Shown here in pieces: positions 1-64,000 of a stretch of DNA of 64,000 nt (its first letter is position 1; each line of letters begins with the position of its first letter). The stretch comes from a virus, in IMG/VR virus record IMGVR_UViG_3300036770_004568, positions 1 through 64,000 of that record; one strand, 5' to 3'. Both the position numbers and the translations under genes were made by a program. Below the pieces are notes generated by a model. It did not search any database and was not told the DNA's origin. It saw only the letters and a program-made list of their open reading frames with translations.

Positions 1-80
1 TAAGGGAGAGTTTCCTAAGTACTTGATCTTGTCTCAACGCTTTGAAGATGAGTATGCTGCCATGATCGAGCAATCGAACC

Positions 81-227
81 ATGCGGATCACGATTAACTG
101 GGCCTTCCCGTTCTGGGTTGTTCTGTCTATTTATGCCGTCATGGCACATGGGGTGTCCTTTTGGGTGCCCCTTCTCATCCTTGTCTCTTCAATTCAGATC
201 AAGACATCACACTACATCCGAAAGTGA
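81..227 (+). CDS. small hydrophobic membrane protein (48 aa, not in ORF track)
   Basis: Hand-translated MRITINWAFPFWVVLSIYAV...IRK*; its stop overlaps the next GTG (GTGA coupling). Confidence 0.5.
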   Translation: MRITINWAFPFWVVLSIYAVMAHGVSFWVPLLILVSSIQIKTSHYIRK

Positions 228-535
228 AACTCAAAACTGAAAACTATTACCATTGCTTATCTTGGTTTCAACGTCACATAGAAACCGTCAAAGACCCTAA
301 GCCCTGGTGGATGTTCTGGAAGCCCTCAGTCCAGCTCACCAAGCAGGTCTGGATCCGTCACCACCGCATGATCGATTCGGAACTAGCGCATTACCTGCTT
401 GCCAGCGATGATCCTTTGCGTGCCACGCGGTTGATCTGCTCCTTTGCCCAAAGCAATGCGATCAGTCAAGTGCAGCTGGAGGTCTTTGATCCTGATGCAG
501 CAACTGATGAAACCATCCTCCTTGGAGTGTCTTAG
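224..535 (+). CDS. hypothetical protein
   Basis: In-frame GTG at 224 within ORF 161..535, coupled to the upstream stop; tightly packed + strand operon. Confidence 0.6.
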   Translation: MKLKTENYYHCLSWFQRHIETVKDPKPWWMFWKPSVQLTKQVWIRHHRMIDSELAHYLLASDDPLRATRLICSFAQSNAISQVQLEVFDPDAATDETILLGVS

Positions 536-537
536 TC

Positions 538-942
538 ATGGATCTCGGAAGTCTCATCAGTACGGATCAAGACTGGAGTGCTAATTTTGAGCACTGGCAA
601 GAGTTACAAAACAATGCGTTCAAAGCTGCACCAGCTTGCATCTTGGAATTGCACTACCGCATCAAGCTTATTGAAGATGCACTCAATGCCCGAATGCAAG
701 ATGAGGACAATGAACGTGCACTAGAGCCTGGTGGTTCTGAGCTTCCGTTACAGATCATCCATGCTCTGATCAAAGCTGAAGCCGCTCTGGCTGACATTGC
801 TGAAGGTGAGCGCGACGCAAAGGAGACCAGTTCCGAGGTGCTTGAGTTTGCTGAATCCGTCTCAGCCCAGGCCCTTATTTATCTCCGGCCTGTCATGAAG
901 CAATACGGCATTGCAACCTCTGAATGGCCTCCAACTCATTAA
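538..942 (+). CDS. hypothetical protein
   Basis: 134-aa ORF in a tightly packed operon. Confidence 0.7.
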   Translation: MDLGSLISTDQDWSANFEHWQELQNNAFKAAPACILELHYRIKLIEDALNARMQDEDNERALEPGGSELPLQIIHALIKAEAALADIAEGERDAKETSSEVLEFAESVSAQALIYLRPVMKQYGIATSEWPPTH

Positions 943-953
943 CTGATTTCCAC

Positions 954-1340
954 ATGTCTGTTGCTCCTCTTCTACGTAAGAAGACCGATGCCTTGATGGA
1001 CAAGCTGCTTCACGTTCAAAAACTCTTTCAAGTCTTTGACAAAGAAGTTCCTCTACAGCTTGTCACCGTCTTCTGCTACATCGCATCCCATGACCCCTGT
1101 CATCTTGCTGCCATCAGGGAAGGATGTGATTTGTCAGAAAACAGCGTCAGTCGCCATACTGATTGGCTGTCCACAACCCATCCCCTTGGTAAACCAGGAC
1201 TGGGGATGATTAGCAAGGAGGTTGATCCCAGTGATGCACGTCGCAAGATTGTGACACTCACCGACAAAGGTCGAATTCTTGTTAAGCAACTTAAATCCGT
1301 TTTGTATCAAGACCTTGTCCATGATCAGTTAATCGGTTGA
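954..1340 (+). CDS. MarR-family winged-helix DNA-binding protein
   Basis: HTH plus wing signature DPSDARRKIVTLTDKG; start set at ATG 954. Confidence 0.8.
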   Translation: MSVAPLLRKKTDALMDKLLHVQKLFQVFDKEVPLQLVTVFCYIASHDPCHLAAIREGCDLSENSVSRHTDWLSTTHPLGKPGLGMISKEVDPSDARRKIVTLTDKGRILVKQLKSVLYQDLVHDQLIG

Positions 1341-1344
1341 ACCC

Positions 1345-1554
1345 ATGAACAAACCTCGCGTCTTTGTCTTCACTGAGAAAACTCAATCCCTCAGTGGCAG
1401 GCCTTACATCATGGCTATCCCTGAAGATCAAATCACTTCTGTTGAAACGCAATGGGGATCCCAGAACATCTTCCTCAAGGTCAATGGACGCGAGGTCAAA
1501 GGATCGTTTGATAACTTTATCAACCTGCTCGGAGAACGTGTCGACTTCGAATGA
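1345..1554 (+). CDS. hypothetical protein
   Basis: 69-aa ORF in operon. Confidence 0.65.
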   Translation: MNKPRVFVFTEKTQSLSGRPYIMAIPEDQITSVETQWGSQNIFLKVNGREVKGSFDNFINLLGERVDFE

Positions 1555-1786
1555 GCAACTCGTGCAGAGCTATCAACGCATTGCGCGTTATGTCGATCTC
1601 CAGCCCTTCGACACGTTCGCTAAACCTCATCACTTCATGGAGGTGGTGGAGTGGTTCAACGGCGAAGGCTTTGACATCCATCTGTCCTCCTGCATGGGAG
1701 AACAGCACTTCTCCATGACGTGGGGAGAGCTGAGAGCCCTCCACGCCCTCGTTCCACTGGATGAGGACGAGGATTTCGAGGATTGA
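1538..1786 (+). CDS. hypothetical protein
   Basis: 3' part of ORF 1364..1786; probable GTG start at 1538. Confidence 0.6.
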   Translation: MSTSNEQLVQSYQRIARYVDLQPFDTFAKPHHFMEVVEWFNGEGFDIHLSSCMGEQHFSMTWGELRALHALVPLDEDEDFED

Positions 1787-1964
1787 GCTTGCCGTTTGGC
1801 TGCTGCAGCACTACACTCCTACATGTAGTACCTCACTGCTGTCATGGCTGGTGTTCTCCCCCGCCTCTCGGCCCTGGTCTGGGACCTGTTGTCGCTGGCT
1901 CTTACCTTTGGCGCCGCGTTCTGCCTGGATCTGATCGTCCGTTTCCTTCGCACCCTCTGAGCCC

Positions 1965-2267
1965 ATGAAAGTTGGAACCATCACCGCTGCGGTCCTCGAA
2001 GACCTCAGCTCCCTGTTTGATCTCTCTGTTGGTGTGGAGGAAATCTCGAACCAACTGATGGAGCAGATCCAGAATCTGAATCACAGCATTGAGACCGCAC
2101 CTGAAGGAACCCCTGAGGTCAACAAGGCCTATGCTGCTGGCATGTCCGATGCCTACCAACGGGTTGTTGCTTCGATCCATGCACTGATGAGCACCTATGG
2201 CGGAGAGCAAACCAGCAACGAATCCCAGACGCCACAACAACCACAGGAACAAGAGGTGAGTCAATGA
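1965..2267 (+). CDS. hypothetical protein
   Basis: 100-aa ORF, ATGA-coupled to the next gene. Confidence 0.65.
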   Translation: MKVGTITAAVLEDLSSLFDLSVGVEEISNQLMEQIQNLNHSIETAPEGTPEVNKAYAAGMSDAYQRVVASIHALMSTYGGEQTSNESQTPQQPQEQEVSQ

Positions 2268-2650
2268 CCACGCCAACCACCATGGATGAGATCACCCCTT
2301 GGAAGTACATGCACCCGATGTTGAGTGCTTATGTCTACAAGGAGCTTCCTGAACCCAAGTCCCTGGAAGATGCACATTGCCGCATGGTGATGCACAAGAA
2401 TGCTGTTGAGGACATCGAGATCCAGATCAAGATCTCTCAGATGAACCACAGCATTTTCCTTGATTCGCTGAGCACAGAAGACTCTGAGCCCATCGATCCA
2501 GCCAAGTTCGAAGCCAAGCACAAGAAGCACATGGAGAAGAATGTTGTTCTTCTCAATAGCCAGTTGCAGCACAAGCGCAAAGCAGCTGCTTATTGGTATT
2601 GGATGCAGTGTCATCAAGACAACATTCCTCAATCAGAGGAGGTCAGCTGA
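2264..2650 (+). CDS. hypothetical protein
   Basis: 128-aa ORF coupled at both ends. Confidence 0.7.
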   Translation: MTTPTTMDEITPWKYMHPMLSAYVYKELPEPKSLEDAHCRMVMHKNAVEDIEIQIKISQMNHSIFLDSLSTEDSEPIDPAKFEAKHKKHMEKNVVLLNSQLQHKRKAAAYWYWMQCHQDNIPQSEEVS

Positions 2651-2928
2651 TGCCTGCTCCATGTGATGCTTCGACCCAAAAAATCCTTAAGTATCTGGTG
2701 GACAAAAGCTTTAACAGTGTTCACGTTCTCAGTTGTGTTGCAGACATTGCTCGTGCAATCGGACAGAACCCTCGCACTGTTCAAAGTCGACTTCAGCAGC
2801 TTATTGATTACCAAGTTGTCAAGATTGTGGACACCTATCCAAGGGAAGGTCGCTCCATGGTTTCCGTCTATCAGCTCAACCGCCCTGCAACGTCTCAAAT
2901 CGTGGTGAATCCCCATGTCGATGCCTAA
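2650..2928 (+). CDS. winged helix-turn-helix protein
   Basis: ADIARAIGQNPRTVQSRLQQL HTH pattern; TGATG-coupled start at 2650. Confidence 0.65.
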   Translation: MPAPCDASTQKILKYLVDKSFNSVHVLSCVADIARAIGQNPRTVQSRLQQLIDYQVVKIVDTYPREGRSMVSVYQLNRPATSQIVVNPHVDA

Positions 2929-3541
2929 GGTCATTGGGCTCTACAGCCCCATCCCCCGATCTGGTAAGAGCACGGTCGCCAACTACCTCTGCCATCACCA
3001 CGGCTATGTGCGCGTCCCCTTTGCCTCCACCCTCAAGGACATGGCGGCGGTGCTGCTGCGGGACCTGGGGGTGATGGACACTGATGCCTTGCTCAGTGAC
3101 AAGAAACACCTCAAGGTGGCTGATCTTGATGGCATCGATCCAGCTCTGGCTCCTGCGTTGGGGTTCACGGTGCGTCACCTGTGCCAGACCCTAGGGACGG
3201 AGTGGGGCCGCCAATGCCTGCACACGGACATCTGGACCACGGTGTGGCAGGCCAAGACGGATCGCTTGGTCCGTGCTGGGGTGCTGGTTGTGGTGGATGA
3301 CATGCGTTTCCCCAATGAGTACGAGCAGATCAAGGCGATGGGTGGTGAAACGTGGCGGATCACCAGGCCGTCTTTGGTGGCGGATGAATCAGTAGTCAAG
3401 CACGCATCTGAGGGATCACTTGATCACTCCCTGTTTGACTGCGAGATCTACAACACCGAAGACCTGGACCGCCTCTACCAGATCACCGAGACGCTGATGC
3501 AGTCGACTCGTCCGCTCACCTCCCTGGAGCTGGCGGCATGA
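2915..3541 (+). CDS. deoxynucleoside monophosphate kinase
   Basis: P-loop RSGKST, FASTLKD, RHLCQTLGTEWGR, DDMRFPNE and HASE motifs of phage dNMP kinases. Confidence 0.9.
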   Translation: MSMPKVIGLYSPIPRSGKSTVANYLCHHHGYVRVPFASTLKDMAAVLLRDLGVMDTDALLSDKKHLKVADLDGIDPALAPALGFTVRHLCQTLGTEWGRQCLHTDIWTTVWQAKTDRLVRAGVLVVVDDMRFPNEYEQIKAMGGETWRITRPSLVADESVVKHASEGSLDHSLFDCEIYNTEDLDRLYQITETLMQSTRPLTSLELAA

Positions 3542-4179
3542 CCCAGGCACCGGAGCACATCAGTCAGTACCTGTTTACGACGGATTGGTTTGAGCAATCC
3601 AGGCCGATCTGGACTGCGCTGCTAAGCAACTTCAAGCCTGCTCGGATCTTGGAGATTGGCAGCTACGAGGGAGCGTCCATCTGTTTCTGCATCGATTTTC
3701 TCAGCCAATTCCAAAAGGAGCTAGAAATCATTTGCATTGACACTTGGAATGACGACTTTTATGGACCGATGGCTGAGGTGTATGAACGCTTTCGAACAAA
3801 CACTAGCCTTGCGATTTCCAACTCACCTGCTCAGGTGCAGTTTGTGATCTACAAGGAACCATCGATCAATGCCCTGGCTCAGATCATCTCTGAGAATTCA
3901 CGTCTGCCTGAGCAAGATCAGAATGCCTATGATCTGATTTATGTGGATGGCAGTCACATGGCCAAGGATGTCATCACTGATGCGGTGATGGCTTTTCCCT
4001 TACTCAAGGTGGGTGGCTTGATGATCTTTGATGATTATCTCTGGAGCAATCCGAATTCAGATTCTAGTGTTGCTTCTCCTAAGATTGCTATTGATGCATT
4101 CACAACCATCTTTCGCGATCAGATTCAATTCATTTCAGCTCCCCTTTATCAACTCTACATGGTTAAAACAGCCCCATGA
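3538..4179 (+). CDS. class I SAM-dependent methyltransferase (Methyltransf_24-like)
   Basis: ILEIGSYEG, IDTW, DLIYVDGSH, LKVGGLMIFDDY motifs. Confidence 0.9.
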   Translation: MTQAPEHISQYLFTTDWFEQSRPIWTALLSNFKPARILEIGSYEGASICFCIDFLSQFQKELEIICIDTWNDDFYGPMAEVYERFRTNTSLAISNSPAQVQFVIYKEPSINALAQIISENSRLPEQDQNAYDLIYVDGSHMAKDVITDAVMAFPLLKVGGLMIFDDYLWSNPNSDSSVASPKIAIDAFTTIFRDQIQFISAPLYQLYMVKTAP

Positions 4180-4445
4180 AAACATTCATCTTGTTGATTG
4201 CTGGTTTCCTGTTGGTGTTGTCACTGACCAGTTGTACTCCTTTGGCCTCTGAACCATCGGAGCAACTGCTGAGCGCACAAGGTTATAGCGATGTGAAGAT
4301 TGGGACCTGGACTCCACTGGTAATGCTCAAATGCAGTGAGGATGACGTGTTGCAAACGCCTTTTACAGCCGTCTCTCCTGCTGGTGTTGAAGTCTCTGGT
4401 GTTGTCTGTCAAGGCCTGTTTAAGGGAGCCACGATTCGTTTCTGA
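4176..4445 (+). CDS. putative lipoprotein
   Basis: Signal peptide with lipobox LTSC; C-terminal GVVCQGLFKGATIRF. Confidence 0.7.
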   Translation: MKTFILLIAGFLLVLSLTSCTPLASEPSEQLLSAQGYSDVKIGTWTPLVMLKCSEDDVLQTPFTAVSPAGVEVSGVVCQGLFKGATIRF

Positions 4446-4450
4446 TTGCC

Positions 4451-5254
4451 ATGGAAAAACCTGATTATCCCGATCCCCATTTCACCGTCACGGTCCTCAG
4501 TCAAACCGAGCGTCCCCAGCGGCTGATCTATGCCGCCATGCATCAGGACTACAGCGAGCACTGCATCAGTGAGAAATGGGAATCGTCCATCATTACTGAA
4601 ACCACAGCGGGTGCCATCATCACCAAACGCTTGCTCGCACACCAGCACTTTGGACCACTGGAGCATCCCTCCATTACGTTCAGCACGGGCTACTTTCCAC
4701 ACTCGGTGCTGCAGCAAGCCCGAACGCACAGGGTTGGGACAACCTGGGACAGCCAGTCGAACCGCTATACATCACAACGCATTCTTGATCTCGCTTCTTT
4801 GATTGAGCAAATCAAGGAGCGTACTCCTAATCTCAGTATACAGGAACTTGCAGCTCTGGTTGCACCTGATATTGAGAAGGTGTTCTATCTCAGGCCGCCT
4901 GGGGAATACACCGATCGCCAGGGTGATCGCTACCACTACACAACGGACCACCGGCTCAATGACCTGGTGTTGGTGCTGCATTGCGTGCTGCACTACAAGG
5001 AGAATGTTGAGGGGCACGGCTATTCCGAAGAGCATGCCCGTGGCCTGATCCCCTTTGATATCCGTCAGCACTTTGTGGTGTCGTTCAATGTCCGCTCTCT
5101 CATGCACTTTATGGACATGCGCATGCCGCTTGATGCCCAGTACGAGATCCGCTGTCTCTGTGAGCTGATGTGGCCTCACTTTCAAGACTGGGTGCCAGCC
5201 GTTGCGGACTGGTACAGCAAGACCCGTAAAGGCAAGAACAAGCTCGCCCCCTGA
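4451..5254 (+). CDS. thyX: FAD-dependent thymidylate synthase
   Basis: HFGPLEH, QARTHR...SQSNRY ThyX motif, EHARGLIP, NVRSLMHF, AQYEIR. Confidence 0.95.
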   Translation: MEKPDYPDPHFTVTVLSQTERPQRLIYAAMHQDYSEHCISEKWESSIITETTAGAIITKRLLAHQHFGPLEHPSITFSTGYFPHSVLQQARTHRVGTTWDSQSNRYTSQRILDLASLIEQIKERTPNLSIQELAALVAPDIEKVFYLRPPGEYTDRQGDRYHYTTDHRLNDLVLVLHCVLHYKENVEGHGYSEEHARGLIPFDIRQHFVVSFNVRSLMHFMDMRMPLDAQYEIRCLCELMWPHFQDWVPAVADWYSKTRKGKNKLAP

Positions 5255-5541
5255 TGACCGATCCTCTCCAGCGTTTGGCTCTGGTCAAACGTGTTCTCCC
5301 CCGCCGCCGTGAAACTGAGATGACCGAACTGGATGCCTCTCCCATCATTGAAAAGACAGCCCGTGCCATTTCGGATTGGCATTCCGAACGGGACTGGCCC
5401 CTGCACATCGACCAGGCCAAGCGCTGCGTTGAAGCCATCGCTGAACTCCTGCAACGGGAGGGATTTCGTGATGCCGCTGAGCATCTGCGCACCGGCATCT
5501 GGGAACCCCCCGCTCCACGTCGTAACACCGCTGCTAAGTAA
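5254..5541 (+). CDS. hypothetical protein
   Basis: Coupled ORF. Confidence 0.6.
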   Translation: MTDPLQRLALVKRVLPRRRETEMTELDASPIIEKTARAISDWHSERDWPLHIDQAKRCVEAIAELLQREGFRDAAEHLRTGIWEPPAPRRNTAAK

Positions 5542-5897
5542 TGGGTTATCTCACCACCATCACGTTCTACAACGATGGCGCTAACCTTATCCAAAGGTAC
5601 AAAGAGGAGGTTGCGGATGCTGTACACGCGTGTATGGTTCATGACAAGCCTTTAACCAAAGGCATTGGTCATTTCGTCAATTGCATCAATTCCCAGCAGC
5701 CCCGCCATGCTGATGATCACACCATCTATGTGCACATGGGAAACTGTGTGACCGAGGTCAATCCCTATTCACCAGAATTCAAAGACCTGATGCAGCGCTC
5801 TCCTGACTTTGCTAAGCGCCTTGTGGATTTTTTGGAGCAGGAAGTCTATCATCTAAAGAAGCAATTGAAAACTGTCTATGGATCTAAACCCGAATGA
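5541..5897 (+). CDS. hypothetical protein
   Basis: Coupled ORF (TAATG). Confidence 0.7.
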   Translation: MGYLTTITFYNDGANLIQRYKEEVADAVHACMVHDKPLTKGIGHFVNCINSQQPRHADDHTIYVHMGNCVTEVNPYSPEFKDLMQRSPDFAKRLVDFLEQEVYHLKKQLKTVYGSKPE

Positions 5898-6174
5898 ACA
5901 CAGCGCATTGCAGCAAGCGGTGCAGTATTCCAAAGACCATCCCATACATCCAACTCCCATGGATCAACCACCCGCTACGCCCTGGCAAATTGCAGCCATG
6001 GCCCTGTGCATTGGCTGTTTGCCCTCATTGCTGATGGCGCTAGTGACCTGGAGAGTCACATCCCAGATTGCGTTTGATAGTGGGGTTGTGGCCTGTTATC
6101 GCGATGCCGCAGCCTGCAAAATCAGGTATGATTACCTCACGCTTACAACCAGTAGCCAGTCCCTCAAGCCTTAA
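5878..6174 (+). CDS. hypothetical membrane protein
   Basis: One hydrophobic segment. Confidence 0.6.
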   Translation: MDLNPNEHSALQQAVQYSKDHPIHPTPMDQPPATPWQIAAMALCIGCLPSLLMALVTWRVTSQIAFDSGVVACYRDAAACKIRYDYLTLTTSSQSLKP

Positions 6175-6218
6175 CGGGCGTTAAGACTGCTCAACAACAC
6201 ACAACACACACCCTGTCC

Positions 6219-8354
6219 ATGACTGCCACTCTCGTGTCCCCCTCGTCCCTGATTCTCCAGGGCCTCAATGATCAACAGCTTCAAGCTGTCAACCACACCT
6301 ATGGCCCCCTGCTGGTGGCTGCTGGTGCCGGTGCTGGGAAAACTGGTGTCCTGACCCGCCGCATTGCCATGTTGCTGGTCGATCTGGAAGTGGATCCCCG
6401 CTCCATGCTGGTGTCCACCTTCACCAAGAAAGCAGCCGATGAGATGAAAGAGCGTCTCAACGTTCTGCTCTGCGGGGTGCTGGCCCACCAACGCCATGAA
6501 ACCACCTTCACGTCTCTCAGCCGGGATCACCAGAGAGCGATTGCTGATGTGGTGCGTGAGGATTACATCAAGCCCATGCTGATTGGGACCCTGCACAGCT
6601 GCTTTGGACAGATCCTGCGAAAGGACATCGAGTCCTATGTTGATCCTGAAGGATTGAGCTGGACACGCCGTTACAAGATTGCGGACTCCAGCGATCAAGC
6701 CAAGATCATGCGTGAGATCGTCAGCAAGCAGCTCAACCTGGATCCCAAGATCTATTCACCGCGTACCATCGCATCCCAGATCAGTCGGATGAAGAACAAC
6801 AACGTTCTTCCCGATGACATGATCATTCCCCCTGGTCAAGAAGGGCGCGCCAAGCGGGTGGTGTTTGAAGCCTACAAGCTGTACCGCCGTGCCCTGGCCC
6901 AGGACAACACCCTGGACTTCGATGACATCTTGATGGTGACAGCGCGTCTGCTCAAGCAGAACGAAACCATCCGTCGTTACTGGCATCAACGCTTCCGTCA
7001 TCTTCTGGTTGATGAGTACCAGGATACCAATACGGCACAGTTCGATGTGCTGCGGATGATTGCCACAGGCCAAGACCAGATGGGTCAAGGAACTGTGGAC
7101 TGGTCAGATCGCTCCTTCTTTGTGGTGGGTGATGTGGACCAGGCCATCTACTCCTTCCGGGGTGCGGACTACCAGATCATGCTCGATTTCCAAAAGGACT
7201 TTGGCGATGGGCTGATGACTAAAGACTCGCAGACCATGATTCTTCTGGAGAAGAACTACAGGTCGACCCAAACGATTATTCATGCCGCCAACCATTTGAT
7301 CCAGAACAATCAATTCCGTGTGGACAAAACGCTCGAGCCCACACGCGATAAGGGTGAGCCGATCCGCTTCAAGCAATTTGCCCATGAGGATCGGGAGGCT
7401 GAGTACATCGCCAAGAAGATCAAGCAGATGGTGACCGATGGGGAGTGTCAGTACTCCGATGTGGCGATCCTCTATCGCAACAACTCGATCTCACGGCCCT
7501 TTGAAAGTGAGTTTGTCCGTCGCTCCATTCCCCATGTGATGCCGAAGTCCATGCGGTTCTTTGAGCGCAAGGAAATCAAGGACCTCATGGCCTACCTGCA
7601 GTTTGTCGATGACCAAACCTCCGACAGCAGCCTGGTGCGGATCCTGGGGGTGCCCAAGCGCGGTGTGGGGGACACCACCATTGAGAAGCTCAAGCTCTTT
7701 GCCTATGGGCGGGACATGAGCCTGTGGGATCTGATCCATTCCCCGGACCAGGTCAAAGAGGCGCTGGGCCGTGCCAACAAGGGGCTGTCGGAATTTGTGG
7801 GGATGATCCAAGAGATCATTGCTGAGAAGGACGACAAGACTTTGGTTGAGCTGCTCCATGGCATCACGGAGCGCATTGAGTACACCAAGTACCTGCAAGC
7901 CACAGCGGTGAACAGTGACGAGGCCTTTGAGCGTCAGGGCAACGTCAATGAGCTGTTCAATGCCATTGCCCAGCACGTGCAGGACACGGCAGACCAGAGC
8001 ATTGCTGGGTTCTTGGAGGCTGCGGCCCTGCAGCTGGAGGCTGGGAGCAAGACCGAGGACTCCAACTCCGTCACCCTGTTGACCATCCATGGCTCCAAGG
8101 GTCTGGAGTTTCCGATTGTGTTCATTGCTGGGGTTGAGGATGACATCATCCCTTCCTACCGGGCACTGCAGAGCGAAGACCCTGAAATGCTGGAAGAGGA
8201 GCGTCGTCTGTTCTATGTGGCGATCACACGGGCCAAGAACCAGCTGTATTTGAGTGCCGTGAAGTCTCGCTCCAATGGCTATGGGGGTTCTTTCGACAAG
8301 GTGCCCTCAATGTTCCTTGACGAGATTCCCGACGACTACATCCTGTCAGTCTAG
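6219..8354 (+). CDS. pcrA: UvrD/PcrA-like SF1A DNA helicase
   Basis: AGAGAGKT, TFTKKAA, VDEYQD, VGDVDQAIYSFRGA, NYRS, TIHGSKGLEF, EERRLFYVAITRA. Confidence 0.95.
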   Translation: MTATLVSPSSLILQGLNDQQLQAVNHTYGPLLVAAGAGAGKTGVLTRRIAMLLVDLEVDPRSMLVSTFTKKAADEMKERLNVLLCGVLAHQRHETTFTSLSRDHQRAIADVVREDYIKPMLIGTLHSCFGQILRKDIESYVDPEGLSWTRRYKIADSSDQAKIMREIVSKQLNLDPKIYSPRTIASQISRMKNNNVLPDDMIIPPGQEGRAKRVVFEAYKLYRRALAQDNTLDFDDILMVTARLLKQNETIRRYWHQRFRHLLVDEYQDTNTAQFDVLRMIATGQDQMGQGTVDWSDRSFFVVGDVDQAIYSFRGADYQIMLDFQKDFGDGLMTKDSQTMILLEKNYRSTQTIIHAANHLIQNNQFRVDKTLEPTRDKGEPIRFKQFAHEDREAEYIAKKIKQMVTDGECQYSDVAILYRNNSISRPFESEFVRRSIPHVMPKSMRFFERKEIKDLMAYLQFVDDQTSDSSLVRILGVPKRGVGDTTIEKLKLFAYGRDMSLWDLIHSPDQVKEALGRANKGLSEFVGMIQEIIAEKDDKTLVELLHGITERIEYTKYLQATAVNSDEAFERQGNVNELFNAIAQHVQDTADQSIAGFLEAAALQLEAGSKTEDSNSVTLLTIHGSKGLEFPIVFIAGVEDDIIPSYRALQSEDPEMLEEERRLFYVAITRAKNQLYLSAVKSRSNGYGGSFDKVPSMFLDEIPDDYILSV

Positions 8355-8397
8355 ATAGACTCTAAGCAGACCTCAATACCTTGGGGTCTGTTGTCAC

Positions 8398-8479
8398 GGG
8401 GACGTGGCGGAATTGGTAGACGCACTTGGTTTAGGTCCAAGCGGCACAAGTCGTGCAGGTTCAAGTCCTGTCGTCCCCA
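8398..8479 (+). tRNA. tRNA-Leu(TAG)
   Basis: Acceptor GGGGACG/CGTCCCC, anticodon arm CTTGG-TT TAG GT-CCAAG, long variable arm, GGTTCAAGTCC. Confidence 0.95.
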
Positions 8480-8502
8480 CTGGTCACAACACAACACACA
8501 CC

Positions 8503-8970
8503 ATGGCTTGTCCATCCATTGTTGGTCGCCTCGATCCAGTTAATGCTGGATTCCGCAAGGCGGATTATAGACGCTTGCTGAAAGACATTTACCCAGGTGA
8601 TGTGGATCCATTAACACTTGAAGTAAATCACAAAGCCTATCAGAAGCTGCTTGCCTATGCTGAACTGAATGGGTTTAAGCGACGTGAAGTGAGTCTTTAC
8701 AACCCCCAATCGCTTCTTCCTATTGTTGGTTCCGTGGGCTGGCATAGTGATGAGCACATGGGACTAGTACTCAGCTGGATCCTGTACGAAGAACCTTTGA
8801 TTCCTCAAAAAGATTCCTACACCATGCAGTTGATCACACGCAGGAAAGCTCTAGATCTCGTGCCAGGGCAGGTGTTCTTGTTCAATGCCAATGCGGACCA
8901 CACCTGGATTTCCAACTACAAGTGCATCATGGCCCAGCTCACGGTTAGCTATGACAGGTCCAAGCGATGA
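8503..8970 (+). CDS. hypothetical protein, possible 2OG-Fe(II) oxygenase/cupin fold
   Basis: GWHSD (HxD) plus distal FNANADH His; the true start is ATG 8503 because the ORF-track start lies inside the tRNA. Confidence 0.6.
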   Translation: MACPSIVGRLDPVNAGFRKADYRRLLKDIYPGDVDPLTLEVNHKAYQKLLAYAELNGFKRREVSLYNPQSLLPIVGSVGWHSDEHMGLVLSWILYEEPLIPQKDSYTMQLITRRKALDLVPGQVFLFNANADHTWISNYKCIMAQLTVSYDRSKR

Positions 8971-9176
8971 AACAAGAACCTCTCTACGAATCCGTCATCA
9001 CCGCCTGGTGGGAGCGGAAAGGTTCGATTAGTGATGTCCCCAGTGCAGCGGATGTGATTGAAGCTGTAGCCGACTGGCTAGAGAACTACAGCAAGACGTA
9101 CAAGAATCCCAAGGGCTTTGGATCTGCTATTCATGTGCTCAAGATCCAAGCTGAGATTGCACGCGAAACGGATTGA
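8967..9176 (+). CDS. hypothetical protein
   Basis: ATGA-coupled 69-aa ORF. Confidence 0.65.
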   Translation: MKQEPLYESVITAWWERKGSISDVPSAADVIEAVADWLENYSKTYKNPKGFGSAIHVLKIQAEIARETD

Positions 9177-9189
9177 TGTATCCATCCTA

Positions 9190-9212
9190 GACTTGTATCA
9201 CTGATACAAGTC
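9190..9212. promoter_or_regulatory. perfect 23-bp palindrome overlapping a TAGACT -10 element (operator-like)
   Basis: GACTTGTATCA-C-TGATACAAGTC; TAGACT at 9188-9193. Confidence 0.55.
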
Positions 9213-9214
9213 TC

Positions 9215-9346
9215 ATGGTACGTCTTTACTTCCAATGCGGTCATGTTCGCCGCTGCATTGACGTACCTCTCAAGGAAGCCAGACGTGTCAACAAAACCTT
9301 GTTTGACAACGGCGCTGCTGTGTACTGGACAGAGCGGCTAGAATAG
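9215..9346 (+). CDS. small hypothetical protein (43 aa, not in ORF track)
   Basis: MVRLYFQCGHVRRCIDVPLKEARR...RLE*; starts 21 nt after TAGACT, the spacing typical of this genome. Confidence 0.55.
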   Translation: MVRLYFQCGHVRRCIDVPLKEARRVNKTLFDNGAAVYWTERLE

Positions 9347-9352
9347 GCAAAT

Positions 9353-9427
9353 GCGGATGTAGCTCAACGGTAGAGCAAAAGCCTTCCAAGCTTTTGGTTG
9401 CGCGTTCGAATCGCGTCATCCGCTCCA
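9353..9427 (+). tRNA. tRNA-Gly(TCC)
   Basis: GCGGATG/CATCCGC acceptor, AAAGC-CT TCC AA-GCTTT, encoded CCA. Confidence 0.95.
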
Positions 9428-9431
9428 ACCA

Positions 9432-9518
9432 GGAAGGTCAATCCGATTGGCGACGGAAGCGCTCTTGAAAAGCGTCGAGGTGTGAAAGCCCTTGGGAGTT
9501 CGACTCTCCCACCTTCCG
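9432..9518 (+). tRNA. tRNA-Ser(TGA)
   Basis: GGAAGGT/ACCTTCC acceptor, CGCT-CT TGA AA-AGCG, long variable arm, GTTCGACTC. Confidence 0.9.
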
Positions 9519-9558
9519 TGCAGGTGAAATAGAATACTAATAACTCAGATACGCAATA

Positions 9559-9825
9559 ATGTTCTCAGGATATTCCAGTCCATTCTCACGCCCCCTATTC
9601 TCTAGCTCCCCGTTCCAGCGGCCTCCAGTCGCCTATGTCAGTCCGCCAACGAACCAACACCAGGGCTACGTGAGCGCACCGACCAACCAGAGTCGTGGTT
9701 ACATCAGTGCTCCTGTGAACCAGCAACACGGCAGCATTGGCGGTCTCTCACGGTTCTCAGAGAAGCTCAACAACCGTGGTGAAAGCAAGCTAGCTGGTAA
9801 ATACATGAGCCGGTGGAAGCGATAA
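9559..9825 (+). CDS. low-complexity protein with three YxSxPxNQ repeats
   Basis: YVSPPTNQ / YVSAPTNQ / YISAPVNQ; TAGAAT 23 nt upstream. Confidence 0.6.
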   Translation: MFSGYSSPFSRPLFSSSPFQRPPVAYVSPPTNQHQGYVSAPTNQSRGYISAPVNQQHGSIGGLSRFSEKLNNRGESKLAGKYMSRWKR

Positions 9826-9828
9826 GTC

Positions 9829-10545
9829 ATGGCTGATCCATCACTATTTGAGCAATTCATGCAAAGCAGGACGATGAAAACTCCTGCTTTTGTTTTTGAT
9901 CGCAATCAAGGTTTTGTTCCAAGCGGCGACAGTCAGCGTGTTGTTCAAGAACTCAATCGACAATCCGGTAAGTCTTACAATCTGAAGCCTGCAAACTCTG
10001 TCATGGCTGTTGATGGCAGACCACTGTGGGGAACTGGTGGTGGAGTTGTGTTCAATACCAATCCATTAGAGCGGAGTACGGGTTACGTTGATCCATTGTT
10101 TGGTACAGCTCATACTGTTGCTCACGAAGGAGCCCATGCTGTGTTTCCTTCTGCTTCAAAGGTTCAAGAGATCAACGCCTTTGATTCCGGACTTAAATCA
10201 TCGTGGATCAATCCATCAGATGTTCCTCGTGATACTGGACAGCGACTTCGATATGTTCACGAGACTTACGGCAAGCCTGCATTAACAGAAGAGTCACATG
10301 CTCAGGGTGTAGCTTCTGCTCTCTTGAATAAACTCCAGATTCCAGAGGAGTCATCAATCTCAGACTTCAAGCATCCTCACGACTATCCGCTCCAAACCAG
10401 CTTTAGAGGTAGAGATCTTTACGATCAAAACTCAATCGGCCCATACTCTCCCAATGAAGTCAAGGAATACCAGACCATTCATAAAGGCGTTCCTGACTTT
10501 GTAAATCGAATCTACAACCAGGGATACAACCTTATTGAGCAGTAG
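9829..10545 (+). CDS. putative zinc metallopeptidase-like protein
   Basis: AHEGAH (HExxH) plus downstream EESHA acidic ligand. Confidence 0.6.
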   Translation: MADPSLFEQFMQSRTMKTPAFVFDRNQGFVPSGDSQRVVQELNRQSGKSYNLKPANSVMAVDGRPLWGTGGGVVFNTNPLERSTGYVDPLFGTAHTVAHEGAHAVFPSASKVQEINAFDSGLKSSWINPSDVPRDTGQRLRYVHETYGKPALTEESHAQGVASALLNKLQIPEESSISDFKHPHDYPLQTSFRGRDLYDQNSIGPYSPNEVKEYQTIHKGVPDFVNRIYNQGYNLIEQ

Positions 10546-10580
10546 CCAATTGCTAGACTGATTGCAGCCTTGTAGCACAT

Positions 10581-11183
10581 ATGCCCAAGCTAAAGACTGT
10601 CCAGTGTCTTGATATCCCCGAACCAGAGAATCAATCCACATCACCACTCAATACATTTCTCACTCGATATCCGACCCGTTTTGATGCGGATCACAACGGA
10701 TATGTCTTTGCCTATAAGCCCAAAGGGTGGCCTGAATTACTACAACCCCAATACCGTCATGCACCCGCCCATATCCTCGCTCAACAGGGCTACTGGTCGC
10801 GCATGCACGTCTCAACCCTCCAAGCCCTGACCTACGACCATCCCGATTGGCGCAAGCGACTGCACTTCACCCACTGGAAACCCCTCAGCCAAGACCATGA
10901 CGGCTATGTATTCCCTATCGAGGACCTGCACCCCCCGGTCCCAAAGGGCTTGGAGTGGGATACGGTCGACTGGTCTGGAGTGCGGGAGGTGGTGGAGCAG
11001 GCACGCACGTTGATCGAGCAGCAGTTCCGCGCTGATCGCCAAGCCATACAGGACGTGCATGAACAGCTCAAGGTGCTGCTAGAGCCGGATGACACGTTCT
11101 ATCTGCACCAGTGGCTGTACTTCTGCCGACGCGTCAAGCAACATGACCTGGCTGAGCATTTTTTTGCTGATCCACTGGATTAA
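10581..11183 (+). CDS. hypothetical protein
   Basis: 200-aa ORF; TAGACT 21 nt upstream. Confidence 0.7.
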   Translation: MPKLKTVQCLDIPEPENQSTSPLNTFLTRYPTRFDADHNGYVFAYKPKGWPELLQPQYRHAPAHILAQQGYWSRMHVSTLQALTYDHPDWRKRLHFTHWKPLSQDHDGYVFPIEDLHPPVPKGLEWDTVDWSGVREVVEQARTLIEQQFRADRQAIQDVHEQLKVLLEPDDTFYLHQWLYFCRRVKQHDLAEHFFADPLD

Positions 11184-11368
11184 GCCGTCTGCAGTCTGGC
11201 GTAACGCTTGAGGTCCCGCTCCACATTGCGCATGGCCCTGTAATCACTGGCACTCTTAGCACAGGTGAAGACTTGGCCGGAGGTGGGGTGTTGGAAGACC
11301 AGATGCTTCTTCTGTCTGACCAGCTCGTAGCCGTAGCTTTTGACCAGCTTGACGATCTCTTTCTGCAT
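11180..11368 (-). CDS. HicA-like toxin/RNase
   Basis: 62 aa with pattern LxxxGYxxxRQxxH-xxFxHP typical of the HicA dsRBD fold. Confidence 0.7.
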   Translation of the reverse strand: MQKEIVKLVKSYGYELVRQKKHLVFQHPTSGQVFTCAKSASDYRAMRNVERDLKRYARLQTA

Positions 11369-11463
11369 GGCGGTATGGGTTGCAATATGTCCCCTTAAAA
11401 CGGAGAAGGACTCAAGCTAAGGCCTGAGTCCCTCAATCCTAGTAGTGAATAGCGACTAACGCG

Positions 11464-11958
11464 TCACTTTGCTGGTGCGGTTTCCTCTTCCTCCCAGGCT
11501 TCCTCGGTGGTGTCCTCAGACTCCCCGCTCCAGCTGGCTTGGGTATCTGCTTCGTCCTGGGCTTCGGCATCGGTCAGGATGTCGTTCTCAGGGTCGCCGT
11601 TCTCAAAGTCAGCATCCTGCATGGGCACCAGGCGAATGGCCTTCTTGCCCAGCTTGATTTCAAACTCATCACCGGGGTTCAGACCGAGCATCGCTGTGTA
11701 GGCTTTGCCGACCAGCAGATTGCCGTTGAACTGGACGCGGGTGATGTAGGAAAGGCTGCGGCCAGGGCGAGAACCCTTGCTACCACCGCCCAGATTCAGG
11801 CCTTTGGCTTCCAGCAGAGCCTCGTAGAACGCCGTGAAGTTGAGGCGATCCGAGCCATCTGCCTTGGTGGAGACATAACCGCACTCGCGGACGAGGTCGG
11901 ACTTGGAGACATCACCAAGCTCTTTGACCTTAGCAAGCAGTTCAGAACCAGTAAGCAC
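11464..11958 (-). CDS. cyanobacterial AbrB-like (cAbrB) transcriptional regulator with acidic tail
   Basis: MLTGSELLAKVKEL...CGYV...LNFTAFYEALLEAKG...GRSLSY...VQFNGNLLVGKAYT..LGL.PGDEFEIKLG. Confidence 0.9.
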   Translation of the reverse strand: MLTGSELLAKVKELGDVSKSDLVRECGYVSTKADGSDRLNFTAFYEALLEAKGLNLGGGSKGSRPGRSLSYITRVQFNGNLLVGKAYTAMLGLNPGDEFEIKLGKKAIRLVPMQDADFENGDPENDILTDAEAQDEADTQASWSGESEDTTEEAWEEEETAPAK

Positions 11959-12225
11959 GATTGGTGTGTGCGTTGAACAGACTCAATGTAGCACTGAACC
12001 TCGTGGTGTGGCACTCGTGTTATGCCTATACTGATCAATTTACGTTTATCCCAAAGGGCCGGGCAATAAGCCACGCTTATCTCTCACTTGTTTATATCAA
12101 GAATATGTAATGTGTCCAGGTACAATAACTCACATCTGACATCTCTACTGACTGTCAATACAGTCTAGTAGGCAATAAGTCAGGTCGATATTGTCAATAC
12201 TTTGGGTTGAGAAAGCAAGAACTGC

Positions 12226-12645
12226 ATGAGTTCTGTTGTCTTAACACCAGTTGCACACAAAACTTGCCGAACTTGTCATCAGAACTTACCAGTAGAGTCT
12301 TTCTTCCGTCGCTCCAGTGGTTCTGAGGTCCGTAGAAATCACTGCAAAAGCTGTGAGCAAGTCAAATACAGGGAAAATTGGCTGCTCAGGGCCTATGGAG
12401 TGTCCATAGACGATTACAAAACCATGTACGAGAGACAAAAAGGCACTTGTGCGATCTGCAAACAGGAGGGAACGGGCAAATGGAAGGACCTGTGCGTTGA
12501 TCACTGTCATCAGACAGGCCAGGTGAGGCAACTCTTATGCAACAGATGCAATCTGATCCTTGGTCAAGTGGGAGATAACGTCCATTTGCTCTCCAACCTG
12601 GTCCAATACCTCTCTCACCACCAAAAATTGAGCCTAAATACCTAA
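12226..12645 (+). CDS. free-standing homing endonuclease, Endonuclease VII family
   Basis: N-terminal CxxC..CxxC; CAIC...VDHCH.TG.VR.LLCxxCN Endo VII catalytic motif; adjacent to psbA. Confidence 0.85.
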   Translation: MSSVVLTPVAHKTCRTCHQNLPVESFFRRSSGSEVRRNHCKSCEQVKYRENWLLRAYGVSIDDYKTMYERQKGTCAICKQEGTGKWKDLCVDHCHQTGQVRQLLCNRCNLILGQVGDNVHLLSNLVQYLSHHQKLSLNT

Positions 12646-12706
12646 AGTTATGTGTTGGAAGCTTAACATTACTTAACTAGAATGGTAGTGTCCATTACGG
12701 AATGCC

Positions 12707-14000
<1,294 letters not shown>

Positions 14001-14142
14001 GCTAGAATAGGGAAGTCAACACCCCCTAAGCCTCTCTCTAACCATCTTGTGCATGTGCCCAAAATGGTCTTGATGAAGCTCAAACCTGGGGGTCACTACT
14101 CCAGCACTGCAGACGTGTAGTGCTAAACTTAAAAACGATAGA

Positions 14143-14187
14143 GCCTCGGCCTCTGACTGCAGTCCTGCGGATCACGCCGGGGCCTTT
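14143..14187. terminator. GC-rich stem-loop between convergent genes (probable terminator)
   Basis: GCCTCGGC...GCCGGGGC followed by a short T-run. Confidence 0.45.
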
Positions 14188-14418
14188 CTATCGGTAGCCC
14201 TCAATCCACTCCAGCATGGCTGCATCAATTCGGGCATCGAGAGCATCAATGGAGTTGCTCAGCTCGTAGAACAAGTTGGTGCTCTCAATGCAGTCTTGTT
14301 CCAGTCGGACAATGTCTTGGGTGATGCCGTCTTGCTTGTCCTTGATTTCAACAAGCATCGCTTCAATGCGCTCTAGACGTTCACCCAATCCTTTGCCGTA
14401 GAGAAGTCGCTTCAGCAT
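14188..14418 (-). CDS. coiled-coil hypothetical protein
   Basis: 76-aa ORF with heptad pattern. Confidence 0.7.
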   Translation of the reverse strand: MLKRLLYGKGLGERLERIEAMLVEIKDKQDGITQDIVRLEQDCIESTNLFYELSNSIDALDARIDAAMLEWIEGYR

Positions 14419-14419
14419 C

Positions 14420-15106
14420 TCAACGTCTCCACGGTTGTTGACGACTCACGGCAGCCACATTGCCAAACGCCGGAATACCACGATCACTCCATCCAGCTTG
14501 CATAGGATTCTGGATGCGCGGCACGGCAATGGGTCCGAAGTTGCCTGCAGAATCCACCGGAATATTGACCTTGACACCTGGATCCCGGCGGATGGGCCTC
14601 TCCAGGGCTTCTGGTAGTCCCACTTGCAGCGGCATCGGTGCTCGTGCAGCACCCAAGCCTTGGATCGGTCTGACACCATCCATGGGGCCTCGATTCATCC
14701 CAGGTGTGGCACCAACACCACCCATGTAGTACGGGCCAGGGGCTGCATCACTGCCCATCACTGGACGGATGCTGGTCGGCCAGGGTCCATAGGGTCTGGG
14801 GGCTACCGCACTGGTGTCCAGTTCTGCCAGCTCCGGTGCTTCCAGACCACTGCCATCACTGGAGGGGGCAGCGTTCAAGCCCCGCATGGGCTGGGGGCTA
14901 GGAGATGCATTGAGTCCATCGAGATTGGCATTGACCGAGGGGAAACTTGGTTGACCAGGGTAGGAATCAGGACCAACGGCATAGGATTGATCCTGGAGCT
15001 GATAGCTAGGAGATTGGGGTGCAGCTGGTCCCCGTTCCACAGGGGCTTGTGGGCTAGGGGGTGCACTAATGCCACCAATATTTCCAATGGGTTCGAGATA
15101 ACTCAT
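14420..15106 (-). CDS. Pro/Gly-rich low-complexity protein
   Basis: ORF 14420..15115; ATG 15106 lies 22 nt from a minus-strand TAGACT. Confidence 0.65.
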   Translation of the reverse strand: MSYLEPIGNIGGISAPPSPQAPVERGPAAPQSPSYQLQDQSYAVGPDSYPGQPSFPSVNANLDGLNASPSPQPMRGLNAAPSSDGSGLEAPELAELDTSAVAPRPYGPWPTSIRPVMGSDAAPGPYYMGGVGATPGMNRGPMDGVRPIQGLGAARAPMPLQVGLPEALERPIRRDPGVKVNIPVDSAGNFGPIAVPRIQNPMQAGWSDRGIPAFGNVAAVSRQQPWRR

Positions 15107-15139
15107 GCGCCACATAATGTTTATTCCCAGTCTATCAAA

Positions 15140-15307
15140 CTACATTTTGTTCAAGCACTGGTCATACGCTCTGTATTTCTTACCTCGATACACCAGCCAG
15201 CGCGTGGCATCGCAGTGCAGGCGATTCCACCACGTCACAAAATCTTCCTTCTGTTTCTCGGTATCGTAGGACACTCCACGATACTTCGCCTCACTCACAT
15301 GGTTCAT
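15140..15307 (-). CDS. small protein with two YRG motifs (DUF4278-like; 55 aa, not in ORF track)
   Basis: Hand-translated MNHVSEAKYRGVSYD...WLVYRGKKYRAY...; TAGAAT upstream. Confidence 0.65.
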   Translation of the reverse strand: MNHVSEAKYRGVSYDTEKQKEDFVTWWNRLHCDATRWLVYRGKKYRAYDQCLNKM

Positions 15308-15329
15308 CCATCAGAGCTTCTTTATTCTA

Positions 15330-15485
15330 CTACTGAACGCTCATGACGAGTTGATAGTTCAACCAGATGGCATAAGACAATCCACCAATGACCAGGCCTC
15401 CGATCAGTCCTGAGACAATCGCCACGGTAAATTCATGGTTCCTGATTTTTTCGTCAATCAGGTGTTCAATTTCATCGCGTTTCAT
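15330..15485 (-). CDS. small membrane protein (51 aa, not in ORF track)
   Basis: MKRDEIEHLIDEKIRNHEFTVAIVSGLIGGLVIGGLSYAIWL...; ATGA-coupled to upstream gene. Confidence 0.65.
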   Translation of the reverse strand: MKRDEIEHLIDEKIRNHEFTVAIVSGLIGGLVIGGLSYAIWLNYQLVMSVQ

Positions 15486-16375
15486 GCGGACACGGCTCCG
15501 AACTTGATGTAGTTGTCGATTTCTTGTTGCAGTTCATCCATCATCGCTTGAACCTCGGTGTCCTCACTGACCTCGGTATTGGACTGCACAAGCTTCTCAG
15601 CTTTAAGGATGCACATGTACTGCACACTGAACCACCGTTCAATCTTACAGAGCAGATCAAACAGGGTCAGGATGCTGGTTTCTGCATACTCTCGGCTGAG
15701 ATCAGGAATGACATGGTTGTCCTTGTAGACCTTGAGCTTATTGGGATCTTTCAGCACCAGGCCGTAGCGAGCCATCACTTTGGTGTTGACTTCATCCACA
15801 ATCCGATCAATCAACTCCTCGTTCCACAGCTCAGCAATGTCAGCTGGTAGTAGGTCCATGCCGTCGCTGTCGTACAGGCTGACGGTCATGGGGAACTGGC
15901 GAATGTCGAGATCACTCCACTCCCTAAACGCCTCAATGGCGAGCTTGTAGGTCTCAGCTGTCACACAGCGATCAGGACTGTAGGTGATATCCCCATTGTC
16001 AACCTTGAGTTCCACGTACTGTGGATCATCAGGAAGAAGCATGTGCTCTTTTACCATCTGAAGCAATGGATCTTCAGCCTCGGTCTGATATGAATCCTGA
16101 TCAGACTGTGAGGTTGATAGGTATTCGCATACCTCGTCATACTTGGATCCTCCTGTGGAGTGTCCTTTGATCAGGCTCAGGAGCTTGGCTGATTCCCGTG
16201 CAGGCTTGCTGAAGTACTCATCCAGTTCACTGACGCATTGCACGAGCAGCTTGTGGATGTCTTCTGCGCTGAAGCCCTGGTCAGAGATCAATGTTGTGAG
16301 GGCATCATCAATCTGCTGTTTGGCTTTGTCAATGAAGTAGTGATCTAGCTCTTCTTTGGTTTCCAGGTACGGCAT
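15482..16375 (-). CDS. hypothetical acidic protein
   Basis: 297-aa ORF. Confidence 0.75.
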   Translation of the reverse strand: MPYLETKEELDHYFIDKAKQQIDDALTTLISDQGFSAEDIHKLLVQCVSELDEYFSKPARESAKLLSLIKGHSTGGSKYDEVCEYLSTSQSDQDSYQTEAEDPLLQMVKEHMLLPDDPQYVELKVDNGDITYSPDRCVTAETYKLAIEAFREWSDLDIRQFPMTVSLYDSDGMDLLPADIAELWNEELIDRIVDEVNTKVMARYGLVLKDPNKLKVYKDNHVIPDLSREYAETSILTLFDLLCKIERWFSVQYMCILKAEKLVQSNTEVSEDTEVQAMMDELQQEIDNYIKFGAVSA

Positions 16376-16402
16376 GGCGGTTGGCGCAATGGGATACGGA
16401 GA

Positions 16403-16750
16403 TCAATCTTCGATCAGATCAAAGTCCGCGACGGACTCCAGCAGCTGGCGGCATTGGGTCAGACGATCCGCGTCAATGGCCCATCCGCACACATCTTCAG
16501 GCTTGTTGTCGCCTTCTTCAATGAGCACATTCACCATGTAGTCATGGAAGAATTCCAGGCGTGCCACAAGAAGCAGAGCAATGTGTTGGTCTTCTTCGGC
16601 ACCCGTTTCCAGCTCATCAATGAGTGCTATCACCTTCTTGACATTCTTGCTCATCTCCTTGTCCAACTTGCTCTGGTTTTTCTGCATCGCCAGCAGTTCA
16701 CCAGGGGTATTGGGGATGTGAGACTCCTTAAAACGCTCTTCGTTGGACAT
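16403..16750 (-). CDS. hypothetical protein
   Basis: 115-aa ORF; minus-strand TAGACT 23 nt upstream. Confidence 0.75.
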   Translation of the reverse strand: MSNEERFKESHIPNTPGELLAMQKNQSKLDKEMSKNVKKVIALIDELETGAEEDQHIALLLVARLEFFHDYMVNVLIEEGDNKPEDVCGWAIDADRLTQCRQLLESVADFDLIED

Positions 16751-16820
16751 CAGGACATCGAATTGTTGATTCCAGTCTACCTACTGTTGCTATGCTGCGT
16801 TCGTTCGATCAAACCTACCA

Positions 16821-17054
16821 ATGACTCCTTCCGAGTCTCGTGTCAAGGAACGCCCCGTTATGGCGTCTTATACCATCAAGTTCGAGCTTGATGTTGACGT
16901 CCGTCTTGACACCACTAAAGGACGCTCCATTACAGCCGTTGGTGAAGACATTGCAGACTTCCTCATGGACAACGATGAGTTCTGGGACGCTTTTCCCTCG
17001 GTCCAGGGAATGTCCATCGTTCACAAAGAAGATCGCCTGAACGCAAACCAATGA
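16821..17054 (+). CDS. hypothetical protein
   Basis: Short ORF ATGA-coupled to the next gene; start could be 16860. Confidence 0.6.
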   Translation: MTPSESRVKERPVMASYTIKFELDVDVRLDTTKGRSITAVGEDIADFLMDNDEFWDAFPSVQGMSIVHKEDRLNANQ

Positions 17055-17446
17055 AGAAATCTACTGTTTTCATCTCGATTGGTGCTGTTGCTGTCCTTGC
17101 TTTCATCCTCTGGGGACTTCCGCAACTGGGTGTCTACAACCGCACCTTGGCTGGTCGTGCTGCCCTGATGGAAGCCGAGAGTACCCGTCAAGTGCGTGTC
17201 TTGGAAGCCAAGGCCAAGCAAGAAGCGGCTGAACTCGAAGCTCGTGCTGAGATCACTAAAGCACAAGGTAGTGCCAAGGCTATTGCTGCACTGAAGTCCG
17301 AACTTGGTAGCAGTGACGCATACTTGCGCTGGCTGTATATCATTGGGCTTCAAGAGCAAAACGGACAGGGTGAAAAGACTGTTGTGTACATTCCCACTGA
17401 TGGTCTTGTTCCCCTTCCCATTTCTGAAGCTACTCGCGCTAAATAG
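17051..17446 (+). CDS. membrane protein with band-7/SPFH-like coiled coil
   Basis: N-terminal TM, EA-rich coil (AEITKAQGSAKA), YLRWLYI, VVYIPT tail. Confidence 0.7.
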   Translation: MKKSTVFISIGAVAVLAFILWGLPQLGVYNRTLAGRAALMEAESTRQVRVLEAKAKQEAAELEARAEITKAQGSAKAIAALKSELGSSDAYLRWLYIIGLQEQNGQGEKTVVYIPTDGLVPLPISEATRAK

Positions 17447-17458
17447 CTAGCGTTGGGG

Positions 17459-18817
17459 TCAGTGCCCGATGGTGCTCTGGCCCCGATCTCCATGCCTTAC
17501 ATAGATGTGCTGGTGATAGCAGCTCATCATCGGGTTCAGTGGATTCCTTAGCATGTAGGCCATGGACTTGCCTTGCATGAAGGATCGACTGTTCGCCACC
17601 ATCAACAGATCAAGAGGCATGTTCATGTGCTCAATGATCTGCAGCAACTTGTAGAGACCGCGCCTGGTCACCAAGTAGCCATCGGTGCCGCACGTGCCTT
17701 CTTGGATCTCACCCATGTGATTGTGCACAGCCCTGTCGTTGAGGAACAGGATGTCCGCATCCACAGGCACTCCTAAGCAATCTAGATCTTTGCAGAGAAT
17801 GGCGTCATCTTCAAAGATCAACACACCTTCATTACGGCTGTACCACGCCAACTGCCAAATCGTCTTATGGCTGGTGGCTACTCCCACTTCCCCACCTGTG
17901 AGCGGTTCAAACCAATCGATACGACGTCCGCGATGCACCACCCAACTGGGAAACGTATCTGCTGTCCATGAACGACCATCAATGGCTGAGAACCACTCGA
18001 ACTCCAGACCGTGTTTTTGAGCTGAGGTTTGGAACTGTTCTTTGCGCCATTGGGATGACGGCTGATCCAGACTAATGCAGTAAGCTTCTAGGTCGTCGCA
18101 GAGGGGATAGAGCTCTGGAACCTTGCTATAGGCTGCTCGATAGGCCTCATTGTAGTTATCACTGAAGTCCAGCTTGAAGTGATCAGCACTCACGGTGCAG
18201 CACTTGATCAAGATGGGATGATGCAGCACCCGTTGCCGACTTAGGGCTTCAGGAATCCAGTGTTCAACAAAGGCCTGCTCTGATGCATAGGGGTAGTGAT
18301 CAAGCAGGTTCTTAATGATTCCATAGATCTGGAGATCCACAATGGGGGCGAGCAATGGGAGGTATGGTGCATAGGTGTAAATGCATGCCCGCTCTTCCCT
18401 GTGGTATTCGGGATAGGAGTCATAGCGAAAGATCAGTGGTTTGAGTCCACGGGTCTCATTGAGTGCTGGATGACAGTAGCTCCACTGGTTATCAACTGCA
18501 TTGGTAAAAGCGTCATTGAGATCGGAGACATAGCCACTGACACCTGGCATCCAAAATGACAGACGTGATTGCCCTGGATCTACCTCCACTGTGTTCATCA
18601 AGCTATGCAGGCGTTCCAGGTTTGTGGCGCCTTGGACGAGGCAGGTCTCGGTAATGGGGATCCGTGCATTGGTGTAGAGGTTAACCATGCCCCGTTGATC
18701 GGTCTTGCTCATGGTCTCTGAGAAGACCAATACGACATTGAACCGTGGCTTGCAGTCACGATCCAGCCGCAACGGTTCATCCTCGGTGATAAACAGATAG
18801 AGGGTGTGCTCGTGCAT
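17459..18817 (-). CDS. glycosyltransferase family 25 domain protein
   Basis: C-terminal YCISL, FSAIDG, LTGGEVGVATSH, IFEDDA, GYLVTRRG, PLD motifs. Confidence 0.85.
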   Translation of the reverse strand: MHEHTLYLFITEDEPLRLDRDCKPRFNVVLVFSETMSKTDQRGMVNLYTNARIPITETCLVQGATNLERLHSLMNTVEVDPGQSRLSFWMPGVSGYVSDLNDAFTNAVDNQWSYCHPALNETRGLKPLIFRYDSYPEYHREERACIYTYAPYLPLLAPIVDLQIYGIIKNLLDHYPYASEQAFVEHWIPEALSRQRVLHHPILIKCCTVSADHFKLDFSDNYNEAYRAAYSKVPELYPLCDDLEAYCISLDQPSSQWRKEQFQTSAQKHGLEFEWFSAIDGRSWTADTFPSWVVHRGRRIDWFEPLTGGEVGVATSHKTIWQLAWYSRNEGVLIFEDDAILCKDLDCLGVPVDADILFLNDRAVHNHMGEIQEGTCGTDGYLVTRRGLYKLLQIIEHMNMPLDLLMVANSRSFMQGKSMAYMLRNPLNPMMSCYHQHIYVRHGDRGQSTIGH

Positions 18818-19770
18818 TAGCTCAGATAGTCAATGAGGGTATGGACACCCGAGTAGAAGACTTGCTTCTGGCTGCGTAGGTGACTGCGCAAACTCAAGCC
18901 TTGATTGAGAACTTCAGAGGGGTTCCGAAACTGCCCGAGAATCATGAGTCTCAGCATCTCACTACAGATGTAGGGGTCTGCATCAATGTTTTGAACGTTG
19001 ATCAACCACTGGTGATGCAAGGGGAGATCCTTACGGCTCAGGGCTACATTGAGGTTAGAGACTATAAGTCCGCAGCCGAGCAATGACATCTCCCTGAGAT
19101 GACGATGCAGATGCGTGTGGCCTCCTAGATCCAAGTACACACTACTTTTGAGACCCAAATCAGAGATGGTGTTTCGGGGGAACTGACTGATGCCTAGGAA
19201 CCGCACATCAGGCAAGGCTGAGCGCAGGGCCACGATGTGTTTCTGTCCTCCTCGATCATTGAAGACGACTTGTTTGATTCGTTTTTCTTTCGCCAGTTCT
19301 TCTTCCGCAACAATGAACTCATCATGGATGTAGTCTGTGAGCCGAAAGATGGGTTGGCCCGCTCGCTCCTGCTGCAGTTGCTGTTCCCCGCAATGGGTCT
19401 GGGCAATGTATGTGCACTGATCAATCAGGGTTGAGCTTGGTTTCAGTGCCAGTCGGCTGATGCCGGGTGCATCAAGGAACCAGATCAAGCGCCGTGCCTT
19501 CTCCGGTGGCTGATAGAAGTTCAGGCAATGGTGATCACTGATAATCCACACGCACCAGGGGTGGTCAATGTCTTCGAGTCTGAACTTGGGTGTGGTGACA
19601 ACGTTGTAGAGATTGGTGTAGAGCGGAGGGTGTTCATGTTTGTTTTGACGACGGTCATCCGTATACCAGATATAGGAGCGCTCACCGCAATCCCTCAAGG
19701 CACCGCAGAGTTGATGCAAAGCCTCTGCGCGCCAGTCATGGAGATAAGAGCAGAAAACGTAGAACTCCAA
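18817..19770 (-). CDS. glycosyltransferase-like protein
   Basis: AEALHQL, VYLDLGGH...REMSLLGC resemble GT-B-like phage proteins; coupled to the GT25 gene. Confidence 0.55.
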   Translation of the reverse strand: MEFYVFCSYLHDWRAEALHQLCGALRDCGERSYIWYTDDRRQNKHEHPPLYTNLYNVVTTPKFRLEDIDHPWCVWIISDHHCLNFYQPPEKARRLIWFLDAPGISRLALKPSSTLIDQCTYIAQTHCGEQQLQQERAGQPIFRLTDYIHDEFIVAEEELAKEKRIKQVVFNDRGGQKHIVALRSALPDVRFLGISQFPRNTISDLGLKSSVYLDLGGHTHLHRHLREMSLLGCGLIVSNLNVALSRKDLPLHHQWLINVQNIDADPYICSEMLRLMILGQFRNPSEVLNQGLSLRSHLRSQKQVFYSGVHTLIDYLS

Positions 19771-19851
19771 CCACTACTGGCATGTGCAGCCAGTCTATCA
19801 GGTTTTGAAACTTGTGGATCTAGAATGAATGTTATGCTTTGATGTTCAATC

Positions 19852-20637
19852 ATGTCCGTTGATAATACTACTTCTAACCCACAGCCAACGGCGAATCCAC
19901 CGCCCACTGCTTACACGGAGCAAAAGCCTCATCTTGATATTCCGTTGCCTCACGGAATTCCCAACATCTCATTCTCAGCTGATGGTGTTATTGCTCTTGG
20001 AGCACTAGCCTGGATCCTGTGGGATCGCCTACTGAAAAATCAGATTGTCACCAAGCTCGATGGTGTCTTTGCACCTATCGAAGAGGAGCGCAAGCTCAAC
20101 AATCTGTTGGCCCAGGTTGGTGTGATTACCAATGCCAGTCGGGTTGTGTTGGCTGCCTTCCACAATGGAGCCATTGACAACTGTGGGTATCACTTGACCA
20201 AGCTCTCCACGATCAATAGTTACACCGCACCAGGGAGGCTGCCGATGTCGGTGCCGATTCGGGATCTGCCGGTGGGCCGCATCATGATCGAACTGGAAGA
20301 GCTCTTGGCATCCACAGGGGATTGCTGGGTCATCACCGAGTACAAAGACTCACTTCCTGCTCCTTGCAAAGATCATCTGAGGAAGAACAACATTCAATGG
20401 ATGTACAACCGACTAGTGAAGGTCGGTAATCTTCCCATTGGGATCTTGTCATTGCAGTATGACCAAGGTGAACGGCGTCTGCCGCCAGTTAACAATGAAC
20501 CCCATGTTAAGCTTCTTGAGGATCTGTACAATCAGATTTCAGTCATTATGCGTAGACGGATCATTCATCCTGGTCCATTGCGCAAATTGTTGATGCGTCT
20601 CAAGGGTGGTGGTATTGAGGGACGCAATGCTCGTTAG
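19852..20637 (+). CDS. membrane-anchored protein with probable GAF-like domain
   Basis: Single TM then ASRVVLAAFHNG...PIGILSLQY pattern. Confidence 0.6.
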   Translation: MSVDNTTSNPQPTANPPPTAYTEQKPHLDIPLPHGIPNISFSADGVIALGALAWILWDRLLKNQIVTKLDGVFAPIEEERKLNNLLAQVGVITNASRVVLAAFHNGAIDNCGYHLTKLSTINSYTAPGRLPMSVPIRDLPVGRIMIELEELLASTGDCWVITEYKDSLPAPCKDHLRKNNIQWMYNRLVKVGNLPIGILSLQYDQGERRLPPVNNEPHVKLLEDLYNQISVIMRRRIIHPGPLRKLLMRLKGGGIEGRNAR

Positions 20638-20718
20638 TGCTTGGACAACAAGACGAATTGGGCATTTGTGATCATCCACTAAAGTTCTGCTATACTAAAG
20701 ACAAGTAGCAGAGCGCCA

Positions 20719-21609
20719 GTGCAGCAGCTTTGGGAACCTAATGTCATTAAGACGGGACGTGCTTCCCGTAAACAAGGTCCCCAAGGCCGCAGCTATATCA
20801 CGCCCTATGGCTATCTGCCGAGTGTTACCACAATTCGTGAAGGGGTCTCCGACGCCAAAAGCAAGAAGCGTCTGGAGATGTGGATTAAGAAGAATCCTGG
20901 TGCCAGTGAAGAAGCGAGTAAGCGTGGAACCCATATCCATGAGATGTGTGAGTATCATCTTCGCAAACTTCCGTACCAGGTCAATCCGGCCTATGCGGAC
21001 TACTGGGAGGGCATTCCCAAGATCTTGGATCAGTTTTCACGGGTAATCTGGTCCGAGCGTCCCATGGGCAATGATTTCCAGTGGACGATTGGCAGTGACG
21101 AGATTGCTAGGCTCTGGGGCCACGTGGTTGATGAGAATGGCTGCATCTTGGGTTGGGCTGGATGTCCTGACCTCATTGGTGAGGCTGGAGGGAAGCTCAC
21201 CCTGGCTGACTATAAAACCAGTGTGAATCCCTATTGTCGTCACATGCCTGGCCGTGGGGTGACCCGCTACTCAGATGAGTGGAAGGCCCAAATGTCAGGT
21301 AATGCCAAGTTCAAGAAGGCCGCGCTCCAGATTGGTGCTTATTCCTTGGCATCAGAGGAGACCCTAGGACTTGAGATTGAGCAGGGTGCCATCATCGTTG
21401 CGACCAAGTCTGAGACCCAGCTCTTCATTCTTAGTCGTAGTGACGTCAAGTACCAACAGAAGCTGTGGATTGAGACCGTCAAGAAGTACTACGACGAGCA
21501 CGAAATTCCTGACCAGGATCACCCTGAAGAAGTGATCAACACTCAAGATACGGTCATTGCTGAGACTCTTACCGTTGAAACTCTCACTGTTGAGTCGGTA
21601 GCCGTTTAG
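20719..21609 (+). CDS. PD-(D/E)XK exonuclease (MGME1/Cas4-like)
   Basis: PSVTTI, RGTHIH, SE, AGCPDLI, LADYKTS, LQIGAY. Confidence 0.9.
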   Translation: MQQLWEPNVIKTGRASRKQGPQGRSYITPYGYLPSVTTIREGVSDAKSKKRLEMWIKKNPGASEEASKRGTHIHEMCEYHLRKLPYQVNPAYADYWEGIPKILDQFSRVIWSERPMGNDFQWTIGSDEIARLWGHVVDENGCILGWAGCPDLIGEAGGKLTLADYKTSVNPYCRHMPGRGVTRYSDEWKAQMSGNAKFKKAALQIGAYSLASEETLGLEIEQGAIIVATKSETQLFILSRSDVKYQQKLWIETVKKYYDEHEIPDQDHPEEVINTQDTVIAETLTVETLTVESVAV

Positions 21610-22587
21610 TTGAATCTATGAAAACTTGCAAGTGCTGCAAGCAGGAGCTTCCGCTAAGTTCTTTTTATGAGCATAGTGGATGTCGTGATGGTTATCGTCC
21701 TGAATGTAAACAGTGTACATGTAATAACCAAAAAAAGCATAGAGCTGCTAATACCGATAAGATTAAAGCAAGGCAAAAACGCTATCGATCAAATCTTCAA
21801 GAGAAGAATAAGACTTATCAGCACTCCGACCCGATTAGGTGTAGAGTGTGCAAAGAGGTGAAGCCTCCTTCAGAGTTTCATAATAACAAATCACGTAAGA
21901 CGGGAAAGAGTGATGTTTGTAAGTGTTGCTGCAGCATTTACCAAAAAGGCTATCGAGCGAACAATAAAGAGAAAATACGCATCTCTTGGAAAAGATGGTA
22001 TGAATCAAACAAGGAGCGAGTAATTACTCAGCATCGAGAGTATTACGCGGCTAATCCTGAGAAGAGACGTACATACATGCAGCAATATCAACGTAAACAT
22101 CGCACAAGAATTCTAGCCCTTCGTCGTCAGTGGCGACAAAAGAACCCGGACAAGATAAGTGCTTCCACGAAATCAAGGCGTTATCAGTCTGATCTCATGG
22201 TAAAGTCTCTTACTCCATCTGAAGTATCTGCGCGAAATAGGATTTATCTTTTTCGAGACTTCCTGAACCTGCTCTTTCCATTAACTGGCTATCTGTTCCA
22301 TGTTGATCACATTGTACCACTCGCTCGCGGTGGGACTGAACACCCTGATAATTTGCAAATACTGCGTGACAAAGAAAACCTATCAAAGGGATGCAAGCTT
22401 GCCCACGAGGCTTCACTAAAGCCCTTGCCAGTACCAGAATCATTTTCCGGACTCTTAACAATGAAGCTCTATTCTGATCTCAGTAAAGAAGTTGAAATTG
22501 TTGAGGTATATCATCTTTGGATTCAGCACATCAAGAAGTACTACGACGAGCACGAAATTCCCGACCAGGATCATCCTGAAGAGGTGG
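21479..22587 (+). repeat. direct repeat pair (21479-21535 and 22531-22587) duplicating the exonuclease 3' end
   Basis: TCAAGAAGTACTACGACGAGCACGAAATTCC(T/C)GACCAGGATCA(C/T)CCTGAAGA(A/G)GTG, 54/57 identical. Confidence 0.9.
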
Positions 22588-22661
22588 TGGCGACGCAAGA
22601 CGTAGTTGTTAACCAAACGGTAACCGTCGATACCGTGACCGTCGAGACCCTGGTGGCTTAG
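21618..22661 (+). CDS. HNH homing endonuclease with two Zn-finger repeats, fused to a copy of the exonuclease C-terminus
   Basis: HVDHIVPLARGG.EHPDNLQ....EN..K; two CxxC..F...CxxC repeats; AT-richer than neighbours. Confidence 0.9.
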   Translation: MKTCKCCKQELPLSSFYEHSGCRDGYRPECKQCTCNNQKKHRAANTDKIKARQKRYRSNLQEKNKTYQHSDPIRCRVCKEVKPPSEFHNNKSRKTGKSDVCKCCCSIYQKGYRANNKEKIRISWKRWYESNKERVITQHREYYAANPEKRRTYMQQYQRKHRTRILALRRQWRQKNPDKISASTKSRRYQSDLMVKSLTPSEVSARNRIYLFRDFLNLLFPLTGYLFHVDHIVPLARGGTEHPDNLQILRDKENLSKGCKLAHEASLKPLPVPESFSGLLTMKLYSDLSKEVEIVEVYHLWIQHIKKYYDEHEIPDQDHPEEVVATQDVVVNQTVTVDTVTVETLVA

Positions 22662-22887
22662 CGCATGCAGCCAGAAACTGACGAATTCTGAGAAGAGGAA
22701 ACGTCCTGTCGCAGTTGCCTGTACTGCATCTATGCGAGACCTGCATAGTTGAGGACTGTAAACTTTCAATGAGGCGACCCTAAAAGCAACATTAAGCCTC
22801 TTGGGATCAGTAGACTCTTGCTGATCCCGACCACTGCGCTACTACCTGTAGTCGCGTAGGGGAAGGCAATACCACCGCCCAAGGCAC

Positions 22888-23235
22888 ATGCCGTCAGAAG
22901 GACCGAGGACCACCACTGTTCCAGACAACACCCGTACTGGTCAACTGTCGATTCTATCCGAATCGATACGGACCATTCTCAACACGTCGTACTTGATGTC
23001 TGTTGAGAACAATACGTTATACTTCTGTCATTCCAGTAAGGAGAAGATGCATTGGCTTGTCAATGATCTGACTTCTTCACTGATTTTTAGTCATGCCAAG
23101 CAATTGGGATGTGACTACGTTCACTTCCATTACTATGGCAAGGTGTCTGTGTCCGGTGGTTTAACTTACATCCGTAATAGCATTGCGAATCATGCAAAGA
23201 AGTTGCGTGAGAAAGAATTCACGTTGACAATTTAG
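22888..23235 (+). CDS. hypothetical protein
   Basis: 115-aa ORF. Confidence 0.55.
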   Translation: MPSEGPRTTTVPDNTRTGQLSILSESIRTILNTSYLMSVENNTLYFCHSSKEKMHWLVNDLTSSLIFSHAKQLGCDYVHFHYYGKVSVSGGLTYIRNSIANHAKKLREKEFTLTI

Positions 23236-23957
23236 ACGGTCGAAAGACCATTGCCTTCTTCTGACTTTCCGTTCTCTGCCGTTGGTTCCGTATTGGAGCC
23301 AGCGGCATTTTCTTCGGCTTCACTCAATTCCAGTTTGCTTTGCAGTTCATCAATGTCACAACGCAACAGAGAAGCCAGTCGCACCAGGAAGTTGAAGTCG
23401 GGTTTGATGCCCTGGTGTAGTGAAATGATTTCTGGTTCACCGATGCCGTAACTCTCTAGCAGGGAGATCCACTGGGCTGGTGTGTTCACCCTGGAGCGTT
23501 CAGCTTCAATCATGTCAACAATGGATTGATTGGCTGATGTTTCTTCTGGTTCATCACTGGGTTGCAGTTTCAGCCTTTGAATCTCTTTGCGGATCAGGTC
23601 ACTGACCAGGGAGAGTAGTGAGGAGAGCAGCTGGATATTGGTGATGCTGCGGATACTGCTCTCTAAATTGTAGAAACTCATGGACCGTTTCCAATGTCCA
23701 TTGATGAGGTAGTGCAGCAAGTCATCAATGGGTACACCATAGAGGTGGGAAACACGCTGCATGGTTAGTGTACGGATAGAGAGGGGATGCACCTTCCCAT
23801 AGACATAATCACGGATGCAGGACTGTGATACACCCAGGTATTCCTGTCCTAGTCGTGCTTGACTAAGACGCCTGTAATCCATAATCTCCTTGATCACAAC
23901 ACTGAACCTTTTGCGGGCACCAGTGTTTAAGAGAACATCGTCTAGTTGGTTGGTCAC
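23232..23957 (-). CDS. XRE-like HTH transcriptional regulator
   Basis: LSQARLGQEYLGVSQSCIRDY..G and a second KPDFNFLVRLASLL HTH-like segment. Confidence 0.7.
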   Translation of the reverse strand: MTNQLDDVLLNTGARKRFSVVIKEIMDYRRLSQARLGQEYLGVSQSCIRDYVYGKVHPLSIRTLTMQRVSHLYGVPIDDLLHYLINGHWKRSMSFYNLESSIRSITNIQLLSSLLSLVSDLIRKEIQRLKLQPSDEPEETSANQSIVDMIEAERSRVNTPAQWISLLESYGIGEPEIISLHQGIKPDFNFLVRLASLLRCDIDELQSKLELSEAEENAAGSNTEPTAENGKSEEGNGLSTV

Positions 23958-24096
23958 TGCTCTATACCGAGTGGCTGTAGAACTTCCAAGAGTCTAAGGG
24001 CTATCAGGACGCAAGCGAGTCCAAACACTAGATCGCTTAACAATGCCCCCTTCCCGTTCACCACAAGTAGACTGGTACTTGACCTAGTGGCGTGGC

Positions 24097-27000
24097 ATGG
24101 AGAAGCGGGAGTCCCTAAAGAAAACCTTAAATCCTGGCGAGATCAAACTGGAGTGGATCCCCAAGAATTGGCCCCTGACCCCGTTGGGTGCCTACAAGAA
24201 TGCCTATATCCAAGACTGGCAATCTAACCCGTTCTCTATTGAAGAAATTAGAACGGAAATTAGCCAAGGCCGATGTAAAGGTGTTGGCGTCTTGGGAGGT
24301 CCCTGCTTCAACGAACGTTTTGGTTTGGTGTGGGTGGATGTCGATGGACAGTCGGTCCAGTCCAAGATTGAGGAGCTCTCACACCTTCCCTATGCGGAAG
24401 CACTGCCCGATACCCTGACGATCTGCAGCGGTCGTGTGGGCCGTGAGCGCAGATTGTACAAGGTCTTGGCTGAGGACTTTGAGATCTTTGTTCGCAACAA
24501 ATACTCTTGGCAGACCGATACCCCTGGTGAAAAACTAGAGATCCTCTGGTCCAACCTTCAAGGTGTGGTCATGGGACTGCATCCGGAGACCAGTGGCTTT
24601 TACACCCCTGATGGTCTGGGCTTTGAGTGGGCCACGGATCTCCCACTGATTCCCAGTTGGCTCAAAGATGTCATCACCTCCAAGAATGCGCGGATGGGTG
24701 GTGCCGCCAAACGGGTCACCCGTGTGGAAGGTCCTGGCTTTGCGTTCTCGCTGATTCAGGATTCCTCCAGAGATCGGGCCATGGCAGTCGAGGCCATGTG
24801 GTCGTTGCCGAGTGAGTTGGCGGATGACTATGACACCTGGATCATGGTTGGCCAGGCCTTGCATTCGGTTGATGATGAATTACTGGAGCAGTGGGATGCC
24901 TGGTCCCAGCAGTCAGAGAAGTATCAACCTGGTTTGTGCGAGCGCAAATGGGCGTCGTTCAATGCCGGATCGGGTGTGGGGCTGGGAACGCTCATTGAAC
25001 TCAGCAAGAGAGTCTCCAATGTCGTCTATGAGCGACTGGAGCGTGAGAATGCATCACTGCCTGAAGATGATGACCTCGATCAAATCGAGAAGATTCGTCT
25101 TGAGCAGATGATGATGCTTGAAGGTGTGGTGGAGCAAACCATTGAGAACACCACTGAACTGCATCACATCCATGAGGTGCTAGAAGAAGTTGTGGATGTG
25201 GTCAATGACTTTGCTGGTCAAAACCTTGTTGTTGATGAGTCATCGCTCGATACGGATAGTCCTGAACCCTCACTACCATCGCTGAAGAGAAATCCTCCCG
25301 TCAACATCATGCGGGACATGATTCTTTTCAAGATGGCTGGGAGTATTCTCTATGATCCAACACAGGAGTCCTATTACAGATACAGCCATAGATCAGAAGG
25401 CGTGTGGGGCAAGCTATCAAGTTTTGAAATGAACTCCATCATCCAGAACTACCTGGATGAAATGCACCTGCCCAAAGGCTATTCATCAGGGACGGTTCAA
25501 TCACTGATGGATCTCCTCGGACCACGGCTGGGTCAGGTGGAGTGGAACAACAAGCCCAACTTGCTGTGCTTCAAGAATGGGGTTCTTGATACCGAGACCA
25601 TGACCCTGATGCCCCACAGCAGGGACTTCTACATGGTCACCCAATTGCCATTTGACTACGACCCTTCTGCAGATTGTCCCCGTACCAAGCAGTGGATTGC
25701 CTATACCCAATTCAACAATGAGGAGATGGTCAAGGTGCTGCAGGCCTGGTTGCGTGCGGTGCTGCTGGGACGCCATCAACTGCAGATGTTCCTGGAATTG
25801 ATTGGTGCTGCCGGTGCTGGTAAAGCTCAGCCCAATGACGCTCGTATCTTGACGCCCGATGGATGGCGCCATTTGGATTCCATCAAGGTCGGTGATCATG
25901 TGATTGCCGCTGATGGCAATCCATCGTTGGTCATGGGGATCTATCCGCAAGGACGCAAGGAGATCTTTTCTGTTGTCTTTGATGATGGCAGTGTGGCTGA
26001 GTGCTGCAATGAGCACCTCTGGCAGATCTACATCGGTGACAATCGCAACCACTACATCTGGACACTGGGGCAGATCCAGGAGTACCTCAAGAAATGTCCT
26101 GATGCACGGATCTCAATTCCTCTCTGTCAGCCAGTGCAGTTCCCTGTGCAGCAGATCCAGGCGGAACCCTACGCCTATGCACGGGAAGTCATTGATTTGA
26201 TGAACAGTGGATCGGAGTCCAACAAGATTCACTGTATCCCGATTCAGTACAGACTGAATACCATCTCTGTTCGTCTGCATTTCCTGCAGGGTCTGATGGA
26301 CCTAGCCGGTAGCACCAGGGAGGATGGGATGTGTGTGTTTGAGTGCAAGGAAGAGTACTTTGCTTCGGACCTGGCTTCGATCATCCGTAGCCTGGGAGGT
26401 AAAGTTTGGGTGCGTCCGCAGAAATCCAGGTCCAAGAAAAACCCTGTTGTGACCTATCGGTTGGAGTTCTTCTTGCATCCGATGTTTGCCCCCTTCCGCC
26501 TCAACGATGAGAAGCTGGTGGAGTGGCGTAAGGCTTACAACGGCTTTGCCCACACCAAGGTGATTGACAAGATCACGTTCTCTCGCTACTCAGAAGCGCG
26601 TTGCATCTACATCAACAACCCAGCTCACCTGTACATCACGGATCACTTCGTGGTGACGCACAATACTTCGTTCTCAAACCTGTGTGTGGCCCTGGTGGGA
26701 ACTGAGAATACCTTTAGCACCAGGCTCAGCCTGCTGGAGAGCAACCGCTTTGAGGTCAGTGGTGCCTATCAGAAGAAGCTGATTGTGATCGCCGACTCGG
26801 AGCGCTATGGCGGATCGGTGGATACGCTCAAGGCATTGACAGGTGGTGATCAGATTCGCTCGGAGCAAAAGTTCCAGCGTCAAGCCTCTTCGTTTGTGTA
26901 CACAGGAATGTTGGTGCTCACGGCCAACGAGAGCTTGCAGACCACAGATCCCAGTTCCGGTCTGTTCCGGCGCCGCCTGACCGTTCCTTTCTCTCGCTCC

Positions 27001-27663
27001 AGGGCTGGGCAGAAGAATATTGAACTGATTGCCTTTGATGCACTGGGCAATCCTTATGGGTATCTGGCTGGTGAGCTCAGTGGCGTGGTGAACTGGGTGC
27101 TGTCGATGAGTGAGGAGGAGATGCTGGAGTACACCAAGAACGCCACAAACCATATCAAGGTTCTCAAAGAGCAGAAGGCTGAGTTGCTGTCTGAATCCAA
27201 CACTCTGATCGACTGGATGCAGGAGCGGATCGTCTTTGATCCCAATGCCGCAACGGCGGTGGGTCACAAGCAAGACGCTGAGGCGGGTCAGTTCTCCGTG
27301 CGCAATGCCGAGAGCTGGTTGTATGCCTCTTATGTCGATGCCTGCCGCAAAGCCAATGTTCGCGAAGTCGGGCGCCCCAGGTTTGTCCGGTTGCTGGAGG
27401 ACATCTGCATCAACCAGCTGCGGGTCAAGGTGCTGAAGATCAAGGGCAAGAGGACCCGTCACATCTTCAAGGGTTTGGCAATTCGCAAGGCTGATTCGTT
27501 CTATGACGGATTCCCATCGATTGTGGACTATGCGTTCAATGCGGACAAGTGGGAGTATCTGTATGGTTCACAAGAGACCATTGAAGAGCAGTTGAAGCAA
27601 GACCTGGTGCTGGAGCATCAACCGTCCCAACTCAGTTCGGGAATCCCTGATTTACCGTTCTGA
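24097..27663 (+). CDS. primase-helicase (Prim-Pol, PriCT-2, D5_N, SF3 helicase) containing an intein
   Basis: WVDVDG primase motif; YDTWIMVGQAL..WDAWSQQS.KY PriCT-2; FKNGVLD D5_N; GAAGAGK|T Walker A; LKALTGGD, ANE, RR. Confidence 0.92.
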   Translation: MEKRESLKKTLNPGEIKLEWIPKNWPLTPLGAYKNAYIQDWQSNPFSIEEIRTEISQGRCKGVGVLGGPCFNERFGLVWVDVDGQSVQSKIEELSHLPYAEALPDTLTICSGRVGRERRLYKVLAEDFEIFVRNKYSWQTDTPGEKLEILWSNLQGVVMGLHPETSGFYTPDGLGFEWATDLPLIPSWLKDVITSKNARMGGAAKRVTRVEGPGFAFSLIQDSSRDRAMAVEAMWSLPSELADDYDTWIMVGQALHSVDDELLEQWDAWSQQSEKYQPGLCERKWASFNAGSGVGLGTLIELSKRVSNVVYERLERENASLPEDDDLDQIEKIRLEQMMMLEGVVEQTIENTTELHHIHEVLEEVVDVVNDFAGQNLVVDESSLDTDSPEPSLPSLKRNPPVNIMRDMILFKMAGSILYDPTQESYYRYSHRSEGVWGKLSSFEMNSIIQNYLDEMHLPKGYSSGTVQSLMDLLGPRLGQVEWNNKPNLLCFKNGVLDTETMTLMPHSRDFYMVTQLPFDYDPSADCPRTKQWIAYTQFNNEEMVKVLQAWLRAVLLGRHQLQMFLELIGAAGAGKAQPNDARILTPDGWRHLDSIKVGDHVIAADGNPSLVMGIYPQGRKEIFSVVFDDGSVAECCNEHLWQIYIGDNRNHYIWTLGQIQEYLKKCPDARISIPLCQPVQFPVQQIQAEPYAYAREVIDLMNSGSESNKIHCIPIQYRLNTISVRLHFLQGLMDLAGSTREDGMCVFECKEEYFASDLASIIRSLGGKVWVRPQKSRSKKNPVVTYRLEFFLHPMFAPFRLNDEKLVEWRKAYNGFAHTKVIDKITFSRYSEARCIYINNPAHLYITDHFVVTHNTSFSNLCVALVGTENTFSTRLSLLESNRFEVSGAYQKKLIVIADSERYGGSVDTLKALTGGDQIRSEQKFQRQASSFVYTGMLVLTANESLQTTDPSSGLFRRRLTVPFSRSRAGQKNIELIAFDALGNPYGYLAGELSGVVNWVLSMSEEEMLEYTKNATNHIKVLKEQKAELLSESNTLIDWMQERIVFDPNAATAVGHKQDAEAGQFSVRNAESWLYASYVDACRKANVREVGRPRFVRLLEDICINQLRVKVLKIKGKRTRHIFKGLAIRKADSFYDGFPSIVDYAFNADKWEYLYGSQETIEEQLKQDLVLEHQPSQLSSGIPDLPF
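25825..26664 (+). mobile_element. class 3 intein (280 aa) with degenerate LAGLIDADG domain
   Basis: Begins AQPNDARILTPDGW after GK, ends HFVVTHN before T; W(B12) EHLW, C(F4) ARCI, T(G5) VTHN; block E FLQGLMD, block H IRSLGG. Confidence 0.92.
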
Positions 27664-27710
27664 ATTCTGGCTATACTATACAAGAGTGTTGATTACCTCG
27701 ACGTTATTAC

Positions 27711-28043
27711 ATGTCTGACATTAAATTCACTTGGACTGTGACCAACCTGGAGCGCCAGTGCGATACGGGTCTGGTGCTTGGTGCTGCCTACATGGTGGAA
27801 GCATCCGATGATGTCTATAAATCCAGTGTGGTGGGCACCATCGAGTTCGATGCTCCTGAAGACGACAGCAGCATCGTTCCCTATTTTGATCTGACCCAGG
27901 ACCTTGTACTGGGCTGGATCAAGGAGAAGCTGGGTGAGGAGAACACCGCCAAGGTGGAAGACGCCCTCAACACGGCTGTCTCTGAGCAACGTCAACCAAC
28001 CCGTGCGCTTGGTATTCCCTGGCCTGTGGCTGCAGCTGCCTAA
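27711..28043 (+). CDS. fibre-associated small protein (paralog of 33056)
   Basis: FTWTVTNLER...YFDLTQDLVLGWIK...GIPW; flanks the fibre cluster. Confidence 0.7.
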   Translation: MSDIKFTWTVTNLERQCDTGLVLGAAYMVEASDDVYKSSVVGTIEFDAPEDDSSIVPYFDLTQDLVLGWIKEKLGEENTAKVEDALNTAVSEQRQPTRALGIPWPVAAAA

Positions 28044-28063
28044 GGCTACATGCATAGATTTAT

Positions 28064-28101
28064 AGCTCCAGTTCTCAACACCAGGGATCTGGAGCTTTTT
28101 T
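28064..28101 (+). terminator. intrinsic terminator
   Basis: AGCTCCAG...CTGGAGCT plus T-run. Confidence 0.7.
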
Positions 28102-28181
28102 CTTATGCTTGACGCATTCATCCTTGCTAGAATATGTGATAACTCAAGGCATCCATTTGGTTGTGACCGGCTGAGATAAGA

Positions 28182-31046
28182 ATGGCGCTGAAGTTCTCCA
28201 TCAAACCTACTGATCCAGACGATATTCTCTATTCCCAAGCGGGTCGGCCCACGCTTGATCTGCGTTTTGCATCGAGTAAGAGCCTGGTCGATCACGTCTC
28301 AGGTCAGAACCTGATTGATTTTACGCGTGGTGGCAATGGCGTCGGGACGTATGTGGGTGCTGATGGACTGATCAAGAACTCAGTCATTAACCTACTGCTG
28401 CGGAGTGAGGAGTATGATAATGCAAGTTGGACAAAATCAAGAACAAGCATCTCAGCAAATGCCGGTGCTGCGCCAGATGGATCAATTACCGCAGACAAGT
28501 TAGTTGAAGACACGTCAGTCAGTCTTACTCATTTGGCTAGTCAAGACGTAACAGTAACTGCTAACACGACTTACTCTTTCAGTGTTTACGCCAAGGCTGT
28601 TGAGCGCAGTCGATTAAGGATTGACTTTTCCGACGCCTCAAATGGTGCCGATTCCGTCTTCGGCTTATTTAATTTAAGCACTGGTACGGTTGCCAGCTCT
28701 GGGGCAGGTGGTAATGGAACTCTTTCTAGCACTTCGATTCAGTCGGCAGGAGACGGTTGGTACCGCTGCATTGTTGTTGGTAAGTTTAACAACACCGATA
28801 CCGACGGTCGTGTTCTTCTTTACTTAGACAACGGCACTACTATTACCTACACAGGCGATGGCGCCAGTGGATTGTTTATCTGGGGCGCTCAACTCGAGCA
28901 AGCCTCAACCGTAGGCGAGTATGTCAAGACTACGTCTAGCCTCTCCGGCGCCCCACGCTTTGACCACACTCCTGTGACGGGTGAGAGCTTGGGTTTGCTG
29001 GTAGAGGAGGCTCGGACAAACTTCCTGTTGCGCAGCGAGGAGTTCAATGATGCAAGTTGGAGCAAGAACAACGGAACTATTTCTAGTAACCTATCATCTG
29101 CTCCCAATGGTCTTAATACCGCAGATGCATTTATTCCGGATGCAATAACAGGGCTTACCTACTTACAGCAACAGCCTGCACCACTATCGGCTGGTAGTGT
29201 TTACACATTCAGTATTTTTCTAAAAGCATCAGGGTATTCTTGGGTATTTCTTGATGCTTTTGATGGTACCAATAATCGAACTTGGTTTGATTTATCAAAT
29301 GGTACCATTGGTACTGTGACTGCTGGCAACACCTCTACTATTACATCTTATGGTAATGGATGGTATCGCTGTACTCTAACTAGAACTGCTGCACTTACTA
29401 CAGTTAACTATGCGATAGCGGTTGTTACCGGAAACAATTTCCAGAATATTACAGCAAATGGGACATCAGGGATTCTTCTTTGGGGTGCTCAAGTTGAAGC
29501 CGGAGCATTTGCTACTAGCTACATTCCGACTGCTAGTCTTGCTGTAACACGCAATGAAGATGTTGTTAGTATTGTAGGTGCTAACTTTAGGCGATGGTAT
29601 AGGCAAGCTGAAGGCGCATTTTACGCTGAAGCTTGTCCTCTCCTGGAGGCGTCTGTATCATCAATTATCCTAAGTGCATCAAATGGTACTTCGACTGATC
29701 GTCATACAATAACTAGAAACCTGACATCTAGTAATGCGCGTATCTTTTCAAACGTTGCTGGCGTTATTCAGGTTCAATCTGATCTTGGTGTTTGGACTGG
29801 AAAGGGTCGAATTGCCTATGGATATGCTGCAGATAACTTTGCTGGATCCCTCAATGGAGCTTCTCCTGCCGTCGATACTGCAGGATCAGTGCCAATTGTC
29901 AGTGATCTTTATATCGGCAGGCGTTCTGATGCAACAACCAACATGATCAATGGTACAGTCTCTAGAATCGCCTATTTTGACCGACGACTTCCCAACGCCA
30001 CGCTCCAGGCGATCACCAGCAGTACACCTCCTGCAACGTATGGGAATCTGGTTTTGAACAATGCTAATGATCCGGCTGCCATTGCTGGTGTTCAACCCAC
30101 ACTGGATTACCGTTTTGCACGGGATAGGCGTGAGATTGAATCTGTCAGCCTGACGGATAAGCTGACGTACACCGGAGACAATGGCACGTTTGTTGGTTCG
30201 GATGGAACCATTCAACGTGCAACCACCAATGTCCCCAGGTTTGACCATGACCCGGTCAGTCGGCTTAGCAAGGGGTTATTGGTTGAGGTAAGTCGTGAAA
30301 ATCTTATTACTTGGAGTGAACAGGCCGACAATGCTGCATGGCTTAAAGTTCGATGCTCGATCACGCCAAATGCCGCTACCGCACCAGATGGTCTGCTTAC
30401 AGCGGATAAATTAGTTGAAGACACGTCAAACAATACTCACCGGCTGTATGCGTCAAACGCAACCATTACGGCTGGAGCAACTGTTACTTTTTCGACATTC
30501 TTTAAACCTGCAGAGCGATCTCAGATCAACCTTTTTGTTGATGAAGTTGGTGGAGCCAGCTTTAGTGCATATGCTTCTGCGTCGGGAATTTCTGGTTCTG
30601 GTTTTACGGGAACTGGTTCATATCTATCTGGTTCAGTCACTCCTTATCCAAATGGTTGGTATCGAGCATCAATTACTGGTTCATTGGGCGGTGTAATTAC
30701 AGCAATCCGTGAATCTGTATTTACTGCAATTACTAATAACACATCATATCAGGGCGATGGATCTAGTGGTCTTTTCTTGTGGGGCGCTCAACTTGAATCT
30801 GGAACATCTTTTACTACCTATATTCCTACCAGCTCCACAGCAATAACCCGGACCGCCGACTCAGCCGTCATCAATGGCACCGGAGTCATCACCGGCACCT
30901 ACACGATGATCGAAAAGCCTACTGGTTGCGCACTTGTCTCTGGAAGCAACATCAACCTTCAAGCAGGCTATACAGCAGAACGCGTTATGGTCTTTCCTGC
31001 TGCTTTGTCTGCTCAACAGATCACAGATATACGCAATGCGATGTGA
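28182..31046 (+). CDS. virion spike/fibre protein with three carbohydrate-binding-like modules
   Basis: Repeated NLLxxSEE...GWYR...WGAQLE modules, PRFDH.P..G..GLLVE joints, RLPNATLQAIT. Confidence 0.8.
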   Translation: MALKFSIKPTDPDDILYSQAGRPTLDLRFASSKSLVDHVSGQNLIDFTRGGNGVGTYVGADGLIKNSVINLLLRSEEYDNASWTKSRTSISANAGAAPDGSITADKLVEDTSVSLTHLASQDVTVTANTTYSFSVYAKAVERSRLRIDFSDASNGADSVFGLFNLSTGTVASSGAGGNGTLSSTSIQSAGDGWYRCIVVGKFNNTDTDGRVLLYLDNGTTITYTGDGASGLFIWGAQLEQASTVGEYVKTTSSLSGAPRFDHTPVTGESLGLLVEEARTNFLLRSEEFNDASWSKNNGTISSNLSSAPNGLNTADAFIPDAITGLTYLQQQPAPLSAGSVYTFSIFLKASGYSWVFLDAFDGTNNRTWFDLSNGTIGTVTAGNTSTITSYGNGWYRCTLTRTAALTTVNYAIAVVTGNNFQNITANGTSGILLWGAQVEAGAFATSYIPTASLAVTRNEDVVSIVGANFRRWYRQAEGAFYAEACPLLEASVSSIILSASNGTSTDRHTITRNLTSSNARIFSNVAGVIQVQSDLGVWTGKGRIAYGYAADNFAGSLNGASPAVDTAGSVPIVSDLYIGRRSDATTNMINGTVSRIAYFDRRLPNATLQAITSSTPPATYGNLVLNNANDPAAIAGVQPTLDYRFARDRREIESVSLTDKLTYTGDNGTFVGSDGTIQRATTNVPRFDHDPVSRLSKGLLVEVSRENLITWSEQADNAAWLKVRCSITPNAATAPDGLLTADKLVEDTSNNTHRLYASNATITAGATVTFSTFFKPAERSQINLFVDEVGGASFSAYASASGISGSGFTGTGSYLSGSVTPYPNGWYRASITGSLGGVITAIRESVFTAITNNTSYQGDGSSGLFLWGAQLESGTSFTTYIPTSSTAITRTADSAVINGTGVITGTYTMIEKPTGCALVSGSNINLQAGYTAERVMVFPAALSAQQITDIRNAM

Positions 31047-31103
31047 TATCTGATCAACTAGAATAGTCGTTAGCAAGTCTCTTCGTTCCAGGGTATTGGG
31101 GTC

Positions 31104-32969
31104 ATGGGTGTCAAGATTACAGGTGCTGTTGGTAAAGATGATGATAAGCTCTATTCACTAGCTGGTACACCTACGCTTGATCTTAGATTTGCATCAACCA
31201 AAAGTCTGACAGACTATGTCTCAGGTAAGAACCTGATCACGTTCACCAGGGCCAGCACTGGGACGTACGTGGACTCCGATGGCGTGATCCGCAGCGCAGC
31301 GACGAACTTGCTGCTCAGGAGTGAGGAGTTTGATAATGCGAGTTGGTCACGTGTGCGGCTAAGTACCGTTAATGCTAATGGAGCAGTTTCCCCTAACGGG
31401 ACGCTTTCCGCTGATGAGATGGTAGTGGACACAGCAAATGGCACGCATTCAATCTATAGTAATACTATTTCCTCTACCACTGCGACCTATTCAGCAAGTG
31501 TTTACCTAAAAGCAGGGACTTCAAACTTTGCCTTTTTTGGCTTGACTGATTTGGCAACAGGTGGTGCTGAAAGAAGGATCAACCTTTCTACGGGGGTCGT
31601 TGATACTGTCAATATCGGAGGAGCAGGTTCTTGGACTTCTGTTTCTTCGACTGTTGCCTCTGTTGGCAACGGTTGGTACAGGCTTACAGTGACGGCAACT
31701 CAGGGGGGCGGTACTAGCGTTGCACTCCAGGTACTTGTCGGAAATTCAAGTGGTCAGCGCACTTACTTAGGAAACAACACAGATAGTGTTTACGCATGGG
31801 GCGCCCAACTAGAACTCGGCTCCACGGCCACAACGTACATCCCAACAGGTGCCACGATCAATTCGGCGCCACGCTTCGACCACAACCCGCTCACGGGCGA
31901 GTGCCTGGGGTTGTTGGTCGAGGAGAGCAGAACCAACAGCATTCGCAACAACACGATGGTCGGTGCGGTAGCTGGTACGCCGGGGACGTTGCCAACGAAT
32001 TGGAGTGAAAGCCTTGCCGGGCTAACGCGAGAAGTTGTCGGGACAGGAACAACAAACGGCATCAACTGGATTGACCTAAGACTCTCAGGTACATCAACTG
32101 GCACGGTTGTCAATCTCTCAATGGAAGCAATCAATGTGGCGGTGGCTGCTGCTGGTCAGAACTGGACCAACTCTTTCTGGATTGCCCGTGTTGGCGGTAC
32201 TACAACTAACGTCACTGGTGTTAACTCACGCATTCGTTCTTACAATTCAACCCCTGCCTTCTTGGGTCAACATGATGGTTCTGCTATCACTTTAACCAGC
32301 TCTCTTGTAAGGCACGAAGCTACCTATTCAAATTTGCCAGCTACAACAGCATTTGTTGAGCCTGTAGTGCGAGTGGTCGTAGCTAATAGCTCTGCCATCG
32401 ACATCACCCTCCGCATCGGCCTGCCCCAGTTAGAGCAGGGGGCATTTGCCACTTCAGTCATCCCCACCACCGGCACCGCTGTCACACGCAGTGCGGATAT
32501 TGCAACTCTATCTGGTACTAACTTTTCGAGTTGGTACTTTCCTGCGCAAGGCACTCTATTTGCATCGATGTCTTCTGCATCTGGTGCTGCATATACGGGC
32601 TATGTTCTTTCTGTAGGTCCTGACTTCAATAATACTATTCAGATGTATCGACAATCTGACACACAGCCTGTTGCGCGAGTACGAGTTGGAGGTGTTGATA
32701 CTTATGGATCTATCGGCAGTGGTCCTGTTTGGACGGGTACAACACTTGGAAAGTTTGCATTGGCTTTATCACCATCTAGCGGACGCCAAGCATTTAACGG
32801 AACATTAGATTCGGCTGGTGATGATCTCAATATTACCTTACCTGTTTCGTCAAGCATGTCCATTGGTTCTCTGGCTGGCTCAAGCATTTTTGCAAATGCG
32901 CACATTCGACGCATTGCTTACTTTGACCGCCGCTTACCCAACGCCACTCTTCAAGCCATCACAACCTAG
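31104..32969 (+). CDS. virion spike/fibre protein paralog
   Basis: Same module architecture; LamG/ConA-like C-terminal domain ending RLPNATLQAIT. Confidence 0.8.
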   Translation: MGVKITGAVGKDDDKLYSLAGTPTLDLRFASTKSLTDYVSGKNLITFTRASTGTYVDSDGVIRSAATNLLLRSEEFDNASWSRVRLSTVNANGAVSPNGTLSADEMVVDTANGTHSIYSNTISSTTATYSASVYLKAGTSNFAFFGLTDLATGGAERRINLSTGVVDTVNIGGAGSWTSVSSTVASVGNGWYRLTVTATQGGGTSVALQVLVGNSSGQRTYLGNNTDSVYAWGAQLELGSTATTYIPTGATINSAPRFDHNPLTGECLGLLVEESRTNSIRNNTMVGAVAGTPGTLPTNWSESLAGLTREVVGTGTTNGINWIDLRLSGTSTGTVVNLSMEAINVAVAAAGQNWTNSFWIARVGGTTTNVTGVNSRIRSYNSTPAFLGQHDGSAITLTSSLVRHEATYSNLPATTAFVEPVVRVVVANSSAIDITLRIGLPQLEQGAFATSVIPTTGTAVTRSADIATLSGTNFSSWYFPAQGTLFASMSSASGAAYTGYVLSVGPDFNNTIQMYRQSDTQPVARVRVGGVDTYGSIGSGPVWTGTTLGKFALALSPSSGRQAFNGTLDSAGDDLNITLPVSSSMSIGSLAGSSIFANAHIRRIAYFDRRLPNATLQAITT

Positions 32970-33055
32970 TTTTTTAGAGTCTTCTAGCTTGATACAGCCA
33001 TCTTGAATCACCAGATAGTTGAACTAGAATAGCTAGATGACTCTTGACTGCGGCT

Positions 33056-33661
33056 ATGGCTACTCAATTCACCTGGACGATTGTTGATCTTGAGCGATAC
33101 ACAAAAGATGGTGTTGTCTATAATGCGCACTACACCGTTAATGCTGATGACGGGTGCTATCAAGCCAGTGTGTATGGTTCGATTGGTTTGACACCTCCAT
33201 CTACGGATAACCTCATTCCGTTTGATCAACTCACCGAAGAGCTTGTCATTGATTGGGTGAAGCGTCATTTCGGATCTGACAAGGTCTCAGAGATTGAAGG
33301 CAATCTTCAGGCCCGCATTGATGAGCAGCACCAACCAGCCACGGCAGCAGGTCTCCCCTGGCAATTCGGCAATCCTGAACCTGCTCCTGTGCAGGATGAC
33401 GTGATCACCCCTGAGTCCCTCGACCCAGGGGATGTGGAGGAAGTGTCCGATTCTCCAGTTGAGCCTCTGATCGTTGACGCTCCAGCTGACACCGTTGTTG
33501 AAACCGAAGTGCTGAGCGAAGAAGAGGAAGAGGATCTGGGATACTCCGGTGAAACGGTCTTGATCCGTGCTCGCAACGAACTGGGTCAGTACATTGCTGA
33601 TGATGGGACCACAGAAGGACACAACGAAGCGTGGATTGAAGTGCCGATTGAAGAGGCCTGA
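33056..33661 (+). CDS. fibre-associated protein with acidic tail (paralog of 27711)
   Basis: FTWTIVDLER...FDQLTEELVIDWVK...GLPW; C-terminal RARNELGQYIADD..T..NEAW. Confidence 0.7.
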   Translation: MATQFTWTIVDLERYTKDGVVYNAHYTVNADDGCYQASVYGSIGLTPPSTDNLIPFDQLTEELVIDWVKRHFGSDKVSEIEGNLQARIDEQHQPATAAGLPWQFGNPEPAPVQDDVITPESLDPGDVEEVSDSPVEPLIVDAPADTVVETEVLSEEEEEDLGYSGETVLIRARNELGQYIADDGTTEGHNEAWIEVPIEEA

Positions 33662-33713
33662 AGCTTAGGTTCAATTTTCAATTATCGATAGACTGGTCAA
33701 AACGTGAAAAACA

Positions 33714-34961
33714 ATGGCCAGGCCTAAGCTCTTGTGGGTTGGTGATATCTGTGCGACCACTGGTTTTGCCCGTGTGACCCATAACATCCTCACGCGTCTA
33801 GTTGATGATTATGAGATTGTGGTTCTTGGTAGCAATTACCATGGGGATCCCCACTCCTATCCTTTCAAGATCTATCCAGCCACCAATCGCTTTACGGGCA
33901 ATGCCTACTTCGGTGAGCTTCGCATCCGTGAAGTCGTGCTTATCGAGAAACCCGACATCATTTTCTGCATCAATGACTCCTGGATCATCAATGACCTCTA
34001 CTCCAAGGTTCATGATCTCCATGAGAAGAAGCTCTTCAAGTTCGTGGGCTACTACCCAGTCGATGGGGTGAACTGGTTCAACGTCCTCTCCCTATCGGCC
34101 AACTCCTGGGACCAGGTGTATGTGTACACGCACTTCGGCTGTGTTGAGGCCAAGAAAGCAGCTCTGGTGCAAGAACCCATCTACCTGCCCCATGGTGTTG
34201 ACACCGATGTCTTTTACCCCCAGGACAAGACTGAATGCCGTAAACGCCTTGGCCTGCCTCACGATGCGTTCATTGTCTTTAATGGTAACCGCAACCAGCC
34301 CCGCAAGCGCATTGATCTGACCATTCGCGCGTTTGCCCAGTTTGCGTTGGATGCTCCCAATGCCATCCTCTATCTGCACATGGGCGCTAAGGACATTGGC
34401 TGGGACATCAAGTCCCTCTTTGGCAAAGAGATGGCTCGCTACAACCTCTCTCCTGCTCGCCGTATTGTTCTCTCTGGCCAGGAGCACCGGGGCGTACAAA
34501 ACGCTTCTATCGAATTGCTGAGGGACATTTATGGTTCAGCGGATGTGGGTGTCAATACCTGTGAGGGCGAGGGCTGGGGTTTGGTCAATTTTGAACATGC
34601 CGCGTGCCAGGTGGCGCAGATTGTTCCCAATCACACCAGCTGCAAGGAGATCTTTGATGGCTATGGAGATCTAATTGATGTGGAGCATACCGTGACCGAT
34701 AAAGACTTTGGGCGCGAGATGTTCTGCATCAATACTGATTCATTGGCGTCACTGCTATACCGACACTACAGCGATCAGGCCTACAACAAAGCCAAGGCTC
34801 AGATGTGCTATGAGCGTGTGACAGATACCCAATTCAGCTGGGATACGATTGCAACCTCACTGAGGACATCCTTGAAGGTGTTGCATCAGAAAGACGATCC
34901 AGCTTCCATTGGATTTAAGAGCGAAGCCAAGACGTTCAAGCAAAAGAAAAAGAAGAAGTGA
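33714..34961 (+). CDS. glycosyltransferase family 4 (GT-B)
   Basis: TGFARV, PHGVDTDVF, NRNQPRKRID, GEGWGLVNFEHAAC. Confidence 0.9.
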   Translation: MARPKLLWVGDICATTGFARVTHNILTRLVDDYEIVVLGSNYHGDPHSYPFKIYPATNRFTGNAYFGELRIREVVLIEKPDIIFCINDSWIINDLYSKVHDLHEKKLFKFVGYYPVDGVNWFNVLSLSANSWDQVYVYTHFGCVEAKKAALVQEPIYLPHGVDTDVFYPQDKTECRKRLGLPHDAFIVFNGNRNQPRKRIDLTIRAFAQFALDAPNAILYLHMGAKDIGWDIKSLFGKEMARYNLSPARRIVLSGQEHRGVQNASIELLRDIYGSADVGVNTCEGEGWGLVNFEHAACQVAQIVPNHTSCKEIFDGYGDLIDVEHTVTDKDFGREMFCINTDSLASLLYRHYSDQAYNKAKAQMCYERVTDTQFSWDTIATSLRTSLKVLHQKDDPASIGFKSEAKTFKQKKKKK

Positions 34962-35163
34962 GGGCATAACAGGGCATAACAGATTGTGCTCCAACCCTGT
35001 TGCGGCGCCTGCAATCTCGGGATCTAGCTAGGCTGTCTGAGCTTCTTCATCTTAGGATGACAAGACGTCGCAACAAGCAAAGAATGCACCAAGGTCATCC
35101 TTGTTGACAGGGTTTTGCTATCTCTATTGACGTTGCGTAGTCCTACGTTGTTTCATAACTTCT

Positions 35164-37470
35164 ATGTCCTCGATCCACATTGTCAAGCGCAATAAGTCCA
35201 AGGAAGCCTTTGATATCGCCAAGATCAGAAAGGTGGTGCAATGGGCCTCGGCTGGTCTCGATGTCAACCCGATGGAGCTGGAGGCCAACCTGGCTCTCCA
35301 TGTCAAAAATGGCATGACCTCTAAGGAGATTCACAGCACCCTCATTGATACGGCGCTGCGTCTTACCTCACCCCAGGAACCTGACTGGCGGCTGCTGGCT
35401 GCTCGTTTGAAGCTCATCGACTTCTACAAGGACGTGCATCTGCGCCGGGGAATGACCTATGAGTATCGCTATCCCAACTACCTCGATACGGTCAAGCTGC
35501 TGGTGAAGCAGGGTCTCTATTCCCCTGTGCTGCTGGAGAAGTACACCGAGAAAGAGCTGATCAAAGCTGGTCAATTTATCAAGCAGGACTATGACCTGGA
35601 GTTTGACTTTGCTGGGATCAACCTGATGATCAAGCGCTACATGATCGAAGGCCCTAAGGGTGTGATGGAGATGCCGCAAGAAGCACTCCTCTCCGCTGCC
35701 CTGCTGATTGAGCAGGACCAGCCCGATGATGTGCGTCTGAGCCGGGTCAAAGAGACCTACACCTACCTGGCCCAGCGCAAGATCTCACTGGCGACACCGA
35801 TCCTGATCAACTTGCGCAAGCCCAACGGCAACCTGTCGAGCTGCTTCATCACCAAGTTCAAGGACGACATCAACTCCATCTTCCACACCATGGAGCAGAT
35901 CGGTCAGATCGGATCCAGTGGTGGTGGTGTGGGCGTGTGCGTCACTCCCATCCGTGCCCACGGCGCCCGCATCAAAGGGATTCCTGGTCGTGCCGGTGGA
36001 GTGGTGCCCAACATCCGCACCATCAATGACATTGCCCTGTACTTCAACCAGGGCGGCAAACGAGCGGGTGCTGTGACCGTGGCCTTGGACAGTTGGCATC
36101 TCGACATTGAGAGCTTTTTGGAGCTGCAGACCGAGAACGGAGACCAGCGCTCCAAGGCCTATGACATCTTTCCCCAGGTGGTGGTCACGGACTACTTCAT
36201 GGCGTGCGTGGATAACGATGCTGACTGGTATCTCTTCGATCCCCATGAGGTGCGCGACGGCTTTGGGATTGAGCTGGCGGATCTGTGGGGTTTGGAATTT
36301 GAAGAGGCTTACAAGATGCTGTGCATGCAAGCTGAAGCGGGCGGCATTGAGCTGTACAAGGTCATCAATGCCAAGACCCTGTACAAGCACATCATGAAGA
36401 CCCAGCTAGAGACGGGGATGCCCTATGTCACGTTCAAGGACACCATCAACCGTGCCAACCCCAACCCCCATGTGGGCATCATCCCCTGCACCAACCTGTG
36501 CGTGGAATCGTTCTCGGTGGTACAGCCCAGCTCGGTGAGCAACCTACGCCTGCGTGATGACGTGCTCTACGGCAAGGAGATCGGTAGGGAGTCCGAACCA
36601 GGGTTGATCCATACCTGCAACCTGGTGTCCATCAACATGGCGAATGTCAAGTTGGAGGAGATGGAGGCGGTGTGCAGGACTTCGGTGCGGATCCTGGATA
36701 ACTGCATTGATATCACTGATGTGCCCGTGGTTGAAGGCTTCCGTCACAACACCCTGCTGCGCACCATTGGTGTGGGCCTGATGGGTCTAGCGGACTACTT
36801 CGCCTTGAACAATACGAAGTACACCGAGGCTCAGCAGCTCACCGACGAATTGGCTGAGCATTTTGGGTACTGGACCACTAAAGCCAGTATTGATCTGGCC
36901 AAAGAGCGGGGTGCCTATGTCCTCTATGACGGCAGCACCTGGAGCCAGGGTCTGATCAATGGCAAGACGCTGGACTGGTACCGGATCAACAGCAAGACCA
37001 ATGGTCTGCTGGATTGGACTCCTCTGTTTGAAGATCTGCAGATCTATGGGGTGCGCAACAGCCACATCCAGGCCATCGCACCCAACACCAGTAGCTCCAT
37101 CGTGCAGGGCTGTACGGCTTCGGTGTTGCCGATCTTTAACCGCTTTTACATCGACAACAGCGGGTCCCAGTCTGTTCCTGTGGCACCTCCGTACCTCAAA
37201 GACAAGTTCTGGTTCTACCAGGAGTCCAAGTCCATTGACCAGAAGGTGGTGGTGGACATTGTCAGCCGCCTGCAGCAGTACACCGATACTGGGATCTCCA
37301 TGGAGCTGCTGTTCAACCTCAACTCAGGCATTACGGCCAAGGACATCTTTGAGACCCACATGGAGGCGTGGAAGAAAGGCACCAAGGCCATCTACTACAC
37401 CCGCAGCATCCAAAAGGACGCTGAAGCGGCCCATGCCGATAAGGAGGTCTGTCTGGCCTGCGCTGGCTAA
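35164..37470 (+). CDS. nrdA: class I ribonucleotide reductase alpha subunit with ATP cone
   Basis: VKRN ATP cone, SSCF, TNLCVE, HTCNL, IAPNTSSS, IYY, C-terminal CLAC. Confidence 0.96.
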   Translation: MSSIHIVKRNKSKEAFDIAKIRKVVQWASAGLDVNPMELEANLALHVKNGMTSKEIHSTLIDTALRLTSPQEPDWRLLAARLKLIDFYKDVHLRRGMTYEYRYPNYLDTVKLLVKQGLYSPVLLEKYTEKELIKAGQFIKQDYDLEFDFAGINLMIKRYMIEGPKGVMEMPQEALLSAALLIEQDQPDDVRLSRVKETYTYLAQRKISLATPILINLRKPNGNLSSCFITKFKDDINSIFHTMEQIGQIGSSGGGVGVCVTPIRAHGARIKGIPGRAGGVVPNIRTINDIALYFNQGGKRAGAVTVALDSWHLDIESFLELQTENGDQRSKAYDIFPQVVVTDYFMACVDNDADWYLFDPHEVRDGFGIELADLWGLEFEEAYKMLCMQAEAGGIELYKVINAKTLYKHIMKTQLETGMPYVTFKDTINRANPNPHVGIIPCTNLCVESFSVVQPSSVSNLRLRDDVLYGKEIGRESEPGLIHTCNLVSINMANVKLEEMEAVCRTSVRILDNCIDITDVPVVEGFRHNTLLRTIGVGLMGLADYFALNNTKYTEAQQLTDELAEHFGYWTTKASIDLAKERGAYVLYDGSTWSQGLINGKTLDWYRINSKTNGLLDWTPLFEDLQIYGVRNSHIQAIAPNTSSSIVQGCTASVLPIFNRFYIDNSGSQSVPVAPPYLKDKFWFYQESKSIDQKVVVDIVSRLQQYTDTGISMELLFNLNSGITAKDIFETHMEAWKKGTKAIYYTRSIQKDAEAAHADKEVCLACAG

Positions 37471-37514
37471 CCAACCCCTCGAACCACGGATTCCCTCAAT
37501 CAACAACCAGCACT

Positions 37515-38552
37515 ATGGAACGGCAGAAACTGTTTGATCCCACGGGCGACGATTCTCTGGAGACACGCTCAATCATTGGTGGTCATAGCACCAACATCCT
37601 CAACCTCAACAATGTGCGCTTTCGCTGGGCACCCAAGTTGTACCGCACCATGCTGGAAAACTTCTGGGTGCCGGAGAAGGTCGATCTGAGCGGCGATAAG
37701 GAGTCGTACAAGAAGCTCACACCCGATGAGGAGATCGCCTATGACGAGATCCTCTCGTTTTTGATCTTCCTCGACAGTATTCAGACCAATAACATCGGGA
37801 ACATCAACGACTACATCACGGCACCGGAGGTCAAGGTGCTGTTGGCCATCCACCAGTACCAGGAAGCGATTCACAGCCAGTCGTATCAGTACATCATTGA
37901 GACGATTGTAGCAATGAACAAGCGCAACCTGATCTATGACTACTGGAGAAAAGACAACGTCCTGCTTTCTCGTAACTCCTACATTGCCAACATCTACCAG
38001 GCGTTCCTGGAGTCGCAGACCGATGCCAACTTTGCCAAGGTCCTGATTGCCAACTACTTGCTAGAAGGGCTCTACTTCTACAACGGATTTAACTTCTTCT
38101 ACAACTTGGCATCGCGTGATCTGATGCTGGGAACAGCTGAGATCATCCGCTACATCCAGCGTGATGAGCTGACCCACTGCCTTCTCTTTGAATTTATCAT
38201 CAAGGAGATCAAGCGTACTCGTCCCACCTTCTTTGATGAGGAGGTGATCGAGGAGATGGTCAGGCAGGCTGTGGACCAGGAGATCACCTGGACCAATCAC
38301 ATTGTGGGTAACAAGATCTTGGGGGTCTCTGAGGAGACAACGGATCAATACACCAAGTGGTTGGCCAATGATCGTTGGCGCAAGCTGGGGTTCAAGGGAC
38401 AGCTCTACAAGGGCTATGCCAAGAACCCCTACAAGCACCTGGAGGCCTTTGCCGATACCGGTGGTCAGGGATCAGTGAAGAGCAACTTCTTTGAGTCCAG
38501 CATCACCTCCTACAACCTCTCCAGTGCGGTGGAGGGTTGGAATGACTTCTGA
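37515..38552 (+). CDS. nrdB: class I ribonucleotide reductase beta subunit
   Basis: FWVPE, LDSIQ, QEAIHSQSY, LEGLYFYNGF, RDELTH, NFFE..ITSY. Confidence 0.96.
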   Translation: MERQKLFDPTGDDSLETRSIIGGHSTNILNLNNVRFRWAPKLYRTMLENFWVPEKVDLSGDKESYKKLTPDEEIAYDEILSFLIFLDSIQTNNIGNINDYITAPEVKVLLAIHQYQEAIHSQSYQYIIETIVAMNKRNLIYDYWRKDNVLLSRNSYIANIYQAFLESQTDANFAKVLIANYLLEGLYFYNGFNFFYNLASRDLMLGTAEIIRYIQRDELTHCLLFEFIIKEIKRTRPTFFDEEVIEEMVRQAVDQEITWTNHIVGNKILGVSEETTDQYTKWLANDRWRKLGFKGQLYKGYAKNPYKHLEAFADTGGQGSVKSNFFESSITSYNLSSAVEGWNDF

Positions 38553-38571
38553 GACGCACTGAGACAATCAT

Positions 38572-38602
38572 GAGAAAGCCCCTCGAACCAGGGGCTTTTT
38601 TC
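38572..38602. terminator. bidirectional intrinsic terminator
   Basis: AAAGCCCCT-CGAACC-AGGGGCTTTTTT between convergent genes. Confidence 0.8.
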
Positions 38603-38624
38603 ATGCCTTCCGTTGGCTCGGAGA

Positions 38625-39068
38625 TCAGTGCAGCTCGCAGGCTCCTGTTGAACTCTCACAGGTGGGGCAGTACTCAGACTCCAGTGCCACGTCGTCGTAG
38701 GCGTCGGTCTCAGCCGGTGGGGGCACCAGCTCAGCAATGCGCTCCGAGAGGGCTGTGACGGTCTGATTAAGGCCTTCCAGCTCCTGTTTGATCTCACGGT
38801 TGCTGGTGTAGTTGAAGATGCCTTCGCGCTTGTTGAGGGCGTCAGGATCGTTCGCCATCAGGTAAGTGCGTGCGTCCTCATCAGTGGAAGAAGCAATGGA
38901 TTCAAAGATGTTCCAGAGCACCTCACTGGTCAGTTCACGGGAGTTGATGCCGAACTTAGCGAGTTCGGTGTCCATCGACTGCATCAGATCAGCCGTCTCC
39001 CTGGTTTTGGCAAGGAACAGCTCCTTGTACTTCTCTTTCTCCAGGCCGTAGTAGTTCACGCTGCCCAT
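38625..39068 (-). CDS. hypothetical protein with C-terminal CxxC
   Basis: ORF 38625..39086, probable ATG at 39068. Confidence 0.7.
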   Translation of the reverse strand: MGSVNYYGLEKEKYKELFLAKTRETADLMQSMDTELAKFGINSRELTSEVLWNIFESIASSTDEDARTYLMANDPDALNKREGIFNYTSNREIKQELEGLNQTVTALSERIAELVPPPAETDAYDDVALESEYCPTCESSTGACELH

Positions 39069-39202
39069 GGTATTCGCTATTTGCAAATCACGAATCCAGT
39101 CTAACTAAATTACAGAACTACGCCTTATCTCTAGCCACCAACATCGCGACCTGTGGAATACTTTCGCAAAGGGTGTGGGATGCGTGATGGATGCAAGAGT
39201 GC

Positions 39203-40666
39203 TTGACTACTCCCTGCGCTAAAGCACAAGGATTCTCATAAGAGATTTCAACGATCATGATATTGTGGTAATAACCACAGCCTCATGCGTTGGGGCGAAG
39301 TCAAAGCGCCCCTAGCTGGTTTGCATTGCATTCCAGGTACATTGGCTTTACGACCAATGTTGTAAGCACCATTGCAGTCAGCATTGATGACTTCACCATT
39401 GGCGGCTTTGTAGAGACCACGAGTAATACGTCGTCCTGATGGTTTCCAACACTCGGGTTTTTCACCGTATACGGGAATCACATCAAGATCTAAGGCTGAT
39501 GCCTTAGACGTATAACTTTCTTCCTGCTCAATGAACAGGATCCCATAGAGCTCACAAAGCTCCATGACTCGTCGTTTAAGACGAGCCGTGGGAATCTGTA
39601 CAAACTTCTGGTTGTTTTTCTTGCCTAGATTAACAGACTGCTTTTGTCCTTTGTTCCAGCCAAACACAACTGTGCCAATCTTATGATCAAGACAGTATTG
39701 AATCACTAGTCGGGCTGCTTTGTTGACAGCGTCACGCATTTGACGGTTACGTTTAGTTGTGACACGATCAAGCAACTTAGACCAAGATCCATGAGGTTTA
39801 GACTCCTTGAGAATACTGACGCGTTTGTTGTACCACTGATTCAGTGATTTCAGATGCCTACCATCAATGATGAATGAATGACCCATGGTTGATGCACAGG
39901 TCAACCAGTTATCAATGCCATGATCAATTGCTAATGCATGTGATTGATCAAGATCTAGTGCAGATTGCTGTGCAGACTTACTGATCCATACTGCATCAAA
40001 GTAATCAGCCCGTGGGACAATTTGTAGTTCGCGGATACTGTCCCAATTTAGATTGGATGGGAAAGGAATGTAAATTTCTGGAAGTCCAAACCAGACTTTG
40101 CAATAGCGTCCGAGAGGAACTCGGACTTGGTTGTTTGTTAGCTTGAGCCAACGCTTAGGATAAATAACTTGGTACATACCGCCTGACTTACGGTATTTTG
40201 GCAGCTTAGGTTCATCAGGAAGCTGTCCTGTCTTCCATAGTTTTTCTAAAGCTCTATACGATTTAAATGATTCACCAACGCTGATACAAGTCTGTTGTGC
40301 AGAACTATTGAAGACAGACTTCATGTGAATATTGTCTTTCATCAATGTTGAAAGACGCTGTCCATTTGTAATTTGTGCAAGCGTTAGCTGACGTTTATTA
40401 GGTTTTGACTTAAAGTAAAGCTGTCTAGCAAGATAAACAGTACAGTTATACAGCTTATTGGATTCGCTGCATAAATATTGCAATACCGCCTTCAGTGACG
40501 GGTCACAGGGCAGCCGGTTGATCTGAGCGACGTATTGCTGAGCCATGGCACCAGTATACTAGGCATAGCAGGCATGACGTCAGCTAAAAAGTCTCAGATA
40601 CTAGGCTACTGAAGCGCTTTTCCTCCCCGCCCTAAAGATCGGGGCTACCAAGCTCAACTTAATCAG
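39203..40666 (-). mobile_element. non-autonomous IS200/IS605 element (tnpB only, IS1341-like), about 1464 bp
   Basis: Right end GAAT-hairpin(CTTTAG loop)-GTAG-TCAA as in IS608; left end GTAG-CCCCG..CTTTAG..CGGGG hairpin; no tnpA; left boundary inferred from the guide/cleavage pairing rule. Confidence 0.85.
39248..40546 (-). CDS. tnpB: RNA-guided endonuclease TnpB
   Basis: SNKLYN, AQQ, RuvC-I AIDHG, shifted RuvC-II EESYTSK, RuvC-III NADCNGAYNI. Confidence 0.95.
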   Translation of the reverse strand: MAQQYVAQINRLPCDPSLKAVLQYLCSESNKLYNCTVYLARQLYFKSKPNKRQLTLAQITNGQRLSTLMKDNIHMKSVFNSSAQQTCISVGESFKSYRALEKLWKTGQLPDEPKLPKYRKSGGMYQVIYPKRWLKLTNNQVRVPLGRYCKVWFGLPEIYIPFPSNLNWDSIRELQIVPRADYFDAVWISKSAQQSALDLDQSHALAIDHGIDNWLTCASTMGHSFIIDGRHLKSLNQWYNKRVSILKESKPHGSWSKLLDRVTTKRNRQMRDAVNKAARLVIQYCLDHKIGTVVFGWNKGQKQSVNLGKKNNQKFVQIPTARLKRRVMELCELYGILFIEQEESYTSKASALDLDVIPVYGEKPECWKPSGRRITRGLYKAANGEVINADCNGAYNIGRKANVPGMQCKPARGALTSPQRMRLWLLPQYHDR

Positions 40667-41500
40667 GTGTAGTGTGGTAGCTTGGTAAAGGCCTATCGAA
40701 TGAAAAAGTTTTCCACAGGTTTATGGCTTGTCTCAGTGAGACTCGGTGAGATTAGGGGCTCTAAGTCAAACTCATAACGAGTATGAGTTGGGAATGGTAG
40801 CAATGTGATACAAAAATAAGGGTGAGAAAACGAAGGACTTTGGAAAGGCGCTACATTGGTACGTGTAGTCAGCTGCGTAGTAGTGCGTAGAAATGGGGTA
40901 ATTATGGTAGCAACGGTAACAAAGTGGTACTGAATTAATCAAAGTTGTTGTTCGTCTTGGATTGATAAGTACAGCTTGTGGATGTTACGTGAGACCGAAA
41001 AACGGTATCACTGCGATACGGAAAAGGCCTCGGACCAGGGGTGTTTTGGTATCGCATTGATACAGAGCTGGGACGAGGAGTTTACAGTCTCAGATGAGAC
41101 TCATAGTGGTAACGGATAAAAACGACAAAAATCGACTGAACGAGTGATTTCATTTGGTCTACCTAAAATATGGCAAAGTGTTCTTTCGCATGCGTGGTGG
41201 TGGCCAAGGGGGGTAGGGGGTTCAGGGCGTACCCCGGCAGGAACACTTTGCCACATTTCTGGGGAACTAATTAAAATTCCGTTCCGGTTGTTTTTCGTCG
41301 TTTTTTTTCGCGATGACCCCTGTTTTGGTATAGCTGTGTTACATTCAGGCCCTCAAACCTGTATCAACCACTACAAAAATCACTACAGCACTACACGTAC
41401 TCAGTCGCCGTTGAGTGCATGTACTCGTGTATTTCAGCACTGCTGATGCCTTAGTACTTGTACTCAACACCCTATATTTCTACTTTTCCAAAAGCTTGCT
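40667..41500. other. large palindrome-rich non-coding region (candidate replication origin or packaging/terminus site)
   Basis: Nested inverted repeats centred near 41212, G-rich to C-rich switch, divergent flanking genes. Confidence 0.5.
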
Positions 41501-41528
41501 AGCATTTAGTGACCAGTCACTAGGAGCA

Positions 41529-42176
41529 ATGGCCAGGACACTCAAGGGTGCCGATCATCGCAGGGGGAAGATCGAAGAGTTCTTGACGATGGTCTGTCTT
41601 CCAGACAGGATTGACCGTTTTACCTACAAGGGTTATCCCTGTCCGAAAGGTCACATGCTTCGGCATCGCCACCATCACTGGTGTGTTCAGTGCGTTTCCA
41701 ATATTGTCAACAACAAATGCGGTATGGATGTCAATCTCACTGACATCTCTCATGCATCGTTCTATAGTCACTTTTTTCAGTGCGTTCAACCGCCACGCGG
41801 CTTTGATGAATGCTGGCTGATGTCAGAAGACTTTCTGGCCATTAAAGACCGCAACTATCCACGACTGACGGCACTGACCTATCGCACAGGACTGGCAGGT
41901 GTTAGCAACACCATCTCACTCACAAAGTTTGTCTATAACTACTTCTGGGGTGACGTAGGTGCATTGGTAGTTACTAGGACATGCAAGAACCCTGCCTGTT
42001 GGAATCCACTGCACATGAAGTCATGCTTCAACATGGCCAAGAGTCCAACATCAGTTGATCCTTTGCAGCTCAAGTATGACTCTGTCAAGAACATGCTCAA
42101 TCACATGAAGCCGCGTTCTTTTGAGAGCGAAAAAGTTTTGTCTCCCGATCTTGCTGCTCGTCTTGCTGGACTCTGA
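41529..42176 (+). CDS. Zn-binding His-Cys/HNH_3-like protein, catalytic His absent
   Basis: CPKGH..WCxxC, ECW, FWGDVG..VVTRTCKNPACWNPLH; AGGAG before ATG 41529. Confidence 0.7.
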   Translation: MARTLKGADHRRGKIEEFLTMVCLPDRIDRFTYKGYPCPKGHMLRHRHHHWCVQCVSNIVNNKCGMDVNLTDISHASFYSHFFQCVQPPRGFDECWLMSEDFLAIKDRNYPRLTALTYRTGLAGVSNTISLTKFVYNYFWGDVGALVVTRTCKNPACWNPLHMKSCFNMAKSPTSVDPLQLKYDSVKNMLNHMKPRSFESEKVLSPDLAARLAGL

Positions 42177-42178
42177 TC

Positions 42179-42883
42179 ATGCCACGCGTTAAGTACACGG
42201 ACAATCTGCATCTCTCTACAATTCAGCATCTGCACATTGCAATTCTCAAGCCTGATCTGATTGACGAGTTGTTCTATGTCGGCCAGGTCTGTCCCCTTGG
42301 TCATCGCTACCGCCATAGGCAACTGCACTGGTGTTTGAACTGCGGACTCAAGGCCTATGGCAACCGGCCTCAAGCGGACCTCAACATGGTGGTCAAGGAG
42401 CACCGCACGTACTTCATGAACGTGTTTGCGAACCTCCCCACGGATCAGCCCCTCGATCAATGCTGGGAGCTGCCTGAGGGCGTCCGCAAGCCCGGCAAGA
42501 TGCAGCACTACTCCTATCTGACCTACCGCACCCCTCAGCTTAAGCGGGCCGTCTCTGTGCCCCTACCACGGCTGGTGTATTCCCTGTTCTGGGGCGAGGT
42601 GGGTGCCGTCACGGTTGTCTCGACGTGCAACAACCCGATCTGCTGGAATCCCTTGCATGTACGCAGCCGCTTCAATGTCAAACCCACGCCCAAGGAGCTG
42701 GGGCAAATCATCTTGACCCCTGATCCATGGCGAGTGATGCAGTTTGAGAAACGCCCCATGACCTTGGAGAAGGAACGCTCTCCATCCATTGCGATCATCA
42801 AACCACCCGTGATGAACAAGGAGGTTGAGCCCGGATCACCATTCCGTCCCCTGGAAAGCCAATACATCCCTAAATTAGAATAG
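42179..42883 (+). CDS. tandem paralog of 41529 (His-Cys/HNH_3-like, catalytic His absent)
   Basis: CPLGH..WCxxC, QCW, FWGEVG..VVSTCNNPICWNPLH. Confidence 0.7.
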   Translation: MPRVKYTDNLHLSTIQHLHIAILKPDLIDELFYVGQVCPLGHRYRHRQLHWCLNCGLKAYGNRPQADLNMVVKEHRTYFMNVFANLPTDQPLDQCWELPEGVRKPGKMQHYSYLTYRTPQLKRAVSVPLPRLVYSLFWGEVGAVTVVSTCNNPICWNPLHVRSRFNVKPTPKELGQIILTPDPWRVMQFEKRPMTLEKERSPSIAIIKPPVMNKEVEPGSPFRPLESQYIPKLE

Positions 42884-42903
42884 AGGGACTAGAAAGATAT
42901 GGC

Positions 42904-43668
42904 ATGACACAACGTAGCCGCAGTTACCACGATCCCCTGGACCTCGGTCTTTATGATCGAACATCCATTCGCTACATCAAGGGTCGGATTGGTGCTGAGA
43001 ACAAAGGGCAGACGGCATTTCGCTGTACCAATGACGGTGCTTCCAATGCTTTTCAGAACGTCTGGTTCAAGGTGACGATCACGGACCCCGGCTATCTCAT
43101 CTTTCTCAAGGATGACAACAGGGATAAGCGATTTTATTCCGTCAATGTCTATACGGCTGATTCTGAGCGGCGTCAATTGGCCTACCCCATGCTCACCGGT
43201 GATGTCTGTAGGAAGTTCGATAACATGGTAGCTGGCTTCTCATCGGATCTCTACAACATCTCTGATCAACGCCCAGAGTTAAGGGACCGGAACCGCACAT
43301 CCCTATTTCCCTTGCCCAAGGGTTCCTATGTCATCAACATCTCGACCCAGCGCTGGGACATGTTTCGTTATGGCGTCTACATGATTCTGGAGATGCCCAC
43401 GCAGACCGGCTATCTGGAACTGGAAACTGAGACCAACAGCATGCGTGAGTTTGCTTTGCAAGAAGCCACAACCCAAAATGTTCCAAAGTTCTTCTTGCTT
43501 GAGGATGCTGTGGTGGGTGTTCTGCAGCCGGTGCGGGAGCGCAGTGACCATGACGAGCGGGAATTGCGTGGTGCTTGGCGCGAGTCGTTTAAGGATGTGC
43601 CTTTCCCGAAGGAGATTCAAGATTACATTCGTGCCACCCAAGTTCCCGCTTCAGCTTGTTTCAACTGA
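42904..43668 (+). CDS. hypothetical protein
   Basis: 254-aa ORF; TAGAAT 22 nt upstream. Confidence 0.75.
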   Translation: MTQRSRSYHDPLDLGLYDRTSIRYIKGRIGAENKGQTAFRCTNDGASNAFQNVWFKVTITDPGYLIFLKDDNRDKRFYSVNVYTADSERRQLAYPMLTGDVCRKFDNMVAGFSSDLYNISDQRPELRDRNRTSLFPLPKGSYVINISTQRWDMFRYGVYMILEMPTQTGYLELETETNSMREFALQEATTQNVPKFFLLEDAVVGVLQPVRERSDHDERELRGAWRESFKDVPFPKEIQDYIRATQVPASACFN

Positions 43669-43690
43669 TTGACCATTGCTATACTTGATA

Positions 43691-43772
43691 AGCGGAGTGG
43701 AGAAGTAGGATCTCGGGGACAACTAGATCACATCGGTCCCAGTCGCTGGTGCAAATCCAGCCTCCGCGTCCA
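43691..43772 (+). ncRNA. tRNA-like RNA with 15-nt anticodon loop
   Basis: AGCGGAG/CTCCGCG acceptor (1:72 mismatch), GAGA/TCTC D stem, GGGAC/GTCCC stem with loop AACTAGATCACATCG, GCTGG-TGCAAAT-CCAGC T arm, T-CCA end. Confidence 0.8.
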
Positions 43773-43777
43773 ATCAA

Positions 43778-43849
43778 CCAGATGTAGGTCAGCGGTAGAC
43801 GGCTTGCTTTGGGAGCAAGAGGACGTTGGTTCGATCCCAACCATCTGGA
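43778..43849 (+). tRNA. tRNA-Pro(TGG)
   Basis: CCAGATG/CATCTGG, CTTGC-TT TGG GA-GCAAG, GGTTCGATCCC. Confidence 0.92.
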
Positions 43850-43868
43850 TTCGATAGACTTTAGGGAT

Positions 43869-43941
43869 GCCGGATTAGCTCAGTGGTAGCAGCGCTACTC
43901 TTGTAAAGTAGATGTCATCGGTTCGAATCCGATATCCGGCT
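43869..43941 (+). tRNA. tRNA-Thr(TGT)
   Basis: GCCGGAT/ATCCGGC, CTACT-CT TGT AA-AGTAG, GGTTCGAATCC. Confidence 0.95.
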
Positions 43942-43963
43942 TGCAGCTCCAATACATGCTTAC

Positions 43964-44488
43964 ATGTCCCTCTACCTAACATCCGATCTGCATTTTGGTC
44001 ACAGCAAGGTCCTGGAGTTCACTGGACCGGATGGTCAGCGCATCCGTCCGTTTGCATCGGTAGAGGAGATGCATGAGGTGATCATCGAGAACTACAACAA
44101 GGTGGTTAAACCCCAAGACACGTGTTACATCTTGGGTGATGTCGCCATTCCCAGATCTGGTCTTCAGCAGCTTGCAAGACTCAATGGTCGCAAGATTCTG
44201 ATCCACGGCAATCACGACACCTACAAGACACAAGATTATCTCAAGTACTTTGATCAGATTCGTGGTGTCGGCTTTAAAGATCGCATTTTCTTCACTCATA
44301 TCCCTGTGCACCCTGACACGTTCAGGGGCGGATCCATTCGTGGCAATGTGCACGGCCACTTGCACATCCATCGGGTAATAGATGGGGATGTCCTCGATCC
44401 ACGCTATTTCAGCGTGTGTCTGGAGGTGAATGACTTTACGCCCGTGTCATGGGATGTGGTCCGCCAGCACTTTGGCTTGGATGAGTAG
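43964..44488 (+). CDS. calcineurin-like metallophosphoesterase
   Basis: SDLHFGH, LGDV, GNHD, THIP, HGHLH. Confidence 0.92.
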   Translation: MSLYLTSDLHFGHSKVLEFTGPDGQRIRPFASVEEMHEVIIENYNKVVKPQDTCYILGDVAIPRSGLQQLARLNGRKILIHGNHDTYKTQDYLKYFDQIRGVGFKDRIFFTHIPVHPDTFRGGSIRGNVHGHLHIHRVIDGDVLDPRYFSVCLEVNDFTPVSWDVVRQHFGLDE

Positions 44489-44541
44489 TCCAAAGCTAAA
44501 ACTAGTATCCATTAGAATGGTTGCAAGGTAATTGAAGCGCG

Positions 44542-45159
44542 ATGTATTCACCAGCTCCTGGCGTGGCGGCCTATCCCGTTCCTGTGATGGAACCCCAGTC
44601 CCAGCACTTTGCTGCTCCCATTGTCGATCCCAGTGGTCAACCCATCGGTCAGATCGAAGTGCATAAGGAGACTGTGCCTGTCATTGGCATTGAGGACCCA
44701 GAGGAGGATCTCAAGGAAGCCAAGGATGAACTAGCCCGCTACTTACTTTGCGTGACGGCGTTCATCAAGGAACTTGAGACCCAATCCCACCTGGTCCATC
44801 TCAACTTCCAGGGACCGAACTTCCTGAGTGTGCACGGCTATCTCAAGGGGCAGTACGACAAGCACCTGGAGCAGTTCGACCGGGTGGCTGAAGCCCTACG
44901 CACCTTGGACTACTACCTGCCAATGTGTAGCAACGGCCTCAAGGATTGCTGCCGGGACTTCAAGCATTGCACCTCGTATCAAAGCAGTGAGATGCTGGCG
45001 ACCTACCTCTACAACATCGAATCCTGCGGCATGAAGGCCAAGTGCCTAGGCAAGTGTGCTGCTAAGGCATGTGCTCCTGATATTGAGAACCTGGCGGCTG
45101 ATCTGGTGGAAGCCATGTTCCACGACGCCTATCTCATCAAGAGCACACTGCGCAGTTGA
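44542..45159 (+). CDS. Dps/ferritin-like protein
   Basis: HLNFQGPNFLSVH...Y......FDRVAE matches the Dps HWNVxGxxFxxLH...DxxAE pattern. Confidence 0.8.
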   Translation: MYSPAPGVAAYPVPVMEPQSQHFAAPIVDPSGQPIGQIEVHKETVPVIGIEDPEEDLKEAKDELARYLLCVTAFIKELETQSHLVHLNFQGPNFLSVHGYLKGQYDKHLEQFDRVAEALRTLDYYLPMCSNGLKDCCRDFKHCTSYQSSEMLATYLYNIESCGMKAKCLGKCAAKACAPDIENLAADLVEAMFHDAYLIKSTLRS

Positions 45160-45165
45160 CAATCT

Positions 45166-45690
45166 TTATTGAATGGTTGCAGGGGCTTCGGGTAGCAGCA
45201 TCCAGTGAGTTGGTGGATGCTCACGGTCATCAAATTCGTTTTCTTCGTTGACTGAAGCCCAGAACGGATAGGAGAATGTGCAATGCGACTGGTCTTCGTA
45301 CCGACCAGGGGCAATCGACAACCAATCTTGTTTTTGCGTTGGGCGATAGAGCAAGATAATGCGATCCCTTGGTGCGGTTTCTATAGGGTGCCAGTCTGAG
45401 GCACTCGATATTCCAGATTTAAGTCCTGCTGCATACTCTTTCTTGAATGCACGCAGATTCTCGTCAGTTTTCTCCATCGCTTTGCTGACGGCACGCAAGC
45501 ACTGAGGACAGGGTTCTTGAAGCATTCCCTGCTCAATGGCATAGAGCGCGTGATCAACGTTCTGGAACGTCCACTCGTTGCGGTTTAGCATCTTGCCACA
45601 CCATGACTGACTTTCCAGGTCGGCATGTGTGTGGCGGATATGAGGCTGGTAGTCTTGGTCCATCAGTCCGTCCTCCAACGGATTGGTCAT
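45166..45690 (-). CDS. hypothetical protein with DUF551-like C-terminus
   Basis: WHPIETAPRD...PTHWMLLPEAP. Confidence 0.7.
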   Translation of the reverse strand: MTNPLEDGLMDQDYQPHIRHTHADLESQSWCGKMLNRNEWTFQNVDHALYAIEQGMLQEPCPQCLRAVSKAMEKTDENLRAFKKEYAAGLKSGISSASDWHPIETAPRDRIILLYRPTQKQDWLSIAPGRYEDQSHCTFSYPFWASVNEENEFDDREHPPTHWMLLPEAPATIQ

Positions 45691-45746
45691 GGCCTCGGTG
45701 TTGACGCACGCGGGGCCACCCTATTTATAGCACACTGCGCAGCTGA

Positions 45747-46010
45747 TTAGAACTCTTCATTGAGTTCTTTCTGAAGACGCTCACCAAACTCCTCAACCTT
45801 CTCCAGCATGTGGTTGTAGCTAAGGATTCCATCCACACGCCGCAGCACATCAGCAATCTGATAGGTGATGTCAGGAGAGTCTGAGCGCGCCGAGACACTC
45901 ACGGCATTCTTGAGCGAACTCAGGCACTCCTCCAGGGATTCCTTGGTGCGCGGCGAAATGGTGATCTCACCACGGGACGGCGGGTTCATGAACATCAGTT
46001 TGCCCTTCAT
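45747..46010 (-). CDS. hypothetical protein
   Basis: 87-aa ORF with upstream TAGACT. Confidence 0.65.
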   Translation of the reverse strand: MKGKLMFMNPPSRGEITISPRTKESLEECLSSLKNAVSVSARSDSPDITYQIADVLRRVDGILSYNHMLEKVEEFGERLQKELNEEF

Positions 46011-46082
46011 TGGAATTGCTATCTAGACATATGAGATAGTCTAGATGATGTTCATAGTCTACAAAGATTCGGCCCACCGAAC

Positions 46083-46784
46083 CTAGCGATTCGAGATATC
46101 CAGATACCACCCGCCCGTGCCTTTAACCATCCATCTTGGGTTCCAGTTGGCTTTGGTGTACTCCACACCTTTGCCTTTGGTTTTGCTGATGAGATAGCCG
46201 CCTGTGGTCATGTTGGCTTCCCCATAGGGGTCATGGTGAATCCAGGTCTTGTCCGTGGATCCAATCACCACGGTCCAGTGGCCGCCGCCCGTGGGATTGG
46301 CAGGAGTGCCGTGATGCAACCAACCCACAGGAATAGGACGTCCTTCTTTGAGCAGTCGTTCTAGATCCGCTGCTGTGCCATTGGTACGGAACAGTGCATT
46401 GAGACCGAGGGACTGCAGAGCTTTGACTTGGGCCGTACTGCTGGTGGTGTCGCCGTACTTGGCGCGGACCTGGTTGTATTCATTATCACTTTTGACCTTG
46501 CCGTAGTACATCGCCACCATGGCACAACTGCTGCTGAAACATTCGCGCATCCCCTGGCCTGAGGCATTATCCAGTTGGGTTTGATAGGGAACAATGAGTG
46601 GATTGAGGACAGTCGGCTTGGGTGCTGTAGAGAATTGCTGACGCCATTGAGCTTCTTCTGTTAAAATTGATGGGTCAGCCTTGAGGATTTGGTCGTAGAG
46701 CGACCGCAGGGCAGAGTTTTGGTGTGGCTGGCCCTTGTAGTTTGTCCAGAACTGAAGCCACCGTTCATAGCTCAGTGTTGTCAT
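46083..46784 (-). CDS. C39-like cysteine peptidase (putative endolysin)
   Basis: VPYQTQLDN, ECFSSSCAM, GGHWTVVIG, HDPYG. Confidence 0.88.
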   Translation of the reverse strand: MTTLSYERWLQFWTNYKGQPHQNSALRSLYDQILKADPSILTEEAQWRQQFSTAPKPTVLNPLIVPYQTQLDNASGQGMRECFSSSCAMVAMYYGKVKSDNEYNQVRAKYGDTTSSTAQVKALQSLGLNALFRTNGTAADLERLLKEGRPIPVGWLHHGTPANPTGGGHWTVVIGSTDKTWIHHDPYGEANMTTGGYLISKTKGKGVEYTKANWNPRWMVKGTGGWYLDISNR

Positions 46785-46842
46785 AACTCAATTCCATCGA
46801 TATTCCTGTTTCTCTATTCTAATCTTCACCACTTACCGACCC

Positions 46843-47127
46843 ATGTCTGTTATCTATGACGAAATCTTCTTAACAGAAGACGAATTTACTGAACAATTTG
46901 ACGAGATCATTGAATCCATTAACGAGTCCACAAAGACAGTGTGGATCATTGATCACAAGGTTGCACTGATCCCTTGTCACCTCTACGAGGAATTAACCTC
47001 GATTACTCTAGAGTTAAACCTAGGGGATGACAATGGAACTGAAGGAGCACAAGCATCAGTACATCAACATGATCATTCGGAGCATTCTTGCTCTGTATGC
47101 AATCTGGACAGCAACGCTGATTGCTGA
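46843..47127 (+). CDS. hypothetical protein, N-terminus resembles Phd/YefM
   Basis: EFTEQFDEIIESI..TVWII...ALIP..Y. Confidence 0.45.
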   Translation: MSVIYDEIFLTEDEFTEQFDEIIESINESTKTVWIIDHKVALIPCHLYEELTSITLELNLGDDNGTEGAQASVHQHDHSEHSCSVCNLDSNADC

Positions 47128-47257
47128 ACTCGGTTACTGCACCTACAAGACACCAACGCAGTGCGAGACCCAACGCGCTGAGCTTGGTCGTGCTGTGACG
47201 ATTATCCCTACCACGCTGTTGGCCTGGCTAGCGGATTCTCCTGTGCAGATGAAATAA
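47027..47257 (+). CDS. small membrane protein (holin candidate)
   Basis: Two hydrophobic segments; lies between two lysins. Confidence 0.55.
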   Translation: MTMELKEHKHQYINMIIRSILALYAIWTATLIAELGYCTYKTPTQCETQRAELGRAVTIIPTTLLAWLADSPVQMK

Positions 47258-47289
47258 CGATTTAGAATAGATCGTATGTAGGTGAAGTT

Positions 47290-47607
47290 ATGCACTGGAT
47301 CTTTGATATCTCCCTGGCTTTTCTGGTGATTGGTTTGACCGAAGCCATTGTCAAACCGATTGCCAAGGGATTGGTTGAACGTCAACTGCGCAAGATATTG
47401 CCTGTTGCTATGGAGTATTTGGATCTCAGCATGCCTGAGATGATTTTTCAGTACACAGGTGAGCAGATGAATACCGCACTGAAGATGAAACTGGAAGATG
47501 TGCTGGGCCGCTCCATCTCCCAAGATGAACTGGATTTTGTCTTCAAAACGTATGATCCTCGGATTTCATCTGATTATCACCATGAAATTGGGAGCCAGAG
47601 CCAGTGA
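47290..47607 (+). CDS. membrane-anchored hypothetical protein
   Basis: N-terminal TM; coupled to the lysozyme gene. Confidence 0.65.
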   Translation: MHWIFDISLAFLVIGLTEAIVKPIAKGLVERQLRKILPVAMEYLDLSMPEMIFQYTGEQMNTALKMKLEDVLGRSISQDELDFVFKTYDPRISSDYHHEIGSQSQ

Positions 47608-48260
47608 CCCTCTCTACCTTCACGCTCAAGAATGCTGCAATGTGGTCCAAGGGACTGCCGCACCAGGACGATGCCTGGGATTGGTTGCAAAACAAGATCC
47701 CAACACCTGTGCTCAAGGAGTTCATGTTGCGTTACCGCAACGAGCACAAGATCACCAGCCTGGAGCCCCAGTATGCCCTGCCCACGCAGGCTCTTGCGTT
47801 GATCAAGGAGCTGGAGAACTTCCGCTCGATGCCGTACTTGGATTCCGAGAAGATCCCCACCATTGGCTATGGCACAACTCGGTATCCCGATGGGAAAGCA
47901 GTAACACTTAGCGATAAGCGCATCACCATCGAGCAGGCCGAGGCCTATCTCCTCCATCACATTAAGACCAGGATCCTCCCTGTTCTGCACAACTCGATTC
48001 CCTACTGGGGAGCTATGAACGACAACCAACGTTCGGCGCTCATCAGCTTTGCTTACAACACAGGCGAGAACTTCATGACCTTGAAGTCAGGGTACAACAC
48101 GATTCAGTCCCATCTCAACACCCGCTCCTGGCAGTTGATTCCCCAAGCCCTAAGTCTCTACATCAACCCTGGTTCAGAGAGCGAAGAAGGACTGCGGAAA
48201 CGCCGCAAGATGGAAGCTGAGCTATGGAACGGACAGGGAAAGCACGCTAAATCGCGTTAG
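47604..48260 (+). CDS. GH24 phage lysozyme (endolysin)
   Basis: E-x8-D-x5-T triad (ENFRSMPYLDSEKIPTIGYG), ALISFAYNTG, GL.KRR..E. Confidence 0.93.
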   Translation: MTLSTFTLKNAAMWSKGLPHQDDAWDWLQNKIPTPVLKEFMLRYRNEHKITSLEPQYALPTQALALIKELENFRSMPYLDSEKIPTIGYGTTRYPDGKAVTLSDKRITIEQAEAYLLHHIKTRILPVLHNSIPYWGAMNDNQRSALISFAYNTGENFMTLKSGYNTIQSHLNTRSWQLIPQALSLYINPGSESEEGLRKRRKMEAELWNGQGKHAKSR

Positions 48261-48394
48261 CTCTTGCCCTGTCCTCTCAGTTTTTTCCGTCCTGAGCGAT
48301 GCGGCCTGGAGTGTTGGCCCTGACCCTGGCACGTGGTTTTAGGTCGTCCTGGGATGTGCTCAACGCGCATGGACGATTTACCTTTACTCCCCAT
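48257..48394 (-). CDS. small basic protein (45 aa, not in ORF track)
   Basis: MGSKGKSS...KTTCQGQGQHSRP..RKKLRGQGKS*; TAGACT 22 nt upstream. Confidence 0.65.
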   Translation of the reverse strand: MGSKGKSSMRVEHIPGRPKTTCQGQGQHSRPHRSGRKKLRGQGKS

Positions 48395-48429
48395 CTGGAA
48401 TTCCGCAGATAGAGATAGTCTATTGCGAC

Positions 48430-49002
48430 CTAACGGATCACCTCAACCCGTAGTCGATCCGGTGGTACACCATCAATCACACCATTGCGGATGCTGCCAT
48501 AACGATAGATCTTCCCCTGTAGATTAATCGTATCTTGAGGCCCAAAGTTCTTGATTAGTACCCGCTGCAAGTGATTAAGAGGATGGCAAGGAAAGCCGTG
48601 CTTCTCACTGCATTTAGCCACATCAATGCGATTGGTAAACGTAAATCGATCTGGTGCCTGATCATTTCCAAAATCGACAACACCTCCACTCTGCTTGGAA
48701 ATAATGTGCCCTTGTGGTCCAAACTCAAGGGTATCAGCCGCATTGCTACCAACAAACCGCCAACGTGTAAAGATGCCTCGATCCAGGTAGTAGCCAGTCA
48801 CAGAGCCACGTGGGTCGTTCTGGCGTTTATTGGTACCTGCTGTTTTCATCACCAAACCTGTTAGGTGATCAGCAGGCGCAGCTGTGCGAATCGCTAGGAC
48901 GCGGGCACCATCTGTGCGTTGCAGTTGGACAGTCAGACCGGCTGTCGGCAGTGCATTCCAGTTGGTCCAAGCAGCCAGCAAAGTAACAAGAATAGGATTC
49001 AT
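48430..49002 (-). CDS. hypothetical secreted protein
   Basis: Signal-peptide-like N-terminus. Confidence 0.65.
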   Translation of the reverse strand: MNPILVTLLAAWTNWNALPTAGLTVQLQRTDGARVLAIRTAAPADHLTGLVMKTAGTNKRQNDPRGSVTGYYLDRGIFTRWRFVGSNAADTLEFGPQGHIISKQSGGVVDFGNDQAPDRFTFTNRIDVAKCSEKHGFPCHPLNHLQRVLIKNFGPQDTINLQGKIYRYGSIRNGVIDGVPPDRLRVEVIR

Positions 49003-49196
49003 GACTTATACACTGATCTATATAACAACTCTATTCGATAATACCGTGGGTTACAACTATAAGTTAATCTATTAACAGTATAATGCTTGTCTTCAGTGCA
49101 GATGTCACTGGTCATATTACACACAGTACGCGGCTCAGTATTGTGTATTGAGGCTGCAAAACTGTTGGCGGGAGTCGAAGCGAAAACAGTACATGG

Positions 49197-50471
49197 CTAG
49201 AGGGTTATGGATTGCAAGATGTTGTTCTGCAGCCGTTGGCCCCAATACGTGAGGCGGCGGATCGTGCCGTTTAGGTTAAAGCTAGAGCTACCGTACTGTC
49301 CTCCTAGTGCTGCCTGGTTAATAACACTTGAGGGGGTTCCACTGTTGTCTGTCACCACAGAACCACCATTTACAACTGCAGCAAAATCGTCCGTTTTGTA
49401 TGCAAATGTGGCACGCCGCCTGCGTACACCAGTAAGCCCTAAGGGAAAGAGAACGGCTTGATCTACCCCGGATGTCCGAGAATGCCCCGTGCCAAGACTT
49501 TCCGTGTTATACGCAATTTGAATTATATCGTTACCTGTGTTGCGAGCATCAAATACATGTGGAAAAAAGTTAGAAGGTACCGCAAACTCTCGGTAGGCAT
49601 CAGCAAACACCGTCCCCTCATCTTGCCGATACCACGAACTGAAATTAGTCCCGGAAATCGACGCCACATCAGCCGTGCGCGTGGCGGCGGTGCCGGTGGT
49701 GGGGATGACTGAGGACACAAACGCCCCCTGCTCAAGCTGGGGTAGGCCGATGCGGAGGGTGATGTCGATGGCCTGGCCAATGATCGAGGTGAAATACACA
49801 CCGGACTGAACAAAACTGGTTGTTCCACCCATTGACGGGCGTGCAATTGATAAGCGAGATGCGGCACTGAAACTAGATCCGGCTGAACTCCAAAGCGCAT
49901 TGGATTCCGTGACGTACCCACCAGCCCCGTTTCGCTCAATTACTCGAATGAACTGGTTTGCAGTTCCATTCAATGTTCCACCGATGATGGCAATGTAAGC
50001 AGATCCAGTCCATGCCTGCCCACTGCTTGCAGCAATAGCCGTGTTTGCATCAAAGTTTACTGACCACCCGCTGGTATCCCCAGCCGTGCCGCTTACTCGA
50101 ATGTCGATATACGCGATGCCGCTTTGCGTGCCGGTTGCTACGACTTGACTGGTGAGCCCAGTACCCAATGAACTCTGCACCCAATTCGTCGGCAACGTCC
50201 CCGGCGTACCAGCAACAGCACCCACCATCGTGTTGTTGCGAATGCTGTTGGTTCTGCTCTCCTCAACTAACAGCCCTAGACTCTCGCCCGTTGTTGGATT
50301 GTGATCAAACCGAGGTTCATTCACACCAGCCGCTCGCAGGATACCCTGTGCATCTGTATAGGTTCCTGTGCTATTACGCGTGAAGGTAATCCGTGGATCG
50401 AGACGCTTGGTCTTGGCAAAGTTTAAATTCAGACTTGGACGTATTGTGGGATAGAGACTTGAAATAGCCAT
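49197..50471 (-). CDS. virion spike/fibre protein paralog
   Basis: PSLNLNFA..LDPRITFTR, PRFDH joint, LamG-like C-terminal domain. Confidence 0.8.
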   Translation of the reverse strand: MAISSLYPTIRPSLNLNFAKTKRLDPRITFTRNSTGTYTDAQGILRAAGVNEPRFDHNPTTGESLGLLVEESRTNSIRNNTMVGAVAGTPGTLPTNWVQSSLGTGLTSQVVATGTQSGIAYIDIRVSGTAGDTSGWSVNFDANTAIAASSGQAWTGSAYIAIIGGTLNGTANQFIRVIERNGAGGYVTESNALWSSAGSSFSAASRLSIARPSMGGTTSFVQSGVYFTSIIGQAIDITLRIGLPQLEQGAFVSSVIPTTGTAATRTADVASISGTNFSSWYRQDEGTVFADAYREFAVPSNFFPHVFDARNTGNDIIQIAYNTESLGTGHSRTSGVDQAVLFPLGLTGVRRRRATFAYKTDDFAAVVNGGSVVTDNSGTPSSVINQAALGGQYGSSSFNLNGTIRRLTYWGQRLQNNILQSITL

Positions 50472-50476
50472 GGTGT

Positions 50477-51688
50477 TTACCTCGTCAGAGCTTGAAGTGT
50501 TGTATTGCTTAATCGCGCTGGCCAGTAGGTTAGACGTTTTATATGTCCATTAAGCGTAAGCAGTCCTGACAGTGATTGACCAATTGACATTTCATTTAAT
50601 TCAACCGGCAAAGTTCCACTTGCATCTATAGATACTGATCCACCGCTTACGGATCTTGCATAGTCGTCTCTTTTTATACCAACAGCGCTTTTCTTGGGTC
50701 CTGCTAGTAGTCCTGTGGAAAAATCTGCTGATACCGGCCCAGAGTCAGAACTATAAACACTATTTGAAAGCACGGTTGGACCACCACTCCAAATCCATTG
50801 TCGAATAAAGTTTGTGTTCGGTAAGCTAGTGTTGAATATTTGGTAATAGGCTCGACTGGTGGAACTAGCATATGGATAATCTGTAGCCTCACAATAAACC
50901 GTCCCTTGATTCTGTGAATACCAACTAGAAAATCTTGACCCCGTCATTGACACGACATCAGCACCTCTCGTGACAGCCGCAGCACCGGTCGGGATGTAGC
51001 TGGTAGGGAAGGCACCGACTTCCAGTTGCGCACCCCAAACTAGGATGTCAATAGAGTTAGTTGTGTTTATAGTACCTCTTGTTCCTATTTGGATACGATC
51101 TGCTGTTAAGGCAATATTAGTGCTTGTTATTGTGTATCTCTGCCACTCCGTAGTGACAATCGCTAGGCTGCCTCCGCTACCTGTCTCATTTCGGAAATAA
51201 ACCTCTTGGGTTGCACCTGTGTTCGACTTCATCCACACGCTGATGCTTATGGTGTGGGGGTTGGAAAGTCCCGATACTGGCTGAATGAGCGTCGATTGAT
51301 CTCCAGACGTGTTGCCCGCTCCCCTGTCTGCTTGAAGGCGATCTGCAACCATCAAGCCGTTTGGGGCCAGGGCATAATTAGGGGTCACAAACGGAGCGGA
51401 TCCTGTTCCAGTGACAGTTGAAGTCCACGGGTTCTGATCAAACTCCTCACTCCTGAGCAGCAAGTTCTGCCGCTGCTCCTCCACCAATAGCCCCAGGCAC
51501 TCGCCAGTCACGGGGTCATGGTCAAACCGTGGTTCATTCACCGCAGCCGTGCGGATGATTCCTTGTGCATCCGTGTAGGTCCCAATGCTGTTGCGGCTGA
51601 AGGTGATCCGAGGATCCAGCCGTCCTGCATTGCTGAAATCCAGATTCAGCTCTGGTTCAATCGTGGGATACAGCGATGCAATGCTCAT
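50477..51688 (-). CDS. virion spike/fibre protein paralog
   Basis: Same architecture; WGAQLE..FPTSYIPT; RLSNTTLQALT. Confidence 0.8.
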   Translation of the reverse strand: MSIASLYPTIEPELNLDFSNAGRLDPRITFSRNSIGTYTDAQGIIRTAAVNEPRFDHDPVTGECLGLLVEEQRQNLLLRSEEFDQNPWTSTVTGTGSAPFVTPNYALAPNGLMVADRLQADRGAGNTSGDQSTLIQPVSGLSNPHTISISVWMKSNTGATQEVYFRNETGSGGSLAIVTTEWQRYTITSTNIALTADRIQIGTRGTINTTNSIDILVWGAQLEVGAFPTSYIPTGAAAVTRGADVVSMTGSRFSSWYSQNQGTVYCEATDYPYASSTSRAYYQIFNTSLPNTNFIRQWIWSGGPTVLSNSVYSSDSGPVSADFSTGLLAGPKKSAVGIKRDDYARSVSGGSVSIDASGTLPVELNEMSIGQSLSGLLTLNGHIKRLTYWPARLSNTTLQALTR

Positions 51689-51690
51689 GC

Positions 51691-52191
51691 CTACTCCTCA
51701 ATCACAGGCTCTTCTGCAGGAGGCTCAAGCTCTTGCACAGGTGCTTCCGGTTCCACTGCGACTTCAGGCTCCGGTTCCACCACCACAGACGCTTGGACCT
51801 GGACCTCTGGCCTGCTGTAGGTCAGCAGCTCTTCAATCCGCTCGACCTCAATCAGCCCCGCTCCAGCCAGTAGCTCCAGTCCTGGTGCCAGGCGTGGATC
51901 GTCCATGGCGATCTTCGGAGACTCGGTCAACTGATCAATCAGGGCAGCCACCTCAGGTGATTGCTCAGCAGCAGCCAGGATCGTGCCATATTCCGTCGCG
52001 GTGAACCGTCGAATAAACGCACTGGAGGTAATCACACCAACGCCAAAGAGTTCGGCATAGCTGCGTCCTTGGTTCTCAATGAATTCAGTGGCAAGGGCCT
52101 CAGGTGTGACGCCATTGCGGTTGGCAGCTTCCACCCATCCATCAATCAATCGAGGATCCGTAATCGTAATTGTCAGAGTCTCTAGAGCCAT
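51691..52191 (-). CDS. fibre-associated hypothetical protein
   Basis: 166 aa with acidic Pro-rich tail, within the fibre cluster. Confidence 0.7.
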   Translation of the reverse strand: MALETLTITITDPRLIDGWVEAANRNGVTPEALATEFIENQGRSYAELFGVGVITSSAFIRRFTATEYGTILAAAEQSPEVAALIDQLTESPKIAMDDPRLAPGLELLAGAGLIEVERIEELLTYSRPEVQVQASVVVEPEPEVAVEPEAPVQELEPPAEEPVIEE

Positions 52192-52230
52192 ACCATGTCT
52201 TGATCTATTGTTCTATTCTATCGCGACCTA

Positions 52231-55020
52231 TCAGCAGAGCCGATAACTCACAAATGTATTCGCCGCTGTTCTGCGGGATGCAAACCGCGCTGATGTTCCT
52301 GCGGCTACGGTACGTGAACCAATCAATGTATGACCTGTTCCATCGTTTACGGTGACTGCATTGGTGGCACCAGTATTAACCACACTCCATTCAAATGTCA
52401 TATTGGCGTAGACATTAATGAATCCAGCCTCGGTTAGTGTGCCGGTTGGTAGCGTCATGGTGACAGGCGATGCTGTAGTGCTGGTGATAATCCCAGTTTT
52501 TAAATTATCAATACTTAGCGTGGCCGTTGCGTCAACAGCAGCAGGAGCAACTTGGGCATAAGTCTGTATCCCTTCATTGCTAATGCGGAACCGCTCCACA
52601 CTGTCAATCTTGACTGTCAGTGGCTTGCCAACTTCTAATCCAGTGGTGCTGTTCCATAGCAAGTTGGCATCACCCGCTTGTGCACCACTCAGGTTGTAGG
52701 TCAGTTGGCCGCTCGCCCCAGCGACCAGGGCCACGGTGCCCGAGGCGTCGGGGAACGAAATCGTCCGATTGGCAGTGGCTGTGACCGTCTGAAGTGTGGT
52801 GGTAAAGCTTGCTCCATCACTGAGGTTGACATCCTTATACGCCACCAGATTGCCAGTGGCATCAATCTCACAGGCCGCTACACCCGCCGTACTAAAGCCA
52901 ATGCGATTGGCACCAGGGCTGTAGATACCGGTATCGGTGTCAGTTCCTGGATAGATCGAGGGCAGGGCTGCAGTCCCAAGCGGAATGCTGAGGCGTCCTG
53001 TGGCACTGATGTTGAAGACGCTGGTGCCATTGACTTGCGCATCCAGCAGCCGTCCTGTGAACCCTGAAGCGGCATTGATTCCAAGGCCTGTGCCACTGGT
53101 GCTCCAAGCGGTGCTGGTGGTGCCAAAGGGTTCCAGGAGCAGTTGGGGTTTGGTGGTCGTGGTTGTACCGCCTGTGAACCACGCTCCAGTGACCTGCAGA
53201 CCTGGTATGGAGTCCGTACCGGCTCCCGTGATGGCAGCAATTCCAGCACTGATGGCTGTGGCGTCTTGGAACGCCATGGAGCCCAGGTAGCCATTGAGCG
53301 GAATCTGGTTGGGTGCCGTACCGATGTCTGCACTGGAAACCACCAGATGCTGAACCCCGTTGACGGTCTCCGAGATCGTGCCATTAACCACCAAGGCAGA
53401 GCTATTGGTGTTGGTGGTCGTGCCAATGAGAACACGTCCTGTACTGTCAATTCTTAGACGTTCCGTGGGGAACAGCGCTCCAGATGCCGTAGTTTGAAGA
53501 ATGAGCCGCCCTGGCATACTGGTAGAGCTTGGTGTTCCATCTGATTCACAGAGGATTGCTCCAACGACACTATTGATGTCCGTACCATTGGCACCATAAT
53601 ACTGAATGGCACCAATTACATCATTTGACTGTACAATCGCATTGCTTCCTGTAGTCGTCCCCCTTGACTTACCAAGATTTATAGTCGCCCCAAATGTGTC
53701 ATTTGTATTTCTGATTATGGAAGCACTGGATGTTCCTGCATCTGTTCCTTCAACTTGTAGAACTCTTGTTACACCAGCTTGCCGTGCTGTGCTAATTCCA
53801 ATCAGAAGCCTTCCAGAACTATCAAACCTTGCCTTTTCCGACCCTCCATTAGCAAAGATAAAGTTGTTGCTAGCAAAATAAGAGTCTGCTGTTCCTGCAC
53901 CATAAAAGTTCCATCGATTGGTTCCAGCATCAATATTGCTTACAAATCCATAGTTATTTGTTGCTCCAGTTAGACCTGATGCAAAAAATCCTCTTTGTGT
54001 TGTAATTGTAGCCCCTGCTCCGAATGCTCCTGGCTGTGATGCACTAAAATGATTAAAACTCGGGACTGTATATGATCCTGCGCTTGCATACGCAAGGGAT
54101 CCAAACGACACATGCTGGATTGTGGTATTTGCATTGACACTTCCGCGCCAGACTATTCCATTTGAATATCCACTTGAAGCGGCTGTCACTCTTACTGTAA
54201 CTCTGTCTGCAGGATCAGCAGCTCCTGCTATTCCAATTCGCCCTTGGTTGTCAATTCGTAATCGTTCAGATGGAGATGATGATCCATCTGCAGAAGTACT
54301 AAAAACAATGCGTCCAGGCATTGATCCAGTACCGGGTGTTCCATCTATTTCTCCGCCAATTCTTGCTGCACGTAGATGGGTAGCGCCATCTGATGCTGTA
54401 AAGAAGATTGATCCTGCAACATCATTATTGACGGCAGTAGCATGACCGTTAATTGTTGTTGTATTGCTACGACCAAGCTGAAGTGTACCTCCACCGTTGG
54501 CTGCTGTATTAAACAGCATGGCTGACAGCGTTGATCCTGCATATGAGATACTTGATAGTTGAACACTTGGTTGATATACCGCTCCATCACCAGCAGGTAC
54601 ACTAGCAACAGCTGTTGTTCCAATTAAAATCCTTCCAAAATTATCAATACGGACCCTTTCTGCTCCTGCAGTCGACAATGACAGGATGTCAGCACTTGGA
54701 CTAAATAGTCCCGTATTTGGATCGTCTACAAACGCTAATGCGGGAAGCAGTGCAGTGCCAAGTGACTTGATTTCAACCTGTCCATTGCTGTCAATCAGCA
54801 GTCTCTGAACACCTGCTGTGCTAATGGCTAGCTGATCTGCTCCAGGGCTATAGAGTCCTGTATTGCGATCTCCAGTGATATAAAGGCTTGGCAGTGCAGC
54901 AGTACCAAGACCCAGTCCTAGAGGATGAATTGCATCGGCGTTCTGGAACGCAAGAGTTCCAAGCATCCCATTGGTTGGGACTTGGTTGAAATCAGTACCA
55001 ATGAGAAGCTTTTGAGGCAT
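52231..55020 (-). CDS. tail fibre protein
   Basis: Repeated ERLRIDSxGRxLIG and GTAALPS..GDxNTGxYSPGAD shaft motifs. Confidence 0.85.
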   Translation of the reverse strand: MPQKLLIGTDFNQVPTNGMLGTLAFQNADAIHPLGLGLGTAALPSLYITGDRNTGLYSPGADQLAISTAGVQRLLIDSNGQVEIKSLGTALLPALAFVDDPNTGLFSPSADILSLSTAGAERVRIDNFGRILIGTTAVASVPAGDGAVYQPSVQLSSISYAGSTLSAMLFNTAANGGGTLQLGRSNTTTINGHATAVNNDVAGSIFFTASDGATHLRAARIGGEIDGTPGTGSMPGRIVFSTSADGSSSPSERLRIDNQGRIGIAGAADPADRVTVRVTAASSGYSNGIVWRGSVNANTTIQHVSFGSLAYASAGSYTVPSFNHFSASQPGAFGAGATITTQRGFFASGLTGATNNYGFVSNIDAGTNRWNFYGAGTADSYFASNNFIFANGGSEKARFDSSGRLLIGISTARQAGVTRVLQVEGTDAGTSSASIIRNTNDTFGATINLGKSRGTTTGSNAIVQSNDVIGAIQYYGANGTDINSVVGAILCESDGTPSSTSMPGRLILQTTASGALFPTERLRIDSTGRVLIGTTTNTNSSALVVNGTISETVNGVQHLVVSSADIGTAPNQIPLNGYLGSMAFQDATAISAGIAAITGAGTDSIPGLQVTGAWFTGGTTTTTKPQLLLEPFGTTSTAWSTSGTGLGINAASGFTGRLLDAQVNGTSVFNISATGRLSIPLGTAALPSIYPGTDTDTGIYSPGANRIGFSTAGVAACEIDATGNLVAYKDVNLSDGASFTTTLQTVTATANRTISFPDASGTVALVAGASGQLTYNLSGAQAGDANLLWNSTTGLEVGKPLTVKIDSVERFRISNEGIQTYAQVAPAAVDATATLSIDNLKTGIITSTTASPVTMTLPTGTLTEAGFINVYANMTFEWSVVNTGATNAVTVNDGTGHTLIGSRTVAAGTSARFASRRTAANTFVSYRLC

Positions 55021-55167
55021 GCTAGTTCACTCCTGCTCGAACACAACACAGATTCAACTGATTGACCAATCGCTGAAATCCTGAAGTACGCACTTCATTA
55101 CTATAGTTTAAGATGACTTCCGTCACTTTACTGTCACCAAGGCTAACCAATCTCATTTTCTATCATC

Positions 55168-58100
55168 CTATTGTGTTAGAGCCTGCAAGGTTGCATTAGG
55201 CAGGCGGGCTGGCCAGTAGGTTATGCGGCGAATGGTACCATTTGCAAATGTAGACGTACCTTGGAAGCTACCAATAAATAAACGGCTCTGACTTACAGGC
55301 ATGGTGCAGGTTGCATCAATACCAATAGCTGATGAATTTACTTGTATAGCTGCGTTATTAAGCTGATTAGTCAGGGCTGCTTTATAGGCTGTCATAGAAG
55401 GATCGCCTAGGCTTGCACCGCTTCCAACGCCAACAACCTGTACCCCTCCTGACCAAGAACTTAGAGTAGGTATACCGCTAAGACCTCTAAGCTCCCATCT
55501 GTTATTAAGAGTCGAGTCATCAAACATAAACACGCGTCCCCCAGATTTAATGCTTGCCACATCAGCAAACACCGTCCCCTCATCCTGCCTATACCACGAA
55601 CTGAAATTCGTCCCGGAAATCGACGCGACATCAGCCGTGCGCGTCGCGGCGGTGCCGGTGGTGGGGATGTAAGACGTGGGGAATGCTCCGGCTTCTAGTT
55701 GGGCGCCCCAGATGAAGAGGCCACTGGTTCCATCTCCGGTGGTGTTGTTGACGACTTGTGCTCTGAGTCCCGTCTCAGATCCTGTAGTCGCCGTGATGCT
55801 AAACCTTACCCAACCGTCCCGAAGAAACTGAACGCTTGAGCTGAGACCTGTATATGTTCCGCCAATGAAAGATCCGCTTGTAACGCCAGTGGTAAGGTCT
55901 ACGATTAAATCCGCCCTGTTTCCTGAATTGGCAGGATCTCGCAGGATCAATCTAAATGCAGAATGCTCTTTTGCCTTCCCGTAGCAGGAAAGCGTGTACT
56001 GGACAGGTGAGGCTGCTTTTACCAGATCTTGATTTAATGCGCCATTCGCAGCCAGATTTGATGGGATAAGCAAGTCGGCAGTAGTCTGTCCGTCTGGCGC
56101 TATCGTTGCGTTTTGCGTTACCGTTGCAGTTGCTTTTACCCAACTCGCATTGTCAAACTCTTCACTCCTAAGCAGCAAATTCTGCCGCTGCTCCTCGACC
56201 AACAACCCCAGGCACTCGCCCGTGAGCGGGTTGTGGCCAAAGCGTGGTTCATCAATTGACGCTGTACGAAGCACTCCCTGTGAATCGGTATACGTTCCTT
56301 CACTTGCACGAGTAAATGCAATCCGTGGATCCAGACTTTTGGTTTGTGCAAAAGCCAGATCCAGCGTGGGCCTGATGGTCGGGAAATTATTCTCGATGGT
56401 TGGGTTGCCGTCCAGACTGCCAATTGTGAATTTCTGCGTTCCAGCTGTGGTCAGTGCGACTTGATCCCCACCAGGGCTATACAGTCCTGTGTTGGTATCC
56501 GTTCCTGGATAGATCGATGGCAAAGCTGCTGTTCCCAGCGGAATACTCAGTCGTCCTGTGGCATCAACATTAAAGACGCTCGTCCCATTACTCTGGAGAT
56601 CAATCAGTCGCCCCGTAAATCCTGAGGCAGCATTAATTCCCAGTCCTGTTCCACTGGTGCTCCAGGAGTTGCTTGTTGCTCCTGCAGGTTCAATCAGGAC
56701 TTCTGGTTTGGTGGTTGATCCTGAACCGCCCGTAAACCAAGCACCTGTGACGCTAATGGCAGGTGTACTGGCTTCGGCTGGTGAACCGACAGTGAGTTGT
56801 CTACCCAGCAGCAGACCTGTTGTGCTGCTCCATGTGAAATTGGCATCTCCGCTCTGTGCTCCTCCCAGGTTGTAGGTCACCTGGCCACTGGCACCAGCCA
56901 CCAACGCAATTGTTCCTGAGGCGTCAGGGAAGGAAATCGTGCGGTTGGCCGTGGCCGTGACGGTCTGCAGCGTCGTGGTGAAGCTGGCACCATCACTCAA
57001 GCTGATGTCCTTGTAGGCCACCAACGTGCCATCGGCAGCCACTTCAGACGCCAGGACGCCTGACGTACTAAAGCCAATGCGGTTGGCACCAGGGCTGTAA
57101 ATGCCTGTATCTGTATCGCTGCCAGGGAAAATTGAAGGCAGAGCAGCGGTACCCAGTGGGATGCTTAGGCGTCCACTAGAGGTGATGTGCAGCAAGCTGG
57201 TCCCATTGACTTGGGCATCCAGTAACCGCCCTGCAAAACCTGAAACAGCATTGATGCCCAGTCCTGTGCCGCTAGCACTCCAGCCCGTGCTGGTGGTGCC
57301 AAACGGTTCGATCAGCAGTTGCGGTTTGGTGGTGGTTGAACTGCCGCCTGTGAACCAGGTCCCCGTGATCTGCGTACTAGGAATAGAGTCCGTGCCAGCC
57401 CCGGTGACGGCCAGGATCCCGACGCTGACAGCCACGGAATCTTGGAACGCCATCGATCCCAGATAGCCATTGAGCGGGATTTGGTTGGGTGCTGTACCAA
57501 TGTCGGCACTAGAGACCACCAGGTGTTGAACGCCATTGACGGTCTCGGAGATCGTGCCATTGACCACCAGCGCAGAGTTGTTGGTGTTTGTGGTTGTGCC
57601 AATCAGGACAGAGCCAGAGTTGGTAATCCGCAGCCGCTCTACAGGAGCTCCTGATCCTGCTGGCGTGGTGCTGAAGATCAGGCGCCCTGGCATGACTCCA
57701 GTACTTGGGGTTGCATCCACTTCACAGAAAATGGCGCCACCTGAAATCAGTCCTGCTGCTCCATCAGCGCCTTTGAAGTCGATGTAGCCAAGATCATCAC
57801 CACTGGCAACGAGTGTATTGACACCAAGAGATCCACGACTCTTAGAGAAAGTCAGAAGACCTGGGTTGATATTGTTACTGAACTGGGCAATGGCAATTGC
57901 TGAACCAGAGGTTGTTCCAACTTCCAGTGGATGACTGTTGAAAGCCGCCGCCAGGCCAACCAACAGGCGCCCAGAGCTGTCAACACGCAGGCGCTCGGTA
58001 CTTGCAGTAGAGATTCCAACTGTATTCGTTGCAGGCAAGAACAGTCCATTCGTCGGCACTGTTGCTGAACTTGGGATCAGGCTAGCTCCGGTGATTGTTC

Positions 58101-60321
58101 CTGTTGTAACAACAGCCTGAGAACCAAAGTTGGGTGAGATCTTTGTGCCTGCAATCGCTGCGGCAGCATTGACATCAGCATTAACAATGACACCGGCGGC
58201 AATGGCTGTGGTAATGGAGGCACCACTGGTCAGATCACTGTTGACCGTTCCTGTGATATCTCCAGTTAGGGCAAACGTCCTAGCGCTAGACAGTGCCGTG
58301 GCGGATGTGGCATTGCCACTCAACGTTCCAACGCTCAGCGTATCGGTTGAGGGATTGTAGAACAGTCGATTGGCATTGGTAACAACATAGACAGGGGACG
58401 ATCCTGCCGTATTGTTATCTGCTCCAAACAGTACGCGATAGAAGTTGTTATTGGCTGTGGTAACTTCAGTTCGATTAACGTTGCTTGCTAGTGTCGCCGT
58501 TGATGCATTACCACTTAATGCGGCAGTAATGGTTCCAGCAGCAAAGTTGCCTGATGCATCCCGAGCCACAACCTTGGAGGCCGTGTTCGTTGTCGTTGCA
58601 TCAACCGCCCAGGTTGTCGCAGCAGATCCATTGAAGTTATTTCCAGTAAGATATGCCCCTCGCGTGAGCGTCTGAGTGGTATTGGCAGTAATGGTGATAT
58701 CAGCCGTGCCATTAAACGACACGCCATTGATCAGACGTGCTGTTTGCAGTGCAGTTGCCGTTGATGCATTACCTCCCAATGAACCACTGATGGGAGAGAG
58801 GAAGGTCTTCACTCCAGCAAAGGTCTGGGTGTCTGTCGTCACTACACCCGAGTTGGTTCCAGATGCTGCGGGAATGGCGGCGCCCGTTCCAGTTGATGAG
58901 TTGATAGTGGGACCTGTGGTTGTCCCACTGCTAAAGCTCAGGTTGGTTCCAGGGACGTTAACGGTGAAAGTGGCGTTTGTTCCCTGGTTGGCTGTCCATG
59001 TCTGAGAACCAGTGGCAATCCCTGTTGCATTGAGTGTCAGAGTTGCATTGTTGACACCAATGTCAGACAAGCTCCAGGAATAGGTTGTAGAGCCATTGAC
59101 AGATCGCGTCGTGCTACCAATGGTGATATTGCGTGCCGTACCCCAAATTGCCGTTGTAATATCGGTTGAGCCATTAAAGCTTGTGCCATTAATCTCCCGA
59201 GCTGTTGCCAGGGTAACGGCCGTCTGCGCAGCTAGTTCAGCCGTGGTCCAAGTGACATTAGCGGATCCATCAACAGCTTTGGCTGTACCACCAATACTGA
59301 TCGTTCTGGATGTACCCCAGCTTAATGTTGTGATGTTTCCAGAACCATCAAAGCTGGTTCCATTGATCAGGCGCGGCGTCTGAAGCGTGGTTGCCGTGGA
59401 TGCATTCCCTACCAGTGCAGCGGTAACTGTTCCTGCAGTAAAGTTGCCAGATGCATCCCGCAGAACAATAGTACTGGGTGTGTTAGCCGCTGTTGAATTA
59501 ACACTGATGACCGGATTACCACCAACAGCTGTACCATTGACAACACTAATCCCGTCCCCGCTAACTGTTATCTCACGAGTGATGATGGTGTCTGCAGCAC
59601 TGCGAACAATCAGACCCGTGGTCGCTAGGTTGTGAAACGCAGAAGCCTGTCCCGTTAGGCTCAGCGTCCAGGCACGACTTGCTGACAGATCCAGTCCTGT
59701 CGCACCGCCGCTCAATCCATTGGTGGTGGTGATACCAAGGGTGCGCGCAGTTGGCACCATGGTTCCAGCCACAAGACTGGTCGTACCATCTGCAATAATC
59801 AGTCTGCGGTTACCGCTTAGACTTTCTGTATTGACATCAACGTAGTAGTTGTTATTAGAGTTATAGATCCGCAGTCCATTAGCTGATGCTCGGATCTGAA
59901 CGACTCCAGCCGTATTAAAGATGAGCGAGCCCGTGCCACTTGGTGCAACAGTAATGTTTTGATTGGTTCCGCCCGCACTCAGAGAGATCGGACCCGAAGA
60001 GATAATATCTCGAACTGAGAGCTGTGTGCCATCATCAATCCGAACAATACTGGCGTTGTCTAGCGTGTTACCAGTAATCCGATTGACGCGAACAACGTTG
60101 AAGTATCCTTCCTGGATTGCATTAGGACCCTGGACAAGGTAAATACCTTCCCCTTCAGCCGACAGCTGATTGTTGATGAATTGGAAAAGGGTACCAAGAT
60201 CTAGTCTCTTGTTGCGATCACCGACTTGCGGCTCATTTTGATCAACAAGCAGCAAGAGGTTGTTACTGCGAACCGCAGTAATGTCTATAAGTGGAAGATC
60301 TGATACCCTCTTGTCCGCCAT
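55168..60321 (-). CDS. long tail fibre protein with C-terminal spike module
   Basis: GNASTAT.L.T.R.INGxSFNG repeats, shaft motifs, C-terminal ~400 aa homologous to 49197/50477. Confidence 0.88.
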   Translation of the reverse strand: MADKRVSDLPLIDITAVRSNNLLLLVDQNEPQVGDRNKRLDLGTLFQFINNQLSAEGEGIYLVQGPNAIQEGYFNVVRVNRITGNTLDNASIVRIDDGTQLSVRDIISSGPISLSAGGTNQNITVAPSGTGSLIFNTAGVVQIRASANGLRIYNSNNNYYVDVNTESLSGNRRLIIADGTTSLVAGTMVPTARTLGITTTNGLSGGATGLDLSASRAWTLSLTGQASAFHNLATTGLIVRSAADTIITREITVSGDGISVVNGTAVGGNPVISVNSTAANTPSTIVLRDASGNFTAGTVTAALVGNASTATTLQTPRLINGTSFDGSGNITTLSWGTSRTISIGGTAKAVDGSANVTWTTAELAAQTAVTLATAREINGTSFNGSTDITTAIWGTARNITIGSTTRSVNGSTTYSWSLSDIGVNNATLTLNATGIATGSQTWTANQGTNATFTVNVPGTNLSFSSGTTTGPTINSSTGTGAAIPAASGTNSGVVTTDTQTFAGVKTFLSPISGSLGGNASTATALQTARLINGVSFNGTADITITANTTQTLTRGAYLTGNNFNGSAATTWAVDATTTNTASKVVARDASGNFAAGTITAALSGNASTATLASNVNRTEVTTANNNFYRVLFGADNNTAGSSPVYVVTNANRLFYNPSTDTLSVGTLSGNATSATALSSARTFALTGDITGTVNSDLTSGASITTAIAAGVIVNADVNAAAAIAGTKISPNFGSQAVVTTGTITGASLIPSSATVPTNGLFLPATNTVGISTASTERLRVDSSGRLLVGLAAAFNSHPLEVGTTSGSAIAIAQFSNNINPGLLTFSKSRGSLGVNTLVASGDDLGYIDFKGADGAAGLISGGAIFCEVDATPSTGVMPGRLIFSTTPAGSGAPVERLRITNSGSVLIGTTTNTNNSALVVNGTISETVNGVQHLVVSSADIGTAPNQIPLNGYLGSMAFQDSVAVSVGILAVTGAGTDSIPSTQITGTWFTGGSSTTTKPQLLIEPFGTTSTGWSASGTGLGINAVSGFAGRLLDAQVNGTSLLHITSSGRLSIPLGTAALPSIFPGSDTDTGIYSPGANRIGFSTSGVLASEVAADGTLVAYKDISLSDGASFTTTLQTVTATANRTISFPDASGTIALVAGASGQVTYNLGGAQSGDANFTWSSTTGLLLGRQLTVGSPAEASTPAISVTGAWFTGGSGSTTKPEVLIEPAGATSNSWSTSGTGLGINAASGFTGRLIDLQSNGTSVFNVDATGRLSIPLGTAALPSIYPGTDTNTGLYSPGGDQVALTTAGTQKFTIGSLDGNPTIENNFPTIRPTLDLAFAQTKSLDPRIAFTRASEGTYTDSQGVLRTASIDEPRFGHNPLTGECLGLLVEEQRQNLLLRSEEFDNASWVKATATVTQNATIAPDGQTTADLLIPSNLAANGALNQDLVKAASPVQYTLSCYGKAKEHSAFRLILRDPANSGNRADLIVDLTTGVTSGSFIGGTYTGLSSSVQFLRDGWVRFSITATTGSETGLRAQVVNNTTGDGTSGLFIWGAQLEAGAFPTSYIPTTGTAATRTADVASISGTNFSSWYRQDEGTVFADVASIKSGGRVFMFDDSTLNNRWELRGLSGIPTLSSWSGGVQVVGVGSGASLGDPSMTAYKAALTNQLNNAAIQVNSSAIGIDATCTMPVSQSRLFIGSFQGTSTFANGTIRRITYWPARLPNATLQALTQ

Positions 60322-60360
60322 TAAAGACTATGCGCCCCTAATGCATTATTCTACTTCAAC

Positions 60361-60828
60361 TCAACGTCGCCATTCGATATTTACCACCGGCTTAGGTGCA
60401 ATGCTCCACAGAGCTTGAACACCACTGACTGTGAGTACAGCGGCCAAAAACAAGACTCCAACTTCAGCAATTGTCAGACTCCGGCGAACCACTTGCACTT
60501 GGGGCGTTGCAGAAGGCATTACATTCTGCTGCAGATATTGAGCTACAGGATCAGCTGCAGGAGCCTCAGGTTCTGGTGCAATTGCAACTTGTTCTTGCTG
60601 TTGAGGAACAGGATACGGCATCGCAGGTTGTTGAGCCGGAATGCTGTATTGAGGAGTGGGTTGATAGTTCATCAGCTTTGACCTTTGATCCAAAATATTG
60701 TTAAACTGTTCAGAGATACCATTGGAGTAATTCACATTCTTCATGGTTTCAGGATTGGGTTGACCAGGAACACCGGGCATCTTTGGCACTTCAAAAGGCA
60801 TCTTTAGAGCGCTGTTCATCGTGAGCAC
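60361..60828 (-). CDS. Pro/Gln-rich membrane protein
   Basis: C-terminal TM. Confidence 0.65.
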   Translation of the reverse strand: MLTMNSALKMPFEVPKMPGVPGQPNPETMKNVNYSNGISEQFNNILDQRSKLMNYQPTPQYSIPAQQPAMPYPVPQQQEQVAIAPEPEAPAADPVAQYLQQNVMPSATPQVQVVRRSLTIAEVGVLFLAAVLTVSGVQALWSIAPKPVVNIEWRR

Positions 60829-60849
60829 AGATTTTTCTCAAGTATAGCA

Positions 60850-61281
60850 ATGTCAGACGGAATAGTTTCAGCCATTGACAGGCTCAGCAAAGAAGTGGCC
60901 ACACTCAATCGGACCATGCTCGCCATCTGGTCTTTGATTGACAATGAAGAAACAGCCCATGTCCCAGCAGGCATGGCTGATGAATACATCTCTATTGATG
61001 AATGTGCGCGTCGGCTAGAGATCTCAGAGCAGACCATCCGCAACTGGATTACCCAAGGCAAGAAAGGTGAGCTGGGCTGGGTCGAGGGTGTGCACTACAT
61101 CATCCTCCCCAGTGGACAGAAACGGGGATCAACCCGTTCCCGCTCGCACGTGCGTATCCCCTGGAACACGGTGATTCAAGACATGGTGATCCGTAAGCAA
61201 AACCGCAAGCTGGGTCTCAAGGACATCCAACAAGTCCTTGCCCCCCGCAATCACAGCGAGCACAAAGATCGTTTCTTCTAG
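60850..61281 (+). CDS. HTH DNA-binding protein (excisionase/MerR-like)
   Basis: ISIDECARRLEISEQTIRNWI..G..W.EGVHY. Confidence 0.75.
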   Translation: MSDGIVSAIDRLSKEVATLNRTMLAIWSLIDNEETAHVPAGMADEYISIDECARRLEISEQTIRNWITQGKKGELGWVEGVHYIILPSGQKRGSTRSRSHVRIPWNTVIQDMVIRKQNRKLGLKDIQQVLAPRNHSEHKDRFF

Positions 61282-61286
61282 ACGGC

Positions 61287-61754
61287 ATGAACCGATTCAA
61301 AGACGTTGATATCAATAAGGTCACACTCAAGAACTATGAGTCCCTGTTGCCTGATTCCTTGATCAAACAGGTCAAGCCCTTTCTGCCGCCTGAGGGTTCC
61401 TTCAAGCTCGCCAATCTCAGACGCTACTTGCGTCTCTGCGAAGCCTATGAACAAGAAGACCCCTACGCTCACTTGAGCATGGCAAATCAAATCCGCATGG
61501 CCTATCGCTCCATGGAGCCTGCAACGCTGTGTACCAAGTTTGATCGAGCTGACATTGAGACCCGTCGCCGTTTGCGCTGCGTTGCTGAATACTTGATTCG
61601 TCAAGATGAGTTTGTGAAACTCAAGGATGAGAATGATAAGCTGGTTAAACAAAAGAGCCTCAACGGCAAGCTGGTGGTCGTCTATCAACCTCTCCCCAAG
61701 ATGTTGGATGTCCTCCGCAAGCAAGGTATTGACATTCCCGAGGAGATTCCATGA
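61287..61754 (+). CDS. hypothetical protein
   Basis: 155-aa ORF in operon. Confidence 0.75.
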   Translation: MNRFKDVDINKVTLKNYESLLPDSLIKQVKPFLPPEGSFKLANLRRYLRLCEAYEQEDPYAHLSMANQIRMAYRSMEPATLCTKFDRADIETRRRLRCVAEYLIRQDEFVKLKDENDKLVKQKSLNGKLVVVYQPLPKMLDVLRKQGIDIPEEIP

Positions 61755-62140
61755 GCTCACGACGTGAAAAACTGATTGCATCTGTTCTCAATCAAGGCTC
61801 AACCGAGCAATCGGAAAAGTCTCTTGATACGGTTGTCAAGCTGGTTCTTGGGGATATGGGTCGCTTCTTCTATGAGTTCCACAAGGTCGATGGACCTGGA
61901 ACGATGGTCATGCAGCCCAAGAGTGAAGATGCCTCGATGTTCTACATGCCTGTAGCGGCGCTCCATGATTGGCGTGAAGACTGTCCCGATGCCGCCAAAG
62001 ACATTCAACGCATCATTGAAGCTTGCATCAAAGTCGATCCTGAGGAGCAAGCGGCCTATCTGATTGTGGATGAAGATGGATTCCGCTTCTCGATTGTCGA
62101 TTACAACAAGACTGCTGAATCCAGTGTGAGTGAGAGCTGA
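61751..62140 (+). CDS. hypothetical protein
   Basis: Coupled 129-aa ORF. Confidence 0.75.
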   Translation: MSSRREKLIASVLNQGSTEQSEKSLDTVVKLVLGDMGRFFYEFHKVDGPGTMVMQPKSEDASMFYMPVAALHDWREDCPDAAKDIQRIIEACIKVDPEEQAAYLIVDEDGFRFSIVDYNKTAESSVSES

Positions 62141-62727
62141 TGCCAAGGGTTCGATCCACCCACAACCAAATCTTTGAGTTCATCACTCCGCAGCTCATCC
62201 TCGATGCGGTGTATGCCGTGCTGGGAGAGATTGACTTGGACCCCTTGAGTTCTGATCTCGCTCAAGAGTATGTCCATGCCAACCACTATCTCACCCCGCA
62301 AGATGATGGCTTTAACACGGAGAGTCCATGGGAGGGCAGGGTCTACTGTTTTCCACCAACTGGTCTGTGGACCCATGACAAACGAACCGATAAGTTCCGC
62401 CTGGCCCATGCCTACTCCATCACCTGTCTGAGTGGACCTGTACTGGCCTTCCAGAAGATGTTGTATTACTACTGCCATGGGCATATCCGCCATGGCCTGA
62501 TGTATGCCAACAACCTGGAATTGATTCGCATGGATCAACGCACCTTGGACTTTCCCGTGTGTATCCCATCTTTTCGTCCCAGGTTGCTCCGTTATGACGG
62601 CGAGACCGTGGAGCTCAAAGACAGTGAAGCCGGGGTCTTTGTGTACTTTCCTGATGTGGATAAGCCCACGGAATCCATTGAGGAGTTCGCCAAGATCTTT
62701 GATAGATTTGGTCGTATACTCGCCTAA
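62140..62727 (+). CDS. phage N6-adenine DNA methyltransferase-like protein with degenerate motif IV
   Basis: TP..I.....LGEIDLDP.SS..A......T..DDG...W.GRVYCFPP (NPPY replaced by FPPT). Confidence 0.7.
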   Translation: MPRVRSTHNQIFEFITPQLILDAVYAVLGEIDLDPLSSDLAQEYVHANHYLTPQDDGFNTESPWEGRVYCFPPTGLWTHDKRTDKFRLAHAYSITCLSGPVLAFQKMLYYYCHGHIRHGLMYANNLELIRMDQRTLDFPVCIPSFRPRLLRYDGETVELKDSEAGVFVYFPDVDKPTESIEEFAKIFDRFGRILA

Positions 62728-63410
62728 TGTCAATGATTCTCAAAGATCCTGCTGTCCTTGAGACGGAAGACCTGAGCTGCTACCACAAGCTCAGCGAATA
62801 TGGTCTGTTGTCCGACTACGACATCATGCAGTGTGAGGGGATGATTGAACCCTTCACGGATCGCATCGTCCGTGAGATTGAAGGTCGTAAGATCCTTTCC
62901 TATGGACTGGGATCATATGGCTATGACGTACGTCTCTCAGGTGCCGAGTTCTTCATCTACAACAATGCATCTGAGATCTATGGTCCTGATACCCATAGCA
63001 TTGACTGCATTGACCCCAAAGCTTTTGACAAGGCTAAATATCTCAAACCCGCCGAGAAACATTGCGACGATCAAGGCAATGTCTACTTCCTGATTCCTCC
63101 CTACCGCTATGCCATGGCTGTGGTTGAGGAATGTCTGAACATGCCCAGTGATGTCACCGCCATTGGCTTTGGGAAGTCCAGCTATGCACGGGTTGGTGTC
63201 AACACCCACATCACCCCAATTGAAGCCGGATGGAAAGGCCATCTCACCGTAGCCATGTCCAACTCCACAGGCTTCCCGGCCAAGGTGTATGTGGATGAGG
63301 GACTGGCTCAGATTCTGTTCTTCCGTTCCGTCGAGTGCCGCACCAGCTACGAGGACCGCAGCGGTAAGTACCAGAACCAGGGCAAAACCGTGACCACCGC
63401 CAAGGTCTGA
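62727..63410 (+). CDS. dcd: dCTP deaminase
   Basis: MIEPF, SYGLGSYGYDVRL, GKSSYAR, TPIEAGWKG, EGLAQ, Y..R.GKYQ.Q. Confidence 0.95.
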   Translation: MSMILKDPAVLETEDLSCYHKLSEYGLLSDYDIMQCEGMIEPFTDRIVREIEGRKILSYGLGSYGYDVRLSGAEFFIYNNASEIYGPDTHSIDCIDPKAFDKAKYLKPAEKHCDDQGNVYFLIPPYRYAMAVVEECLNMPSDVTAIGFGKSSYARVGVNTHITPIEAGWKGHLTVAMSNSTGFPAKVYVDEGLAQILFFRSVECRTSYEDRSGKYQNQGKTVTTAKV

Positions 63411-63791
63411 TCAATACTGGGCAATGGCTTCAGCAGCACTGCCTTCATTGCCCTCACGCATCACCCGATCTGCCATGGCCGCTTGTCGCCGTCCGAATGA
63501 GCGGCCATCAGATCGACCTTGGGACCACTGGTACCGGCTGGCTGCACGCACAGCACTACGACGGGTTTGATTGCGGATGGCCCGACTGGCTTGCTGTTCA
63601 TCCGGTGCACCAAACCCTCCTTCGGTTTCACTCCAACGGCGATCCACAGACTGAGCATAACCTGGTTCGCGGTCGCTCCATTCACCTACGGATGTCCTGG
63701 GACCTTCATTACCGTAGCGTTTGTAGATATCACTATCAACACCAAAGTTACCCCTAAAGGCTCTTGCACTACCAACCTTTGACCTAAACAT
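63411..63791 (-). CDS. Arg/Gly-rich hypothetical protein
   Basis: 126-aa ORF converging on dcd. Confidence 0.6.
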   Translation of the reverse strand: MFRSKVGSARAFRGNFGVDSDIYKRYGNEGPRTSVGEWSDREPGYAQSVDRRWSETEGGFGAPDEQQASRAIRNQTRRSAVRAASRYQWSQGRSDGRSFGRRQAAMADRVMREGNEGSAAEAIAQY

Positions 63792-63801
63792 AATCCATCA
63801 C

Positions 63802-64000
63802 TCAATAAAAGAAGTCAAAGGGTTCATCGTTATCACCATGGCAGATCTCTTCAAGATCATCCATGCTTTCATCACTTGGTGCATCAAAGCTGATTTGAAT
63901 ATTGTTCTCCTTCAGCACTGCAGCCAGGGCCTTGCGTTCCATGATCTGCTGCCAGACCAAGCGCAAATGGACTTGTTCTAATTCATCGCGACTCAAGTTC
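63802..64000 (-). CDS. hypothetical protein, 5'-truncated by the window edge
   Basis: Open frame to the end of the window. Confidence 0.55.
   Translation of the reverse strand, partial: NLSRDELEQVHLRLVWQQIMERKALAAVLKENNIQISFDAPSDESMDDLEEICHGDNDEPFDFFY

What the first reader, a model, noticed from the sequence alone, without database searches (positions are those of the whole stretch)
43680..43772. tRNA-like RNA with intact body and CCA but a 15-nt anticodon loop
Seen: all four stems pair, CCA is encoded, and its own TATACT lies 5 nt upstream so transcription would begin at about position 1. It has an initiator-like 1:72 mismatch, a TGCAAAT T-loop and loop AACTAGATCACATCG (internal GAT/ATC pairing; no U33-type 7-nt loop). 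Preserved stems argue against simple decay. Inference: non-decoding tRNA mimic (decoy for anticodon nucleases or synthetases, ribosome modulator) or a substrate for unusual processing; a phosphoesterase lies nearby.
Basis: partly seen in the sequence, partly recalled or inferred. Interest (0 to 1): 0.72.

Follow-up and report, generated by a model that had tools for sequence, protein, structure and literature searches.

The report
Cyanophage initiator-tRNA relative with giant loop
A cyanophage carries a well-kept relative of the initiator methionine tRNA whose anticodon loop has grown from 7 to 15 bases, so it most likely works as a tRNA look-alike and not as an ordinary decoder, though what it does is untested.

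Summary
Window 43691-43772 (+) folds into a four-arm cloverleaf with encoded CCA, a 15-nt anticodon loop, a TGCAAAT T-loop, an A1/G72 mismatch and TATACT 5 nt upstream.

ARAGORN and the Rfam tRNA model both miss it. A covariance model built from 79 phage initiator-type tRNA-Met genes, with this element left out, hits it full length at 60.9 bits, E 2e-18.

The odd T-loop is a family trait. G55 goes with A at the G18 position in 20 of 79 members, and U55 with G18 in the other 59.

It is neither an assembly error nor a fresh pseudogene. Contigs covering all of it in 4 of 4 runs laid (2 studies) match it exactly, while flanks differ.

The one syntenic relative found (L003) has a 17-nt loop sharing TAGAT and ACAT. 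All 8 stem substitutions form 4 compensatory pairs, and the 18/55 pair is swapped in step.

Best reading: a selected, L-shaped, CCA-bearing initiator-tRNA derivative that no longer decodes normally. Decoy and odd-decoder readings both remain open. No expression data exist.

This scan noted phage tRNA mimics with enlarged loops before on other DNA; I did not check those notes.

The parts
43677..43685 (+). Extended -10-like box TGCTATACT, 5 nt before position 1 of the RNA. It is the likely promoter of the operon: element, tRNA-Pro, tRNA-Thr.
   Evidence: Read. L003 has TGCTAAACT at the same 5-nt distance. Strain variants differ up to 43675 and are identical from 43676 on. The sigma-70 scan calls no -35/-10 pair, so promoter function is inferred.
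43691..43772 (+). The 82-nt initiator-tRNA-derived RNA gene (cloverleaf, T73, encoded CCA).
   Evidence: Cloverleaf fold. Family model R1: 60.9 bits, E 2.4e-18, full length. Identical in the contigs covering it in 4 of 4 runs laid. Syntenic ortholog at L003:3771-3856.
43700..43714 (+). D arm: stem GAGA/TCTC (A11:U24) and loop AGTAGGA, with A at the position aligned with G18.
   Evidence: In the family, A at this column always goes with G55 (20 of 79) and G with U55 (59 of 79).
43716..43740 (+). Anticodon arm: 5-bp stem GGGAC/GTCCC closing the 15-nt loop 43721-43735.
   Evidence: L003 has stem GCAGC/GCTGC (3 compensatory pairs) and a 17-nt loop sharing TAGAT and ACAT.
43745..43761 (+). T arm: stem GCTGG/CCAGC and loop TGCAAAT (G at position 55).
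   Evidence: There is one compensatory stem pair against L003. The T-loop variant recurs in the family.
43769..43772 (+). Discriminator T73 and encoded CCA.
   Evidence: TCCA is also present in L003 and L005. The neighbouring tRNA-Pro and tRNA-Thr do not encode CCA.
43778..43849 (+). tRNA-Pro(UGG), next gene of the cluster.
   Evidence: ARAGORN; Rfam 61.8 bits. Same order in L003.
43869..43941 (+). tRNA-Thr(UGU), third gene of the cluster.
   Evidence: ARAGORN; Rfam 64.8 bits. Same order in L003.
43964..44488 (+). Calcineurin-like phosphoesterase, a syntenic neighbour with no shown link to the RNA.
   Evidence: PF00149 E 1.2e-4; phrog_547 E 2.4e-47. 66% identical ortholog in L003. Closest solved structure is 1xm7, a hypothetical protein.
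42904..43668 (+). 254-aa protein of no known family; the upstream syntenic anchor used to find relatives.
   Evidence: No Pfam, PHROG or NCBIfam hit. 9 homologs at 37-69% identity. Homologous ORF at L003:3001-3750.

Best explanation
The element is a gene for a small stable RNA descended from a phage-borne initiator-type tRNA-Met(CAU).

An insertion of about 8-10 nt in the anticodon loop arose before the window phage and the L003 phage diverged. It turned the 7-nt loop into a 15-17-nt loop.

Since then selection has kept these features:
- the four helices
- the D-loop/T-loop elbow contact
- the unpaired 1:72 position
- T73 and the encoded CCA
- part of the loop sequence (TAGAT...ACAT)

The RNA is probably transcribed from a -10 box that places the start at or next to position 1. 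Its 3' end would be freed when RNase P cuts in front of tRNA-Pro.

Shown: family membership, structural conservation, and identity of the covering contigs in the 4 runs laid.

Inferred: it folds as an L-shaped, CCA-ended tRNA look-alike that cannot decode in the normal way. It would act by occupying a protein that recognises the initiator-tRNA body. The most plausible candidate is a host tRNase aimed at the initiator's anticodon arm (VapC-type); a synthetase, the formylase or an initiation factor are alternatives.
For: Family membership:
- Model R1, built from 79 unique canonical family members without this element, gives 60.9 bits, E 2.4e-18, full length. The window's true tRNA-Thr scores 48.6 and tRNA-Pro 40.3.

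Selection on structure:
- Against L003 the 8 stem substitutions form 4 compensatory pairs (3 in the anticodon stem, 1 in the T stem).
- The acceptor and D stems are identical.
- The tertiary 18/55 pair is A/G in the window and G/U in L003. These are the only two combinations seen in the family: 20 and 59 of 79, none mixed.
- On a model-fitted alignment of 9 rows, one of them an unrelated tRNA, 98.9% of cells pair. 12 of 20 pairs change on both sides, and 0 of 500 shuffles reach this.

Loop enlargement is ancestral and kept:
- L003 has the same gene order (254-aa ORF, element, Pro, Thr, phosphoesterase, Dps-like) and a 17-nt loop sharing TAGAT and ACAT in the same order.
- The spacers between the genes cannot be aligned.

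Population data:
- In 4 of 4 runs laid (2 studies) a contig covering all of 43691-43772 is identical to the window there.
- In X5 the upstream gene piece has 33 differences over 43442-43668. The downstream piece has 22 differences and 7 gaps over 43754-44100, starting with a 3-nt deletion right after CCA.
- In X1 the 6 differences all lie at 43665-43675.

Context and precedent:
- CCA is encoded here but not in the adjacent tRNA genes.
- VapC toxins that cut initiator tRNA, and phage tRNAs with loop changes proposed to evade tRNases, are described in PMC10264068. I saw passages only.
Against: - Only two lineages carry this loop, so the loop motif rests on one comparison.
- There are no expression, end-mapping or charging data.
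- No canonical tRNA-Met was found in the 82.6-kb record. If the phage needs an initiator tRNA, this may be its working copy. The record is only 47% complete.
- Both loops keep CAT, and both also hold a canonical-looking 7-mer (U, then CAC or UAC, then A). This would fit some decoding role.
- Other enlarged-loop members of the family look like decaying copies. In L010, L095 and L122 the loop is 12 nt and the anticodon stem has 1-2 mismatches. L122 also has a canonical copy 0.9 kb away.
- No nuclease, toxin or partner protein has been tied to the element.
- The fold energy alone is not better than shuffles.
Confidence: 0.5

Rival explanations
1. It is still a working translation adaptor. Either it is a Met initiator whose CAU is presented from an oversized loop, or after an unknown trimming step. 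Or it is an initiator body re-aimed at GUG/GUA starts through the embedded 7-mer: U33, CAC (window) or UAC (L003), A37.
For: - CAT is kept in both loops. The 7-mers ATCACAT and TTTACAT have U33 and A37 and synonymous Val anticodons.
- The acceptor end, CCA and elbow are all conserved.
- No other tRNA-Met is in the record.
- ARAGORN in intron mode at a threshold lowered to 70% calls it tRNA-Met(cat) with an 8-nt insert.
- Recalled, not from a call: anticodon-switch experiments on tRNA-fMet and tRNA-Val, and initiation with anticodon-mutant initiators.
Against: - No 5-bp stem closes either 7-mer; the only stable stem closes 15-17 nt.
- Only frameshift-suppressor-type enlarged loops turned up in searches, and those noted have 8-nt loops.
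- No bacterial protein-splicing route for an 8-10-nt insert is known to me (recalled). No RNA ligase or RtcB is in the record.
- The three G:C pairs of initiator anticodon stems are absent.
- A crude start-codon count shows no GTG excess: 12 GTG of 72 ORFs of 150 aa or more, each with an in-frame ATG downstream.
Confidence: 0.2
2. It is a disabled tRNA gene kept for a side reason. As the first, promoter-proximal structure of the tRNA operon it may stabilise the transcript or guide RNase P and 3' processing of tRNA-Pro. Otherwise it has no function of its own.
For: - It sits directly behind the only -10-like box of the cluster and 5 nt before tRNA-Pro.
- The family shows other insertions that look like damage: a 12-nt loop with stem mismatches in L010, L095 and L122, and a 9-nt loop in L072.
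Against: - A mere leader hairpin would not need the coordinated 18/55 swap, the kept 1:72 mismatch, T73-CCA or the shared loop motif.
- The spacer to tRNA-Pro is 5 nt in the window and 27 nt in L003, so the geometry is not kept.
- The contigs covering the whole 82 nt, loop included, are identical in the 4 runs laid, while tRNA-Thr and the spacers vary.
Confidence: 0.2
3. The meaning lies in the DNA. The insertion is a scar of a mobile element (intron or homing-nuclease gene), or it makes the gene immune to a homing nuclease that cuts the canonical initiator-tRNA gene.
For: - Two His-Cys/HNH-like nuclease ORFs lie just upstream: 41415-42176 and 42179-42883, weak phrog_1872 hits.
- 13 of the 15 loop nt recur on the opposite strand inside an HNH-type ORF at 68923-68935 of the record. 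0 of 200 shuffled loops gave a match of 13 or more.
- L005 has an HNH-type ORF inside its tRNA array.
Against: - This does not explain the RNA-level compensatory changes made after the insertion.
- L003's loop does not keep the 13-mer.
- One 13-nt match among several things tried may be chance.
Confidence: 0.07
4. It is an assembly or sequencing artefact, or a very recent pseudogene.
For: None beyond the oddity itself.
Against: - Identical sequence in independent contigs from 4 runs and 2 studies.
- An enlarged loop in a relative whose neighbouring protein is only 52% identical.
Confidence: 0.02

Closest known systems
Phage-encoded initiator-type tRNA-Met(CAU) genes. At least 114 IMG/VR contigs carry the same D arm. 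Cultured look-alikes are annotated tRNA-Met in, for example, Pseudomonas phage D3, Rhizobium phage RHph_TM3_3_3 and Streptomyces phage Wakanda.
   Same: - Acceptor stem, the U8-G9 linker, the D stem GAGA/TCTC with A11:U24, and the unpaired 1:72.
- The T-loop/D-loop variant pair and frequent encoded CCA.
- Scores 60.9 bits on the family model.
   Different: - The loop is 15 nt instead of the 7-nt CTCATAA type. All 79 model members have CAT in a 7-nt loop.
- The variable loop is 4 nt, not 5.
- T73 occurs in 7 of 79 members; A73 in 68 of 79.
Bacterial initiator tRNA-fMet (identity rules recalled from the literature, not from a call).
   Same: No pair at 1:72; G2:C71 and C3:G70; A11:U24; CAT present in the loop.
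   Different: - No run of three G:C pairs at the bottom of the anticodon stem (G:C, A:U, C:G).
- U73 instead of A73, and G55 instead of U55.
- The anticodon is not in a 7-nt loop.
Frameshift-suppressor and four-base-codon tRNAs with 8-9-nt anticodon loops (listings and notes).
   Same: A tRNA body with an enlarged anticodon loop. Phage examples were noted by this scan.
   Different: Those add 1-2 nt and still present an anticodon. This one adds 8-10 nt.
YrlA / bacterial and phage Y RNA-like tRNA mimics (Rfam RF02553, named in an earlier scan note).
   Same: A non-decoding RNA that keeps the acceptor, T and D features of a tRNA.
   Different: - YrlA replaces the anticodon arm by a Ro60-binding stem. 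Here a normal 5-bp anticodon stem is kept.
- No Rfam hit and no TROVE/Ro60 gene in the record.
Phage tRNAs with anticodon-loop point changes proposed to escape host tRNases (PMC10264068; passages seen).
   Same: A phage tRNA gene altered precisely in the anticodon loop. Initiator tRNA is a known VapC target.
   Different: Those keep a 7-nt loop and still decode. Here the loop is doubled in size, so a decoy role would be a different mechanism from a resistant replacement.

Membership tests
Canonical tRNA (Rfam RF00005 / ARAGORN) | Four-arm cloverleaf with a 7-bp acceptor stem and 5-bp anticodon and T stems | tested here: met
   The minimum-free-energy fold gives all four arms. The R1 alignment covers all 20 modelled pairs.
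Canonical tRNA (Rfam RF00005 / ARAGORN) | 7-nt anticodon loop with U33 and a purine at 37 | tested here: not met
   The loop is 15 nt, 43721-43735. The L003 ortholog has 17 nt.
Canonical tRNA (Rfam RF00005 / ARAGORN) | Reaches the detectors' thresholds | tested here: not met
   No ARAGORN call at default settings. No RF00005 hit at gathering score or at E<=10. The L003 ortholog does pass, at 46.5 bits.
Canonical tRNA (Rfam RF00005 / ARAGORN) | T-loop T54-U55-C56 with G18-G19 in the D loop | tested here: not met
   The T-loop is TGCAAAT (G55) and the D loop has A at the G18 column. This is the covarying alternative seen in 20 of 79 family members.
Phage initiator-type tRNA-Met family (alignment A3, model R1) | Significant full-length match to a family model built without the query | tested here: met
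   60.9 bits, E 2.4e-18, model positions 1-75 of 75.
Phage initiator-type tRNA-Met family (alignment A3, model R1) | CAT anticodon in a 7-nt loop (79 of 79 members; CTCATAA in 50 of 79) | tested here: not met
   CAT is present at 43731-43733 but inside a 15-nt loop.
Phage initiator-type tRNA-Met family (alignment A3, model R1) | No standard pair at 1:72 (64 of 79 members) | tested here: met
   A1 opposite G72 in the window and A opposite A in L003. Six A3 rows carry a 1-nt insertion that may shift this count.
Phage initiator-type tRNA-Met family (alignment A3, model R1) | A11:U24 in the D stem | tested here: met
   GAGA/TCTC. This feature was fixed by my search pattern, so 79 of 79 is not independent evidence.
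Bacterial initiator tRNA-fMet (rules recalled) | Three consecutive G:C pairs at 29-31:39-41 | tested here: not met
   The window has G:C, A:U, C:G. Only 13 of 79 family members have GGG/CCC.
Bacterial initiator tRNA-fMet (rules recalled) | Charged by MetRS, formylated, and used in the P site | not testable with these tools
   Needs biochemistry.
Intron-bearing tRNA (group I or bulge-helix-bulge) | A recognisable intron core or a bulge-helix-bulge splice motif in the anticodon arm | tested here: not met
   The extra sequence is only 8-10 nt. Rfam finds the window's one group I intron at 13213-13454, not here. No helix flanks the insert. ARAGORN intron mode calls it only at a lowered threshold.
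YrlA / Y RNA-like tRNA mimic | Ro60-binding stem in place of the anticodon arm, with a Ro60 (TROVE) partner | tested here: not met
   A normal 5-bp anticodon stem. No Rfam hit. No TROVE match in the 82.6-kb record, which is 47% complete.
tmRNA | tRNA-like domain plus a tag reading frame | tested here: not met
   ARAGORN with tmRNA search finds none in the record. The only Rfam permuted-tmRNA hit lies elsewhere, at 15.7 bits against a cut-off of 47.

The most novel reading that the evidence does not exclude
The phage makes an initiator-tRNA double that keeps everything a protein reads on the initiator's body (mismatched 1:72 end, CCA, elbow, anticodon stem) but offers a 15-17-nt loop in place of the anticodon loop.

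One possibility is that it soaks up or blocks a host defence tRNase or toxin that kills infected cells by cutting tRNA-fMet. That would be an RNA decoy against an anticodon nuclease.

The other is that, through the embedded U-(C/U)AC-A 7-mer, it starts phage proteins at GUG with a perfectly matched initiator.

Either would be a way of using a tRNA gene that none of my five paper searches turned up.
Probability: 0.2. Interest if true: 0.85.

Novelty: new variant of a known kind. Interest (0 to 1): 0.55.

Why it matters
Phage tRNA genes are now discussed as counter-measures to host tRNases, but always as working replacements.

This is a tRNA-derived gene that can hardly decode yet is kept under clear structural selection. 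It would show that phages also evolve tRNA-shaped RNAs for other jobs.

It offers a concrete, small, testable object: 82 nt, one ortholog, and a defined ancestral family with normal loops for comparison.

It also shows that standard tRNA finders silently skip such genes. The family alignment exposes a clean A18/G55 alternative to the near-universal G18/U55 elbow contact.

Tried and rejected
More orthologs. Only L003 was found.
- IMG/VR scans with the upstream protein, alone and as alignment A1, found nothing.
- The phosphoesterase alone gave one distant locus.
- An exact 27-nt piece of the element gave nothing.
- The acceptor/D-arm pattern gave only L005, which has a normal loop.
- The D-arm/T-loop pattern restricted to long gaps gave 19 loci, none with a TAGAT-type loop.
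- The JGI metagenome scan with A1 gave L003 and L004. L004 has no tRNA-like gene downstream.
- GTDB genomes gave nothing with A1 or with the pattern.
- The scan's own index had no look-alike.

Phosphoesterase relatives.
- Alignment A2 kept 80 loci. The five whole records I searched are 68-79 kb, so they are a different kind of phage.
- Their tRNA-like genes score only 21-40 bits on R1, apart from one tRNA-Met at 48.3 bits (L166).
- Five whole records held no family member.

RNA repair or splicing idea.
- No PF09414 or PF01139 match in the record.
- The PF09511 search is uninformative because its control rang nowhere.
- The phosphoesterase's nearest solved relative is uncharacterised. Its NCBIfam hit to PdeM is far below cut-off, 23.5 against 150 bits.

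Loop as antisense guide.
- No complementary site beyond chance was found, except the 13-mer inside an HNH-type ORF. That match is sense-to-sense with the mRNA.

GUG-initiator idea. The start-codon count was inconclusive.

Expression. No RNA holder was listed among the 6 runs found, so nothing can be said about transcription, ends or processing.

MAFFT misaligned the anticodon arms (A4), so I used the model-fitted alignment A5 instead.

Literature. Five full-text searches found no description of a phage initiator-type tRNA with such a loop. I saw only listings and abstract starts, plus passages of PMC10264068. Supplements were not opened and may list phage tRNA oddities.

Full report
**What is there**

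The window is the first 64 kb of an 82.6-kb IMG/VR virus record that CheckV rates 47% complete. It carries a group I intron that Rfam finds at 13213-13454.

At 43691-43772 on the + strand the sequence reads as a cloverleaf:
- 7-position acceptor stem whose first position (A) faces G72
- U8-G9
- D stem GAGA/TCTC with loop AGTAGGA
- 5-bp anticodon stem GGGAC/GTCCC closing the 15-nt loop AACTAGATCACATCG (43721-43735)
- 4-nt variable loop
- T stem GCTGG/CCAGC with loop TGCAAAT
- T73 and CCA

TATACT lies at 43680-43685, with TG two bases before it.

RNAfold returns exactly this cloverleaf. The energy is ordinary (z -1.19; 25 of 200 shuffles do as well). ARAGORN at default settings and the Rfam tRNA model do not report it, even at E<=10. 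ARAGORN calls it only when the threshold is lowered to 70-80%.

**What family it belongs to**

A pattern taken from the 5' half found L005, a phage contig with the same 5' half, a normal 7-nt CAT loop, the same kind of T-loop (TGCAATT), C1 opposite A72 and TCCA.

Nearly all are 54-56-nt spans, that is, ordinary-sized tRNAs with loop CTCATAA.

From loci L005-L128 I took the 105 matches of normal span. I collapsed them to 80 unique sequences and dropped L072 because of its 9-nt loop. I then aligned the remaining 79 (A3). Their features:

| Feature | Count among 79 |
|---|---|
| CAT anticodon | 79 |
| Standard pair at 1:72 | 15 |
| A73 | 68 |
| T73 | 7 |
| CCA encoded | 40 |
| GGG/CCC at the foot of the anticodon stem | 13 |

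The D-stem A11:U24 is universal, but my pattern fixed it.

By the mismatched 1:72 and A11:U24 (initiator rules recalled from the literature) these are initiator-type tRNA-Met genes. Canonical members resemble genes annotated tRNA-Met in cultured phages such as Pseudomonas phage D3.

A covariance model from A3 contains neither the window element nor L003. It scores as follows:

| Target | Bits | E-value |
|---|---|---|
| Window element (full length) | 60.9 | 2.4e-18 |
| L003 element | 71.9 | 4e-22 |
| Window tRNA-Thr | 48.6 | 3.9e-14 |
| Window tRNA-Pro | 40.3 | 2.7e-11 |

**The T-loop is not damage**

In A3 the D-loop column aligned with G18 and the second T-loop column vary together without exception. 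G with T occurs in 59 members and A with G in 20. The window has the A/G combination.

**The enlarged loop is old and kept**

The upstream 254-aa protein has 9 homologs. One metagenome contig, L003, could be fetched; its protein is 52% identical.

L003 has the same order of genes: homolog, tRNA-like gene, tRNA-Pro(UGG), tRNA-Thr(UGU), phosphoesterase (66% identical), Dps-like ORF. Its element passes Rfam's tRNA threshold at 46.5 bits. It has a 17-nt loop, TTATAGATTTACATGAC.

Arm by arm against the window:
- The acceptor and D stems are identical.
- The anticodon stem differs at 3 pairs and the T stem at 1 pair. All four are compensatory.
- The 18/55 combination is G/T in L003 against A/G in the window.
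- T73-CCA is kept.
- The loops share TAGAT and ACAT in the same order.

| Segment | Identical columns, window vs L003 |
|---|---|
| Element | 63 of 86 |
| tRNA-Pro | 64 of 72 |
| tRNA-Thr | 61 of 74 |
| Spacers | differ in length and cannot be aligned |

On a model-fitted alignment of 9 rows (A5; one row is an unrelated tRNA of L005) 98.9% of cells pair. 12 of 20 pairs change on both sides, and no shuffle of 500 reaches this. That alignment is fitted to the structure, which favours it.

**Population data**

Six DNA runs from two studies hold the stretch. I laid four of them. In each, a contig covers all of 43691-43772 without a difference: X3 record 9, X4 record 18, X1 record 4 and X5 record 28.

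- In X1 the only 6 differences lie at 43665-43675.
- In X5 the upstream gene piece has 33 differences (43442-43668).
- The X5 pieces reaching into the element differ only at 43669-43675.
- The X5 downstream piece has 22 differences and 7 gaps (43754-44100), beginning with a 3-nt deletion right after CCA.

The block that stays the same therefore runs from the TG of the -10 box to the CCA. Contigs can hide rare variants, so this shows presence of the identical form, not absence of others.

**Expression signals**

The sigma-70 scan finds no -35/-10 pair. TGCTATACT in the window and TGCTAAACT in L003 both end 5 nt before position 1. By the usual spacing this would start transcription at about position 1-2. 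This is inference. The box would serve the whole three-gene cluster.

**What it probably does**

After the insertion, selection kept the helices, the elbow contact, the acceptor end and part of the loop. A plain leader hairpin or a dying gene would not need these. I therefore take it to be a functional, L-shaped, CCA-ended RNA.

Ordinary decoding is unlikely, because no stem closes a 7-nt loop. The best-fitting idea is a mimic of the initiator tRNA that engages a protein reading the initiator's body. VapC-type toxins that cut initiator tRNA, and phage tRNAs proposed to evade tRNases, are on record (PMC10264068, passages seen). Nothing here ties the element to such an enzyme.

Two facts keep a decoding role alive:
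- Both loops keep CAT. Both also contain a 7-mer with U33, CAC or UAC, and A37.
- The record holds no other tRNA-Met, though it is only half a genome.

**What argues for caution**

- There is one ortholog only.
- Other enlarged-loop members of the family look like decay. L010, L095 and L122 have a 12-nt loop with stem mismatches, and L122 has a canonical copy nearby.
- There are no RNA data.

**The phosphoesterase**

It is syntenic but shows no RNA-repair link.

**Novelty**

Five literature searches found no description of such a gene (listings only). Earlier notes of this scan report phage tRNA mimics with enlarged anticodon loops on other DNA. I did not check them.

I rate it a new variant of a known kind (phage tRNA-derived RNA). 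Interest is moderate and would rise sharply if a decoy or a GUG-initiator function were shown.

Noticed in passing
Alignment A3 (79 phage initiator-type tRNA-Met genes from IMG/VR loci L005-L128): There is perfect covariation between the D-loop column aligned with G18 and T-loop position 55. G/T occurs in 59 members, A/G in 20, and none are mixed. This is an A18/G55 alternative to the near-universal G18/U55 elbow contact, and G55 cannot become pseudouridine.
   Followed up: partly
G000:C1:68923-68935 (outside the window), against window 43722-43734: 13 of the 15 loop nucleotides recur exactly on the opposite strand inside a 129-aa HNH-type ORF (68680-69069, minus strand). There they encode L-D-H-I of the nuclease motif. 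0 of 200 shuffled loops gave a match of 13 or more. This may be chance or a scar of a nuclease-gene insertion.
   Followed up: partly
L167:1377-1488, L176:1376-1487, L190:1094-1130, L156:1042-1078, L158:795-831, L164:1137-1173, L149:1136-1172, L159:204-240: In phage contigs with a homologous phosphoesterase (the five whole records searched are 68-79 kb), an abiF RNA motif (Rfam RF03085) lies upstream of that gene. It was found in 8 of the 25 such loci scanned. In L167, L176 and L164 it is directly followed by an aberrant tRNA-like gene with a 7-nt loop of the form C-N-N-A-T-A-G, in which positions 33 and 34 vary.
   Followed up: partly
L052:3951-4033, L096, L121, L123, L124, L127, L128, L013, L031, L125: A group of large phage contigs, mostly from one sample, carries initiator-type tRNA-Met genes with a 6-7-nt insertion inside the 5' strand of the T stem. 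The insertion is conserved across contigs.
   Followed up: no
L122:553-629 and L122:1508-1589; also L010:1473-1554 and L095:309-390: One contig holds a canonical initiator-type tRNA-Met and, 0.9 kb away, a paralog with a 12-nt loop (the canonical 7 nt plus 5 more) and a weakened anticodon stem. The same variant is in two other contigs.
   Followed up: partly
L072:238-313: This family member has a 9-nt loop without CAT and a 4-nt variable loop like the window's. It scores 54.9 bits on R1.
   Followed up: no
L082:5691-5783, L100:11205-11297, L120:305-393, L126:4633-4721: Initiator-type tRNA-Met genes with a long extra arm in the variable region.
   Followed up: no
L005:9120-9808: A tRNA 5'-half-like stretch is followed by an ORF with HNH-type Cys/His motifs and then a tRNA call at 9730-9808. 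This may be a tRNA gene split by a nuclease-bearing intron.
   Followed up: no
window 43556-43652: ARAGORN reports a 'tRNA-???' with a 4-nt anticodon (aagg) inside the 254-aa ORF 42904-43668. Rfam does not support it, so it is probably a false call.
   Followed up: partly
window 8398-8480, 9353-9427, 9432-9518, 43778-43849, 43869-43941: All five regular tRNA genes of the record have T at the wobble position and read four-codon boxes: Leu-TAG, Gly-TCC, Ser-TGA, Pro-TGG, Thr-TGT.
   Followed up: no
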